From Patellaria atrata CBS 101060 (lineage: Eukaryota): DNA of 64,000 bases. Under the pieces are notes generated by a model. That model made no database searches. It was not told where the DNA came from and saw only the letters and a list, made by a program, of their open reading frames with translations. Location: the NCBI GenBank assembly GCA_010093705.1, contig MU006092.1:254623-318622 (forward strand), read 5' to 3'. The translations under genes were made by a program, and so were the position numbers. Below are positions 1 to 64,000 of this stretch, in pieces; within the stretch, counting starts at the first letter, position 1; every line of letters begins with the position of its first letter.

Positions 1-459
1 TACCCGAAAATATCTCGGTCTTTGGCACTGTATTATTACACCGTTTTGCGGACGAGCACGACATTCCTCAGCTTCGGCGCGCAACGTAGAACTGCTATAT
101 CATCAGAGATACCTGGCCCCTTCCTCAAACATGGCCAGTATCCTTAAATGGCTCCTTCGGAGTCTCCTTTATTTAAATTACTTATGGATACATATATCGA
201 TAACTGGGATCCTTCCAAAGATAACGCCAAGCAAATCCCTGCACGGCGTGACTTACCCCCGAGGTATACAATTAAAGCAATGGTGGCATGCGCTACTGAC
301 AGACTTTCCAATGATGCTGTACGAAAACAACGTCTTAACCCCCTGAATGAATATATCGATGTAGAGAACAACTGGGGGAATATCTGTGAGCAGAAGAGTC
401 GCAAGAAACGGAAGAGGCATCTGGAAGAAAGCATGTCCACAACCTCTTCTCCCACCTAG
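1..459 (+). pseudogene. 3' part of a fungal BTB/POZ-domain protein gene, disrupted and truncated by the window edge
   Basis: FADEHDIPQLR near 45-77 and SPLFKLLMDTYIDNWDP...DLP (ORF 148-459) match the paralogue at 3084-3831 (FADEYDVPKLL; SLLRKFLVDTYASDWDP...DLP). A stop and frame disruption lie between the two blocks. Confidence 0.55.
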
Positions 460-588
460 CTTCTATTCTGTTTATCTACTCGAGGAAGGGTCAAGGGATT
501 GTTCGTAGCCTCACATGTAACTTGGCGGGATTACTTTCACCAGCATCTGTCAGAGCACAAATCAAAGTTTGGCGAGACTCCAACTCCG

Positions 589-760
589 CGACTCCGTACA
601 GACACAACACTGAGAGAATGATGTTCCACACATAGACCAAGCGAGTATACCATCTCTCTTGGTCCTGGTACAAGTGACAATCTGATTCTGGCACGACTCC
701 ATGACTCCGTACAGACATAACACTAAGACAATGATGTTCCACACATAGGCCAATTGAGTA
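589..760. repeat. Imperfect direct repeat of ~58 bp, two copies 114 bp apart
   Basis: gactccgtacagacacaacactgagagaatgatgttccacacatag (589) versus gactccgtacagacataacactaagacaatgatgttccacacatag (703). Confidence 0.9.
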
Positions 761-1477
761 CCACTATTTACCGTGGTTTCCGTCTAGATAACGTTTCAGT
801 TCCTGCACAGCGTTTGTTTCGTACAGTACATCAATCGTTTAGGCTTAGATAGTAGGCTAGGGGATGGATTACCTACTCTTATATTTTATATGATTATGCT
901 ATATCTTTTTATTTTTACATTCGCTTTTGTACTGTAACGTTAACTGTAGTACTACTGTACTTACATGCGCCGGACCCATACCCTCACTCTTGTCGGGGCC
1001 TTTTAAGGAGTAATAAGTCCCTATTGAAAGCGTACTTACTTCTATCACATCAATTCAAGAGTATACTTGGAGATATTTAATTCGATACATAACACCACTT
1101 CAGATACTTTGACTTAATACTGCACTGAATGTTAGGAGACAGAGAGCAATTTATACCCAGCTCTATATTCATATCACTACAGACTCTTTCCATCTCTAGA
1201 ACCTTATCCATATCCAACGAAGTTACCTACATGTTGTGAACCATCCACAAAAAGGATAATTCGATTAAGTGGCCCCGAAAAGGTATCAATATACCTTCCC
1301 CTTCCTCTCACACATCGCTAACCGTCACATGGAGCATCGACATCACTATACAGAAACGTTGAAAACGTCCCGAGGCCCCTTAAAGGCCTTGGACATCCAG
1401 GTGAAGAACTACCCTTTGTATATACTGACGTCGATAGCTTAGTTATATGTATGACTATTATTTCCCAATTAAATTAC

Positions 1478-2050
1478 CTAACGAGCGAATAAGCAAACGA
1501 GTGAGCGAACGAACGAGCGAATCAACCAGCGAACAAGCAAGCAGCGAGCGAACGAATAAACTAGCTAGCCAGCGAACGAACGACCGAGCGCACCGGCCGG
1601 CGAACGAGTGAATCGAACAGCGAGCGAATGACGATCAAGTAATGTACGACGAACCCACGAGCGAGTGAATAAGCCGGTCAGCGAGCGAACAAGCCAGCCA
1701 TGGAGCGAATAAACTAGCCAACCAGCGAACGAATGAACCAGCGAGCGAATATAAGAAAGACCGAGCCAATATACGAACGAACGAACAAAGATATAAACGA
1801 GCGAGAGGACATAGGAGCGAACGAGAATATAAGTAAACGAGCGAACAAGCGAATAAATATACGAATATACGAGCGAACGAATATAGAAGCGAACGTATGA
1901 ACAAATAGACGAATCAGCGAACTAGGGACCGAATTAGCTAGCGAGCGAGCGAATAATAAAACCAACGAACGAATGAACGAGCGAACTAAGGAATAAGAGA
2001 ACGAGCGAATAAGGAAATAAACGAGCGAACGAGGGAACGAAGGAATGAGA
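1478..2050. repeat. Degenerate (GAAC/GAGC/GAAT)n low-complexity tract
   Basis: Dense acgagcgaac and gaacgaac units with strong purine skew over ~570 bp. Confidence 0.9.
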
Positions 2051-3083
2051 TATTGAGAAAGCAACCGTATAAACTTCTCTAGTAAGTAAGCAAGTGAGGT
2101 AGAAGTGTGCACGGGCCTAGGGGATGGTGGATGCGATATAGTATATACTTGCCTTGACGTTGTTCCCAAAGAGTGAATGCGGCGGACGGTGTCCGAGTCG
2201 TTTGGTGGATATTATACTGTATAGGTAAACTGAGGCTATTAAGTAAATTGGGATTATAGTGGACTAGCATGTTGTGGAGTTTCTAGGTGGAAGAAATGTG
2301 TGTTGAACGCAATGTAATCTCGAATAGAACTCAGCCAGAAACCTCCCATTTTTGTAAAGGCGACGAGATTACTTCGTAGACATTGGAAAAAGCGCATTAG
2401 AGATGTTAAATGGATAAGGGTTCGAGGGATTCAGAGTGAATTTTGAAAAGATATCACGTAGGGTGGGATGTCACCCCTTCGGGACGTTCCCATTATAAAA
2501 TATTAACGAGTTTAGATGATTGGAAGATTACTTTAAATATAGAGCCTTAGTAATCTATATATACAGGGAGAGAATAGCGAGGGAGTGGAAAGTGAACGGC
2601 GCGGTGAGCGTTTGATTCATCGTTTAAAGATAATTCGAAAAGTATAGGAGAGGAAGGGAGTCAAAGTATCTGATGTTCGAAAAATAGGGAAGTAGGAGGG
2701 CCATAAGGCAGAAATTGATCTAGAACCCCAGAGAGGAGTCTCTGGGAAGAAAAAGCGGCTAAATGCTAATCATTTGGAGAGTTCGGTAGATAGAACGTCT
2801 GGCGTTACCCTCTCCCTATTAGGGTCAAGCTCAGCTGCTTCCGGACGAGCATCGTACACACACTGCTTGATGCCAACTATTTGAAAGCATGCCTTCTCAA
2901 GGTGTCAGTTTCGGCATTGGGACAAATGTCGAGTCTATTTTACGAATAATTGATTTTGTATAGTGAAATCACTCAAAGGGAAAAAGAAAAGGAGGAGACA
3001 CTATGATACGGGTAAACACAAGAATATATCCAGGGGAAATGATAAGTGTAGGTAGCATGACTAGGTGCCAAAGTCCGTGTTGA

Positions 3084-3831
3084 TTACTTCCTGAAATCCG
3101 GTGAGGTTTTCTTATAATCAGGGCAATTTTTCTTCTCCTCGACATTCGCGTGTTCATGATATGAGCATTTCGGATCGAGCTGGCTATCTTTCTCCTTGCA
3201 ATCCACGATCTGGCGGGCAAACCCCATCATAACGTCGAGTATGAACTGTGCGGGTAGATCCGGGGGATCTTCGATCCAGGAGTCCCCACCGCTGTCCGGA
3301 TCCCAATCAGATGCATAAGTATCCACAAGAACTTCCTTAGCAGAGAAGAGGAGCGAAGCTTCTCGTAAGCGGAGATGATGTCCATGCGGGTTGGTAGAGC
3401 GGTGTGCTCGTAAAGGACGCTTATCGTGTCGTTGAGCAGTTTAGGAACGTCGTATTCGTCGGCAAAGAAGTAAAGATTAAACATCTCCTCCATATTTAGA
3501 TCTTTCTTGATAGTTCGAATGTAGAGCCAATCAACGAAAATTCTAAATATGGTTGGTTACGTTCGGTATATGGACCGAGTTGTCTGATCCTTCTTTGAAT
3601 GAGCTGTTTGTGCAGCGTCATAAAATTTGCAATAGTGGCAGATAAGATTCTTTTGAACTACCAAGGCCTCTTTACCGCTGCCGAAATAGATTGTTGCAGT
3701 TTTGGTGCTGTCAATTGCGCCATTACTATGGTGTACGTTAGCGTAAGCTATTCTAGCATTGGATCATACTTCATGGTGGCGCACAAGAAAGAGGGAGGGC
3801 CTTTCATTAGCTTCTGAATATCTGATTCCAT
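3084..3831 (-). pseudogene. BTB/POZ-domain protein gene with frameshifts
   Basis: Reads VVQKNLICHYCKFYDAA / SFKEG / FRIFVDWLY / LYFFADEYDVPKL / LRKFL-VDTY / CSYHEH, typical of fungal BTB proteins. These blocks are split over different frames. A probable intron follows MESDIQKLMKGPPSFLCATM. Confidence 0.7.
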
Positions 3832-5406
3832 GCTGGATTCGCCCTCAAAAGTCTTGAGTAATATGCCTTATAGAATTTAGATATAACAGGATGCTCTTGT
3901 GGGTCACCGTACTGCACTGGACAGTACAATTTAATTGCGCTACCCTGTACGAAATGACTGATCTTATAGAATATCTGACAGATTAAAGACGACTTAAGTA
4001 TGTTTTAAGGTAGGATTAAGCTCGAGCAGAACGATACCTAGGGGGAAACAATGGTACTAGGAGATGTGAGGTAAGGTATAAGGTGTTGAGGTACTGTACC
4101 TTATTTAGAACGAGTGCATACGGCCTGATTGGCTTTAGCGAGCAAAGGCGTGGAATATTGAACAACTCTTTCATGGCGTGCCGCCCAGTCATGCCAGTAT
4201 AGCATTAGAAGTACACAAGATGCTAAAACTACATAGCCACTTGGAATAAAAGAGTTAAGTAAAATGTCTATTCGAACAAACAATGGCGTGGCTAATGAGT
4301 TCGCACTGGTTAGAATCATTTAGTACTACAGAAAGAGGTCAAAGGTACAAAGGATATACCTTAGTGGGTCGTTATACTTGGACGCAGGAGGCGAAGGAAA
4401 GGAGGCATGGTTCATGCTTATTGCTTGTTTATATGTCGTGAACTTCATAGTAATCATAGCATAATAGGATATCCAAATTGTATTAACCCTTCATGTTATA
4501 AGTAGTAGATATCCTATATTCTGTATATAACGGTCCAGAGCGTATGCTGCGTATTACCGGTAGGTTCGGACTATTGGACTAAAGGAAGGTTTGTAACAAC
4601 GACTATAAGGTAAGCTGGGGCGAAGGAGGTAAAGGTAGAGGTTGAGGTCTAGGTATAGGAAGACCTCGTACTTGGAAAACCCAAAGGAAATCTTTTCGAA
4701 TTGTGCAGCTCCTCCCTTACCTCACCCTCTCCAAACCAGCAACCACCTCAGTCGACATCGGGCCGGGGACTAGACCAATGCAATTGATTCAATATCTACC
4801 TATTCACTACCTACAATAGGTCGCCTACTGTATGTCCCCCACGCATCCCACTCAACTTCGACAACTTTTTCGCATGTATCCCACTTACCCGCCTCTCTCT
4901 TCTCCGCCTCACATAGACTCAGATCGCATGCAATGCATATCAAACGAAATGCATTGCCATAAAACTCAGTGCCGAAAACAAGAGGGAAACTAAAATGACA
5001 CAAAAGAGAAGATGATCCCACCAGATAATATATAAATGCACGTGCGGAGAACCCAAATAGATTGAGGCCACCGTAGACTTGACTTGAAAAAGAGATAATT
5101 ACACGGATGGATGAAAATCGATATTTCGACGAATGGGAATGAGAGGATCGCTCCTCACTACGGTACGCAACAGAGTGAATATGATATTCGGTAAGTAGCC
5201 ATAGGGAGTCGAGAAATGATATCTACATATAGAGAGGTAAGGTTGGAAAGAGACTCGTAGAGGTTGGCCGTGGTAGTCTAGGAATGAGGATATTTGTGTG
5301 GTGTTTGTAATATTAGGCGTCCTTCAGACGTCGATGTGCGTGCAAAAACGGGATCCGGAACCTCAACGCCCCGCAACCAAAAACAAGTAGATAATTAGCT
5401 ACAGGT

Positions 5407-6702
5407 TTAAAAGTTCTGCGCTATTCCGGAATTTCCTGGTTGGGGAAACACGGTCGGGTTCTCGATCCTTGTATTCCTCCTAGCTGACACATCTTTGATC
5501 ACTGGTTGTTGACCATATGCAGGATCACTATATGGGTTTCCCTGATAATAGGTGTTATCTGAATAGTAGTCTTGTGGATTATGGTTTGGCATGGGGATAT
5601 CTCCACTCGAATGATCTGAATGGTTTGCAACCGAGTATGATGAAGAAGCGTTGGAAGGCCCTCGTTGGACGCCGGACCTACTGTTTGAACCAGCAGCGGG
5701 TGCTGAGCCTAGAGCATCAATACCATCAGAATCCATAGTCTCTCGTCGACCATTGACTAGAGGATCGGAAGAATGACTATCTGAATGGGTGCCCTGTGGA
5801 GATCCAGGGTTCTGGTACCCTCCTGGATTGCTACCGGAGTCGGAAACAGCAGCAAAACCTCCGGATATTGTTGTTGATGTCTTCCTGTTGGATGGATTTG
5901 TGGTGTTACCCCATCCTCTATAACCACTGGAATCTTCCATCATCCCAGAACCAGCAACGACGGGAAGGGTTGGATCATTATTCGGATTGAAACCGTACTC
6001 TTCCACCTCCTTCCTCCTGGCCTCATCAGCGCTCTTCTTCTGTTTCCTTCTACGCCAAAACCAAAGTCCAGCAAGAACAAGAACAGCCACCGCGACAACG
6101 GGAATCACAACGGCAATGGCAGTCTTTCCACCGTCTGACAACCCTCCACCTGACGAGGAGGAACCATTGTCTGGTTGAAGTGCAGCTCCAGAAGATGATG
6201 TAGGTGCTGTACCGGAAGTGGATGTTGGGACGTTGTCCTGTGGTGTCGATTCTATAGGGGCAGTTGTTGTAATGATAACAGTTATCTGAGTTGGACTCTC
6301 ACCCGGCGCCGTAGCGGATTTAGTGATAACTTGAATAGATGTGATCACCGTTGGTGAAGGTGGAGGTGCGGTGGAGGTCGATGTAGTTACTGGTAGAGGC
6401 GGAGGGTCTTCTGATGATGTTGTAGGTATAGCTATCGAGGATTCGGTAGTCGGTATCGGGGGAGTTGAAGTGGTCTCAGGAGGCAGAAGAACTGAAGTAG
6501 TAGTTGGTGGTTCCGGAGTTGGAGTAGGTGTAGTTGGCGATGGAGGCTGCGTTTGAGTTTCAGAATCTATGATGGAGGAAGTCGCGGGATCAGAGGGTGA
6601 AGTAGGAGCTGAACTCATGATTAGACGCGCGATTCAACAGCAAACTCTCAGATGAAATGGAAGATGCTCACTTGGATCAGTGCCATTGTTGATCGTAGAC
6701 AT
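5407..6702 (-). CDS. Ser/Thr/Pro-rich single-pass membrane protein (Mid2/Wsc/Skg6-like cell-surface sensor)
   Basis: Exon 1 is 6672-6702 (MSTINNGTDP). An intron at 6609-6671 (GTGAGC...CTAAT...CAG) joins it in frame to ORF 5407-6618. S/T/P-rich ectodomain, TM segment TAIAVVIPVVAVAVLVLAGLWFW followed by RRRKQKK, then a disordered cytoplasmic tail. Confidence 0.8.
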
Positions 6703-9006
6703 GATGGACTAGTAATTAAGGATGGTTTACGGTACAAGCGATGCGAAAGGGAGGATGAGCCGAAAATGAGACGGTCGCGTTCGCCGCTGCGAGGCGATGT
6801 TACGGGCGAACTACTGACACGAGTACGAGAATAGCACTCGACCTACGATGTACCGTAAGATAGAAGGAGGGATAGCATTCGGTGACAATAATGAAGGAGA
6901 GACACCGATGCTGACGGCCTTAGGTTGGACGAGCTGAATTTTTGGAAGAGGAGATCGGTTGGAGGGTTGAGTGTTGAGTGAGGACTGAGGAGAGCTGGTC
7001 TCCAGTTTGGAATTTGCTTTGGTTGGCTTGAGCGCGACTCCTGGTACAATTCTACCAACCTTGGCCTAGTTAGGTTACTGGCCTTGTTTTGGGAGATTGG
7101 CACAACGTCTCGAAACGGCAGATAAAAATCCTTATGATAATTTACAAAATATACTTTTGTACTTTATCATGCCGGGACTGCCCACGAGGGAAGGGAAAAA
7201 GAATTGTGGTTGTACGTACTGCTGTACTGCACTAATTACAACCGTTTGTTAGATGCTTTAGACCAACAATGTGTCAATTTACTAATTGCCACCTCAACAG
7301 GCTCGGATTTCAGATATCAGCATAAGCGTCTTGCCTTATGATACGCTACGCTGTACAGTCACGCTGAATATCCTGTACGAGTACGAGGCGGCTTAAAAAT
7401 ATCTATCGTACAGTACATACTCCATACATGAGTTACCATGGCTAACTGGCTTCCGAACATCCGCCTTCACCATATATCCTGATTCTCCTGGGCCCCAAGC
7501 TGTGTCTAAAAATTAGAGAAGCTCTCCGAGAGGATATTGATGAGGCTGTGTTATGTTTAGAAGCTGATTCCCGCCCCTCTAGCACGTCTAGGAAGGTCTA
7601 AAAGCCGTATCAGGCGTTATGAGAGGCTGCCCTAACTGTTTCTAGATGCGCCAGCTGAACCCTACAGAAACCTCATCCTCAATCCTCATCATCAATTCTT
7701 CATGAAATCTCGTCTTATTATTGATCTCACGAACAAACTTACGGCGCACGTTCTCAAGATCGCTTGTTCAGCATCAAACTGATCGGATCCACTTTGTATA
7801 ATACTGCTTGTGTAAACAACCAAACGACTGAACTTATTATTAGCCGTGAGCCGACTTCCCCTCGTCACTTTTGCTTGTCACAGAAAATACATCCGGCACC
7901 ATCAAAGACCGTTTTTGCCCCCTTGGTTTCCTCAAGCCGTCCTGATTGGGTCATCTTGCTAATGCGAACACGAGGCTATCCTCAGAATGCTACGCTCCTC
8001 CACCCTGACTCCGCTGATCGATGACTATGGTTCTCGCTTGAGAGTTGCTTTGACAGTCACTTTTCCGCATTTTAAGGGCCGTGCGGAATTGACGGATTTT
8101 GGTTGGAGGTGGTGAGATTTTCTTGCGCAATCGCGATGCGGGGAGAGGCTGTTTAGGGAAGTAGTTTTGAGTTGGAGTTTATTGGGTGGCAAAGTACTGA
8201 AATACCAAACCTCGAGGCTTCTAAAGTTCAAGATGTAGCATGTTAGATAAGTTAGCAATATTGGGAGGACATGTTTCTATTTCTTCTACTTGAAGCTTCA
8301 GAATATGGAAAGCCATGCGTTTCCGAATGTCAAACAGGTCTCGTTTTGAAACGCTGACTTGGCGCCCTTCATAGGAGTCGACTATGCAGGAAATGATTCG
8401 ATGTCGTCGCTTTATAAGTCATAGAGGATTGTATATGTGCGAATAGATAGGTATTCTAAAACGTAGTCCTTCGTACGACCGTACCTTATGGTCTTTGATC
8501 TTTATACATTCTTGAATGATGCTCCAAACTCCGGTTTGATAACTTGGTGTGGAATATCTTGGTAACCTAAGGTAAGCCTAAAACAAGGTCAAGTTGATCT
8601 ACCCAGGGCTCAGCCTTGCGTAAGATGCTCCATAATGATGAATATCACCAGATGATTTACGATAACATGCAAGTGTCAAGGTATATCTATATTTTGAATT
8701 GCTTGGTAGATCCAGTGATCCAAATCTCCAAAAGCATACAATATATACATAGAAAGTTAGAAGTGAAGCAGGGACATAAGTTCGCCCAGTTCCTGCACCC
8801 GGCAGCTTCAAGAAAGTCGAAGTACTCCGGTAACCAAAAGAGTGTTTTCCTCCATCCTTTCCCATGGTATTTATTTCGTCATGACAGGTCGTTATAAGCG
8901 CTGCTTCTAGTGCGCTAGCTGAGTAATGATATCCAAGATGCGTGGACTGCGTTGCAGAGTACTATGTGCCGTCCGGAATCACCAATTACCCCATAAGTGA
9001 TATCCT

Positions 9007-9849
9007 TTAGTTGTTGAACCACCACTTTACACCAGGGACACGTCCATCGCCCTGAGGAGCCACTTTGCTGAATAAGCTTCTGGAACAGTCAATGGCAGCA
9101 TCCTCGCATCCCAAACAAGTGTCGACAACCTTTGCTGTATGAGTTCGGCCTTCATACTCAATAGTGATAGTCTGGCCGCACAAAGGATTGTCGTTGGAAT
9201 TTCCAACATTCTGCATGATTCCGTGGGCAATAGCAACAACATCCTCACCCTCGTAGCTTGTCACACCGCAGGAGCCCAGCCCAGTATCGTAATATGTCAT
9301 TTCAGCGGTATAGACATTTCCACTTGGAGCAACAGCGGTTTCTGATTCGCCCGAGTAGCTGGTGGTTTCTTCTTGAGCAGCAGGGAGGTTAGAACTGATA
9401 GGAGCCGCGGGAGGAGTGTACATAGCCACGGGCTCTGGCGCGGCTTCAACAACTACTGGGGTATAGACTGGTGCGGATTCCTGAGTGGTAGTAGGAGCAG
9501 GTGGTGCGACATAAACCGAGGAAAATGAGCTTGGCTTTGGTTCGACGTAGACAGGAGCTTGGGAAGAAGTTGAAGTGGGCGCCGGTGCAACATATGGAGC
9601 TTCCGTGCTAGTCATCTCAGCAGCAGTAGGTGGGCTGTAAGGTTCTTCATAGAACTCTGCTGCTGGGGTAGTTGTAGGCTGAGGGATCACATCACCGGGA
9701 TGAATCCAAACGGTGGTGGTGGTATAGACTGTCTCGTAGACCTCAGTGTACAGCGTAACGACGACCAGATCGCGTTTGTTCACTGGCGCAGCCGCGACTA
9801 GGGATGAGAGAAGGAAAGAGGAAGCAGCGAAAAGGGCCGTGGTCTTCAT
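9007..9849 (-). CDS. Secreted allergen Asp f 7-like / RlpA-like double-psi beta-barrel (expansin-like) protein
   Basis: Signal peptide and a KR site, P/T/S-rich linker, then a C-terminal domain MTYYDTGLGSCG...VVAI...NPLCGQTITI...AKVVDTCLGC...IDCS..LF. Confidence 0.9.
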   Translation of the reverse strand: MKTTALFAASSFLLSSLVAAAPVNKRDLVVVTLYTEVYETVYTTTTVWIHPGDVIPQPTTTPAAEFYEEPYSPPTAAEMTSTEAPYVAPAPTSTSSQAPVYVEPKPSSFSSVYVAPPAPTTTQESAPVYTPVVVEAAPEPVAMYTPPAAPISSNLPAAQEETTSYSGESETAVAPSGNVYTAEMTYYDTGLGSCGVTSYEGEDVVAIAHGIMQNVGNSNDNPLCGQTITIEYEGRTHTAKVVDTCLGCEDAAIDCSRSLFSKVAPQGDGRVPGVKWWFNN

Positions 9850-12509
9850 TTTGCCGTTAGTTCGAGAGTTGACAGAGCTGGAGAAGTTGCAAAGCTGCCT
9901 TTTCTCTAGTAGAGACTGTGGTGACTGAGGGCCGTTTGTAGTGATTCGTCCTTTGAAATGACTGCGAGCGAATTGACTGGCAATTCTGACTATCTGGGTA
10001 TACCTGTGTAGGCTGTAGGGGAGCTCTGGGCTGCAATTGATTGCGAGATGTCTTTAAGGCTCCAAAGGAATGTAGCCGTTTAGAGATGCTTGATCTCTGG
10101 AAAGAGTGAAAAAGTGGAAAAGAAGGGAATGGACGAACGTACGCACGACCTCAAGTCTGTAAAGAGTGGACAGTTGAGGAGAGGAAGGCGAAGTTCTTGT
10201 AGGTGGGAGAAGAGCATGGGATAGGGAAAAGTTAGACAGAGAGAAAGACGACCGAAAAGTAGCTGCAGGGGTAAATCTGTCTAGCATTCTCCGTTAACGA
10301 ATAGGAATAAGATGCCCCTGACAGTCCACGAGTCCGGCGGGGCCTCCAGCGATCCCATCAACGGCTCCGGTACCTTGATTTGCAGCGCTTTCACCCACTC
10401 CAGTTACCTCTGTACCGACTCACCGTAACTTTTTAGCTCCTAGCCTTTCGACAATCTTGACAAGTCGAAAAAACTCTTTAGACATACTGAAGCAAGTAGA
10501 AAGAACTAGGGGAATCTCAAAGAAGTATCTCGCAATACATGTTCCTAGTATCTGCGGGCTTCCGGGGAAACCCCTTTTCTGTTCTTTATGCATTCATATT
10601 ATCACGTTGTAAGACCTCACAGCGACGTGTTAGCATCTCAGGTCTCAGCCCCAAAAACCAAGCGGGTATGGGTGAGCTGTTATTCCAAACGTACCCATCC
10701 GGCCTGGGAACCGACAAATCGCAAGCAAAATCCCGACGACGTTTCTTTAAACCTCAGGAAACAATTGGTAGCGATTCACGCCATTATTCAGGTACGCCCG
10801 GCGGATCGCTGCCCAGCTCAGGGGTGGATATTCTTACGTTGCGATACCACCACGACAACTCAACTCCAACTTTCAAGCAACTTGTTTCTAACTTGTACTC
10901 TCACCAGTGTTGTACAGTATTGTTCCGTCCTTTGATTGCCGTCTCGCCCTCTGTACTCTCGGTGAAATGCTGTTGGGTCTACTAAGGACAACCTTTTACT
11001 GTACAGGACAGTACGTGAACAATTTAGTACAAGAAGACATTTCTAATTTGCAAAGTATCTTCCTTTGCCACCAGCCAGTACAATTCCGTTCTTTAGTAAC
11101 TCTTTGGTATTCACATCGTTCTATTCTGCTCTTCCAGTTACAATATTTTCATAGAGAATGTGTTAGCATCCGCTCGGCACCTTTTCAAACTCAACATTCG
11201 ATGTGCGATTTTCCGTCAATCAGTCCTTTAAGCGTATGCAGCTTGGAAAATCCTTCATACAAATCTGCAAAGTAAGATTTTTGTGGACCTTTCTCACAGA
11301 CTTCCAGAATTTTGGTTGGATTCTTTTACCCTTCTAACCAGAAGACTGCGTCCCCGGCTGCATAGGCGCGAAAGTAAGGTTATCGCTATCGATATGTTCC
11401 CGTCCCCATACCCGAAATATGATAACCTTAACTCGATCGTCCACCTCACAAGAGATGGGTTAGATAGAACAAACCTGAAATCGTTGATTTCCTCCACTGT
11501 GAGGTCATTGCTTTCCTCTCTGGAATTGTCTACATTATTATCTGCACGATCTATAAAGCTAAAGGTATTCTAGAAGAACAGTCCTCTGGCGGAACTTTAA
11601 GCTGTATCACCGTTTAAGAACCTTCAAGAAAAGCAGAAATGATAAGGCCTATAAAGTGGAAAATCGTCTGATATCTCAGGAACACGAACTGCCAGGGGTT
11701 TCTCTAAGCTTTATTTATATTACTTATACTTATTAGTAAAGTATCAGAATGTTTCGACGATCAAGGTTCCTACCTGTCTATTTTACGTCTCCGATTGAAT
11801 GTGCTATCAAAACATGTTAAAGAGCTAGGAAAACTGGAGTAAAATACGAACAGCAATGCGTAAAACAATGCGTTTTGATGATTGTCGTAATTTAAGTCGT
11901 TCTCCGACCCTCTGGTTTATGTGTCTGTTCGACTATAACCTTTATTTGTAAAACAGAAGACATATACTACTAACAACATTGAATCTATTTCTAGAACTAT
12001 AACAGTATCCGGCACTCCAGCACTTACGCGGTAAGAATACTTCACAAATTCTCGTTATGGCTACTTCTCATTAAAGTTATTCAACCAGGGAAGGGATTAC
12101 CCAGACTGATTATGAGATATGGTGTTAACACCCAGGTGAGCAATTGATGTTCACATCTTAACGGTAACGTCTACAGTGGCTATTACCTTCACTTAACGTG
12201 GAAATCTTTTGTACGAGTACAATGTCTTTACTTCACGTGTTGTGTTGACGGATTCAAGGGGATAATAAGTAGATTTTCACTGTTCTAACTCATGATCAAA
12301 TCGATTGCTTGAGTGTTCCAGAATAAAGTTTACATGTACACTTAGCTCTTCAAACTTAAATACTGCTACCATTAAGCACAGTATCATTTCTTTCCTCAAA
12401 TAAATCCGAAGCAAAGATCACAACTCAACAGCGAAACAACTATCTTGACAGAAGAATCTTTTCCCTTTCTAAAACATCACTCATCTCGAATCACTATATA
12501 CTTCTTTCA

Positions 12510-13832
12510 ATGGAAAGTGGCAACCAATCCCAAAATCTGGCCATATTGACAGTCGTTGGAAACCGTCTAGCTAAATACCTCCAGGGCTCTCGCCGACCGG
12601 CTTGGGTCGAGGATCTTCCAGATGAACTCCTGGAAATGCTCTCATATAACCTAGAACAAGGGGACCTCGCAAATCTATCTCTTGTATCAAAGCGGACCCG
12701 GGACGTCAGCGTACGGGCTCTGTACAAGGACATAACCGTAGTGGAAGAAACTGCTGGCTCATCTAAAGCTTTGTCGAGAATCAAGAGCATGTTTCGTATC
12801 CTTATGGAAGCCCCAGAGTTAGGAAAGTATACGGAATCCTTTACGGTCAGGTGTAGCGAGAGTCTAATTCGTGGAACGTGTCCGACTGTACCGTTTGATC
12901 CTAACGGGAAAGACGCCCAGCTGATTAGCTTATTCACTCAAAAGTTTTCTCAAGTCAATAATCTCGCAGGTCTTGGGCCAGGTCTACGTGAAAACAGGTT
13001 TGGTGTACTTGTTATCGTCCTTCTGTTTTGCTTCCCAAAGCTGAGACGTTTGGACCTCACCTTTGATGGATTGTGCTCCGCAAGTTTCTTTGAACTTTTT
13101 GAAGCAACCTTGAAAGGCCAAGAAATACCATTCTTTTCGCAACTTCGTAAAGTAACATATAAGGAGTTATGGGTGGGCCCAGAGGCACGCCCATGTCTTC
13201 TTCATAGATATACTCTACCCGAGAGCGGCCCTCTCACGTGGTGTCCGACTTTCTCACTCGAGACGCTCGACCTAGCTGGAACTTGCGTCGATGCTCAAGG
13301 TTTCAGGGCTAGTTTGGCGTTATACGGCAACCTGAAGGTTCTACGCATGACGGACTATTGGGCGATCCACGATATATCTGGAGCACTTTATCAAGTCAAG
13401 GATACCCTAGACGTTCTTCACCTTGGCCGCCGTTATCATAGACAGTCTGTGCCGTTCCGACTTGATTTCTCGAAATTCAAGAAACTCCATACATTGGTTA
13501 TCAACAGTTTGGATTTCCCCAGCGCAGGGCATGGCATACCTGTCAACCTTGAAAACAAGTTTCCAGCTAGCCTCAAGCACCTCACATTTGTTCACATTCC
13601 ACTTCGTGGCTCGTGGATGACTGTGATCTGTCGAGAGGAGTGGGAGATGATTGACGATCTCACGAATGGCTTAGCTAATGTTCAGTTACCGAATCTACAG
13701 GATGTCAAAATCGTCTTTCCCAATAAGCGGGCTATATTGATTGAAGCACGGTGGAATGAGACACATAATCAACATAATTTCCGAACTTTCTGTAGGGCAT
13801 CTCGAGAATGCGTTTTATCAATTCACTTGTAG
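12510..13832 (+). CDS. F-box domain protein with LRR-like C-terminal region
   Basis: 440-aa ORF with F-box motif DLPDELLEMLSYNLEQGDLANLSLVSKRTRDVSVRALY. LRR-like segments PKLRRLDL, SLETLDL, NLKVLRM, KKLHTLVI, SLKHLTF. Confidence 0.85.
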   Translation: MESGNQSQNLAILTVVGNRLAKYLQGSRRPAWVEDLPDELLEMLSYNLEQGDLANLSLVSKRTRDVSVRALYKDITVVEETAGSSKALSRIKSMFRILMEAPELGKYTESFTVRCSESLIRGTCPTVPFDPNGKDAQLISLFTQKFSQVNNLAGLGPGLRENRFGVLVIVLLFCFPKLRRLDLTFDGLCSASFFELFEATLKGQEIPFFSQLRKVTYKELWVGPEARPCLLHRYTLPESGPLTWCPTFSLETLDLAGTCVDAQGFRASLALYGNLKVLRMTDYWAIHDISGALYQVKDTLDVLHLGRRYHRQSVPFRLDFSKFKKLHTLVINSLDFPSAGHGIPVNLENKFPASLKHLTFVHIPLRGSWMTVICREEWEMIDDLTNGLANVQLPNLQDVKIVFPNKRAILIEARWNETHNQHNFRTFCRASRECVLSIHL

Positions 13833-15556
13833 ATGGAGTGTTCATGCACATCCTTTGGCACGAATTCAAACCATGCTGCAGCAAGTACAATTTCGGCCAG
13901 AACAAAAGTTCCTTGAAACCTTCACCAAGTGTCTCTGCCTCTTCGGGTTGCGACTACTTGTGGGACCAGTCGATATTTTGGTTTCACAGTATATTCAAAC
14001 ATGTGAGAGCACTATTATCGTCCGTTTTGTATCGTCCCCTCTCACCTGGTTGACGATCACAAGCATCAGACTGGTCATCTTCTTTGTTTTTCAACTTTCC
14101 TGTTGCATTTCAATGGTCTGTTTCTTGGAGTGTATTTGTCCAGGAACTGGTCTGTTTGTTCTTGATCAAGTGGGAAATATGAAGGAGACAGCGATGGGTA
14201 TCGGAGAAAAGATTTACCCACGGATTCTGAACTTCCGCGACGATATCCAAGCTCTAGATGTGTCGGGTAGCTTTGGGATAAACGCCCTTGTGCCTCTCTG
14301 AGAATAGGAGTTTAGTTAGAAGGTTTGGCCGCATAAGATAAACATCCAAACGGCTTCATAGGTCTTGGTAATCTAAGCTTAGTGTTCTACGGGGTAACCC
14401 CTATTTCCATCACGCCGGCTTCATATTCCCTCCCTCCTTTTTCTTTTGGCAGTCTATATGATGGGTGGAAATCGTTTAATTAGTCCAAATCAAGTAGAGA
14501 AATCGAATTTACTGTATAAAACTGTATACTTTCTGTTATCAACGTGAACTTGACATATTCCTTTATTCGCTCCCGTACTCCCTACAAATTACAGTTTGCT
14601 GTTCTTGATACCCGAAACTGGTGTCATGAGAATACCGCGAGGCACTTCCATGGTAATTTTCAGATTTTCCCCAAGCGTGTACAAGTCCCAACTCTTCAGT
14701 ATGGATGCCCTCTCGTTCATATTCCCTTAGCTCCAGGCCTTTACCATCAACACCACTCTATCCAAATTCCAAACGAACCTTGAATAACTCAGATATCGAC
14801 TTCTCTTCCAACTATCGCATCCTGTGACTCTCAAACACACCTCAACTTGCGAACAAGCCTGTACACAATCTATACTAAGCAATCTCTATTCTAGCCACCA
14901 CCGATCCCACCAGTCCTACCACCTATCTATCCTGTTAGTCCTCGGCTTGGTAGTGTTTTCCTAGACTAGAGAAGTGAATTTCAGGGGTGATTGAGGACAT
15001 AGAAGGTGGTAAAGGGAAATGACTCCTTTGATAAATGAAATATGATACTGTGTTTAAGCTTGTTATGGGTTAGGAGGTAATTTAGATAGATGGGAGACGA
15101 TGCTATTTGCTATTGATGTTCCGGCTTGTATAGCAACTCCCTTGATCCGTAATAAGACTTTCGAATCTCCAAGCACCCTCTCGCTATTAGTACGGTCCTG
15201 GATTATTCGTACATTTAACGTCGTACAAGTTTTCCTCTCTTGTACACAAATGTTGACGCCGTACAAGCGAGCCAGAACTGAACAAATTGCATATATTGAC
15301 GATGCTCTTTTCACAGTTCAAAAAAAATGTGCCTTCATCCAGCCTCTACAACAAGATGAAACTGCGGATGGTGAACGTTGTAGTTGATGTTTGATTGTAC
15401 ATGATTCGCTGCAGGGGGAACTGGATAGATCTTAGCGCTAAAACTAACGATACCTTACGGCAGCCCGTAGTCTCGAATAATGAACACGCTTCCGAATATT
15501 GTAGCGATGAAACCTCACAACTTCATAGCGATCAAATAGTCTTTTACAATAGAAAC

Positions 15557-17519
15557 ATGTCCACACAAACGCCCACAGATCCGATAAGTAATACAAGTTC
15601 GTGCCCGTCCTCTAAGAGACTCTATGGCCCCAGATCTGTCCATGATAATCTCGTTCGTATCACAGCTGATACCTTAGCTTAGATTCAACTTCGAAATCGA
15701 AGAAGAAGAACAAGAAGAAGAAGGGAGGAGGCGGGCCTAAATTAGACACGAATGCGGCCGTCGCAACAGCCAATGGGTCAAAACCAGAAGCAGATGTCGA
15801 AGCATATGGCGGGGAAGGGGATGACGACGAATTAGAGTCTCCCACGGTAATTAGACTAGTCCCAAGATACGAACATAACTCATACTCGCCAGAAATCTGC
15901 ACCAGAGGATACACAAGATGATGACGCCGAAAATGACTCCCCAGTACCAACACCCCAGCCCAATGGTGTTCGCAAAACCGCGACGGCGCCAAATCAGATA
16001 GAGACGCCATCCGGTTCAGAAGAACAGCTGGATACCCTAATAAAAGAGCGGGAAAGCTTAAGAGCAGAAGTCTCAGAGCTTAGAAAGTCACTAGAAAGCA
16101 TAAAAGAGAAGCATGACGGTGAAGTCAAGGGGTTAACGGAGTCACTAGAGGAGTCGCAATCGGGAAAAGAGCACTGGGAAGCACAATATCGAAATCTCAT
16201 GGGCAAAGTCAACACTATAAGGTCACAGTTAGGGGAGAGGTTGAAGTCTGATGCTGTATGCATAAGGTTCTACGCTTTCGTAACACAACCCTGTGCTAAA
16301 CATTGCCTAGGAAGATTTGGCCCAAGCACGAGCACGAATCGAGGAGCTAGAGGAGCAAAATCGTGGTACCTCGGAAACGAATAAGAGTTTGGAGGAACAA
16401 CTCGAACAGCTACGCGCTCAATACCAGGCTCAATCGCAGGAGGTATTAAATTTGCGGAGTCGCGCAACTTTATCCCAACAGAATTGGATCAAAGAGCGCG
16501 ATGAACTTGTCCAAAGAGAAGCATATGCCAAAGAAGAATTCGAGACAGCGAAGCAGGCTATGCAGGATTGGGAGGTATTAGCTATGGAGGAGCGATCATT
16601 AAGAGAAAGTCTTGGTGATCGAGTGGCCGAGCTTGAGGAGCAGTTGTCGAATCAAAGAGAAGCATATGAACGTGCATCATCTGAAAGAGACAGTCAATCT
16701 TCCACCGTAGACAAGTTGCAAAGTGCGCTTCAAGTGATCCAGGATGGTAAGATCATCGGCAAATCTTATTTTATCTACCAGTGTGCTGATTTGAATTGAT
16801 AGAGCGTAAAAAAGAGCTCAGAGAACTTGTAGAGAACTCTCAAAAGGCGATGGACGAGATGCGGAAGCAACTCCAAGCTGCTGAGGAAGCCGCAAGTTCA
16901 GCAAAGACAGACCTGGAGAGTACGCGAAAAGAACTCGAGCGAGCATTGCCTTTCGAAAAGGAGGTTAAAGAGAAGAATCTCCTCATTGGTAAACTACGAC
17001 ATGAAGCGGTCATTCTGAATGAGCATCTCACAAAAGCTCTTCGGTTCCTCAAAAAGGGAAAACCGGAGGACAATGTTGATAGGTTAGTGACTATTGACAG
17101 ATATTTCCCTCTCCACGTGACTAATATGATATAGACGAGTGGTTACGAATCATTTCCTTCGATTTCTAGCTCTAGATCGCTCAGACCCGAAGAAGTTCCA
17201 GATCCTCCAGCTCATAGCGGCACTGCTAGCTTGGACTGATGAGGAGAGAGAACAAGCAGGTCTTGCTCGGCCCGGTGCATCTAATGCTACTCTTCGGATT
17301 CCGATATCACCCTTCCGGAGAACACCTTCAACTCCTTCGCTAAATGCAGATGCTTTGCTCGCTAGCGAAGGCGGAAGCAGTAAAGAGACCCTTGCAGAGC
17401 TCTGGAGTGATTTCTTAGAGCGGGAGTCACAACAATCAGAGTCTAGCAGAAGAGGAAGCGCGATGAGTCCCGCTAGTGAAAGTGGGCGTAAAAGCAATAC
17501 CGGGCTGGGATTATCTTGA
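15557..17519 (+). CDS. RUD3: Golgin / Golgi matrix protein with C-terminal GRAB (GRIP-related) domain, Rud3-like; multi-exon
   Basis: Long coiled coil, then EVKEKNLLIGKLRHEAVILNEHLTKALRFLKK...DNVDR..VTNHFLRFL...KKFQILQLIAALLAW...GLAR...LAELWSDFLE. Several GT-AG introns link ORFs 16317, 16796 and 17139. Confidence 0.9.
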
Positions 17520-18129
17520 TACCACGTTCTTTTCCATACTGTACATTATATTTCGGTGAGTTCTACACGATAGCAGACATGGGCGTTCTTCAAGGGGTAG
17601 AGCTATAGAGCACCCTCCTTGTATACGGTATCTTTGGTCACATATTGCACTCTTTGGTCATTGTACACTTCGTTAGATATATTCGTCTGGTACCAGTTTT
17701 GCGGCTACAATCAGATATGGGAGCTTATCTGAGTGTTATGATCAAGCGTACAAGGAGCCATAAGTGACGTATATGACCAGATACAGACGTACAGTGGTGT
17801 AGTAATAAGCTTGCGGACGGACCCGGAAGCTCTATTTGTATGACCATGAACGTCACCAGGTGAAAGAAACCACCACCTAAAGAATGAGTATACTGTAAGC
17901 AGTGGCAACTGACGCATGCAAACAAATACCTCGATTCCTAAAACCTTCTCTCCGTACCTCTATACAAGCAATATCATAAACATATATAATACAACTTAAA
18001 CCCCAGATCCACGCTGAGAGACAGTTGCTCCACATACCGCCCGCCTAACGGTCAAGCTCAAACATCCCGCATCTGCCAAGACGCACCGATATCCCCCTCG
18101 ATATCACACCGCATCCAAAACATCCACTC

Positions 18130-19254
18130 ATGCTTTCCAAGCTCTCTAACACCGTCAAATCCGTCCCTGCGTACCTCCGCGCCTCGTCCTCGATCCCCGA
18201 CCCAATCGAGAAGTTCGCGACAGACTTCTCGCGCCCGCGTACTAGCTCAACAAGCTCCCAACGCAGCTCTAAAGACGTCACGAGGCGGTCCAGCGTAGAA
18301 GAAGAGGGCGAGGGTTCGAACAGCAACAGCAAGGCTAGAGGCAAGAAGAGGTTGAGTAGAGGGAAGATGGCGCCCACGGGGAAGGATCTGGAGGCGGTCG
18401 AGAAGAACCGGCCGATTGTTATAAGCGGACCCAGCGGCAGTGGGAAGAGCACCATATTGAAGAAGCTGTTTGAGGAGTTCCCCGATAGGTTTGGGTTCAG
18501 CGTTAGTCGTATGTTTATACCTCTCTTACTCTTCCCCTGCATCTCCCAGTTTAGAGCATGGTGAAGGGCTTCACTGCTGTTCCTAGGTCTATATAGCTTC
18601 CCCTCCCCTCGTTCTACTACTCCAATCTACGGTTCCTATTCTGGCTACAAACGAAACTGACACTCCCTTAGATACCACCCGCGCCCCTCGTGCTGGCGAA
18701 GTCGACGGCCGCGAATACCACTTCACGACGCCCTCCGCCTTCACCGCCCTCGTAGACGCAGGCGGCTTCATCGAGCACGCGACCTTCGGCGGGAACATGT
18801 ACGGCACCAGCATCCAGGCCGTCGAGGACATCGCCAAAGAGGGCAAAATCTGCATTCTCGACATTGAGATGGAGGTAAGACCATCATCTCTCTTCTTCAC
18901 CCCCGTTTATTCTCACAATCGGAACCCTTTCTGCCACTATACCCGACCGATCATAAGACGTCAAGGAGCATATGCTGACATTTTGATATCTAGGGCGTCA
19001 AACAAGTCGCCAGCCATGCAAACTTCCCCCGTCCGCGATTTCTGTTCTTGCAGCCACCGTCAGTGGAGATTTTAGAGCAGAGGCTCAGGGGCCGCGCGAC
19101 AGATAGCGAGGAGGCGATCCAGAAGCGGCTGAAGCAGGCCGAGGTCGAGATGGAGTTTGCGAGGAGTGGAGGAATTCACGATAAAATTGTTGTGAATGAT
19201 GATTTGGACACGGCGTATAAGGAGGCGAGAGACTTTATTATTGACGGGAAATAG
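18130..19254 (+). CDS. GUK1: Guanylate kinase; alternative start at 18367; two introns
   Basis: [16 protein letters not shown]-loop, [78 protein letters not shown]. Confidence 0.97.
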
Positions 19255-19803
19255 CTTGGGCAGATAAGGGAATAGGATAAGTAAGGGGATTAAGTAGGTG
19301 CGAGGAGTTGATACCCGTAGGGAGGAATTGTTCATAGTTTGAAACACACTACCAACTTCAAAGATATGTTGCAAAGGTGCATAATTACTATATCCTCAGA
19401 TTGAAAAAATAAAGATATTAACGGTATCGAAAACCCGGTCCTGGTATTGAAGGTTAAAGATCCCTTGCCTGCACCGCAGACCCATGACGCTTTTCACGCC
19501 GCAAAATCCACAGGAGAAGTGAAAAAACATCGAGCACACACCAGCATTAACACGAATACTTCAGTTTCAGAGTTTTGCCCCCATTTCTCCAAGCTCTCGC
19601 AAGTCGGTTCCCTACGACTTTAGAGGAATAGCCACGTTCTCGACGCCCTGAGCAGCGAGCATTGCGGAATCCTTGACCAATTTGCGCTGAAATGCCTCCC
19701 ACGTCTGCGGACTATCCAAGCACATACATGTTAGTAGATCCAAAAAGAAAGGATGGACGGGCTGTATAATATATGCTTAGAAGGCAAAGGGGAGGTTTTG
19801 TAA

Positions 19804-20992
19804 CTAATACCCGTTCATAGTCATGCGCTGTGAGTTCCGGCTCAGCTCCCTGTCTGCGGAGGGAGAGATGGGCCGGCTGCCAGTGTGACCTTGAACGGCG
19901 CTGCTCTCCTTGAGAGCAAGCAGTTGCTTCGCGCGGAAGGACTCGTAGTGGATCTGCGAAGTTGTTTCGATTAGATCCTGAAGGTGGGTTCGGGTAAGGA
20001 AGTTGCGCAGGGCAACGAATTCGCAGTGGGACTCATCCTCGACTAAGAGGTATTAGTATGGAGAGCAACTTGGGTGAAACGAGTGATTTACCATTGATGA
20101 CACCCCAGCGGTTTTGACGACCACGGACCTGCTTGCCACCTACTACGATGGTCTTCTCAGACCCAACGACAGCGAAAGGAATGGTTTCCTACAGAGTATG
20201 AGCATGATAATATTGCGAAATTTTCCGAGTGGAATACCTTGATGCGTTCGTTTAACTCGATTTCCTCCCTATCGTGCTCTTCATTCTCATAAGGATACAT
20301 CCTCAGATTATGGAAAGCAAACTCCTCCTTTATCCTCTGCTTGAAGGTTGCCCTCTCTTCTAGCGTCAAAGAGTCACTCTTAGCAATGACTGGCACTACA
20401 TTGACAAACTCAGAAAGCTTCTTGAGAACAACGATATCAATGGGCTTGAGCGCGTGTCCAGATGGCTGGATGAAGAACAAGCAGCAGTGGATTCTAGTAT
20501 CCTGTAGATATCTCTCACGCTGTGCTGTCAACTCCTTACGCAAATACGCGCTGTGCTGGTCCTTGATATACTTGACAATCGGGTCCCAGCAGCGATCATT
20601 ATTTATAAGATCGCCGTAACCCGGTGTATCAACAATGTTGAGCCGCAGACGGACACCATTCTCCTCGATAACGTGTGAAACGGGGGAAATTTCGGTTGTG
20701 CTGCGAATGGGTTCCTCTGGTGCTAGACGACCTTTAGAATCCATCAAGTGGGAAGCGAAGATCGTATTGATGAGCGTAGATTTCCCGAGACCAGTCTGGC
20801 CTGTATTGAAATTAGTATAAGCATCTCAAAATAATTGCCTCGATATTTCATACCAACGCAGATGATATTGAACTGGAAACCGCGCTTCAGCAGCTTCTTC
20901 TCAATTTGCTGAGTGATGCTGTCGAAACCGACATGGCTCTTTGGGTAGACCGACTGCGGCAACGGTGACAGAGGGGAGTTCACGGTTGCCAT
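19804..20992 (-). CDS. CDC10: Septin Cdc10/AspD; three introns
   Basis: HVGFDSITQQIEKKLLKRGFQFNIICVG|QTGLGKSTLINTIF, DTPGYGD, HCCLFFIQPSGH, VPVIAKSD, ending ...RMTMNGY*. No C-terminal coiled coil, as expected for the Cdc10 group. Confidence 0.97.
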
Positions 20993-21326
20993 TGTGCCAA
21001 ATGATGCGGTATTAGAACAGTCGTGGGGTCTAGGAGTTCGTCTTCGTGTGTTGTCGAGGTGGAAGATGTTTGTGCTGTCCAGAATAATTATGGGGAAACC
21101 GTTTGAGAGACCCTTTCCAAAAGTTCGCTCCCTAGCAGTCTATGCGGGAAAGGGGCACGAAGCTTGGTGTCGCGTATTCGAGCTAAACTAGATTCGGCAT
21201 GGTCACTTTTACCCTAAGTGCTACCAAAAAGTTCAATATTCAGTTCAGTTGATATTATTGATATCATCTATCACTTGCATGTCCATCGCCATTAAAGGGC
21301 TTATACCGCTCATTAGACCAACCATC

Positions 21327-21799
21327 ATGGCTTTGCGACCCCTCCTCTCCAATTCTCTCCTTCAGACACTTCTCCCAGTCTCCAATGCCCTAGTACGACA
21401 GACCAGTATACCTATCCTTCGACAGTTTCGATTACCTTCTCAGCCATCTCTTGCTATACCAATTCCCTTCGCAGCAATTTCAGGAGCATCTATCGTACTT
21501 AAAGATATTTGGGAATCAATTTTACGCGCCGTGCCGAAGAAGAAAACATCGCATATGAAAAGGCGGCATAGGTTTATGGCTGGCAAGGCATTGAAGGACC
21601 TTACAGAGCTGAACAAATGTCCCAGTTGCGGCAGAGTAAAACGGGCACATTTACTATGTCCGTACTGTGTGCAAGGTAAGGCAAGATTGAGGCATACGTT
21701 ATGAACCTTAGAGCTGACGACAATGTAGATGTGAAGGACTGGTTCAAGGGAAGATTCTCTACTAGTAGCGCAAAGACGACGGAAACGAAGGCAGAATAA
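21327..21799 (+). CDS. MRPL32: Mitochondrial ribosomal protein bL32m
   Basis: Presequence-like N-terminus, then [21 protein letters not shown]...[15 protein letters not shown] zinc ribbon. One intron (GTAAGG...GCTGAC...TAG) precedes a short last exon. Divergent from CDC10. Confidence 0.93.
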
Positions 21800-22105
21800 C
21801 CTTATTGTTTGTGAATAGATGATGGCGTGAGAGCAGGGCGTTTTGGGATGCATTTTCTGGAGTTTTGAAAGCGTGATCTTTAAAATCACAGGGATAACTG
21901 GTGAATTCCACCATCTGTCTAAATGTATCAATACTGTATTGTGCAAAGTAAAAGGGATAGGTAATGTTGTGATATATCTATGCCGTGGAATAATTTACTT
22001 CCAAATATATCAAATATGACGTTGGTCAATGCCCGCGAAACTCATGTCGTGATCACAACCTTCCCTCACCTCGTTCACGCCTCTCAATGCATATAATATT
22101 CCACA

Positions 22106-23468
22106 ATGGTTTGAGATTTTTAAGAGCCCTCTCATCTTTCTCAACTAACTCTGTACAGTCTAAGCAATACCTCACTCTCCACACTCTCGACGCCGCGCAT
22201 CCAACTGACATCTTCGGTCTCGCCGCAACTCCAACCCAGCTCCTCTCCGCATCGGGCTCTTCCACTATTCAAATACATGATACGACATCTCCAGAATTTC
22301 CTACAGTGCAGACCCTAAAAGGTGTCCACAAACTAGGCTGTCACCACATCTGTACCAGTGCAGATGGAAAGAGTACCGCGAGCGCGGGGTTCGGAGGAGA
22401 GGTCAAAGTGTGGAGTATCAATGAAGAGAGTAAAGAATGGAAGGAGGTGGGGAGTATTGTAGGTTGGTCTTTTCGTTCCGCACAGAAGTAAAAGAGCTTG
22501 CGAATGGAAGATCAGTGATTGGGTTTAAGTAGTATTAAGCATATCGCTAATATATGTGAACAGACAATAGCAAAGCCGGTGAACTATGGGCGATCGCGCT
22601 AAGTGAGGACGGAAGATATCTTGCCAGCACTTCGTATGATGGTCGCATCAATGTGTGGGATACCCAAGCCGGGATGGAGAAGATTAGGGAATATGAGACG
22701 AAAGGGAGCTTTGGGATGGCTGTTGATATGGTATGTCTGCATGAATTGCTCCTTCTACTCCCTCCAACCTGTTCCAGAATTACATATAGCTTAAGTGCAT
22801 TTGTACTAATCCAGTCACGCTTTTAGTCCGTAGATGGCCGCTTCACAGCTTCCGGTCACGAAAATGGCAGCGTCTATCTCTTCAATAATGACACTGGCCG
22901 CATGTTACACTCGTTACCAGGTAAAATGCCTCATCGTATAGTCTCATGGACAATCCCACAGTTCCCTTTCATTAGTCACAAACCTTGCTCTGACCCTATT
23001 CAGGCCTTGTCAAGCCAGTTCGCGCTGTTGCTTTCTCTCCAGCCAGTAAGCTCCTTGCAGCAGCTGGTGACTCTCGTATCATTGCTATCTACGATGTCTC
23101 TTCTGGGGAGCAAGTCGCTAACCTGCCGGGTCATGTGGCTTGGGTCTTCAGCCTTGACTGGAGCTTTTCTGGAGAGTATCTTTTAAGCGGGTAAGTTGAA
23201 AACGAAGTTATACATCCACGGCTTCAATTCTACTCTTCAAGATCTCGAATATATTTAAGGCATTCTGAATTAACAATCTACCAGTGGGTATGACGGTAAA
23301 GCCAAGGTCTGGTCGATTGATACTCGTACTTGCGTCGCTACGCACTCGGAAACAGATAAGATTCTTTGGGCTGTACGATGGTTACCCAAGACCAGCAGGG
23401 CTGAGATGTTTGCGGTTGCCGGTGGGGCGGGAAGCATATCTTTCTACAGGGAGGCGAGTGGAAGCTGA
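22106..23468 (+). CDS. SKI8: WD40 protein Ski8/Rec14; multi-exon
   Basis: ATG-only first exon, intron 22109-22158, then SKQYLTLHTLDAAHPTDIFGLA...HKLGCHHI...YETKGSFGMAVD...SGHENG...LPGLVKPVRAVAFSP...FYREASGS*. Confidence 0.92.
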
Positions 23469-26400
23469 TCGGTCATAGAAAGGGGACCGTCTCGTCCAGA
23501 TGCAACGTGAAAACCATAGTGAATTGTGGGACCATGCGGTCCACCGACCCCAATTATATATGAAAAACTGACGATAAGAGAGTGAGGTTCAACCGAGACT
23601 TCCATCTTGATCATGCGTGCAAGCAGTCTTGTGAGTCATTGTCAGCTGATTTGTAGGTCGCATGTTCTTAACTCCATCCCCTCACTATTTAAGTCGGCTT
23701 CTCTCCTTTTTCTACACACATAACAGTCTGCTAAGACCCCACCACGGATGTAAGACCTTGTGAAAATGAGTTTCTGTTTATGGACATGGCGCAACGCGAC
23801 AATTCTTATTCTCTTTAATTGGGAAGATAGAGATACGGACTACGCCCGTGGTATAATTGATGATAGAGTTTAGCGCAAAAGAGTAATGATCTTTGTCTCT
23901 CCAGTAGAGAGATAATGCAGACCTTCACCGCGTATTATTTAGTCACGCCGTCTAGGTGAGGACTCTGGTACTCCTTCGACAATAGACGAGAACGAAAGGG
24001 TTTTTCACCTTAAACCTGATAGAGGAAGCACCCGAATGCGAGGCACCCTACGTTCTAAAAGTCTAATTTGATGTATGCTTCCGCCTTCTAGAAATGCTAA
24101 CCTGAGGGTGAACTAGGGGGACTCTAGTTTAATTCGCGCAAGTACGGACTGTGCTGAACAAGTTTTTGTGCAGTTCTGTAGAGAGTGAAGGGGGTTTAAT
24201 AGTGCTCGATCGAACCTCTTACTGCAGCCGATATGGTCCGATGGGATCTCATAATCGATTATGGTTTGCTTAGATGCTCTTGCCGTTCTTTTGAGTGTCT
24301 CGTGCAGAGGTCTTGTAGTCCAGTTACATGCTGTTTCTTTGTCTTGGAGAATTTCTTCTTTAATTAACCTTAATCTGTTTCCTTGATACTTGTCGGAAAC
24401 AAACAGACACGCAGGAGATACTTTTTTTGGGGGGGAACCTCGTTGATTTTTCCAGTAAAGAACATCAATTTTGTTCTGGGCGACGGATCGCTAGAAATAC
24501 TATAAAGAAGGATTCAGGGACTGAGGTGGGATCGTCTTTCGGAGGCCTTGGGAAATGAAGGAAAACGTGGAGAGAACAGCAATTTCTAGGACGGTGGCGA
24601 TTGCCATCTTCACGGAGCAATAGCAGCTTTCATCGCTTGGGAGTTACCTCGAAAGTCGCTGAAATCTGTATCGTCCTCATTTACAGTCTCTATAACCTAG
24701 TCCAGCGCTCTAAACCCACAAGACAGCAGGAGAACAGTCGTCCAGATGTCGTATACACGGACCAGAGAACACAATATTAGAGGCTGTTTCAATTTCCCGT
24801 ATCCGAACGCTAAGACTCTTCTTCTAACGAAAGAAGAAGAGCCAAAGGGACTGATCCAGCTTAAATAGGTCAGTCTCCAGAAAGAAGTAGTCATATACGC
24901 AGGATTGAGTGGACATACGACATATGTGTACGCTCGTGCTTTTCCGAACGTTGAAGGTGCATATATGCACGGTCTCTACTTCCAGATCATCTGTAAGTAC
25001 ACGCACACCGACCTCTTATGCTCAAGATGAGCGACGACGCGGTATAGCCAGCTGAATCTATTGTCACGCTTGTTGAGTTCAGCACGATCATCTCGCTGAC
25101 TATAAAAGACGCCTTTCTTCTGATTTCGACCTCCAAATCAACACTTCGCGTGTAACGGGCGGATAGAAACGGAAAGAGCCCGATTGATGGCGTTCTCGAG
25201 AGGAAGTAATTTCCAACCTTCCACAACACAATTTCGCTCGAAAGTCGAACCGCATTCAAATGAATCAAACCTAGGACTTGCTACAGAAGAACCTGAAATT
25301 CTGTTTATTATCAGCGCTGCTAAATGATGAAGCTGATCAGCAAAACAAAGTCAAGAATCCAAGCACCAAAACTGCTCATACTAAATCATTCCAATTATAC
25401 GGTGGAGTTCTTGAAACTATCTAAACATTCCTAAAATGATTGGTACGCTGTGTGTAGTAGTAGTAGGTTCATATTTTTCTACCTACTTTACAAAATCGCA
25501 CCCAGATTGCAAAAAAAAGGAGGAAACATACTTATGACTCTTTTAGAGTACTTGGAGGATGGCCACAATAGTACATTCTAACTTCTCGTGCTCGCTTTGC
25601 ATGGTATGACGTACTTGCTGATCACAGCCCCTTTTCTGAATTTGATAGAGACTTATAAAAGATATCTTCTCTAACAGGTACTATCTTGCAATTCAAATTA
25701 CGAAAATCTAATATTTAGAGATGAGTTTCCACAAACCTTCATGATGGGTTCGCTGGGGAACATACTCGTAAAGATGGTGGTGCAATTGCGGGTGCGAATA
25801 TGGACGATGCGGTGGGAAAACCGGGTAGAGGTGAAGATATTGGGGGTCGCAAAACATGGCGGGAAGCAGATAAGAGGAGGAGACGTCCTGTGCTAGCGGG
25901 CACTTCCTTTGGGGTAAGATGATGTTGTTTACTGATAGCGGGTGATGACGAACTTCGATATTGAGACTTCTCTTTTTACTTCGTTCTCCTTTCCTCCATC
26001 CTTTAGTTCTTTAATTCTGACGTCCCCAGTTAAAGAACTCTCTGATCTATATTGGTTCTGCATCAAAGCCCCAAATTAGGGGCCTGAACCACACCAAGAT
26101 ACTCAGCGTCTTTCCGTCTTGATATGCAGTTTGAGCAAGAAGCAAAGGGTCAAGGTTATATACCCTTAGGGACTTGGAAATCAGGTCAGCTCCTTTCTCA
26201 CCCTTCCAGATGAGAGTAGCACATGCTAACTCCTTGTGCTCTGTTGTATGAGATGACGTTACTCCTTAGTGTTTAGCACCTCTCTTCTGAGAGCTCTTCA
26301 CTGAATTCGGGTCTATATGAAAACATTTACGCTTTCGTCGTATCTACGTCTATTCTACGAGATAGGATAGTGGATGACCTTGAGAATCCAGACCTCTGCT

Positions 26401-28261
26401 GGCACTGAGCTTCTAGGAGACTTCTGTTAAGGGAGAAGTGCGAGCATAATATATCGTACAGTAGTTACCATCTGCTAGACACGGTAATGCAGTTCGGCAG
26501 AAGTGAGTACAAGTGAGTTTCAGCATTAAGATCAGTTTATGTATCATTCAATTTGCATCACTATTTTCTCTAGTCACCCACGGCCACAGTATGTGACAGA
26601 ATGCCCATGAATTAAACGAAAGTTTCCAGGCCAAATACATGAGTCCTAATTTGGTCCAGAATACCGGATTTGTGCGTCAGCTTCCTATTGTTGAGGAAAT
26701 TTGTTCGTCCATGTCAAACTACGTTTGACCTAGCAAGGAGGTCAAGGTTTGATAACCCTAAAAGTCAGTCAACCTCCCTTACTCACCGAATGATTGTGGC
26801 AAGAGCTAGATACTCGTGTCTAGTGCGTCTGACTTGCGCATGCATTGCCGTATGACTGTTCTTGACTAACATCGTAGTGTCAATAGAGAATCCGATCTCT
26901 AATCCGCAATTCCTCATTCCTGCATCCACCCCCTGACTAGAGTGTCGGCGTCAGTCTTATAACCATGCTCCCTCCTATTGAGTCTAGTCTTTGCGTAATC
27001 CTAACTTAGAACCCAGTAACTCAATTGTCACTGGGTTATTTTCTGAATGAAGCAATTGATTTTTATTGTCCGGTTTGTGGCTGTCGTCAGTTGAAACCGC
27101 ATTCTACAATCTTGTACTACCCTCCGGGGGTTGGGGGGCCGCCATACCAGCACATTATGAAGGAGGTTCAATATTAGTCTGTCGGATTATATAGTAAGTA
27201 GCCAGTTTGCTAGTTCTGGTTACTGATGATTCTGATCACCATCAAAAACGGTAGATATCCCCTTTTCAGGGGTAAAAACTGAAAATCAGCATCATTAGTT
27301 CTACGTCATTAAATTGAGTCCCAGCTAATGTCTTGTTATCCTAGTGGGATTCACAGCAAAGAAGGAGAAAATGGGTCCATAAACCGCCGTACACTAATCT
27401 ATCAGGAGGGTTGTGACCATTTCCGTACATGGAACAAAAACATAGTTTACCGTTTAGGCTGGGTCTCAGCCTTTGAAAGATTGAGTTTTTATATCTCTAA
27501 GAGATCAGAAAGCCCAAAGAGCAGATTGACGTATGGCGAATCATCCTATCTCCCGTCTCCTGGCCGAGAGCCAAGCCGTTCCGTCAGGCTTTAACTCCAT
27601 GCGATATATACTGGTCCTTCCACCTTGGTTTACAACTCAGGAATCCAGTCAGCCTCCGCAGCGATTAACCGGTACGATTCCTCCCCCCATTTTCTGGGCT
27701 GCGCTAAGCACCTAGCAATAACGAACATTGTGCTCCCCTCTGGTTCGATCTTGAAGCGCTTTTGAGGGTCGTCGGCGGCCAATATCGAAGACTGAATATA
27801 AAGACTTCGAGGACGTAGGGTCGGTTGTACATGGTCCGATTCATCATCATAATGAACTGATATCCCCCTTCAGGGGTAAGTGGTGAGGTTATGCACTATT
27901 TCATCACCAAAGATCCAGACCTAGCCCAATTCGTCCCTTATTCTTTCCGAGTACTTGCAGTTAATAGAAAGGTGCCGCACAATAAACGCAACCCGAAGAA
28001 CCACCAATGGGTTATTCAAACCCCATTCATTTTTAGGGTGTGAGAAATCTCACTGAAGTTTAGAAAAGGTTCAAGTTGCAACTTAAGGGGCAAGGAAGCC
28101 GTCAGGCTACGTGATCGGGGTCTTGCCTCATGACTTCTATACCCCTTCTGTTTTAGTGCTATATTGCTAGACTCTATAGAGATTTTGTTTCGACCGTTCA
28201 AAAACCCTCTAAATTAGTTCTACAAGTCATCACACATTTCATTGTCCGGGTTAAGCCTATG

Positions 28262-28535
28262 TGTCAAGGCTCAACCTCAGATGGAAGCTGAAAGGTATAT
28301 TGCTACATGTACATGAAGCTTAAACTTGAGGAAAGAAAGTAAGAGAGAGTGTCAGAACAGCGTGAGCTGTTCTATTAAACATGACTAAACTACTGGATCA
28401 TCCATGAAGCTTAAACTTAAGGAAAGAAAGTAAAAGAAATTGCCAGAACAGCGTGAGCTGTTCTATTAAAGTAAAGCATGGCTAAGCCGCTGAATCATCC
28501 AAGGCACTTATACTTATTGGGTCTAGCCCGTGACA
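28262..28535. mobile_element. Solo LTR, family A, with an internal ~90-bp tandem duplication
   Basis: TGTCA...TGACA termini flanked by TATG/TATG. Closely similar to 35351-35523. The block catgaagcttaaactt...ctgttctattaaa...atcatc occurs twice. Confidence 0.85.
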
Positions 28536-28699
28536 TATGGGGTACGAGATCTCTGATTGCTCTGGCCCTGGGTCCACGAAAATTGCGTAACCCATTCTAG
28601 GAGAAGCATTTGCAGTCTTTCTCGAAGAGGCCTATGGGGATTTGATAGTTCAAGCTTGGTTGATGATAGTAACGGTGATCATCATCAAGAACAATTGAT

Positions 28700-30957
28700 G
28701 CGTACTTCTATCTGAGTGACAGGAAAATGCAACTGGCTTTCAATGGAGAAAGGCAGGAAAAGTGCAACGTAGAGGTGGGAATACCACAAGGATCACCAAT
28801 CTCACCTATACTATTCCTAATCTACATTAAATTTATAAAGACAATAAATGGATCCAGAAACTGAGCGACGTTGATGATTTTTCGGTAACAGCAATTTCAA
28901 CTTCTGTCAAGAAGAACCGCAAACTGGTACAAACTCTAACACAAGACCTAATCTCTAAAGCTAAAGAACACTGTATTGATTTTGATATTACAAAAACAGA
29001 GATGATCCACTTTCACAACAAGAGAGTACCTATCATGAACACAATCCACCTATTTGACCAGGAAATACAACCAAAGCTAATGGTCAGATGGCTAGGACTG
29101 TTTATAGACTCAAAACTCACCTTTAAACAACATGTAGGAAAAAAGGTCAAGAGTGCTGAAAATGCACTATACTTGATTAAAAAACTAGGAAACACACAGA
29201 GAGACCTATCAATGCATGCAATGCGCCAGCTTTATGTATCATGTGTCAACTCTATTGCAGACTATGGAGTACCAGTTTGGTGGAACAGTGAGGACAGAAA
29301 TGGTCAACAAGTATGAAAATACCAACAGCTGCAAAATAAAGCGACACGTCTCATTCTAGGGGCATTTAAGACATCTCCAAGCATGGCCATGGAGATTGAA
29401 GCAGGCCTACCTCCTCCAGCTGTCAGATTTGAGAAACTCTGTGACTCCTACGCACTCATAATTCCGAAGTTCCAGAAAAATCATCTGGTCAAGAAAACGA
29501 TTAGACAAGACTGCGATAGAGATATTCCAGGGCCATGCCTAGGGTATGAGTCAGAGATGGAGAGCTTAGCAATAAAGTATTTTGCCAGCCCCAAAAGTCA
29601 ACTGATGAAGCTCATAGCTAGGAACCAAACATTTATCAGAAATTGGAAGATTGAGAGATCGATAGCACAATGCACACCACCCTGGAAGGACACAATGTAG
29701 GCAAACATCTATATCTCTAAAAAGGACAAAGAGAAGGCTGCTAAAGAGCACAATCAGCTACTTAAGTGTCTAGCACCAGAATTGAAGGACGGAAAGAATA
29801 GTGTGTATTACACAGATGGGTCAAAAGATAACAACAAAAATGCAGCAGGAGCGTGTAAAATAGGTAAAGACAACTTAATTCTATTTGCCAGCAACTGGAA
29901 CCTGGGAGATAGCATGGAAATCATGGATGCAGAGCTCTTTGCAGTGCTTAATGCAATGGAAAGGGAAAGAAAAGAACAAGAAAAGGGTCAATCAACTTCC
30001 CAAACAGTTTGGATCTTTATTGATAGCCAAGCAGCAATTAAAAGACTACAGAAGAACTGCCTTGAAGGATGACAAGAATCGGTCACACTGATAGGCAATC
30101 AGTATAACATCTTGACAGCAGAATGGGGCATGAATGTCAATTTCAGCTGGGTCCCAAGCCATAAAGGCATCTTTGGCAATGAGCTGGCAGACAAACTGAC
30201 CAAACTTGGACTAGAAAGGAATCTGTCCAAGCATCATTCACCTCACTTAGCCACCTGAAACGTATGAGTAGAGAAAAGATCATAACAGATTGGAAAAAAC
30301 AGTGGGAAACAAAACCTAGAAGACAAGGGAAGCATTACACCCAAGTGTGTAGAGCAGCAAACTCATTTTCAACCAAATCATCAATCCCAAAATATCCAAA
30401 GAGGACTCAAGCAGCATTCTTTCAGCTGAAGAGTGGAGCAGGCTTCTTCAAGTCATACCTTAAGAGAATTGGAATGTGAGCGGCCTCTAGTAATTGTGTT
30501 CCAACTATCTAGTCCAGATGCTATCTACAATCAAGATAAAGGAGAAAAGAAGAGTCTGAGGGCAGATTTGAGGAAAATATTACTGGCTGATCTTCGGATG
30601 CAGGGCGCGCCCATACCACTAGGCTCTAGCCTGTCACAGCGGCTACATAAAGAGAAATCAATGAAGAAGAAGAAGAAACAAATTAAAAATAATAGCACAC
30701 AGGGGAAAAACTAGATCGCTATATAATGCAGGAAATTGAAGAGCAAAGGATATAGTGGACTTGGTTCAGTTTTTCTAATGCTTGGATTAAACTGCAAAGT
30801 TTGAACAACTGGGGAGCTTCAATCCCTAGACACTCTCCCTAGACAAATTATTGCCCTAGAATAGGGATTTATGTAGATAGAAGAGTAGCGCCATAGCCCA
30901 AAAGGCTGCATACGCAGTATTGTAGATAATGCAATACAATGGATTAAAAAAAAAAAA
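28700..30957 (+). mobile_element. 5'-truncated, decayed non-LTR retrotransposon (LINE, Tad1-like): reverse transcriptase plus RNase H
   Basis: RT motifs GIPQGSPISPILFLIYI, a degenerate DVDD, VRWLGLFIDSKLTF and DYGVPVW. RNase H motifs YTDGSK, DAELFAV, FIDSQAAI and WVPSHKGIFGNELAD. Multiple stops and frameshifts. A-tail at ~30946-30957. Confidence 0.95.
30475..30638. mobile_element. Solo LTR-like element, family B, nested in the LINE
   Basis: TGTGA...TCACA termini. Near-identical to 35661-35783. Interrupts the LINE ORF after ...KRIG. No target-site duplication seen. Confidence 0.8.
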
Positions 30958-31962
30958 GTCTATACCAAAGTAATAGAATCACAACAAAACATTGTCCCTC
31001 CGAGGACTTTTGCCAGTAATCGTCTCGAGTATTTGGTATCATTTTTCTTCCCCATTATGTCACTTAGATGCGCTCACACGAGAAATTATTCTGGGGAAGG
31101 ACCACGGTAGCCTTTCACTCTGTTCGAAGATCACCTTATTAGACATTACGAGAATAAGGGCTATCGGGTTAGGGACCTCGTGTCCGACATGGAAAACTGT
31201 TCATGAAAAGTTTTCTGGTTGCGATACCACAGGATCAGCAGAGCACTTGAGTTATTTCAAAAGAAAGAGATTGCATCTACAGCGCAACTTCACTGCAATT
31301 GGTACTAGTATTTGCGAATTGGATCATACAGTACAACTCTATTGCCCCAGGTCACGCATATTCAAATGCGCAGAAATATATCAGAAAGTGAAATTATCAA
31401 CATTTCCGAGAAATTGTCATATTACACGCTGAATAAAGCCCATTCTCAGATGACGCTTATGATTGATGGATCCACTCGCTAAGAAGGGATGCGAGACTTG
31501 TAATTGCGGATTCTCCAACAATATGCAAACAAGTCGTTGCATCTACGGATGCTGATGCAACTAGGGATCTTCCGGGCCGTTCATTACGAAAAATTAAGGA
31601 CCCAATTGTGCCGTTTTTGGATTAACCACTATTCCTTCCCCGAACAGCCAGGTGGAAATTACACATACGTCTACCACATTACCCAGCCTGAATCCATATA
31701 TACAATAATTTATATTGGTGTCCTACGGAGCTTTTCGTTATGTACCTATCGTGGAGTCATCAGTCAGCTCGCATTGGAAAGGGGGTGTGACCGGTTCGAC
31801 GTACATAGGGAGTCCAACATTGCGTATCTTAAAGTGGACTTTCTCTCAAACAAACAGCTTCTACTCGCTTCGCAGACGATTGGAAGGGGAATCGTGCGAT
31901 ATGTCACAGTTCGACTATCTCTCTGGGCCGATTTCTTCGGACAGCAATCAACGGGGGACCGA

Positions 31963-32250
31963 TTACGGTTGATCCGAAGGATGGTCTGTCTCATTCCAGA
32001 TTTGACTAAAAAGGGATATTAGGGATGAGGTCGGGGTTCCAATTTGAAGTGTTAATGTTGACATCCATAGCTTGTTGCTTCTGGTGAAGAGATTGGTGAT
32101 GATACCGAGCATCATCATCATGAAGACTTGGAGAGCAGCAATATGACTTCGGTTGCGAAGGCACCGAAGCGTCCTCTTCTCCGACTGCAACCAACAACGA
32201 TAACACGTTCTCCTGCGAGGTTTCTCCAACGGCCCGATCCTATAAACCAT
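31963..32250 (-). CDS. Possible intact member of the array unit family: 95-aa protein with a Met-rich hydrophobic segment
   Basis: ATG-started ORF downstream of a TTTAAATAG element. Contains LQVFMMMMLGIITNLF. Its C-terminus LFSQIWNETDHPSDQP* resembles LLHELWKMDYDFPPDQH* (33969-34109, +). Confidence 0.35.
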   Translation of the reverse strand: MVYRIGPLEKPRRRTCYRCWLQSEKRTLRCLRNRSHIAALQVFMMMMLGIITNLFTRSNKLWMSTLTLQIGTPTSSLISLFSQIWNETDHPSDQP

Positions 32251-35200
32251 ATTTCGTGAGGAACTGAAATTCGTGGTCTTTCCTAAGTTTCTGAATTTGA
32301 TTTTAACGTTGTCTAGACAGTCTATGCTATTTAAAAGAGAAGAAGTTGATGTTTTAGCAGCTTATATACCAATGCAGATACGAAAAGAGTGGTTCCAATG
32401 ATCCACCTTGGTCAGGGGTTCAGGATCACACTCCAATTTTCAATGTGACGGACGTATTCAACCACGAGCCCCTGAGATGCGGATATATAAATATTCCCTA
32501 CCCCTTTCTACTCTGACCGTTATGCCGACAGTCTTTTTCCTCCACAGACAGGATCTTGACGAACAAAATGTCGATACTGCGTCTTTCCTCGATGTGGAAA
32601 CTCTGTAACGCTGGTCCAATGGGCTCTGGGGGTTGGGGATAAGTTGGATCTCTATGGAGGCTGGGGCACTTGGTGAGTGATCATATGCAGAGATGATACT
32701 CAGTATCATTCATTAGTGACGAGCGTGACCAGTTATTATACTAATTAGACCGTACCATCCTTACCGACCCGGAGATTCTTGCAACAGAGTTGTAGTAGAG
32801 TATAGCAATCTTTTCCCCTATCAGCAGACACCAATTGCGGTTGGCGTCATAACTGGATCTCAGCGTGGATGACGAATCCTTCACTGTCATTTCTCTTTAA
32901 AACTATCCTGACGTTTGTAGCTGGATTTTCTTTAGACCATTTCAGATAGTAAGGGGCTATTTATGGGGTAGACAGAGGAGATCATTCTAGTCGTAGGATC
33001 ATCTTAGATGAACTTAGTGGCACAAGCTCAAGGTACGTTCTTTTCTTCTTTATATCTCAAGTCTGCGTCTGGAGTTCTTTTTCTTCTCCCCTTACACTGA
33101 CTCCTCGAACGGAAGAGGGTGGGATCCTACCAAGCGTTTCAATTGGGTGCTCCGGTTGCGTACGGAAGCGTTTTCATCATCTGAGAACACGAATTGGACT
33201 GGGTTGGACTGCTCTCTAGGGAGCGAGTGTAATGTTTTTTTTTTTTGAAAAGATCCTAGTGAAACGGCCGGATTAATTCAATTAAAGAGGATTTTGATGA
33301 CGGACTCCGTTCTCGTGAGATTTCAGTTATCATCATGGTGTTCTAAAGACATGATGCGCCCCTTCTCTAAGAAGTCCCTATACATCACCACAAGTCGGGG
33401 TCTAAGAACTTCTAGAATACTACTTGTACAAGGGAGTAGGACCGAAATGCTGTGTAGGCTCTGTCTCACCGCCAGGACTCTCCGAATTGCAGAGATTCTT
33501 GATTATGTCTAGGAAAGAGTTGGATCGTCTTTGTCCTTCGCACTTTTGTTTTTTGATTCAGTCAATCGTGGGACTGAGAGCTTAATGCTTTATAGTCTAT
33601 AGACACCGGGGATATTCAGAGCGGCCCATGGCTAGACATGTACAAGTACAGAGTCATTCTGAGTCAAGGTCATTAGGTCAAGCACATGTACATATCATCC
33701 GTCTATCTGGCAGCTTTCTCGCCCCTTAAATACTGAACTTCGTTGTTTTTCTAAACTTTAGGATCGATTCTCGAGAACTCCGATAATCCTTGAAAACGAT
33801 TCTGGCTCTTCTTCCTGATACACTTGATGGAGTCATTGTTGCACTAGAACGCCGATTCTACTTGTATTTGGGGAGCTATTGGAGAAGAAGAAGGTAGAAC
33901 CTGTTGCGTTAGGTGGAAAGTATGGTGATACGGTGATCAACTGCTTCGTATCTTACCCCTGAAAGGGGTATCAGTTACTCTTACTGATGATGACGATGAT
34001 GTTCACCAGCATCGTTATCCGCACCAGTCCGCTTAATTCATATTATGGGCACCCACTTCTGCATGAGCTCTGGAAGATGGATTATGACTTCCCTCCAGAC
34101 CAACACTAGAAATGGCCTTTGCGTTAGAGTCAACCGGCAAAGAGCGCAATACTCTCATATCATCTGCTATAACACTCAGTCGTGCAATCTATGACTGATG
34201 GAATGACTGAATTACAAGTTTTGGGTGACGAGAGACCTGAATATAAATAGGGTGCACAGAAGGCATATTGCCAAAGCCATCCAGATGATCTAGATTCTCT
34301 AGTCATCCGAAAGACGCACGAGGGTTGAGCATACGCCTAAACCGTGAAGAGGATTGCACTGAAGTCCCTGCAGCGAGATATATATTCTGATTCTCTCGAA
34401 CACCGAGCTCAACTTAAATGCCAGAACTTCTCATTTCGATGTAGAAATATCCCCACCACGTTTTATTACTATACATCATCCAGTACTTTGAGCGTCAAAT
34501 CCATTGTCCCTTTTCGAGAGGACTTTTCTAGCGAGAGAAAGAGATTGGTAGCGTAACATGACAATATCGGACGAATGAAATGATGTAACACTTCATTATT
34601 TACCCCTGAATGCGGGGGTCACAAGTATATAATAATGATTGGCGCTATTATTGGCCACTCACCTCATTATTCTCGTAGACATTGATAAACCGCGCTTAAT
34701 AGCGAACACAAATTCTCCTTCTAGAATACATTTTGGCACTCCATTGAACGAGGGAGAATGAAACCCGCTGTTCTCTTCCCTCATATCGAAGATCTATGGA
34801 AGTTCTAAGTTGAAAGTTAAGACTGTGCAAGTACAGGTATAAATAGGAGGCAGTCGCAGCAACAGTGCTCAACTGAAAAATACAATCAGCAGACGAATGA
34901 ACGAGATTCCACTTACCAGATTTCTGCAAGACCTAGCATCTGACCTCCTACAGTTAAGTATGTAAGCTGCGCCTTCGAAAGACGAACTCGGCTTAAAACC
35001 AATAACTCTAAGCAACTGACCTCTACTTGAAGTGTTCAGAAGAATTGCTGTCCGGTAGACTCAACCACACAGTAACGTCACCAATTCGTTTTACCTTTTC
35101 ACCAATATGTGGAAGACGGCTTTGTTCCCTCCAAAGGACTTATTGAGGATGGAAAGAGATATGTTACCCAATATCCCGCTATGAATTGGTGAAGGACTCC

Positions 35201-35350
35201 ATCACTTACCTCTAAAGGGGACTATGAGCTGCTTTGATGACTATGTGTACCATTATCGAGCTATCAAACGGCGAAATTTTGGTATATATGCTCTTTGGAA
35301 GGGATTTAGACGCTCCTCTGAGAATAATGAACATGTCCTGGTCAGAATAG

Positions 35351-35523
35351 TGTCATGGCTCGACCTCAGATGAAAGCTGAAAGGTATATTGCTATATGTA
35401 CATGACGCTTAAACTTAAGGAAAGAAAGTGTTGAGACAGCATATGCTGTTCTACTAAAGTACAGTATGACTAAGCCGCTGGATCATCTAAGGCACTTATA
35501 CCTATCGGGTCTAACCCGTGACA
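35351..35523. mobile_element. Solo LTR, family A
   Basis: TGTCA...TGACA termini with a perfect 5-bp target-site duplication AATAG (35346-35350 and 35524-35528). Homologous to 28262-28535. Confidence 0.9.
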
Positions 35524-35660
35524 AATAGAGGGGGTGGTCACCGAATAATTTATCAATCCGAAGATTAATTCATTCATTGACCTGGAAGTCAAAAGTGTAC
35601 AATAAGAGCTCTAAAAAGAAGAGAGTTAAAGTGATTAGAACAGTGCGTAGATCCTCTGTT

Positions 35661-35783
35661 TGTGAGCGGCCTCTAGTAATTGTGTTCCAACTATCTAGTC
35701 CAGATGCTAGGTTTGAGGGGAAATATTACTGGCTAATCTTCGGATGTAGGGCATCCCATACCACTAGGCTCTAGCCTGTTACA
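35661..35783. mobile_element. Solo LTR-like element, family B, internally deleted copy
   Basis: TGTGAG...GTTACA termini. Matches 30475-30638 except for a ~40-bp internal deletion. Abuts the second LINE fragment. Confidence 0.8.
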
Positions 35784-36490
35784 TTAATGTCATTCTTGAC
35801 TTTAACTGCTTCTGCATGATTTTGCGTTCCTTGGAGTAACGTTTGCAGTGAAGAATCAGGTGTCTTGGGGTTTGGATAAACCTGCAGTCTCCAAAACATT
35901 TCCCTTCAGTATCCTTTCCAATTCTTTTGGAGTATGACTTGAAGAAGCCTGCTCCACTCTTCAGCTGAAAGAATGCTGCTTGAGTCCTCTTTGGATATTT
36001 TGGGATTGATGATTTAGTTGAAAATGAGATTACTGCTCTACACACTTGGGTGTAATGCTTCCCTTGTCTTCTAGGTTTTGTTTCCCATTGCCTTTTCCAA
36101 TCTGTTATGATCTTTTCTCTACTTATACGTTTCAGGTGGCTAAGTGAGGTGTATGATGCTTGTACAAATTTCCTTTTTAATCCAAGTTTGGCCAGTTTAT
36201 CTACAAGCTCATTTCCAAAGATGCATTTATGGTCTTGAAACTCAGCTGAAATTGGCATTCATGCCCCATTCTGTTGTCAGGATGTCATACTGATTGCCTA
36301 TCAGTGTGACCGATTCTTGTCCTCCTTCAAGGCAGTTTTTCTGTAGTCTTTTAATTGCTGCTTTGCTATCAATAAAGATCCAAACTGTTTGGGAAGTTAA
36401 TTGACCCTTTTCTTGTTCTTTCCTTTCCCTTTCCATTGCCTTAAGCACTGCAAAAAGCTCTGCATCCATGATTTCAATGCTGTCTCCCCC
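35784..36490 (-). mobile_element. Second fragment of the same LINE family (RNase H and C-terminal Cys/His knuckle)
   Basis: Near-identical peptides to 29905-30475 (IMDAELFAVL, KIITDWK.QWETKPRRQGKHY). Also retains CFGDC...TPRHLILHC, which copy 1 lacks. Confidence 0.93.
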
Positions 36491-39400
36491 ACTACCCCTT
36501 TCTACAATCAGTAACGCCAGTTGATCAGAGAAATGATACTGAACACCTCTTTGCATCTAGTGAGAGTAGTCGACCCCCGGGAAACGTCATAGAGGTTACA
36601 AAGAATGATTTTTCTGCTCCTAGACCGAAAAGAAGACATCAGATGGATTATTGAAGCCGTCATGATCCCAGGCCGTCATGAACGCAGTAAAGGGAAAAGT
36701 AATGGACTTTTTTCTCTCACCGTTCTGTGAAACTCATGCATCAGTTTCACAGGCCAAGGGAGGGCTGATCCAGTTTTAAACTGTCTATCCACCTTGGTAA
36801 GGAAATGTATCTCGACGTGAGGAAGGTCATTTACCTTCCGACTAACCCCAACACAGGAGAAATGGGACCAAATAGAAGGGGAAATTCTATTGTTGAGTGA
36901 AAATGTTGTCAGAATAATCGTATCAGTGCATTTGATGCCGGATGCGAGATTGCTGCCAGCTCCTTCTATCTCCGTTCTCCCATAGTAAGCTGGCTACTCC
37001 AGAGAGAAACCTGCTCTGATTGATGCCCCACATGCGATTATGATAGGTATGGGCGCTTCACGTATTCGTTCAGACACAAGTTGCAACTTCCGAATTTGAA
37101 GTTGAGACGAAACTGGGTCGTAGCTTGTTTGATTCCCAGAATGAGAGGGAGTGATACGCTCTAACCGGCCGCACCCCGCTATAATCAAGCGTGAGAAAAC
37201 TTCTCCATCGAGAAGTATGTCTGTACCAAGATCCTGAAGGTCGTGTCGTAGTGATAGGAACAGACATCAAAAGGTGAATCTGTCTCCCCAATTGCTCTTG
37301 CGCGTCCTATCGTCCAAGCCCGCTTTGCGTAGGATCCGACACCATTAGACTAATACCCTCTGATGTTATAACTCTAAGGACATCCTCTTATTAGAGGAGC
37401 TCGTTCCAGGAATAAGTTTGGGTCCGATTGCTTTTTGACTTCACCCGAAAGGGGACCTCACCGAATGCAGGAATATGCTGCGCTTAAAGGACCCCTTTCG
37501 CTTCAACGTAGGCCTTCGCCCTTCAGGAGATGCCACAATCTGCGGATTCGCGATTCAGTGTTGGCGTAATGAATATTCTCGCGCCAATGCTTGAAAACGT
37601 CAAATGGGTTCCCCGCCGGACAATTCCTTAGACTTGAGTACCGATGAGAGTCGCGGTATTAAAGTTATGCGGACCTAATACGGAACAAAATATTCTGCCC
37701 GGGACATTATCCAACTCTTGTCATCCATTTCCTTGGCGTCAATGGCCTTAGAGGTATTCTCTGGCAAGTTTACTGGTCACAAAAATGCACAATCATGAAT
37801 CCCAATTCTAAGGAGCGATCCTTTGACGATCGAGCTAAGATGAACTCCTCCAGGCGGTAAATTGCTGATCGAGACTGGATTGGGCGGATCCTATAATGAG
37901 AAGTCTTTGGTTAGAGTGAGATTCTAGTATTGCCTTCGCTAGTCTTCTAGCACTTCAGGTATGAGAGGGCTCGCTGAATCCACAAGGGCTGCACCGTGGT
38001 TCCATAGTTGTGGATGCCAGTCAGAAGGGAAAGGTTACTCAAGGTTCTTGTTATACACCACCTTTTTTCCTTCTTCCTTCTGGTCGTCGTCTACCTGAGC
38101 CTTCTCCTTGGTTTTTTGGCTTATATTGGTTGCGTGTTCGTTTGGGTAGCGATTGTTCACTGTAAGATGAGAATTTGAAGCTAAATATAATGGATTACGA
38201 ATGGTTCTGGTAATAAAGTTGTAGATGAAAGAGTTGCAGACGGAGAGATATTTTGGTAGTTGCGAACTGCTTCTGCTTCCTTTATTAAAGTAGGCTTCCA
38301 ACTCCAAATGAGAGGCGAATGAATGAATGATGTGTTGGCACAGTTATAAGAGGAGGAGAATCATATAAACTGACCATGGAAGGCAATACTGTCCCATTGT
38401 TTTCTAGACCAACGGACCCGTCCGAATATTGCTTTGAGCTGGAGACAGTTCACGATCCCCACCCACGATTCTTTCCCGCCTTTGATGTAACACGGTTATT
38501 GGGGTAGAAGATACTTGGCATTGTGCCGATAACTTTCTTCACCTTCTAATACAGGGGCCGGACACGGACTGTATTCAGGAGCTGGCGCCGTCCAAGGTCA
38601 ATATAAAGGGAAGAAATAAACAGATATCAAAGCTGTCCTCCATACTAATCGACTCCGTCCCACATCGTCTATGGAAAATGCGGTTCCTCACCCCTATATG
38701 AACAATCCTTTGATATTAAAGTGGAATATGGGGTTGTGACGGAATAGTCAATCTAAGGTCCAAGGTCAGCCTCCCGGAAATCAGTTGTCGGCCACGGTGT
38801 GTTAGACCAGAGGGGAGAAATACACTGGGTAAAAAGAGTCGTGACCTTAATGAGCGCTTGATCAGTGATCAGTGGGAGTTCACACCGTCGACCTTGAGAT
38901 ATTAGAGCTACATCTTCTCTGAGATCTGCTAATAGTCTTCTGACTGAAATCATGCGACATCCACCAGGAAAGAATATATGTAGACGGCACCTCGGTTTCC
39001 AGATGCCAGGTATCTTTCATCTCCCAATGGAAAGAGATCTTGGGAATATAACAAGAACGGACGACAATCATGATTGTGGTGCTGATGGAAATATAGAATC
39101 CAACCTTCAGCCACTTGATTGTGAATTCGAAATGTGATCAGTACTCTAGGAGCACTTCAGCCGATCCCCCTTCTCAAATATATATCGCCAAAAAAAAAAG
39201 GAAGCTCCAGTGTACCATTGCGTACTAACAGTCACCGCATTGGGGTCGATATCGTAGCTGGACAGGACTTCTCCCCTCCGATGAAGTTCGGCGACCTCGA
39301 AGACCTAGAAGGAACACATTCGATAAGAGGTGGCAGAAAGTCAGAATCCCTTCCCACCACGGTAAGTTGCATCCATTGGAACCGGTGAACCCAAACAAGT

Positions 39401-41763
39401 GATCCACCTGCACAATGTCTGTTTGATATCCTCAGAGCAAATAGCTAGGAGAGGTCTCTGCTCACAGAACTAATCGTATGAAAGATTACGGAAAGAAGAA
39501 GAGGCCCACTGAGTGAGTAAGAACGTTACGCTGAAAAATGAATATCTGTTCCGGTACCTTGACCTAAGGGAATGACCGTTTCTGGTGGATTGTTGAGATC
39601 CACATCTCCAAGGGCGACGCGGGAAGTGTGCGATGGCAATCCCCCGAAATTTCTAATGGAGGATTAGGTAATGAGGCAAAATTAAACACCCGAACTGCAG
39701 AATCTAGACAGTGGATACTGATTATATGGCGATGAAGAGGGCAAAAATGAGAGAGATTCAGAGACCAAGCTGCCAATCTGTACAACTACCGGAAAATCAG
39801 ATCCCCTTCTAGGTCTGATAGGAGTATAGGAGCTTCAAATAATAGGGAATTGGTTGCAATCAAACCAATCGAACTCCTCAGATTCGCGCGAAAGCGTCTT
39901 ATGTACTTTCCCCCACCCGCGAAGAGAATCGGAGGAGCGACATGGGTAAGAAAACTGTCAACCTCCTCTCCCTAGTTCTGAATTGTTTTCAAGGTTTGAA
40001 GATATTTACGTATGGCTAATGCGGCTGCTTGAAAGGCGAGAATTCTTGCGCAGGAGAGCCAGAAATACTTGCGTGTAGTATTCGCAAGCAGAGGAGAACA
40101 ACGAAATAGTCACAAACGGTAATTTGATCCACCGTCTTCATCCGAGAATGATATGCAGAAGGTTGAGATGCTTTGAAAGAAAGAACTTGGCGGAGAATAA
40201 AACCCTCGACTCCACATCAAGACATGCACTTTGGTCTCGCATCTCAAAAGATGTGACGGCCAGGTAAATGTGTAAAGTTGCTGAGGTGCTTGAATAGCCG
40301 TGTGGGTGAGAAGGATAGAGTACCCGAGCAGTTGACATTGTGTGCAAGAAACGAATAGCAGCGGTCCATTATATAGGACCCGGACCTCTCGCACATGATT
40401 TGACAAATTGGATAGGCGTTCGGTTCCGCAGCCAGCCTAGCTAAGCCGACAGAGCCCGCGAGAGAATGTTTTCTGTATCCTGGAGTATGGCCAACGATAA
40501 TGGAGAACTTTAATGGATGGACTGAACCAGAGCGAAGGCCAATATATCATAGAGCTAACGGGGGCGGTCCTCTCCGGCCACCAATCCGTATCCTCGACCG
40601 TCTCTTCGGTAGCCAGGACTCCAATGAATTACTGGTGTATGAAATCACAATCAGGTCTAGAAGAATGCAAGGCATTTTCTTTATATAATTTCATCCATGG
40701 CGCAATCAAACCGTCACATGGAACTAGACTACCGGAGAACAAATGGTCACCAAATTTACGCGGTTTTTCCTTCCGATAATAGACAGCGAGTGTATTTCAG
40801 AGTTAGAAACGAAAATAGTTCGTAGTCAGTATATCCCTGAGTAGTCCGGTCAAAACGCGCTTGAGCCTAGGGATCTGATAGGTTGTCCGTTCGTGGAATC
40901 GAGGGCCATACTTGTAGATTTGAGGGTAACCGAGATCGAGACTACAGGAATGGATTTGATTGCTCTTATCGACTTCGAGCGGAATGGAGTTGTTTTACAG
41001 TTGAATTAAGCGGCTCCACTAAGAGGTAATAGAGGCGCTCTTGGGTACTTGCGACTAAGAAGAATGTTGACAGTTTCGGCGGAGAAGCAGGGCCGAAGAC
41101 AATTGCGTTACTCGACGGCGAACCACTAAGAAAGTGAACTATGGTAAGATAGGACTGAGAATCTAAGAGTTGTATGTGTAGGGTGATCGTCAATCCAATC
41201 TCAATCCTAGAGCGGACCAGCAATGGATCGGAAAAAGGGGTGAACTTGTGTATAGCAAATGATAATCCATCACGCTATTCATACGTCCGCCCAGAATAAG
41301 TGGAACTGTTTATTTCAGCACCAGAAGCCAAGACAATAATCAGATTCAAAACGTTGCATGGAGACTTAATTAACAAATTGCCAGTGCTGGTTTTAGCAGC
41401 CTACCTCTGAGTCTGTTGTAGATGTTAGAAAAAAAGGAAAAGAGAAAGGAAAGAGTGGGAGACTGAGATTATATACCCGAACCACTACGTACGGATGTCG
41501 AGAAGGGGCGGGATCGGATTCTGTACACTGTCAAGGTGACGCTTAATACTTCACTGTTCGAACAAGCGGTGAATAGACATTGACGTGGCTCAACATGGGG
41601 TGCTGTAGATGTGATTTCTGGGAACTGTTAACGAGATCATTATGACATTTTCATTAGGCTGGGAATGATATTCTAGGCAGATGGATACTCATTAAATTCG
41701 TAACCTCCCACTGTTATTCATTGCTTGAGTCCTTATCCCCTTCACCTAACACAAACCACTCCA

Positions 41764-43458
41764 TCATCCGGGCACCAAAATGCCGTCTTTGCAAAGGACA
41801 ACAACCTTCTTGAAGAACCGCCTCCACTGCAAAGGATCGCCCTTCGCCTTGACAAATCTTACTTCTACAAGCTCTTCGCTGATTCTCTCTGCCGTTATAG
41901 TTCCCTTCAATGCTTGCTGTCGAGTATCATGTGTATCGATTTTGATCCACACTTGACCCTCAGCTGCCTCTTGAACACGCGATGCTACGCCTAAGTTATG
42001 CAGCGCTTCGACCAGAAGTGGTGCAAGGAGCGACAACGAGAGCGGTGAGAGAAATCGTGCCAAGGAATACGCCGGCACGATGTCTCGAAATCGTTTGGCC
42101 ATCTGAGTGAGAGACAAAGGAACTGAAGGAGTCGGTGTAAACTGTGAAAGGGACGGATCATCCGCTATCTGATCTAACAAGCCATGGGATATGCGGGTGT
42201 GGTGCATAGGTTGACTTGCGCTGACGCCTGCTGCTGCAATCCTGGGAGGCTTCTCCCAGTCAAAGGGATTATTATCTAGTGGGGTCTCTGGCTGGGTTGC
42301 AGCAAATCTTGGAATATCTAGATCCATCGCATCATTTTGACTATCACGTTGTGATAATGTGGGTTGTGCGTTAAAGTCAATGCGTAGGTTCTCCAACATT
42401 TGCGTGGCGAGACTAATTGGGTTGGCAGCCGTACCTGATGAACTCAGATGAGGGTTATGCCGAGTAAACCAAGGATGAGTTCGAACTTCGTCCAGCGTAA
42501 ATCTCTCTTTGGGGTTAAGTTTTAGCATTCCTCGAAGCAAGGAAAGGATTTCAGAGGGGATCTTTTTCCAGAGATCATCGCCCATTCGGCCATTGCTCGC
42601 CACGTATTGATTGAATTCATAACTTTGTTGCGTAGGTTCATCCCATGGCGTGTTTCCGACGAGAAGAACGAATAGTACGACGCCACAAGACCAGATATCG
42701 CAGATGTCGGGTGCGTATCCTGAGGCGAGAATATCCTGCCGCTTGTGTCTCTTCCCAGAAACAATTTCCGGAGCAATGTATGGTGGGCTGCCACAGACTG
42801 TATTACACAGTCTTACCTGCGATTCTCCTACTTTTCTGAAAAGTGCCGCAAGTCCAAAATCGGCGAGTTTCAGATTGCCCTCACCTGAAAGTAGAATATT
42901 CTCTGGCTTGATATCTCTGTGTGCCACTCCTTTCGAATGCATATAACTGACAGCGCTGATCAATTGGGTGAAGTAAAAGTGTGCGATGTCCATTCCTACA
43001 CCGACATCTGCTTCAATCTTGTCGAAAAGATCTCCACCATCAGCCAACTCCATAGCAATCCAAGTCCACGATACATCTTCGCCTGAAGCGAGAAAATGTA
43101 TTATATTCTGATGCTTCCCTAGGAACTTGTGTAGAGCGAGCTCTTTTTGGAGTTGTTTCGGCTGTAGGCGTCCTTGACGAAATGCATGTGCCTTGTTGAT
43201 GAATTTGACGGCGATGACAGGTTTCGGTTGATCGGTGGGGCATGCTTTTCGTATACTAGGATTCCAGGTCAATAACGAGCTCATGTTAACATCGTGTATA
43301 CTTACAACGCGTATGCACCGAGTCCAATTGTCCGTGAGATGATGCGAAATGGTAGGTCGTCTGGCAGAGGTGTGGTTTGAGACTGGGCGTTTTATTTCAG
43401 TAACAGGTTGAGTGGACAAAGGGATCGTGTATCATACACTTGGTGGAGGAGCACCCAT
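41764..43458 (-). CDS. CHK1: Checkpoint Ser/Thr kinase Chk1
   Basis: Predicted exons give MGAPPPS|SQTTPLPDDLPFRIISRTIGLGAYAF|IRKAC. Motifs GGDLFDKIEADVG, HRDIKPEN, DFG, CGSPPYIAPE, GNTPWDEP, SQ/TQ sites, and C-terminal KA1-like GDPLQWRRFFK. Confidence 0.95.
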
Positions 43459-43544
43459 TATTTATTATAGGATATTTGATCGTAGGTGTAAGTGCGTAAC
43501 TGTTTCGAGAGTTTCTCGTTGACTCGCACATGAAATGGTAGTTT

Positions 43545-43590
43545 GTAAACAAGTCGCGTTCCCCTTGGATAGAGGAGCGAGGTCACGTGC
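43545..43590 (-). promoter_or_regulatory. Putative cell-cycle promoter elements upstream of CHK1
   Basis: Forkhead-type GTAAACA (43545-43551) next to MCB-like ACGCGA (minus strand, 43554-43559), with a CACGTG nearby, ~90-130 bp upstream of the ATG. Confidence 0.4.
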
Positions 43591-44254
43591 ACTATTTTCG
43601 TAGGCTTTTATTGGAGTCAACCTTACTTCAGAGACAACACGAAAGATTAATAGCTAGAAACAAACGGAGGGTTCATATTAAGTGCGTTGAACCGCTACTT
43701 TATCATACATTTATAATCTGACGCATTCAAGCGCTAAGCCTCAAATATCCCAAATGGGTCCAAACCAACCTAAGTACCGTATCGGGCCAGCAAAGGCACA
43801 CGCTTGAAGCCGGAAAACCCACAACCCGCATCGCCATGGGATGTAAAGCAGGTTTCGAAAAGGACAAATAGCCACCTAACAACCGGTATTTTAATGAGAG
43901 CAGTGAATTTTTAGAAGTCCAGGAACGCCGTCTAAGGTGCCATGCAAGTGGATGAGAAGAGCAAATAAGCCCGAGCGAATTAATAGAAAAACGAGATCGA
44001 TGGAAATGCTGATTCCGAATATGACAGAGCAGGGTATGCGAACGGTAGCTTAGACAGTAAGCTGTTCAAGACGTCTCTGACCAGTCTGGGAAACCCTTGT
44101 AAGTGTAGGTCGCTGAGTGAACTGAAAGGGTCCACCAGTGGACATGATGAGGTATATTGGGTAACTTGAAATGTAGTAAGAGCTCAGTGTCCATCAAATC
44201 GTAATCTAAGGGGTATCCAGAAGTAAAGGGTCATGGGGCGAAATATGCAAAGGA

Positions 44255-46925
44255 TTATGAGGTAGTGCTACGGGAAGAGGACGAGCCGAAGGTGCCACAC
44301 GAAAGGTTGTCTAGGTTTCGTTCTTGGAGAATTCGCGAATATCGGGGTTCTCTCATGAACTTTGGAACAGAGTCCTGGGAATTTATTAGCCGGTGATTGG
44401 ATGTGGATGAAAATGCAATGCTTACGCTAGCCATCAATTTGAAAACGGAGTTTTGTGCCTGGTCGAAAAGACTTGCAACCTCATCTAGACTCTTAATCAT
44501 GGCTTCGTCGTCACCAACAGCACGGGTCATACGTCCAGCAAGGGCAGTCCGCAAGCTATGGTCAATGTTGAGTTCACATGGAGATCCAGGCGCTAAGAAC
44601 GCGTTGTACAAGCCTATCACCAATCAGGAAGTGTTCATGACACAATCTCATGCACATGAGTAGAGAAACTTACTGTAAGCAGCTGCCAATGTCTCCCTGA
44701 TGACCTCCAACTTGGGCTTATTACCACCCCGCTTGGCATTTGCGTAGCCGGTCAAAAATTCGCTGACATCCAGATAGAAAGAAAGGTTTTCCTCGCAGTG
44801 CGTATCTCTCAAGAACTCTCGGAACAGCAGTCGTAATGCCGGATCACGAATGATTACCGACATCCTATTTGCGTTGGAATCTCTTGTCGAGCTAGCGGCA
44901 GGTCGGTCACCGTTCATAGATGGTTTGGGGCTATCCCGGTTCCACCCAGCTATTCTTTGTCCCTTGGGTGTGACATAGTAAATGGCTGCCTTAGTCGGTT
45001 GGAAACGAGTCGTTTGCGGGGTAAAAATTTCGACTGGAGCCATGAGTTCGTACTCGAGGAATAAGGTGCACATCTCGTACGTTTCACGCTTGTCAACCAT
45101 GGTGGTGCAGTCCATCAACCAATCCGATGCAGCTTTCCCCGTAAATGTATTTAGATAGACCTTGTCGTTGATCTTACGTTCTCGTGACATCTTGACACCA
45201 ACTAGGCCGGTAGAATAATCGTTCAATGAATCTGAGTCTGAACTGCTGCTGTTGCTCCTCACATTCGGACCTTCACTGCCCGCAAACCTCCTAAAAACTA
45301 CTTCGACGGTTGCCTGATCATGATTGAGTTTATCAGTGTCGACTTCTCGCTCTAAAATGACAAGATGCATAGTATTTCGCGGAGACTCCAGAACGTCGAA
45401 AACGTGACGCTGATTTATCCCGTTCCTCTGGCAGAAGCGCTGTAAGACTTGCATGCCTTTCGGTGTCAGTTGCCATACAGCGCTCTTCGAGCCAAAATCA
45501 TTCTTTCCGTCAGCCGATTCACAGAAATGGGCTTCGAGAAATTTGGTGCACACAGATTTTGCCATCTCTTTCGCCATGGAAAAGGTAGTTGTGGTCGTTG
45601 TCGTAACTATCCTAGATGGATCTTTCGGATCTGGCATACGGTTTGACTGAGAGAACTTAAGAGAACCGAGATTAGTGATAGCCTCATCGGAAGTAAACGT
45701 GTGTTCGATCTTCTGGAACCGTACTCGATGCGGAGTGAGCGGTAAGCTCACCATGAGCGTCGAGAAAAGGTCCTTGAAGTCCTGCTCAAGGGTCAGATTA
45801 GCAAATCTAGTATTCTTATACATTGCAATGAATTGAAGTGTAATTGGAGAATGACACCGGCGACAATGGATATAATGTAGGTGAGCTCAATCTCCACGTG
45901 AGTTGGTGTTGTGTTACGAGGTCAAGATGCAGAAGACAAGAATTGCCGCGACCACAGTTCCACAAAACATTCGCACAACGACGATCTAGAGCGGCGCTAA
46001 CAATGCTTCCTGACAGGAGTAGACAGCTCGACTGTTTGTGCAACTCACTACATGTCGCCGAGTGCCTCCTATCTCGGTGCCCGGTCTCGGCACGATTTAC
46101 CGACGACACAAACGAATCGATCACGAGTTACAAGTTCAAAGAAGTGAATTATTTTTTTTTTTTACTTACTCTTGTAAATGGCCGCTCATCATCCGTCATA
46201 CGGAGGAGCCGTGAAGATGTTTGGTGCATTTTACGGTCCAAAGCACCTTTCGAAGGTGGAAGAGAACCTATTGTTTCCGGCGTAGTCGGACGAGCAAGCT
46301 CGAAGAGCTTGCCGTCTCGCAGGTTACCGAGTCTGTCAACCGGATCCTGGTGAGGTGTCCCAGACCGAAGTGGCGTGGTAGGACTGTGAGACCGTGTTAT
46401 AGCCGGAATCGGATTGTCCTGCGTCTGTGGCAGCACCTCCACAGAGTGTGTATCCGGGTATTCGGGTTGGTCGCGTGGTTGCAGCTGCGAATAACTCGAT
46501 CTGCGAAGAGTTCTTTGAAGCCTCGAGGCAGCGGTCGGTTTTCGGAACTTTGTGGATGGACGCTTGTCACCGTTGGCTAGAGATGAAATATCTCTATTGT
46601 CCCAAGTATACAAGCTAGGCGAAGCACCACGTCGAACGGTCGAACCAGCGCATGCGTCGGCGGTCGTAGAGTGGCTTCGACGATGGGATACAGATATCTG
46701 AGCTTGGTCAAGGAGGCTTGCCGGAGCAGAAGTCGTAGAGACGTTCGTTCGTGAAGTGGGAGATTCGGGTTTGGAAGCGGCAGTACGGTCCCGTCCTCTG
46801 GAGAATTGGTAGGGGAGTCGAGTTGTGCTGTTGAGTCGACCGGACGATGTTGAAGATGTGTATGAAGGGAAAGGGTGCTGAAGGTGAGTGAAAAGAGGAG
46901 GTAGAGGAGTACTAGTATGCGACAT
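44255..46925 (-). CDS. flbA: Regulator of G-protein signalling FlbA/Rgs1 (DEP-DEP-RGS)
   Basis: MHQTSSRLLRMTDDERPFTR|DFKDLFSTL...SNRMPDPKDPSRIVTTTTTTTFSMAKEMA; RGS box DPALRLLFREFLRDTHCEENLSFY...YNAFLAPGSPCELNIDH...FKLMAS|DSVPKF. Three introns. Confidence 0.96.
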
Positions 46926-49900
46926 CTGGGCGGGTTTGGTCACTCTTTGGGCTAAGAGGATTAGAGAAGGCTAAGGGTAAGATACCTTCTTTGTTTCTTG
47001 AGAGGGAAAAGGGTGGGTACGACGCGGACTGGAGCAACAGGGATGAGCACAAGTCTGCACAGACAGTTCGGTGCTAATGAGTTACTTGCTAACGTTGACC
47101 AATGCTGAGACATTTCCATAGGTGCTCTGGCAGTTTGGCAGCCTTTTACTGGGCACCCAGTCACCTCACTCTGGGCAATTTTTTCGGTGGGCGTCGCTGG
47201 GTGCATGCTGGGTTGTGATGCTCACTTGTGCTGAGACTTGGGGGCCACCATCGGCCACTTGGGTAATGAAGCGTCAGCCAAAGACGGCCAAAAAGCACCC
47301 AAAAGCACGCCAAAAGGATTGAACCTTGTCCTCCCACGTTGCAAGCACGGCAAGCAAAACCCACACCCCTCCCCCAACCACGAGGAGATTCCAGCCTAGG
47401 TATAGCCCCGTTCGCGCCTGCCTGCAACCCGACACGCAAAACTCTCTCACCTCGAAGAAACCCTCTCTAACGGAATATACAAGTCTAGGTATCCGTACTG
47501 TATCCCATCAAAACCATCCCTTTTCTTTTCTCTATCAAGTTTCTTTCTACAGTACCTTCACACATCCCGCCAAAGGGGAAACTAGGGCAGCAATGCCGTG
47601 TATGCAGCTAGTACGCGATACGCCTAATACTTTACAAGTACCGTACAGTACGTCCTCGGGCTGGGCTGTTCTCACCGCGAAACCAAAATTTCTCAAACAT
47701 GCGCCATGCACGTCTGACTGAGCCACCGCTCATCCGCTCAAACATCCCAATTCCATATCATCGTAAAATTTGTGCGTAAGGCCGCGAGGCGAAAAATGCT
47801 AAAAAGGAGAAAGTAACTTTTTTTCTCATTTCGTTTGATCTCGGAAATCGAAATTCGAAACTTCACCGTGCGCAGAGCTTTGTCGAAACGTCAATTACAT
47901 TATTCCGTCCAGGCGATCCCGTCCTCGTACAGTTGATACTGTATAATACTGTTATGCATTACTTATGATATCCGAGGTATGGATGCAACGCTCATGACGC
48001 ACTCGTTTCTGCTGGCGCGCTGCATCCAATGCTGGCACGTTGACAATTACCGGCTAGGACTGTTACAGCCTATTCAACGTTCGAAGCAAATTCGACACCA
48101 TTAACGACTGAAGAACGCAAATACTTTGAAGAAGAAAAAAGGAGTTAACATATCGATCGTTTCTAGACCAAGTTACGATCCACTCCCCTCTGCATCGTAA
48201 TAAAATAGCGAGGCCTCGGTCTTTTACCGAACGTCCCTCTAGCACCTGCAGCACCGTTTAAAGTATACATCCGTATATTATAAGACACATCGTTGACGTG
48301 TAACCTAATGTCCGGTTCCATATGGCCGGCGAGCCTGCGAAGGCTGAGAGATTCCATGTAGAGCGACAATATTCGAAGTTCCAGCAGCACTGTATGGTAA
48401 GCCTACTTCAACAGAAATATCTCGTTCAGTTGCATGTGGATAACCCCTATCTACTGCAGTTATTCTGCACAATAAAAAGATGTCATTGACGAGCTATTAC
48501 AACCTTAGTTACAGCTCTGGGGGCTTTCTTTGATTGCTCGAAAACACTCCGCATCTCCATACAGGAATATTCATTGAACATCTGTGACGAGTAGCTGTTT
48601 CGGAAACAATCGACAGTGGCGAACCACACTGCGTAAAGAGATGATCAGCTCAGACAGACCACGTTGCAACCATGTCGAAATCTACGATGGGTCACCTAAA
48701 TCTATCTCCAACAATAATGCAATAATTAAGCGCCGCCATGCAAGCAAACCGTGCGTTTTATCTTTCGAGAACGAAATATCAGCCTGAACAGAACAACTAT
48801 GCGTTTTAGGAGATCCCTTCGACAACTCAAAATCGCTTTTCATTGAGTTACAAACTTACGAACCAAATCTCTCCTGTCGTGTGTACTGGGATTACATCTT
48901 GTTCCGTGAGACAGCCACATATAATCCACAAATTTTTCACAGCGAGCCTGTGGGGGAGATATTAGTCACAGGCTCTTTGCCGACTCCAAACCTCATTACG
49001 TTTAACGGCTTCAAAATGCTTATTAGGAGTCAGCCTCAATCAGGAGTCATGACAGCTGCCAGATGTTAATCTCGACATGCCAAACTGGTATACCCTGATG
49101 CTTGTGATAGTAATAAGAATGCTTGTGAGGTTGGGACGTTGGTTCCCGAAAAATAGACCATGCTTGTCCTAAATTGTACCTATATACAAGCCATCTTGGG
49201 TCTCGATTCAAGCTACATTTTCATAGAGATCTTCTAGATTTCTACATTAAATTGTTCCGATAGCTACGGCATTCAATCTAAACAATGCGAATTGGGCCTT
49301 CTTGTTCTATCGTTCTCGGGGAAGTTCTACAAAGTATCATGCATATTATTACAGGCATGTAAGGTCCAATTCCCAGGAGGACGATAATCCCGAATTCATA
49401 TTAAGGACTGGAGGAAGACCGAAACCTCCACTATCGTACCCGCTCTATGGTTTATAGGATGTGGGAGCCGCAAAGTGCGCCGCTTTCCCGCCATTATGGT
49501 TTTTACCCGTATGTGAACCACGGCCAGAAATTCCATGGCCTGTCTCACATGCACAACAAGAGACGATTTTCTAGTGATGCATAGCATCGGGTACTGTACC
49601 ATAGCGTGGAAGTTCTGCTAAAATGTTCTACTTCCGTGATGCTGATTCTAACGCATGGCTTACGCAGAGCAATACGTATCATTATCTGGAGATTTTAGTT
49701 CTATGGCTCTGCGGCACTGTATGTGAGCTCTGGCTGATGAGTAGTCTGGTTTTGACTTTTTCGGTGCCCGAGATCAATGTTGGTGTGTGTGTTCAAAGGA
49801 TTTGATACCTTACTCTCTTCAACTAACGACTTCGCTCCCTACCTGGATACCCGTATCCGTACAGTCATCGTTTATACACAATCTTAAAAACAGTACCTTT

Positions 49901-52900
49901 CGATCTTTCACGAATTCGATGCCTCGCTGGAATGTTGATGATCTCTCTCAACAACTTGTACTAAGTGTCCAACGGCTCAAACTTCAAGCTACTGTGGATA
50001 AGGTTATTCTTGGATCATGGTTCCCGAACACGTGCCGACCTTTTGACATGACAATGAAATCTACACGAGTCAGGGCCTGAACGGGAGGATTTCGTCTTGA
50101 CGTAGGGATGAAGGACGAATCATCGATTAAATTGAGATTGAGGAACCTCGGTTTCGGTTTCACAAAACCTTCTGTTCCCAGCTAACTTTTAGAGAGCTGA
50201 TCCTTTTTCTGATACAGTCATGACAGGATGTGTTAAAACTGTACAGAAGACTCAAGTCTTCAAAGATTACCGTAACCCTGGACGATTACTATCGTGTATC
50301 GTACACGAGTCATGGTCAACAATTTAAAGATCCATGACCCACGCAAATCTGCCAAGTTTTCAACCACGTGTTTTAACGATCAAACGATGCCATTCCCCAC
50401 GAAAAGGATTGCAGCTGGATTTTGAGGCTTGCAGTTGCAGATTGAATGGTGGATAAACCCTTGCTGGCACTCATCCTCCATCCCGTCAGAGAGACTCTCG
50501 CCGAATATGTTTGGGAGTCGAAACCAGCAATCCGGTTCAGCATGAAGAAGTGCAGGAAGGAGAGTGCATTGATTGATCCTCATGTGTATCGGAAGGCGTC
50601 CTTTGAGCCACGTGGATTCGTCTCTGTATCAGCTTATGGCGCCGTCAGCTTTTCTGGCTTCCTGCAGATCATGTTCTCTCCAGCCCAATCAGCACCCTTT
50701 GCCCTAGGAACTACGCGAAGGCTTCTTAGCAATTCGATTCGAAGCACCAGAACGCTTCAAACTGCAGAGAAATTATCGCACGCGTCTTCCAGTTTCAGAG
50801 TCGCACGCATCTCAAGATGATCAGACCATATTTTCGAGAAAAATAAGCGGCGTTCCAAGGCATCTGAGTAGTGAGGTCAACCATGCTTAAACCCATCATC
50901 ATAAACGGACGAGATGTTATGACTCGAGCCTATCTTTTCCGTACACCGCTAGAGTTATCTCCAGACCGCTATGAGCTATCGCTGATTTTGAACAATGGTC
51001 TAGAAACTAGAGTATTCCAAGTACAAACTACGAAGACCTTAACAACTCTCCTAAGGAACCGGTTAATCCATTTCTTTTCAAGCGCGATAACCGTCCGTCT
51101 AAATTTATCCCATAGAGGCACTTTACTGGAACAGTACTATCGTGGGACCGAGTAACTAATATTTTGCTAACCAAACAGCCTCGTGGACTTGTTAAAAGAT
51201 AACGGGCTCTTTTGATCGTACCATCAGGTAGATCTTTTTCGAAAACTGTAGACTTATGAACTCCAACTTTGCAGCCACCGAATTTCTCTTACCGAAACAA
51301 GCTTGATATCGAATGCAAAGGGGGATGATGTGCGCCATAGGTTCCACAGACAAGCAATTATTGTACGTTCGGCTCATGGATGGCGATCTGCTTCTCTCAC
51401 GCTTGAGGTCGGTAGTTAAATATCGCCATTTCACATCTCACCGTCCTCAGCACGAGCAAAGTCTGCGTAAGGGAAGAATTGGTGCTATCCGAACGATTTT
51501 CATCGGCCTCGTGTTGGTGTTTTCCGATTGTTAACTGCAAGTCTCTATGAAGGTGTACAGTACAGAAATGACCGAAGGAGGGGAAGCGGGAGCCTCTCGT
51601 AAATACTTTCGGCAAACTCACCGTGGCCCCTTTTTTCAACTCTGACGGTGTGACGGTGTGGCAAAGCTATCGGATCCCGATTCGGAGTGGGTTGCTACAA
51701 GTGCAGTACAGTACTCGGATGCCTGCCGGATGCCTTATCATGGAGAGCTCTGTTGTACAAGCCGGATGGTGGTGCGTGTTGGAATCCCTGTTCCCACGTG
51801 CGGACTCCGCCTTTTCCTTGAGTTTCAAGACTTTCTTCCGTTTCGATTTCGCACTGACGGCCTCCGACTGTGTGCTTGTGCCTGCGGAAGTACGAGTAAA
51901 CCTGCCCCACAGAGATAGTTCTAATTAAACATCATTACGGAGTATTTCATTATCGAACATAAAGTCTACAAGAAGTATTACACACCGAGCTTCAAAAATT
52001 TTCTTTCTGACAGTTTCATCCGGGCCTTCAACGACATCATGCTGCTACCCGCCCGAGTTTTCCGCGAGAACCTGCATGTCGTCCGGGGGGCCGGGGGGCG
52101 GCAAGGCCTTCGCGGATCTGTAGGCTTCTATCCTGGGTTCCCGCGTGGGATATCGATGGGAGCAGTTCTGTCTCCTATCGCCGAAACAGCGACCCGTTAA
52201 GGTTACGTGGTCGTGTCTGCAAGATTGATCAGGATCTGCTGATGCCTCGTGGTAGCTGTTACACTTGGTCTGCAGAAAGATCCGCACTCATTTCTGTATC
52301 CTCTACATTGGTAATACGAAAAAGAGATATGTCCGAAGACATGCTAATTTTTTGTTTCCATTTCCGGGACCATGACCTCTCACCATCTCCACGAGTTATG
52401 GATATACTAACCTCCTTTCATTTTGATTGTCGAATGTTGATCCTGCTGCCTTCCTGTTGGTGTTGCACAACTCTCAGTCTGTACTACAGGATATCCTTAA
52501 CACCGGATTCATTTGTAAGTTGGAGTATTTCTAGAACCGATCACTAATTTCTGCATGAGCTTGCACATTCACCAAGGGAATATCATATCTTCACTATTCG
52601 GGCCTGTGATGTGAGTTGCACGACAGGCAGAAACTTTTGCTACCGATGACAAATCTGCAAGCCAATGTCTTGTCGGTGTAACAATTCAAATAGCCACATT
52701 TGACTCGGTCATTCTAACTACACGATACCGCCCTCTTGAAAATTTTGGCAGGATTCGGATACTAGGCCTGATCTTTGCCTGGGGAAACTGCACGTAGGAC
52801 AATGAAACACACATCTCCGATACTGGTAGGAATGCCTCACATCATGATCACTGAAGAGCAAAGAATAATCCTAGGGATATGTCCCTTGGTTGTAAAATTC

Positions 52901-54445
52901 TTTCATTTTTATATTCATGCAACAGCTGCCGAATGCGGCGTCTAGATTGGATGACATTCAAGCCCCGAAACCTGCCCATCTTCGCCGGTCCACGACATCA
53001 TGACGGACATGGCGTGCCAGCATCTGCTTGTTAAACGTTCAATGTGGATCATTCTCCTTGACAATATTATTATGGACGGCACGTTGGAATACTTTTGCTT
53101 CCTTCACATCATATATCAATGATTGAAGGATGTATGGTTTATAGGAACGACTATTGCATATACAACTTTAATATCGACATGGGGGATGCAGCAGGTCGGT
53201 GACAGCATCATCCGAGTCAACTTTGTAGATCACGGGTGAATACGCTGCATATGGCTAGACTCTGAAGGTATGTAATCGTCGTGTATGTGGAAGGATAACT
53301 TGGCATTCTTTAAATATCAACTTGCTTGAACATGGCTGCAGTTGTCTATGATCTACAAACTTTCTCTTCAACAGTCTGCAGTATTCCATACCGCATGAAA
53401 AATCTAAGCCTCCGTAAGAGTACGACAATGAAATTGAAATTTGTTTGACCATCTTTGAGACTTGATAGTCTATCTTCGTCCATACTATATGTTCTTTACG
53501 TGCTTCTTTTCACACCGCTGAAATGTGATCATGACTCTCTAAACACTTAGTCCGTACAGTTATCTCAATGCGCTCCTCCACCTACATCTCCCCTCGACCT
53601 TCATCACACCGTCTTTTTAGACAACTCAACGAAAGAGAATCAGCCTGATTGCTCGTTTGCAAAAATATCTTCTTTGAAAGATTCCCATCACTCCTTTTCA
53701 CTCGAACCCAGCTACACATACCCCTAGCCGCACTCGAGCATGATAAGCTAGACTCTATCATAGTACACAGAATCGTAGACTGAACCACCATTCCGTTGCT
53801 CTGACTTTTCCCTGATCCATCGTCATCGTACCTCGTCTCCAGAAAGCAATTCTTCACGCTGTCCCCTCTGCCTAAAGCCTATTGTTTAGAAAGTCTTATA
53901 AACATAAACTGAAGCATTATCGCCGTCATACACTTCTCTCGTGATATTCTAGCAATTTTCCAGATACAGTACACCCTCGTACTCTCCCTGTACGAGAACC
54001 CTTAACATCCCATGATGCTGTTCTCTCATGCACTTATCCTCATCATAGAAAACCTCAACAACCCGGGAAACAAAAGTCACAGTAGCGTATGAGTAGTAAC
54101 AAAAATTTCCATAGCACGCCATCAATAGCCTCAGTCGTTTGCCGTAGCCACCACCCCCTTACTTACACCCTCTCTCACCCGTTTGAGGTCCAAGAGGAAA
54201 TGGGACCAGTTTTACCCTCCCCCCTCCATCTGAACTCCCAATGTACACCCCCAGCAGACTGATTGCTTCTTCTCACGCCCTTTTACCTCTTTACCAGATC
54301 CTTTCCTTCTCCTTTCCTTCTCATTCTCTTTTCCCCTGCGCCCCCTTCCATCCTTTAACTATATACGTAGTAATTCCTCTTCTATCACACCAATTTGTTC
54401 CGCCTAGGGTAGTGTATCCCTAGATACGCCATACTAGCTCCTCAT

Positions 54446-54510
54446 CTTATCCCCCGTCTTATCCCATCTTTGCCCCATCTTGCCCCATCTTGCCCCATCT
54501 TGGGCCCCAT
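54446..54510. repeat. Short tandem repeat (TGCCCCATCT)n
   Basis: About three exact copies plus flanking degenerate copies of a 10-mer. Confidence 0.8.
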
Positions 54511-55397
54511 ATCATCTCCCATTATCCCCTCGCGCAGACTCAAAGCGACCAAAGCCCCAAACCCACAAGAACGCCCTTTCTCTCCCCTTCTTCCCTTTCC
54601 ATTTGAGAGTTCGAGAACGGAGAGCGAGAGCGGAGAGTAGCATCACACGTACCAGTACCAGTGAAATCATAAACCCAGAAGCAAGAGGGAGTGGTAAACC
54701 GATGCTCTTTCACCTTCACCCTCACCTTCGCCCATTCAAGTCCACCCTTTCAGTTTCAAGCTCAAGTTCAAGTTTAGGCTCAAGGCCAACTCCCACTCCC
54801 ACTCCATACCAACCCAACCACGAGGATACGCACAGAATTAGCTGCGCGAGAGAGCCGAGCGAGTCCGAATGAGATACGCCCGAAACCATGTGCAGTAGAG
54901 CCCACACGGAACGGGATGATTGGGGACAAAGGGATGAGGTGTGCTAGATATTGCACGACGGTGCGATATTCGACAGACCGAGAGGTACGGGTCGATATAA
55001 TTCTTGGATGGTTGAGGTGAGTGAGGGTAGAGATGGAAGGAATATTATGACGATATTAACAGCGACATCCACATTGAAATATCAACAAAGATCCATAATA
55101 TAACTTGATACCATAACAAGACCAGATAATAATTCAGGGGTATTTAAAGACCAAAGACCAACTCATCGCCACTCATAACATCATAGACGCGATAACCCCC
55201 AAGAAACAACTTTTAGTTTATCCGACGCCATCAGTCTATCCCAGGTACAAATCCCAAATGTCCTTATAGGAAATATAGAGACAAAACTGATGGTATCACT
55301 GTATATAAGAGATGATGAAGGAAAAGATCCGAAAACACTATACAAGACCCTCAAAAAAAAGATTACGCCAATCGTATACTTATTTCAATACACCGTA

Positions 55398-58300
55398 TCA
55401 AACAATCCCATCCCCAGCCGAATGCATAAACCTCCTCTTCCTCTTCACAAACACCTTCCTCCTCAACCCGGCCTTGACAATCTGAGGCACAGGACTCTTA
55501 TCCCTCGTCTCCTTCTGCCGCGGTATCCTCATCTTCATCTTATCCGGATTTCTCGTCCGCTTGCCCCTCTTCCCATCCTCATCCTCGCTCTCGGGCATAA
55601 TGTCGACCGGGATGCCCCCGACCGGAGTCCACCAGTCGCTGTCGTAATTATCGAGAGGATCCCGAACGAGGTCGAAAGCCGAGAAAGATTCGTGCAGGAA
55701 TCGATCGCGCGGGTGCTCACCCCATGTTGACAGCTGGCGGAGGACTCGACTTTGTGCGTTTTGTGCAGAGCTTGATGCGACGGAGGTTGGAGAGAGCGGT
55801 TCGAAGTTCGAAGTTGGAGAGTCTAAGTCTTGAACGTAGCCATCGATCTCACCGCTGACTTCACATAAGATTGACTCGGTTGACTTCATTGTAGTGTCGT
55901 AAAAGGAGTCAGGCGGGGTGTTTAGAATCGGTTCTTCGACTTTAGGGTGCATGAAAGGTAACTGGTAGGAAGTCTTCTCGTATGGAAGTGATGGGCCTTC
56001 TTGTGTCCAGTGACAAAGAGAAGGCAGAGTTGGTGCCCTAAGGCAGAGATCGTCCAGTTGCTGACGTGAAGTGTAATCAAGCGAGTCGAGGAACTCTTTT
56101 CCAAGGACGATATCGTATGGTGCATCAGACGACACAACGAAAGGTATAGTATAGTGAGCTCTTTCTCCAAAAGAAAATGGTAAATGAATGCGTTTCAGAT
56201 CGAGTGCTTGCACTCTGAAATTCGAGAAACCTCGGTCCGAAGAAGAAAGAGACTGAAGATGGTCCAACAAGAATGTGGTGGATATGGTGTTAAAAGAGCA
56301 AGAGATGTCTACTAAGGCCCCCACACCCAGATCACCTAGTTTGCTATGCATAAGTGCAGGATAAGGCTTTGACTCAGTAGATTCATGCTCTTGAAATAAG
56401 TCTAGAGTTTGACTCAGGTAATGGACATTGCTCCATGAAAGGGTCTGGTCCGATCTGTTCGAATCTGAAAGAAAAAAAGCTCTCAGGACCAAAAGCGATT
56501 GGAAAATGGCTGCTTGTTGCACGAAGAGGCTGAAAGTGTAAGCATCAATACTCTCGGTGAGAGGAATGCTATGAGATGAGGAGTAATTAGGCGGATCCGT
56601 CTCTGTATATGTCTGCACAACCAAGTCATCGCAAGACATCTGACACGTTGGAAGTGTTGACGGAAAGAGTTGGCCATAATAATCTAGGTGTGAAGTCTCT
56701 TTACAATAAGAGGAGTCGTTTCTAGATCTGTGACTTAACAGCGCTCTCAGGGCTCTCGTAGTATTCAAGATCCGCTTCCAGAGAGAAGTTGTCATGCCCG
56801 ACTGTCTGGATGTGAGTTCAGAAGAATCTTGAAGCATTTCATAACACTCATAACATTTGGTGACTTTGTCGTTCTGATGGCCCTTAGTGCATTCTCCAAA
56901 AGGAACACTGAGAGGTTTCATGAAATCCCCTAGTCGAAGATTCTCGCCGTGTTCGAATAACCCAACAACATACGTCAGCATTTTAGAACGTTGCTGACAG
57001 TCGAGGAAAGTTGAGTGTTCCGTAGTAGACGGCGTATAACGACAGCTGCCGCGATGAAGCCAGTTTAGAAATGGGCACAGTCGCCAATCAAGGAGACTTG
57101 CCAGATCATACTGTGCAGGGAATCCATTCTGCGAACGCACAATGCATTCTGCAGAGGGAGGTACTAAAGTTGAGAAGGGACCTAGCGTGAGAGCTTTATA
57201 AGAGTGAAAAAAGATATTCTGGGCAGCAGGAGCCACACCTGCAGCATCAAGGCAAGATATGCAAGCACCAAATGGGTCTCCTTTCCTTATTTTAGAGACG
57301 ATCTCTGCAGCTTTTGGTCGGTTGGATGCGTTGAATGCCAACATGTCCTTGCAGATACTCAGCAACTCAATGGCCTTACGCTTAACAGTGCAATGACGTA
57401 AAGTGTTAATCCATAATTGGATTTGAGGAAGCTTGGTCTGGTATGTATTCTGTTTCTTGTTCTGCTGGGGAGAAGCATCGATAAACTGTCGTAGATCGGA
57501 GAGCGAACCATCTAATAAGACCGTAAGAATTTCGAGGAAGACACAGCCAAGGGAGAAGATGTCGGCAGATCTTCCATGCTTCTTGTGTTGGGCTATCTCG
57601 GGAGCAGCATACATTGGGGTCATAGGACTGATGCTGGAAGATGTTGAATCTGTATCAGAGACTACCCGTGATATTCCAAAGTCCGAAAGGTATACTGTTG
57701 TATCACGACCACTACCGGAAATGAGGATGTTTGCAGGTTTTACATCGCCATGACGAATCCGATTTGAGTGAACATGTGACATTGCTGAGGCGAGACAACC
57801 AACCCAAGACCAAATATTATTATCTTGGTCTGACGCGGATTTCGATGTCTCCAAGAAATCTTTGAGGTTGCGCTCTGCGACAGGATACATGATGATGCTG
57901 AGAGTAGTTATCTCATTGTACGCGGCAGCCGCTTTCAGGATATGCGGATGATGGAGTCGCCTCATAATATTGACCTCCAATGCGAAGCGACGAAGAACGG
58001 ACGAGCGTCCTTTACTATTTTTGATCTGTTTTCGAGCAAACACAGCTCCCGAATTCGTGCTTTGGACTTTATCAACGCGACCATAGGTTCCTTCTCCAAG
58101 TGATCCTAGAGAGACAAAAGGACGAATAGGGAGTGAGACCTTGGTTACTGCTCTAGATCTCCTTGGTGCTGGGATTTGAGAAAAGTCCCAAGACGTGTTA
58201 TCTTGTAACATACTCAGATTCTGTGTATTGGAGAGATTCATGTACCTCTGCTCATATGAATTATCAAATTCATTACTGAACGTGCCATCAAATTCTCCAT

Positions 58301-59818
58301 TGAATGTATAGTAATCATAATTGTCTCCGAGCGGGCCAAAACTAGGGTCATTATTATCTGAGCCTGGATTTGTGTCTTTGCCGTTATTACCGGCTCCTGC
58401 ATCGCCGCCTTGGTCAGGGGGGTTATTATCAGGAGAATCGTCCTGGTCATTATCATCATCATCAGAGTGGTATGTAGGAGGTTCGTCCTCTGGCCAAGGA
58501 TCCCTCCAACGGTCCATGGTCCACGGTCCTCCAGGAATTTTGTTTTTAAAGTGACGAAAGATATGTGTATTTCGCTTTTTCCAGTTGAAAAACCGCTGAC
58601 CACAAAATCCGCAGCGCCTTTTGAATGTTGGCGGAACATCGAACTTCGACTTGTTCACGAGATCATCAAGTCGCTCCACGAATAGTTGATTCCGGTTCTT
58701 GTCTAATAAATCTGCGTGTTTATTTTTGATGTGTTCGATTAATTTGTCCTTACGATGTGCGATAAAGTGATGACGCCGTGATTGAGTGCGACACCGAATA
58801 CATGACCAGATCTCCTGTGGTTGATTGATTTCTTCATGACGTTGCCAATCATCCTTTCTTTTACTCTGGTAACCACACCCCGAAGTGCAATGCAAATCAC
58901 CCGAAGGATTCTTCTGGGGATGACTGGATCGTGTGCACTGACCTGAAGCTCTTTGAATGTAGTCATTGATACTGACTCTCACGTCTTCCGGATTGGCTGG
59001 ATTAGTGACTTCCGCAGCAAGAACTTGTGGGGTATCTCCAGGAATAGAATCCTCCGTTTTTATTCCATCGGAGTTTGAGTTCGAAACATCGACTTTGTGA
59101 CCAACATCGACTTTAGGGACATCCTCGAGCTTTCTTCCAAGCTTATATTCAAGCCAGGCAACCAATGGCTTTTTTGGAAGACGAGTGAGCGTAACCAAGG
59201 CTTTGATTTCAAGCCTTTCCGGTGGACGATTCCCTTCGATCTCCAACCAGAATTCTAATTGCTTTCGAGCCTTGTCTGGGATTGTAGGAGATGTCTGGTT
59301 TACGATATCCTGTTCACGTCGTTGAAATTTCCGGGGTTGTTCGGGTGAGTTGACATCAGGACTTTGGTCATTATCTGACCGTCGTCTTTTTTTTCTCACT
59401 TGTCTTTGCGGAGGGACCTGCAATGATAGTTTAGGTGCAGATGGGGAGGCTGTCGATTCTTTGGCTGAGTTAGGGCGACGAGACATTTCGGGGGATAGAT
59501 TTCGATTTCCATCCCTTCGAGCCGTGTTGTAAGGAGACGTTTGAGTGCCGTATGCTTCGTCGGTAGTGGTAGATTGCTGATGATTCAATCAGTTGTTGTT
59601 CTTGTAGAACAGAGGGTTGGCTCACTAACCAATAATTGAGGGTCTAAACACTTATCATCCAAGAGAGCCTTAGTGGAAGATGTGTAGTTGTGTCGTGCAA
59701 AGGGTGAGCCAACTGAAAAGGCATTAACATGTTGGTCCTGAGGTAAGTATGTACTCGGAGAAGCCGTAGGAGTGCCCCGGGGGCGGCGAGCCCCCGAAGG
59801 GGCGGTAAAAGGAATCAT
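55398..59818 (-). CDS. ~1455-aa multidomain protein: homeodomain-like, C2H2 zinc fingers, Ser/Thr kinase, retropepsin-like domain
   Basis: Exon 1 is 59630-59818 (MIPFTAP...DPQLL). An intron at 59577-59629 (GTTAGT...ACTGAT...CAG) joins it in frame to the 1396-aa ORF. Kinase motifs GEGTYG, FARK, HGDVKPANIL, DFG, YAAPE, ADIFSLGC. Zinc-finger motifs CTSGC...WQRHE and CGFCG...HIFRHF. Protease-like ALVDISCSFNTIS...YDIVLGKEFL. Confidence 0.88.
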
Positions 59819-61389
59819 GTCCAACTGTTTGTTGCCTATAATCCTATGTAAGAAGTGTAGCCTAAGAAAATAAAGAAATGCAGCTTCATACTAGAAACTG
59901 AAGAAGAATTGGGCGGATGTCGGGAGGCTGTGGCTGGAATAAGGCCTCATGACAATAAATTAGGAAAAGATAATTGAAGAATAGACCTTGAAGTCTAGGA
60001 GAAAAGAGAGTTGAGAGCGAGTTCCAGGTCAGGATCTTTGTCATATCACCGTTCTGTGCCCGTCTGAAGCGTTGACGGGCGGACTTGACGCGCAGCAACA
60101 GCAACGGCTGCGCCTACACCGGTGAATTCTGCCTTGCCAGGCTAGATATGTCGTCACCAGCATTCTGAAAAGAGCGCAAAGTTTCATTACAAGATTACTG
60201 AATATAGCGATTGATTGAGATGGTTGAAAATACAGTGGATTCCGGCTGTCTACCAGCGACATGATGTTGAGAGATGATGTTCGTAGGAGTCGCACTGACA
60301 ACAATGGAAACAATGCATTTGGGGGTCACGTGGGGGCTCAGAACATTTGAAACTGATAGTTCTACGCCTCAACAGCTCTTGAAAATTTTGTCTTCTTCTT
60401 CTTCTCTAGACTCATTCTTCTGAACATAACCCCTTCCCTCTTTAACCAACCAGGTATTCCATAAATACATGGAAGTGTTGGACATTTCAAAACCGCCCTT
60501 GGTGGGGGCTAGCCTGTTATATAAAAAGGTCAAGATGAACCTGGGCTAAGCCTATCTAAGCTGCACAGCCTCTGAAAGTGGCTGAGGCACTGGTGAGGTA
60601 AGGTGAGGCGAGCACAGCTTCTCTTCGAGCAGACCGACGGGACAACCCCATTTCCATACTTCTATCGTTTTCTATCATGCCTACCTTTATATAGTTCTAA
60701 AAACCGGTGAACATGAAGGAAATTTCCGTCATTTCTTGTTAAACTAGTCTGAATATCATCCGCTCTGCATAGCTTTACAAAAATTCGATCAAACGAGGGA
60801 GTAATTTTTGTTTATCTTTCTCATATTAGGAAATATACGGTGTTACAACCACAAAGAGAATTTTCGGCGAAAAGGAGGTACACCTCTCTTAACCCAAACA
60901 TCGCCCTGTCTTTTACCGATAGCGGTGAGTAGAATGCGAAAAGAGTACGCTCCGATAAGTTAAGACTGGTCAGTTCTCAGAACCTTGGAGGGAATATCTC
61001 AAAATTAGGATCTTTGTATTCTATAGGATGCCTAGATTGAAGATTGATGGGCCAGAGTATTGTACAACTACCGTAAAGTATCAATAAGGTAGCTTGGAGT
61101 CTATACATTTTCCCTCACTCCTTGTTTCTGAAGGATATTACGTCGGCGACATAAGGCCTTCTTGAACTCATTCCAAAAACTCTCCCTCTAACCCCAGATT
61201 TTTCAGAATTCGCAATTTCCTAAATCGAAATTGCTCAAATCAAATTCACCCAAATCAAAATCACCGTAAGCTAGAACCGCCGAGGCCGTGATATACTCTT
61301 CCCTACTTCTCTAACAAGAAAACGAGACGCAAGGTTCAAAAATACTTTTAAGGAACTTCAATATTTCATTGGAAGCTAGTACCGTGCAA

Positions 61390-62061
61390 CTAATGTATGT
61401 ACATCCAAATACCCTGCATGAATGAAAGCTCTAAAAGGCGAGGATTTACATAATGATTCTCAGTATTGATATACGGGTCTGATGGCTCCCAGGGCAATGC
61501 AAATATGGTCGGAGTAAAATTGTATCCCACACCCTCAAGATTATCTGAGGCGTGTTCCCTCTCTAGACCGGTGTACTGGACCCCATCAGTGATAGTCATT
61601 GGCGTAGGTTCTTGATTTCCGGGTGTTCTGACAGGTGGTTCTTGTATTTTGGCTGCTTAACCCGCGTCAGCGATAGTGATAGTCATTGGCGCAGGTTCTG
61701 GGATCTCTGGTGTCGTGAAAGGGAGTTCTGGTATCTTGGTTACCAACGCTGTCTTACTGTATTCCACGTGGAGTTCAAATCCGTGCGCCGGATCCCTCCA
61801 TCATTTAGGTCACCTAGGCCGACGTCCATGAATGCATATGGATCTGTGTACTAAATCTGTGTACTAAATCTGTGTACTGGATCCTCTAGTCCACCATTTG
61901 AGGCGGAATCCAATCGGCCCCGGTTCGTAAGTTCTGTCCGTCCCTCCGCCAGGTTGGTCAGAAGCTTGTGTGTACGTACTGGGATATGGGTCAAGTAGAT
62001 CCAAGAAAGATCCAAATACGGTAAGAGTATAACCGTATTGCGCTCCATCAAAGCTATCCAT
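61390..62061 (-). pseudogene. Decayed gene of unknown function with an internal ~87-bp repeat and a 13-bp triplication
   Basis: Repeated peptide KIPELPFTTPEIPEPAPMTIT / KIQEPPVRTPGNQEPTPMTIT separated by a stop codon. ATCTGTGTACTAA occurs about three times at 61843-61878. Confidence 0.45.
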
Positions 62062-62384
62062 AGTACATCTGACGACTCTTGAAACTAGGTTACTAGCCTT
62101 TTGCGCCTGTGGTAAGGTGGTTTTGTACGACTGGTGTTGTATTTAGTTAGGCCAGTTGGATTTCAGTTGCTGGGAATACGAGATTCTGTTGAGCCTGGCG
62201 GTATTGTTGGCTCTGTACACAAGTTGATAGGTCGTTGACATGGTTAATATAATGTTCGACAGCCGAAGGCGGTATGATGCATCGATTATCGTCACTACAG
62301 TTATAAGTAAGTGAATAAGTTCAATTGATGGCGTTAAAACTTACGATGATGTATAAGAGACGGAACGACGTGTATCACGACAGA

Positions 62385-62640
62385 TTATGGATGATGGTTC
62401 CTATTTGTTATAGGAGGTGAGAACAGTAGCCAGATTATCCTCGAAACTTTTATTCTCCAGTTCCAATGGAAACTCTCTGGTATTGGGGGAGGTGACTCCT
62501 GCACGTTGGGTGCGAATGTTGTCTTGTAAACTCCCTGGTATCGTGGGAGGCAAGAGGTCTGTACTGTTTACCGGAGCCAAAGTACATCACTGCCGTACAA
62601 CGGTGAGTTCAGGAAACAGCTCCACCCTTTTCTAGGTTGG
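62385..62640 (-). pseudogene. Disrupted tandem paralogue of ORF 63122-63634
   Basis: TTFAPNVQESPPPIP../LELENKSFEDNLATVLTSYNK*EPS aligns with TTLAPNLQEPPPPISGSSELEDTSFWDNTANALTSYIVQEPS. Contains a frameshift and stops. Confidence 0.7.
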
Positions 62641-63121
62641 GTTGGGTAATATTCTTCGAGAGGTCTTCAAAGTGTAGAGGGGATAGCGCGAACGACATGT
62701 TGAATGCTTGTTGAGAATCAGATCAGGCACTACAAGTAGATGACGAGAGTAAAAGATTTTTGCATGAGATGAACCGTGATCAAAAGAAGAATGCAGTAGA
62801 GGTGAATGATGTGGAAGAAAAGAGTTCGTTGTGGAAGAAGCGTGCCTTAATGTTTCTGTTGCCGTTTCGTAACGTACCTGCCTATGATTAGTTCTCTATT
62901 TGTTGTTATTTTTATACCCAGTTCTGACTGCTTTACCATATATAATTTACCGGTACCTTATTGTATTCGAAACATCGTGTTGGGTGATTCCTACCTTACT
63001 ATTGATTCAGTGAAAGAGGATCTTTGTCATGACCTGGCTACGCGATTAGAGCCTACGATAAAATATTATGTGTACTGTACAGCAACTAAGGTATGGCACA
63101 GTGAAAAAACATTTCGATGAT

Positions 63122-63634
63122 CTATCTATATGACATATAGTACTCGAATTCGCCCAAAACACTTGGATCTGGGTACTGGTACTCAGTGTTGTAAGAGGTA
63201 GGAGCAGTGGCTAAAGCATTCTCGAAACTTATATTCTTAGGTTCCACAACATCGGGCATCGTGTAGGATGGTTCCTGCACGATGTATGAGGTAAGAGCAT
63301 TAGCTGTATTATCCCAGAAACTTGTATCCTCAAGTTCTGAACTCCCTGATATCGGGGGTGGTGGTTCCTGTAAGTTCGGTGCCAATGTTGTATTTTTGAG
63401 CTTATTGCTCTTCGGCTTCTTGATCTTCCCCGATTTGACGGCGCACCCTTCCTTCTCAACACGACCCTTCCTTGGCCCATACTTCCTCTTATTGGCTTTT
63501 ATGATCTGACTCATTGTCATACCACTGCTGAGGGCATCACGAGTCTGCTGGTTGAGGTTGAACCATCCATTGTTGGCGTTATTGACAATGATCTGTTGAT
63601 GGTTCTGAGGAAGTAGAGGAAGCTGAAGTGCCAT
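63122..63634 (-). CDS. Hypothetical 170-aa protein with a basic (NLS-like) patch and acidic/Pro-rich C-terminus
   Basis: Intact ORF with CAAAATG start context and an upstream AT-rich element. An adjacent paralogue supports coding origin. Confidence 0.6.
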   Translation of the reverse strand: MALQLPLLPQNHQQIIVNNANNGWFNLNQQTRDALSSGMTMSQIIKANKRKYGPRKGRVEKEGCAVKSGKIKKPKSNKLKNTTLAPNLQEPPPPISGSSELEDTSFWDNTANALTSYIVQEPSYTMPDVVEPKNISFENALATAPTSYNTEYQYPDPSVLGEFEYYMSYR

Positions 63635-64000
63635 TTTGAATAGATATGTTTGTGTTTATTTAAGTGGATGAGTGTTTAGATGTATATGTGTGAGTATTTA
63701 TATGGATATGGGAATGTCAATATGTGCGTGTGTCTGTGTGTGTGAGGATTGTCTGAGGAAAGAAAAACAAAAGGGAAAGCAAGGGAAAAAAGGAAGATTT
63801 ATAGACCTCGTGGGCTTCATCTTCTGGTAGCGGATGAAGGCCAAAATCGAACGCATTACTGCAATAAAGGCTTCAGGTACACGGATTCCCGGCAACTCAC
63901 TAGGCTGGTATGCTTCAATGGGCTTGAAAATCCTCAGTACCCACAAATTCTTGACTAGCGGTTGTGTTGTATGATTTCGAGGCATCACATATGGTCCGGC

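Follow-up and report, generated by a model that had tools for sequence, protein, structure and literature searches.

Within the 64,000-nucleotide stretch of Patellaria atrata CBS 101060 DNA analysed here (the window), a gene on the minus strand encodes, in the reading that we favour by a modest margin of confidence, a single signalling protein with several domains, from a filamentous ascomycete. From its N-terminus to its C-terminus, a basic patch would be followed by a divergent homeodomain and three C2H2-like fingers, then by a disordered acidic linker and a non-RD Ser/Thr kinase whose catalytic motifs are complete; the remaining half, of ~630 residues, would be an orphan that includes one degenerate retropepsin-like domain. 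Sequence comparison shows the homeodomain, fingers, linker and non-RD kinase to be the conserved core of a fungal family, within which the window protein (P0001), on the same grounds, is basal; no HET domain is detectable in it, and its C-terminal half is an orphan. The features are as follows, with residues numbered along P0001:

59630-59818, minus strand: putative first exon, read from the sequence (ATG at 59818, 63 codons)
59577-59629, minus strand: putative 53-nt intron, read from the sequence (GTTAGT...CTGAT...CAG, GT..AG ends)
55398-59588, minus strand: P0001 reading frame, 1396 codons (stop codon 55398-55400)
59376-59396, minus strand: basic patch RKKRRRS, residues 65-71 (sequence pattern)
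59130-59282, minus strand: divergent homeodomain, residues 103-153 (AF2 fold, structure search, family profile)
58551-58892, minus strand: three C2H2-like fingers, residues 233-346 (invariant ligand columns, family profile)
58248-58490, minus strand: acidic, low-complexity linker rich in Asp, Asn and Gly, residues ~367-447 (direct sequence reading)
57294-58109, minus strand: Ser/Thr protein kinase domain, residues 494-765 (Pfam Pkinase, PF00069, E 3.2e-44, 151.8 bits)
56352-57293, minus strand: orphan Cys-rich region, residues ~766-1079 (no family match, including HET)
56070-56351, minus strand: possible retropepsin-like domain, residues 1080-1173 (HMMER link to protein P0122; match placed by tblastn)
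56280-56321, minus strand: GALVD1094-I-S motif, with D-I-S in place of D-T/S-G
56088-56117, minus strand: YDIVLG motif, residues 1158-1163 (sequence reading)
55428-55571, minus strand: basic C-terminal tail KRGKRTRN ... VKRKRRF, residues 1340-1387 (sequence pattern)

The frame runs through all 1396 codons with no in-frame stop, and a regex script scan detected no canonical in-frame intron within it; the putative first exon, as read from the sequence, joins the main frame once 59577-59629 is spliced out. Over the C-terminal 627 codons each of the other five frames contains 25-34 stops, and in 1000 shuffles the number of stops averaged 29.4 and never fell below 16, so that coding of the tail has apparently been maintained. 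As the initial annotation had proposed, five regions (homeodomain-like segment, C2H2 cluster, acidic linker, kinase and retropepsin-like segment) share this single frame, and all five domain calls were upheld, three of them solely via family profiles, a modelled fold or a single transitive link. The basic patch near the N-terminus has the look of a putative nuclear-localisation signal. Met35 (59486) is an alternative start.

The kinase is unambiguous, and its earlier description as apparently complete with HGD in place of HRD is confirmed. In addition to the Pfam match listed above, a PDB search returned NEK1 at E 2.9e-27, the best matches, NEK1 and CDK2, being generic, and all catalytic motifs could be located (G-loop, Lys520, Glu538, H-G-D615, Asn620, DFG636-638 and APE662-664). 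The Arg that precedes the catalytic Asp is absent from H613-G614-D615, which makes this a non-RD kinase, and it is likewise absent from 19 of the 19 family sequences listed, which read HMD, HLD, HGD or HHD. A kinase tree with eight outgroup kinases recovers the family as a clade with 100/100 support, with P0001 at its base. Non-RD kinases of innate immunity comprise the plant Xa21/FLS2 class and the animal IRAK/RIPK class; the fungal family resembles them in lacking the Arg of HRD and, in most of its members, in being fused to a death domain, but the best PDB matches of the window kinase are generic and the likeness is one of analogy only.

Upstream of the kinase, the C2H2 cluster is borne out by ten Cys/His ligand columns that are invariant in all five aligned sequences and by a match of the finger-module family profile to Zif268 in the PDB (E 6.4e-5). 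Finger 1 has C234, C238 and H251, with Gln256 at the place of the second His; finger 2 (C263/C266/H286/H291) follows C-x2-C-x19-H-x4-H, with a 19-residue spacer; and finger 3 (C326/C329/H342/H346) is canonically spaced. The best Foldseek rows are also C2H2 arrays, at a weak E of 0.02, and on P0001 Pfam zf-C2H2 (PF00096) reaches 12.2 bits (E 0.27), far below its cut-off of 25.2. The acidic linker that follows is directly visible in the sequence, as had been noted, and similar D/N/G-rich stretches come after the fingers in the related proteins P0002, P0003 and P0004.

The three-helix segment ahead of the fingers, originally called homeodomain-like, was recovered as such by its predicted fold and by family-profile matches. 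AF2 places three helices at model positions 11-24, 31-41 and 45-56 (block-mean pLDDT 79-86), and the best 17 rows of a VIA wide structure search are all homeodomains (Z 7.1-6.2; for example 1akh_A, Z 7.1, rmsd 1.6 over 48 residues), a Z near 7, below 8, being modest and in a range that by the tool's own note is commonly seen for small helical domains. A six-sequence family profile matched TGIF1 in the PDB at E 1.2e-4, its best eight matches all being homeodomains, and in relatives L003-L005 Pfam recognises Homeobox_KN at the corresponding position (PF05920; E 2e-6, 27.7-28 bits against a cut-off of 24). On P0001 itself neither PF00046 nor PF05920 matched up to E 10; a single-sequence PDB search with the helix segment returned no homeodomain (best E 0.33, ribosomal protein S24e), and Foldseek with the N-terminal model gave nothing at E <= 0.001. 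Atlas neighbours, taken as a lead only, are Ascomycota clusters carrying Homeobox_KN, with scores of 0.92 and 0.90; these feature neighbours have neither the kinase nor the tail.

Homeodomains are defined in their recognition helix by Trp48, Asn51 and Arg53. In P0001 the first is retained (W145), and the other two are replaced by Tyr148 and Leu150; since Asn51 and Arg53 are missing from all six aligned family homeodomains, canonical DNA reading is doubtful. The suggestion that the N-terminal part acts as a DNA-binding transcription factor consequently found no support.

Searches of metagenomes yielded 35 homologous loci, 21 of which were scanned with Pfam: 15 carry Pkinase and HET, three run from the kinase into the contig end, two from the homeodomain into the contig end, and one holds fingers only. 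HET is also the terminal domain of two database proteins, P0003 (JGI, 1427 aa) and P0004 ('protein kinase D signaling', Pleosporales sp., 1308 aa), and by coordinate comparison N-terminal module, kinase and HET share one stop-free frame in 10 related loci. P0003, P0004 and loci L007-L032 have in common with P0001 the divergent homeodomain, three fingers with the same invariant Cys/His columns and the D/N/G-rich linker, and their non-RD kinases fall in the same clade as its own; unlike P0001, with its orphan region and retropepsin-like domain, they end in HET (Pfam E 1e-15 to 7e-26), and P0001 branches outside this HET-bearing crown. The nearest full-length relative, P0002 (1060 aa, from a Logan assembly), is 27% identical over residues 103-767, spanning homeodomain, fingers, linker and kinase, and is also without HET, but its 280-residue tail is unrelated to that of P0001. 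A further protein, P0123 of Glonium stellatum ('C2H2-type domain-containing protein'), shares 39% identity with the finger module across 160 residues; it differs in having no kinase, no tail and, in the alignment, no homeodomain-like segment.

HET (PF06985) has no Pfam match in P0001. The idea of a degenerate HET at residues 770-1080 was rejected: an HMM of the family's post-kinase/HET region, run with filters off, gave no match there up to E 100, with a control (L024) at E 4.5e-28. As for the four-domain architecture, which the initial annotation did not recognise, its first three domains turn out to be those of a recurrent family, and the part that is unique to P0001 is the tail; the same architecture with a retropepsin-like tail appeared nowhere else in protein and tblastn searches. 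Among the papers listed by full-text literature searches, none describes a homeodomain/C2H2/kinase(/HET) family. According to a 2023 review, the HET domain is TIR-related and sufficient for cell death, and HET-domain genes are without clearly assigned architectures (PMC10197012). The proposed role in non-self recognition gains indirect support from the fusion of the same core to HET in 15 of the 21 loci, P0003 and P0004, so that a connection of P0001 with non-self or cell-death signalling is plausible, solely on the strength of its relatives.

The C-terminal half has no such family context, as no orthologue of it was found in protein searches, the Atlas or tblastn. The Cys-rich region (residues ~766-1079) matched nothing in Pfam, NCBIfam, the Atlas or either protein homologue search; for the tail, a word-indexed search of 5.8 billion proteins (covering 767-2443 aa only) and the Atlas gave no relatives, and among 1.84 billion proteins HMMER returned a sole match, P0122, at E 4.2e-4 over 95 residues. 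P0122 has two retropepsin domains recognised by Pfam (Asp_protease_2, PF13650, E 9.4e-12; second domain alone E 8.5e-4). Its match to the tail scores 32.9 bits, where 1000 shuffles reached at most 7.0, and BLASTP aligns both hallmark motifs in register across the domain, with D1094-I-S-C opposite D-T-G-C. Through this one transitive link, residues 1080-1173 are a possible retropepsin-like domain, and the signature motifs, with D-T/S-G altered to D-I-S, are present as originally described. Profiles for retropepsins (PF13650, PF13975) did not reach E 10 on P0001 in Pfam, and NCBIfam likewise gave no match; a single-sequence PDB search with the tail produced unrelated weak rows (best BcsB, E 0.06), P0122 matched nothing in the PDB at E <= 1, and an AF2 model of residues 1040-1215 from a two-row alignment was unusable (pLDDT 32.7). 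At 61650-61841 tblastn also matched the tail weakly (E 0.17), close to a short tandem repeat, and this match was dropped as noise.

Compared with the retropepsin-like domains of clan AA (PF13650, gag-asp_proteas PF13975 and the Ddi1 RVP domain, the likeness to the last being one that we presume), the segment has a similar length and, as aligned to P0122, the same motif order, hydrophobic-hydrophobic-D-x-x and then Y-D-h-h-L-G; it differs in having D-I-S, no direct profile match, a single copy and no UBL/UBA partners. Retropepsins act as homodimers, and for catalysis they need both the Thr/Ser that forms the 'fireman's grip' and the Gly in a tight turn. Because D-I-S stands where P0122 has D-T-G, the segment is probably not a working protease.

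This bears on the notion, raised in the initial annotation, of self-cleavage. An active retropepsin that depends on dimerisation, cuts the chain and frees the homeodomain/zinc-finger part as a transcription factor would be in keeping with the retained catalytic D1094, opposite the Asp of D-T-G in P0122, with the homodimeric action of such enzymes and with the accessible cleavage site that a long disordered acidic linker would offer. Yet the Thr/Ser and Gly of the catalytic motif are replaced, no aspartic-protease profile reaches E 10 and neither Pfam nor NCBIfam recognises the segment, the loss of Asn51 and Arg53 weakens the case for a released transcription factor, and the relatives have HET rather than a protease at that position; we consider such cleavage distinctly improbable. 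Somewhat less so, but still unlikely, is that the resemblance to retropepsins is a decayed relic or due to chance, the C-terminal 630 residues being fast-evolving, largely unstructured and devoid of domain-level function, with the homeodomain/finger/kinase core as the working protein. The degenerate catalytic motif, the single 95-residue match in searches of 5.8 billion and 1.84 billion proteins, the lack of a usable Atlas match and the low pLDDT all fit such decay, and they have to be set against 627 codons that stayed free of stops, and against a P0122 match that spans the whole domain with both motifs in register, far exceeds the shuffled scores and holds its E value library-wide.

That the tail differs from the core in evolutionary history could also mean that two genes, or a recent gene and a retroelement fragment, are read through by chance. 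We regard this as very improbable, given the absence of any stop from 1396 codons and the 300-500 residues that relatives carry past the kinase in the same frame. The surroundings speak against it as well: the 18 flanking ORFs of at least 90 aa that were scanned (out of 25 listed between 47 and 64 kb, the seven overlapping the gene being left out) contain no Pfam family at all, and hence no reverse transcriptase, RNase H, integrase or gag, and 50-64 kb has no LTR-like or long repeats. An adjacent retrotransposon was rejected as the source of the tail on these results.

Few gene families of filamentous fungi are as abundant, or as poorly understood, as the HET-domain genes. The present family reveals a recurrent architecture in which HET is placed behind a kinase and a homeodomain/zinc-finger module, together with a natural variant that lacks HET and carries a retropepsin-like domain. 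Whether the kinase gates the death domain, and what the DNA-binding-like module senses, thereby become testable questions. P0001 is a singleton variant whose own importance is uncertain; it may be a further instance of a retroviral-type protease fold being put to other use with the catalytic signature lost.

Under the favoured reading of P0001 as one multidomain signalling protein, we infer that homeodomain and fingers would tether it in the nucleus. The anchor would be nucleic acid or a partner protein, the homeodomain having lost its canonical DNA-reading residues, and the kinase would be the active output or switch. The module after the kinase would vary among family members; in P0001 it would derive from a retropepsin whose catalytic signature has been lost, most likely serving for pairing, since retropepsin folds form dimers, or for peptide binding, rather than cutting the chain. 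More tentatively, the core may mark out a class of fungal signalling proteins, so far undescribed, of the cell-death or immune type, a proposal to which we give limited credence. In such proteins the degenerate DNA-binding module would be a nuclear tether or a bait for something that targets transcription factors, and the kinase would couple that event to a C-terminal module, mostly HET and here retropepsin-derived. The logic of such a bait is comparable to that of the transcription-factor domains integrated in plant immune receptors.

The coding region of P0001, the protein under study, is a single stop-free frame of 1396 codons on the minus strand (55398–59588), far longer than any other in the window, which bears out the initial annotation's claim that one reading frame carries five regions. 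Its C-terminal 627 codons contain no in-frame stop, against 25–34 stops in the remaining five frames over the same stretch and a mean of 29.4 (minimum 16) in 1000 nucleotide shuffles of it; the whole frame, unfamiliar tail included, is thus maintained coding sequence. A script search found no canonical introns in frame within the ORF. Upstream, a putative first exon (59630–59818) would join in frame across a putative 53-nt intron (59577–59629) with GTTAGT...CAG ends, and Met35 provides an alternative start of the main frame. Public sequencing runs found to contain this region are all DNA contigs, identical in sequence to the window.

P0001 is a unique-tail variant of a recurrent, apparently undescribed combination of well-known domains, and it is this family-level architecture, rather than the weakly supported singleton tail, that constitutes the more valuable result. 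Three relatives reached beyond the kinase in a whole-protein search: P0002, which shares 27% identity over residues 103–767, and P0003 and P0004, which combine fingers and kinase as in P0001 with an additional HET domain; the Glonium stellatum protein P0123 has only the fingers in common (39% identity). Scanning metagenomes with the alignment of the N-terminal part recovered 35 loci, and a Pfam scan covered 26 open reading frames (ORFs) from 21 of them, the other 14 being short contigs or apparent duplicates. Their domain content by Pfam is:

Pkinase followed by HET: 15 of 21 loci (not 15 independent lineages, some being near-duplicates across samples)
Kinase, then contig end: 3 of 21 loci
Homeodomain, then contig end: 2 of 21 loci
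Fingers only: 1 of 21 loci

By coordinate comparison, 10 loci have a single stop-free frame that spans the N-terminal match, the kinase and HET. At two others, L002 (5638–7425 and 7377–10115) and L032 (1106–1609 and 2040–4808), the N-terminal module and kinase-HET occupy different frames or separate ORFs, likely because of introns. P0003 itself belongs to a cluster of seven near-identical homeodomain/finger/kinase/HET proteins on JGI contigs of 4.4–4.8 kb, which barely exceed the gene and would fit transcript-derived assemblies. Full-text literature searches listed no description of a homeodomain/C2H2/kinase(/HET) family.

The kinase (Pfam Pkinase, residues 494–765, E 3.2e-44; best solved relative NEK1, E 2.9e-27) is the only domain of P0001 with a direct Pfam call. 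As the initial annotation had it, the domain is complete: every catalytic motif is in place, and the HRD arginine is swapped to give H613-G614-D615. The Asp/Asn/Gly-rich composition of the preceding acidic linker likewise matches its earlier description. Each of the 19 listed kinases of the family is of the non-RD type. In a kinase-domain tree with eight outgroup kinases the family forms one clade (100/100), at whose base P0001 and P0002 fall outside a clade of the other 20 members (94/92). Because the latter contains all HET-bearing members, the tree is compatible both with HET loss in P0001 and with later HET gain.

Both descent and fold mark the three-helix segment as a homeodomain, although that assignment comes from the family and from structure and not from P0001's own sequence, which gave no Pfam Homeobox match at E up to 10 and, in a single-sequence PDB search with the helix segment, no homeodomain among the matches. 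An AlphaFold2 model built from five aligned relatives has three helices (block-mean pLDDT 79–86), and a Foldseek-independent structure search of 48,161 chains returned homeodomains in all of its top 17 rows, led by MATa1 (Z 7.1, rmsd 1.6 over 48 residues; a Z below 8 can reflect a common arrangement and is modest alone) and followed by Exd, TGIF1, Meis2 and others. Moreover, a six-sequence profile of the segment matched TGIF1 in the PDB (E 1.2e-4), its top eight rows being homeodomains, and at the aligned position loci L003–L005 exceed the Pfam Homeobox_KN cut-off (E 2e-6, 27.7–28 bits against 24). Pfam thus recognises the N-terminal module of these three loci, both as Homeobox_KN (E 2e-6) and as Homeodomain (E 5e-5). 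The kinase of L005 lies in the next ORF, suggesting an intervening intron or frameshift. The recognition helix (W145-L-E-Y148-K-L150 in P0001) keeps Trp48 and lacks Asn51 and Arg53 in all six aligned members, and the P0001 homeodomain is probably not a canonical DNA reader.

The proposed C2H2 cluster resolves into three units:

Finger 1: C234/C238/H251, Gln256 at the place of the second His
Finger 2: C263/C266/H286/H291, 19-residue spacer
Finger 3: C326/C329/H342/H346, canonical spacing

Ten Cys/His ligand columns of the module are invariant in 5/5 sequences and its family profile matches Zif268 (E 6.4e-5), although P0001 itself, at 12.2 bits, falls short of the Pfam zf-C2H2 cut-off (25.2); Foldseek's top rows are C2H2 arrays throughout, albeit weak (best E 0.02, none at 0.001 or better).

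The retropepsin-like segment of the tail matched nothing in Pfam or NCBIfam, and neither a word-indexed homolog search with residues 775–1396 (proteins of 767–2443 aa) nor an Atlas search with the tail yielded a relative or usable match, respectively; the 35 metagenome loci contain no tail-like coding sequence. An exhaustive HMMER search with residues 771–1396 against 1.84 billion representatives gave one match, the 284-residue P0122 (E 4.2e-4), aligned to residues 1080–1175. P0122 comprises two tandem retropepsin domains (Asp_protease_2, E 9.4e-12 overall; second domain alone E 8.5e-4, profile positions 3–88 of 90), with no solved relative in the PDB at E up to 1. BLASTP places GALVD-I-S-C opposite LALPD-T-G-C, in agreement with the reported alteration of D-T/S-G to D-I-S, and YDIVLGKE opposite YDVILGQH; the match scores 32.9 bits against at most 7.0 over 1000 shuffles. 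An AlphaFold2 model of the segment had too low a confidence (pLDDT 32.7) to confirm its fold. Homology to the retropepsin fold, as first read from the signature, is on the P0122 match quite likely. P0122 (Logan contig, 1816 nt) carries D-T-G in both domains of one chain and would be a single-chain pseudo-dimer of retropepsin units.

Two other origins of the tail were rejected. It is not a fragment of a nearby retroelement: none of the flanking ORFs scanned has a Pfam family (18 of 25 listed, the other seven overlapping the gene), and the vicinity of the gene has no LTR-like repeats. Nor is it a decayed HET domain: the family's post-kinase HMM with filters off gives no match to it at E up to 100, where the divergent control L024 scores E 4.5e-28.

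Starting from this anatomy and family membership, we infer a mechanism in which the basic patch, degenerate homeodomain and fingers would form a nuclear or partner-tethering module. A disordered linker rich in acidic residues would connect it to the active-looking non-RD kinase, behind which comes a module that varies among members. The initial annotation suggested that the retropepsin-like domain may cleave its own chain, for which the retained catalytic Asp is the sole point in favour; since the signature has lost its Thr/Ser and Gly, established retropepsin chemistry makes protease activity unlikely, and the domain would most likely serve for pairing or binding without catalysis. A review characterises HET domains as related to TIR and able by themselves to cause fungal cell death, with architectures that are largely unassigned (PMC10197012). 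Only by association does this connect the family to cell-death or non-self signalling.

Only eight ORFs of 200 aa or more occur in the window, among them:

12360–13829, plus strand, F-box protein
20160–20825, minus strand, septin fragment (E 2.7e-72)
41767–43431, minus strand, second conventional protein kinase (E 5e-56)
44651–45886, minus strand, DEP/RGS protein
46152–46970, minus strand, 273-aa ORF with a Minor_tail_Z match (E 2.7e-4, 21.2 bits, cut-off 23.9)

The last, a sub-threshold match to a phage family in a fungal genome, is probably due to chance. A 65-nt unit occurs twice at 61588–61739, roughly 2 kb upstream from the gene, the copies lying 87 nt apart and being 78% identical.
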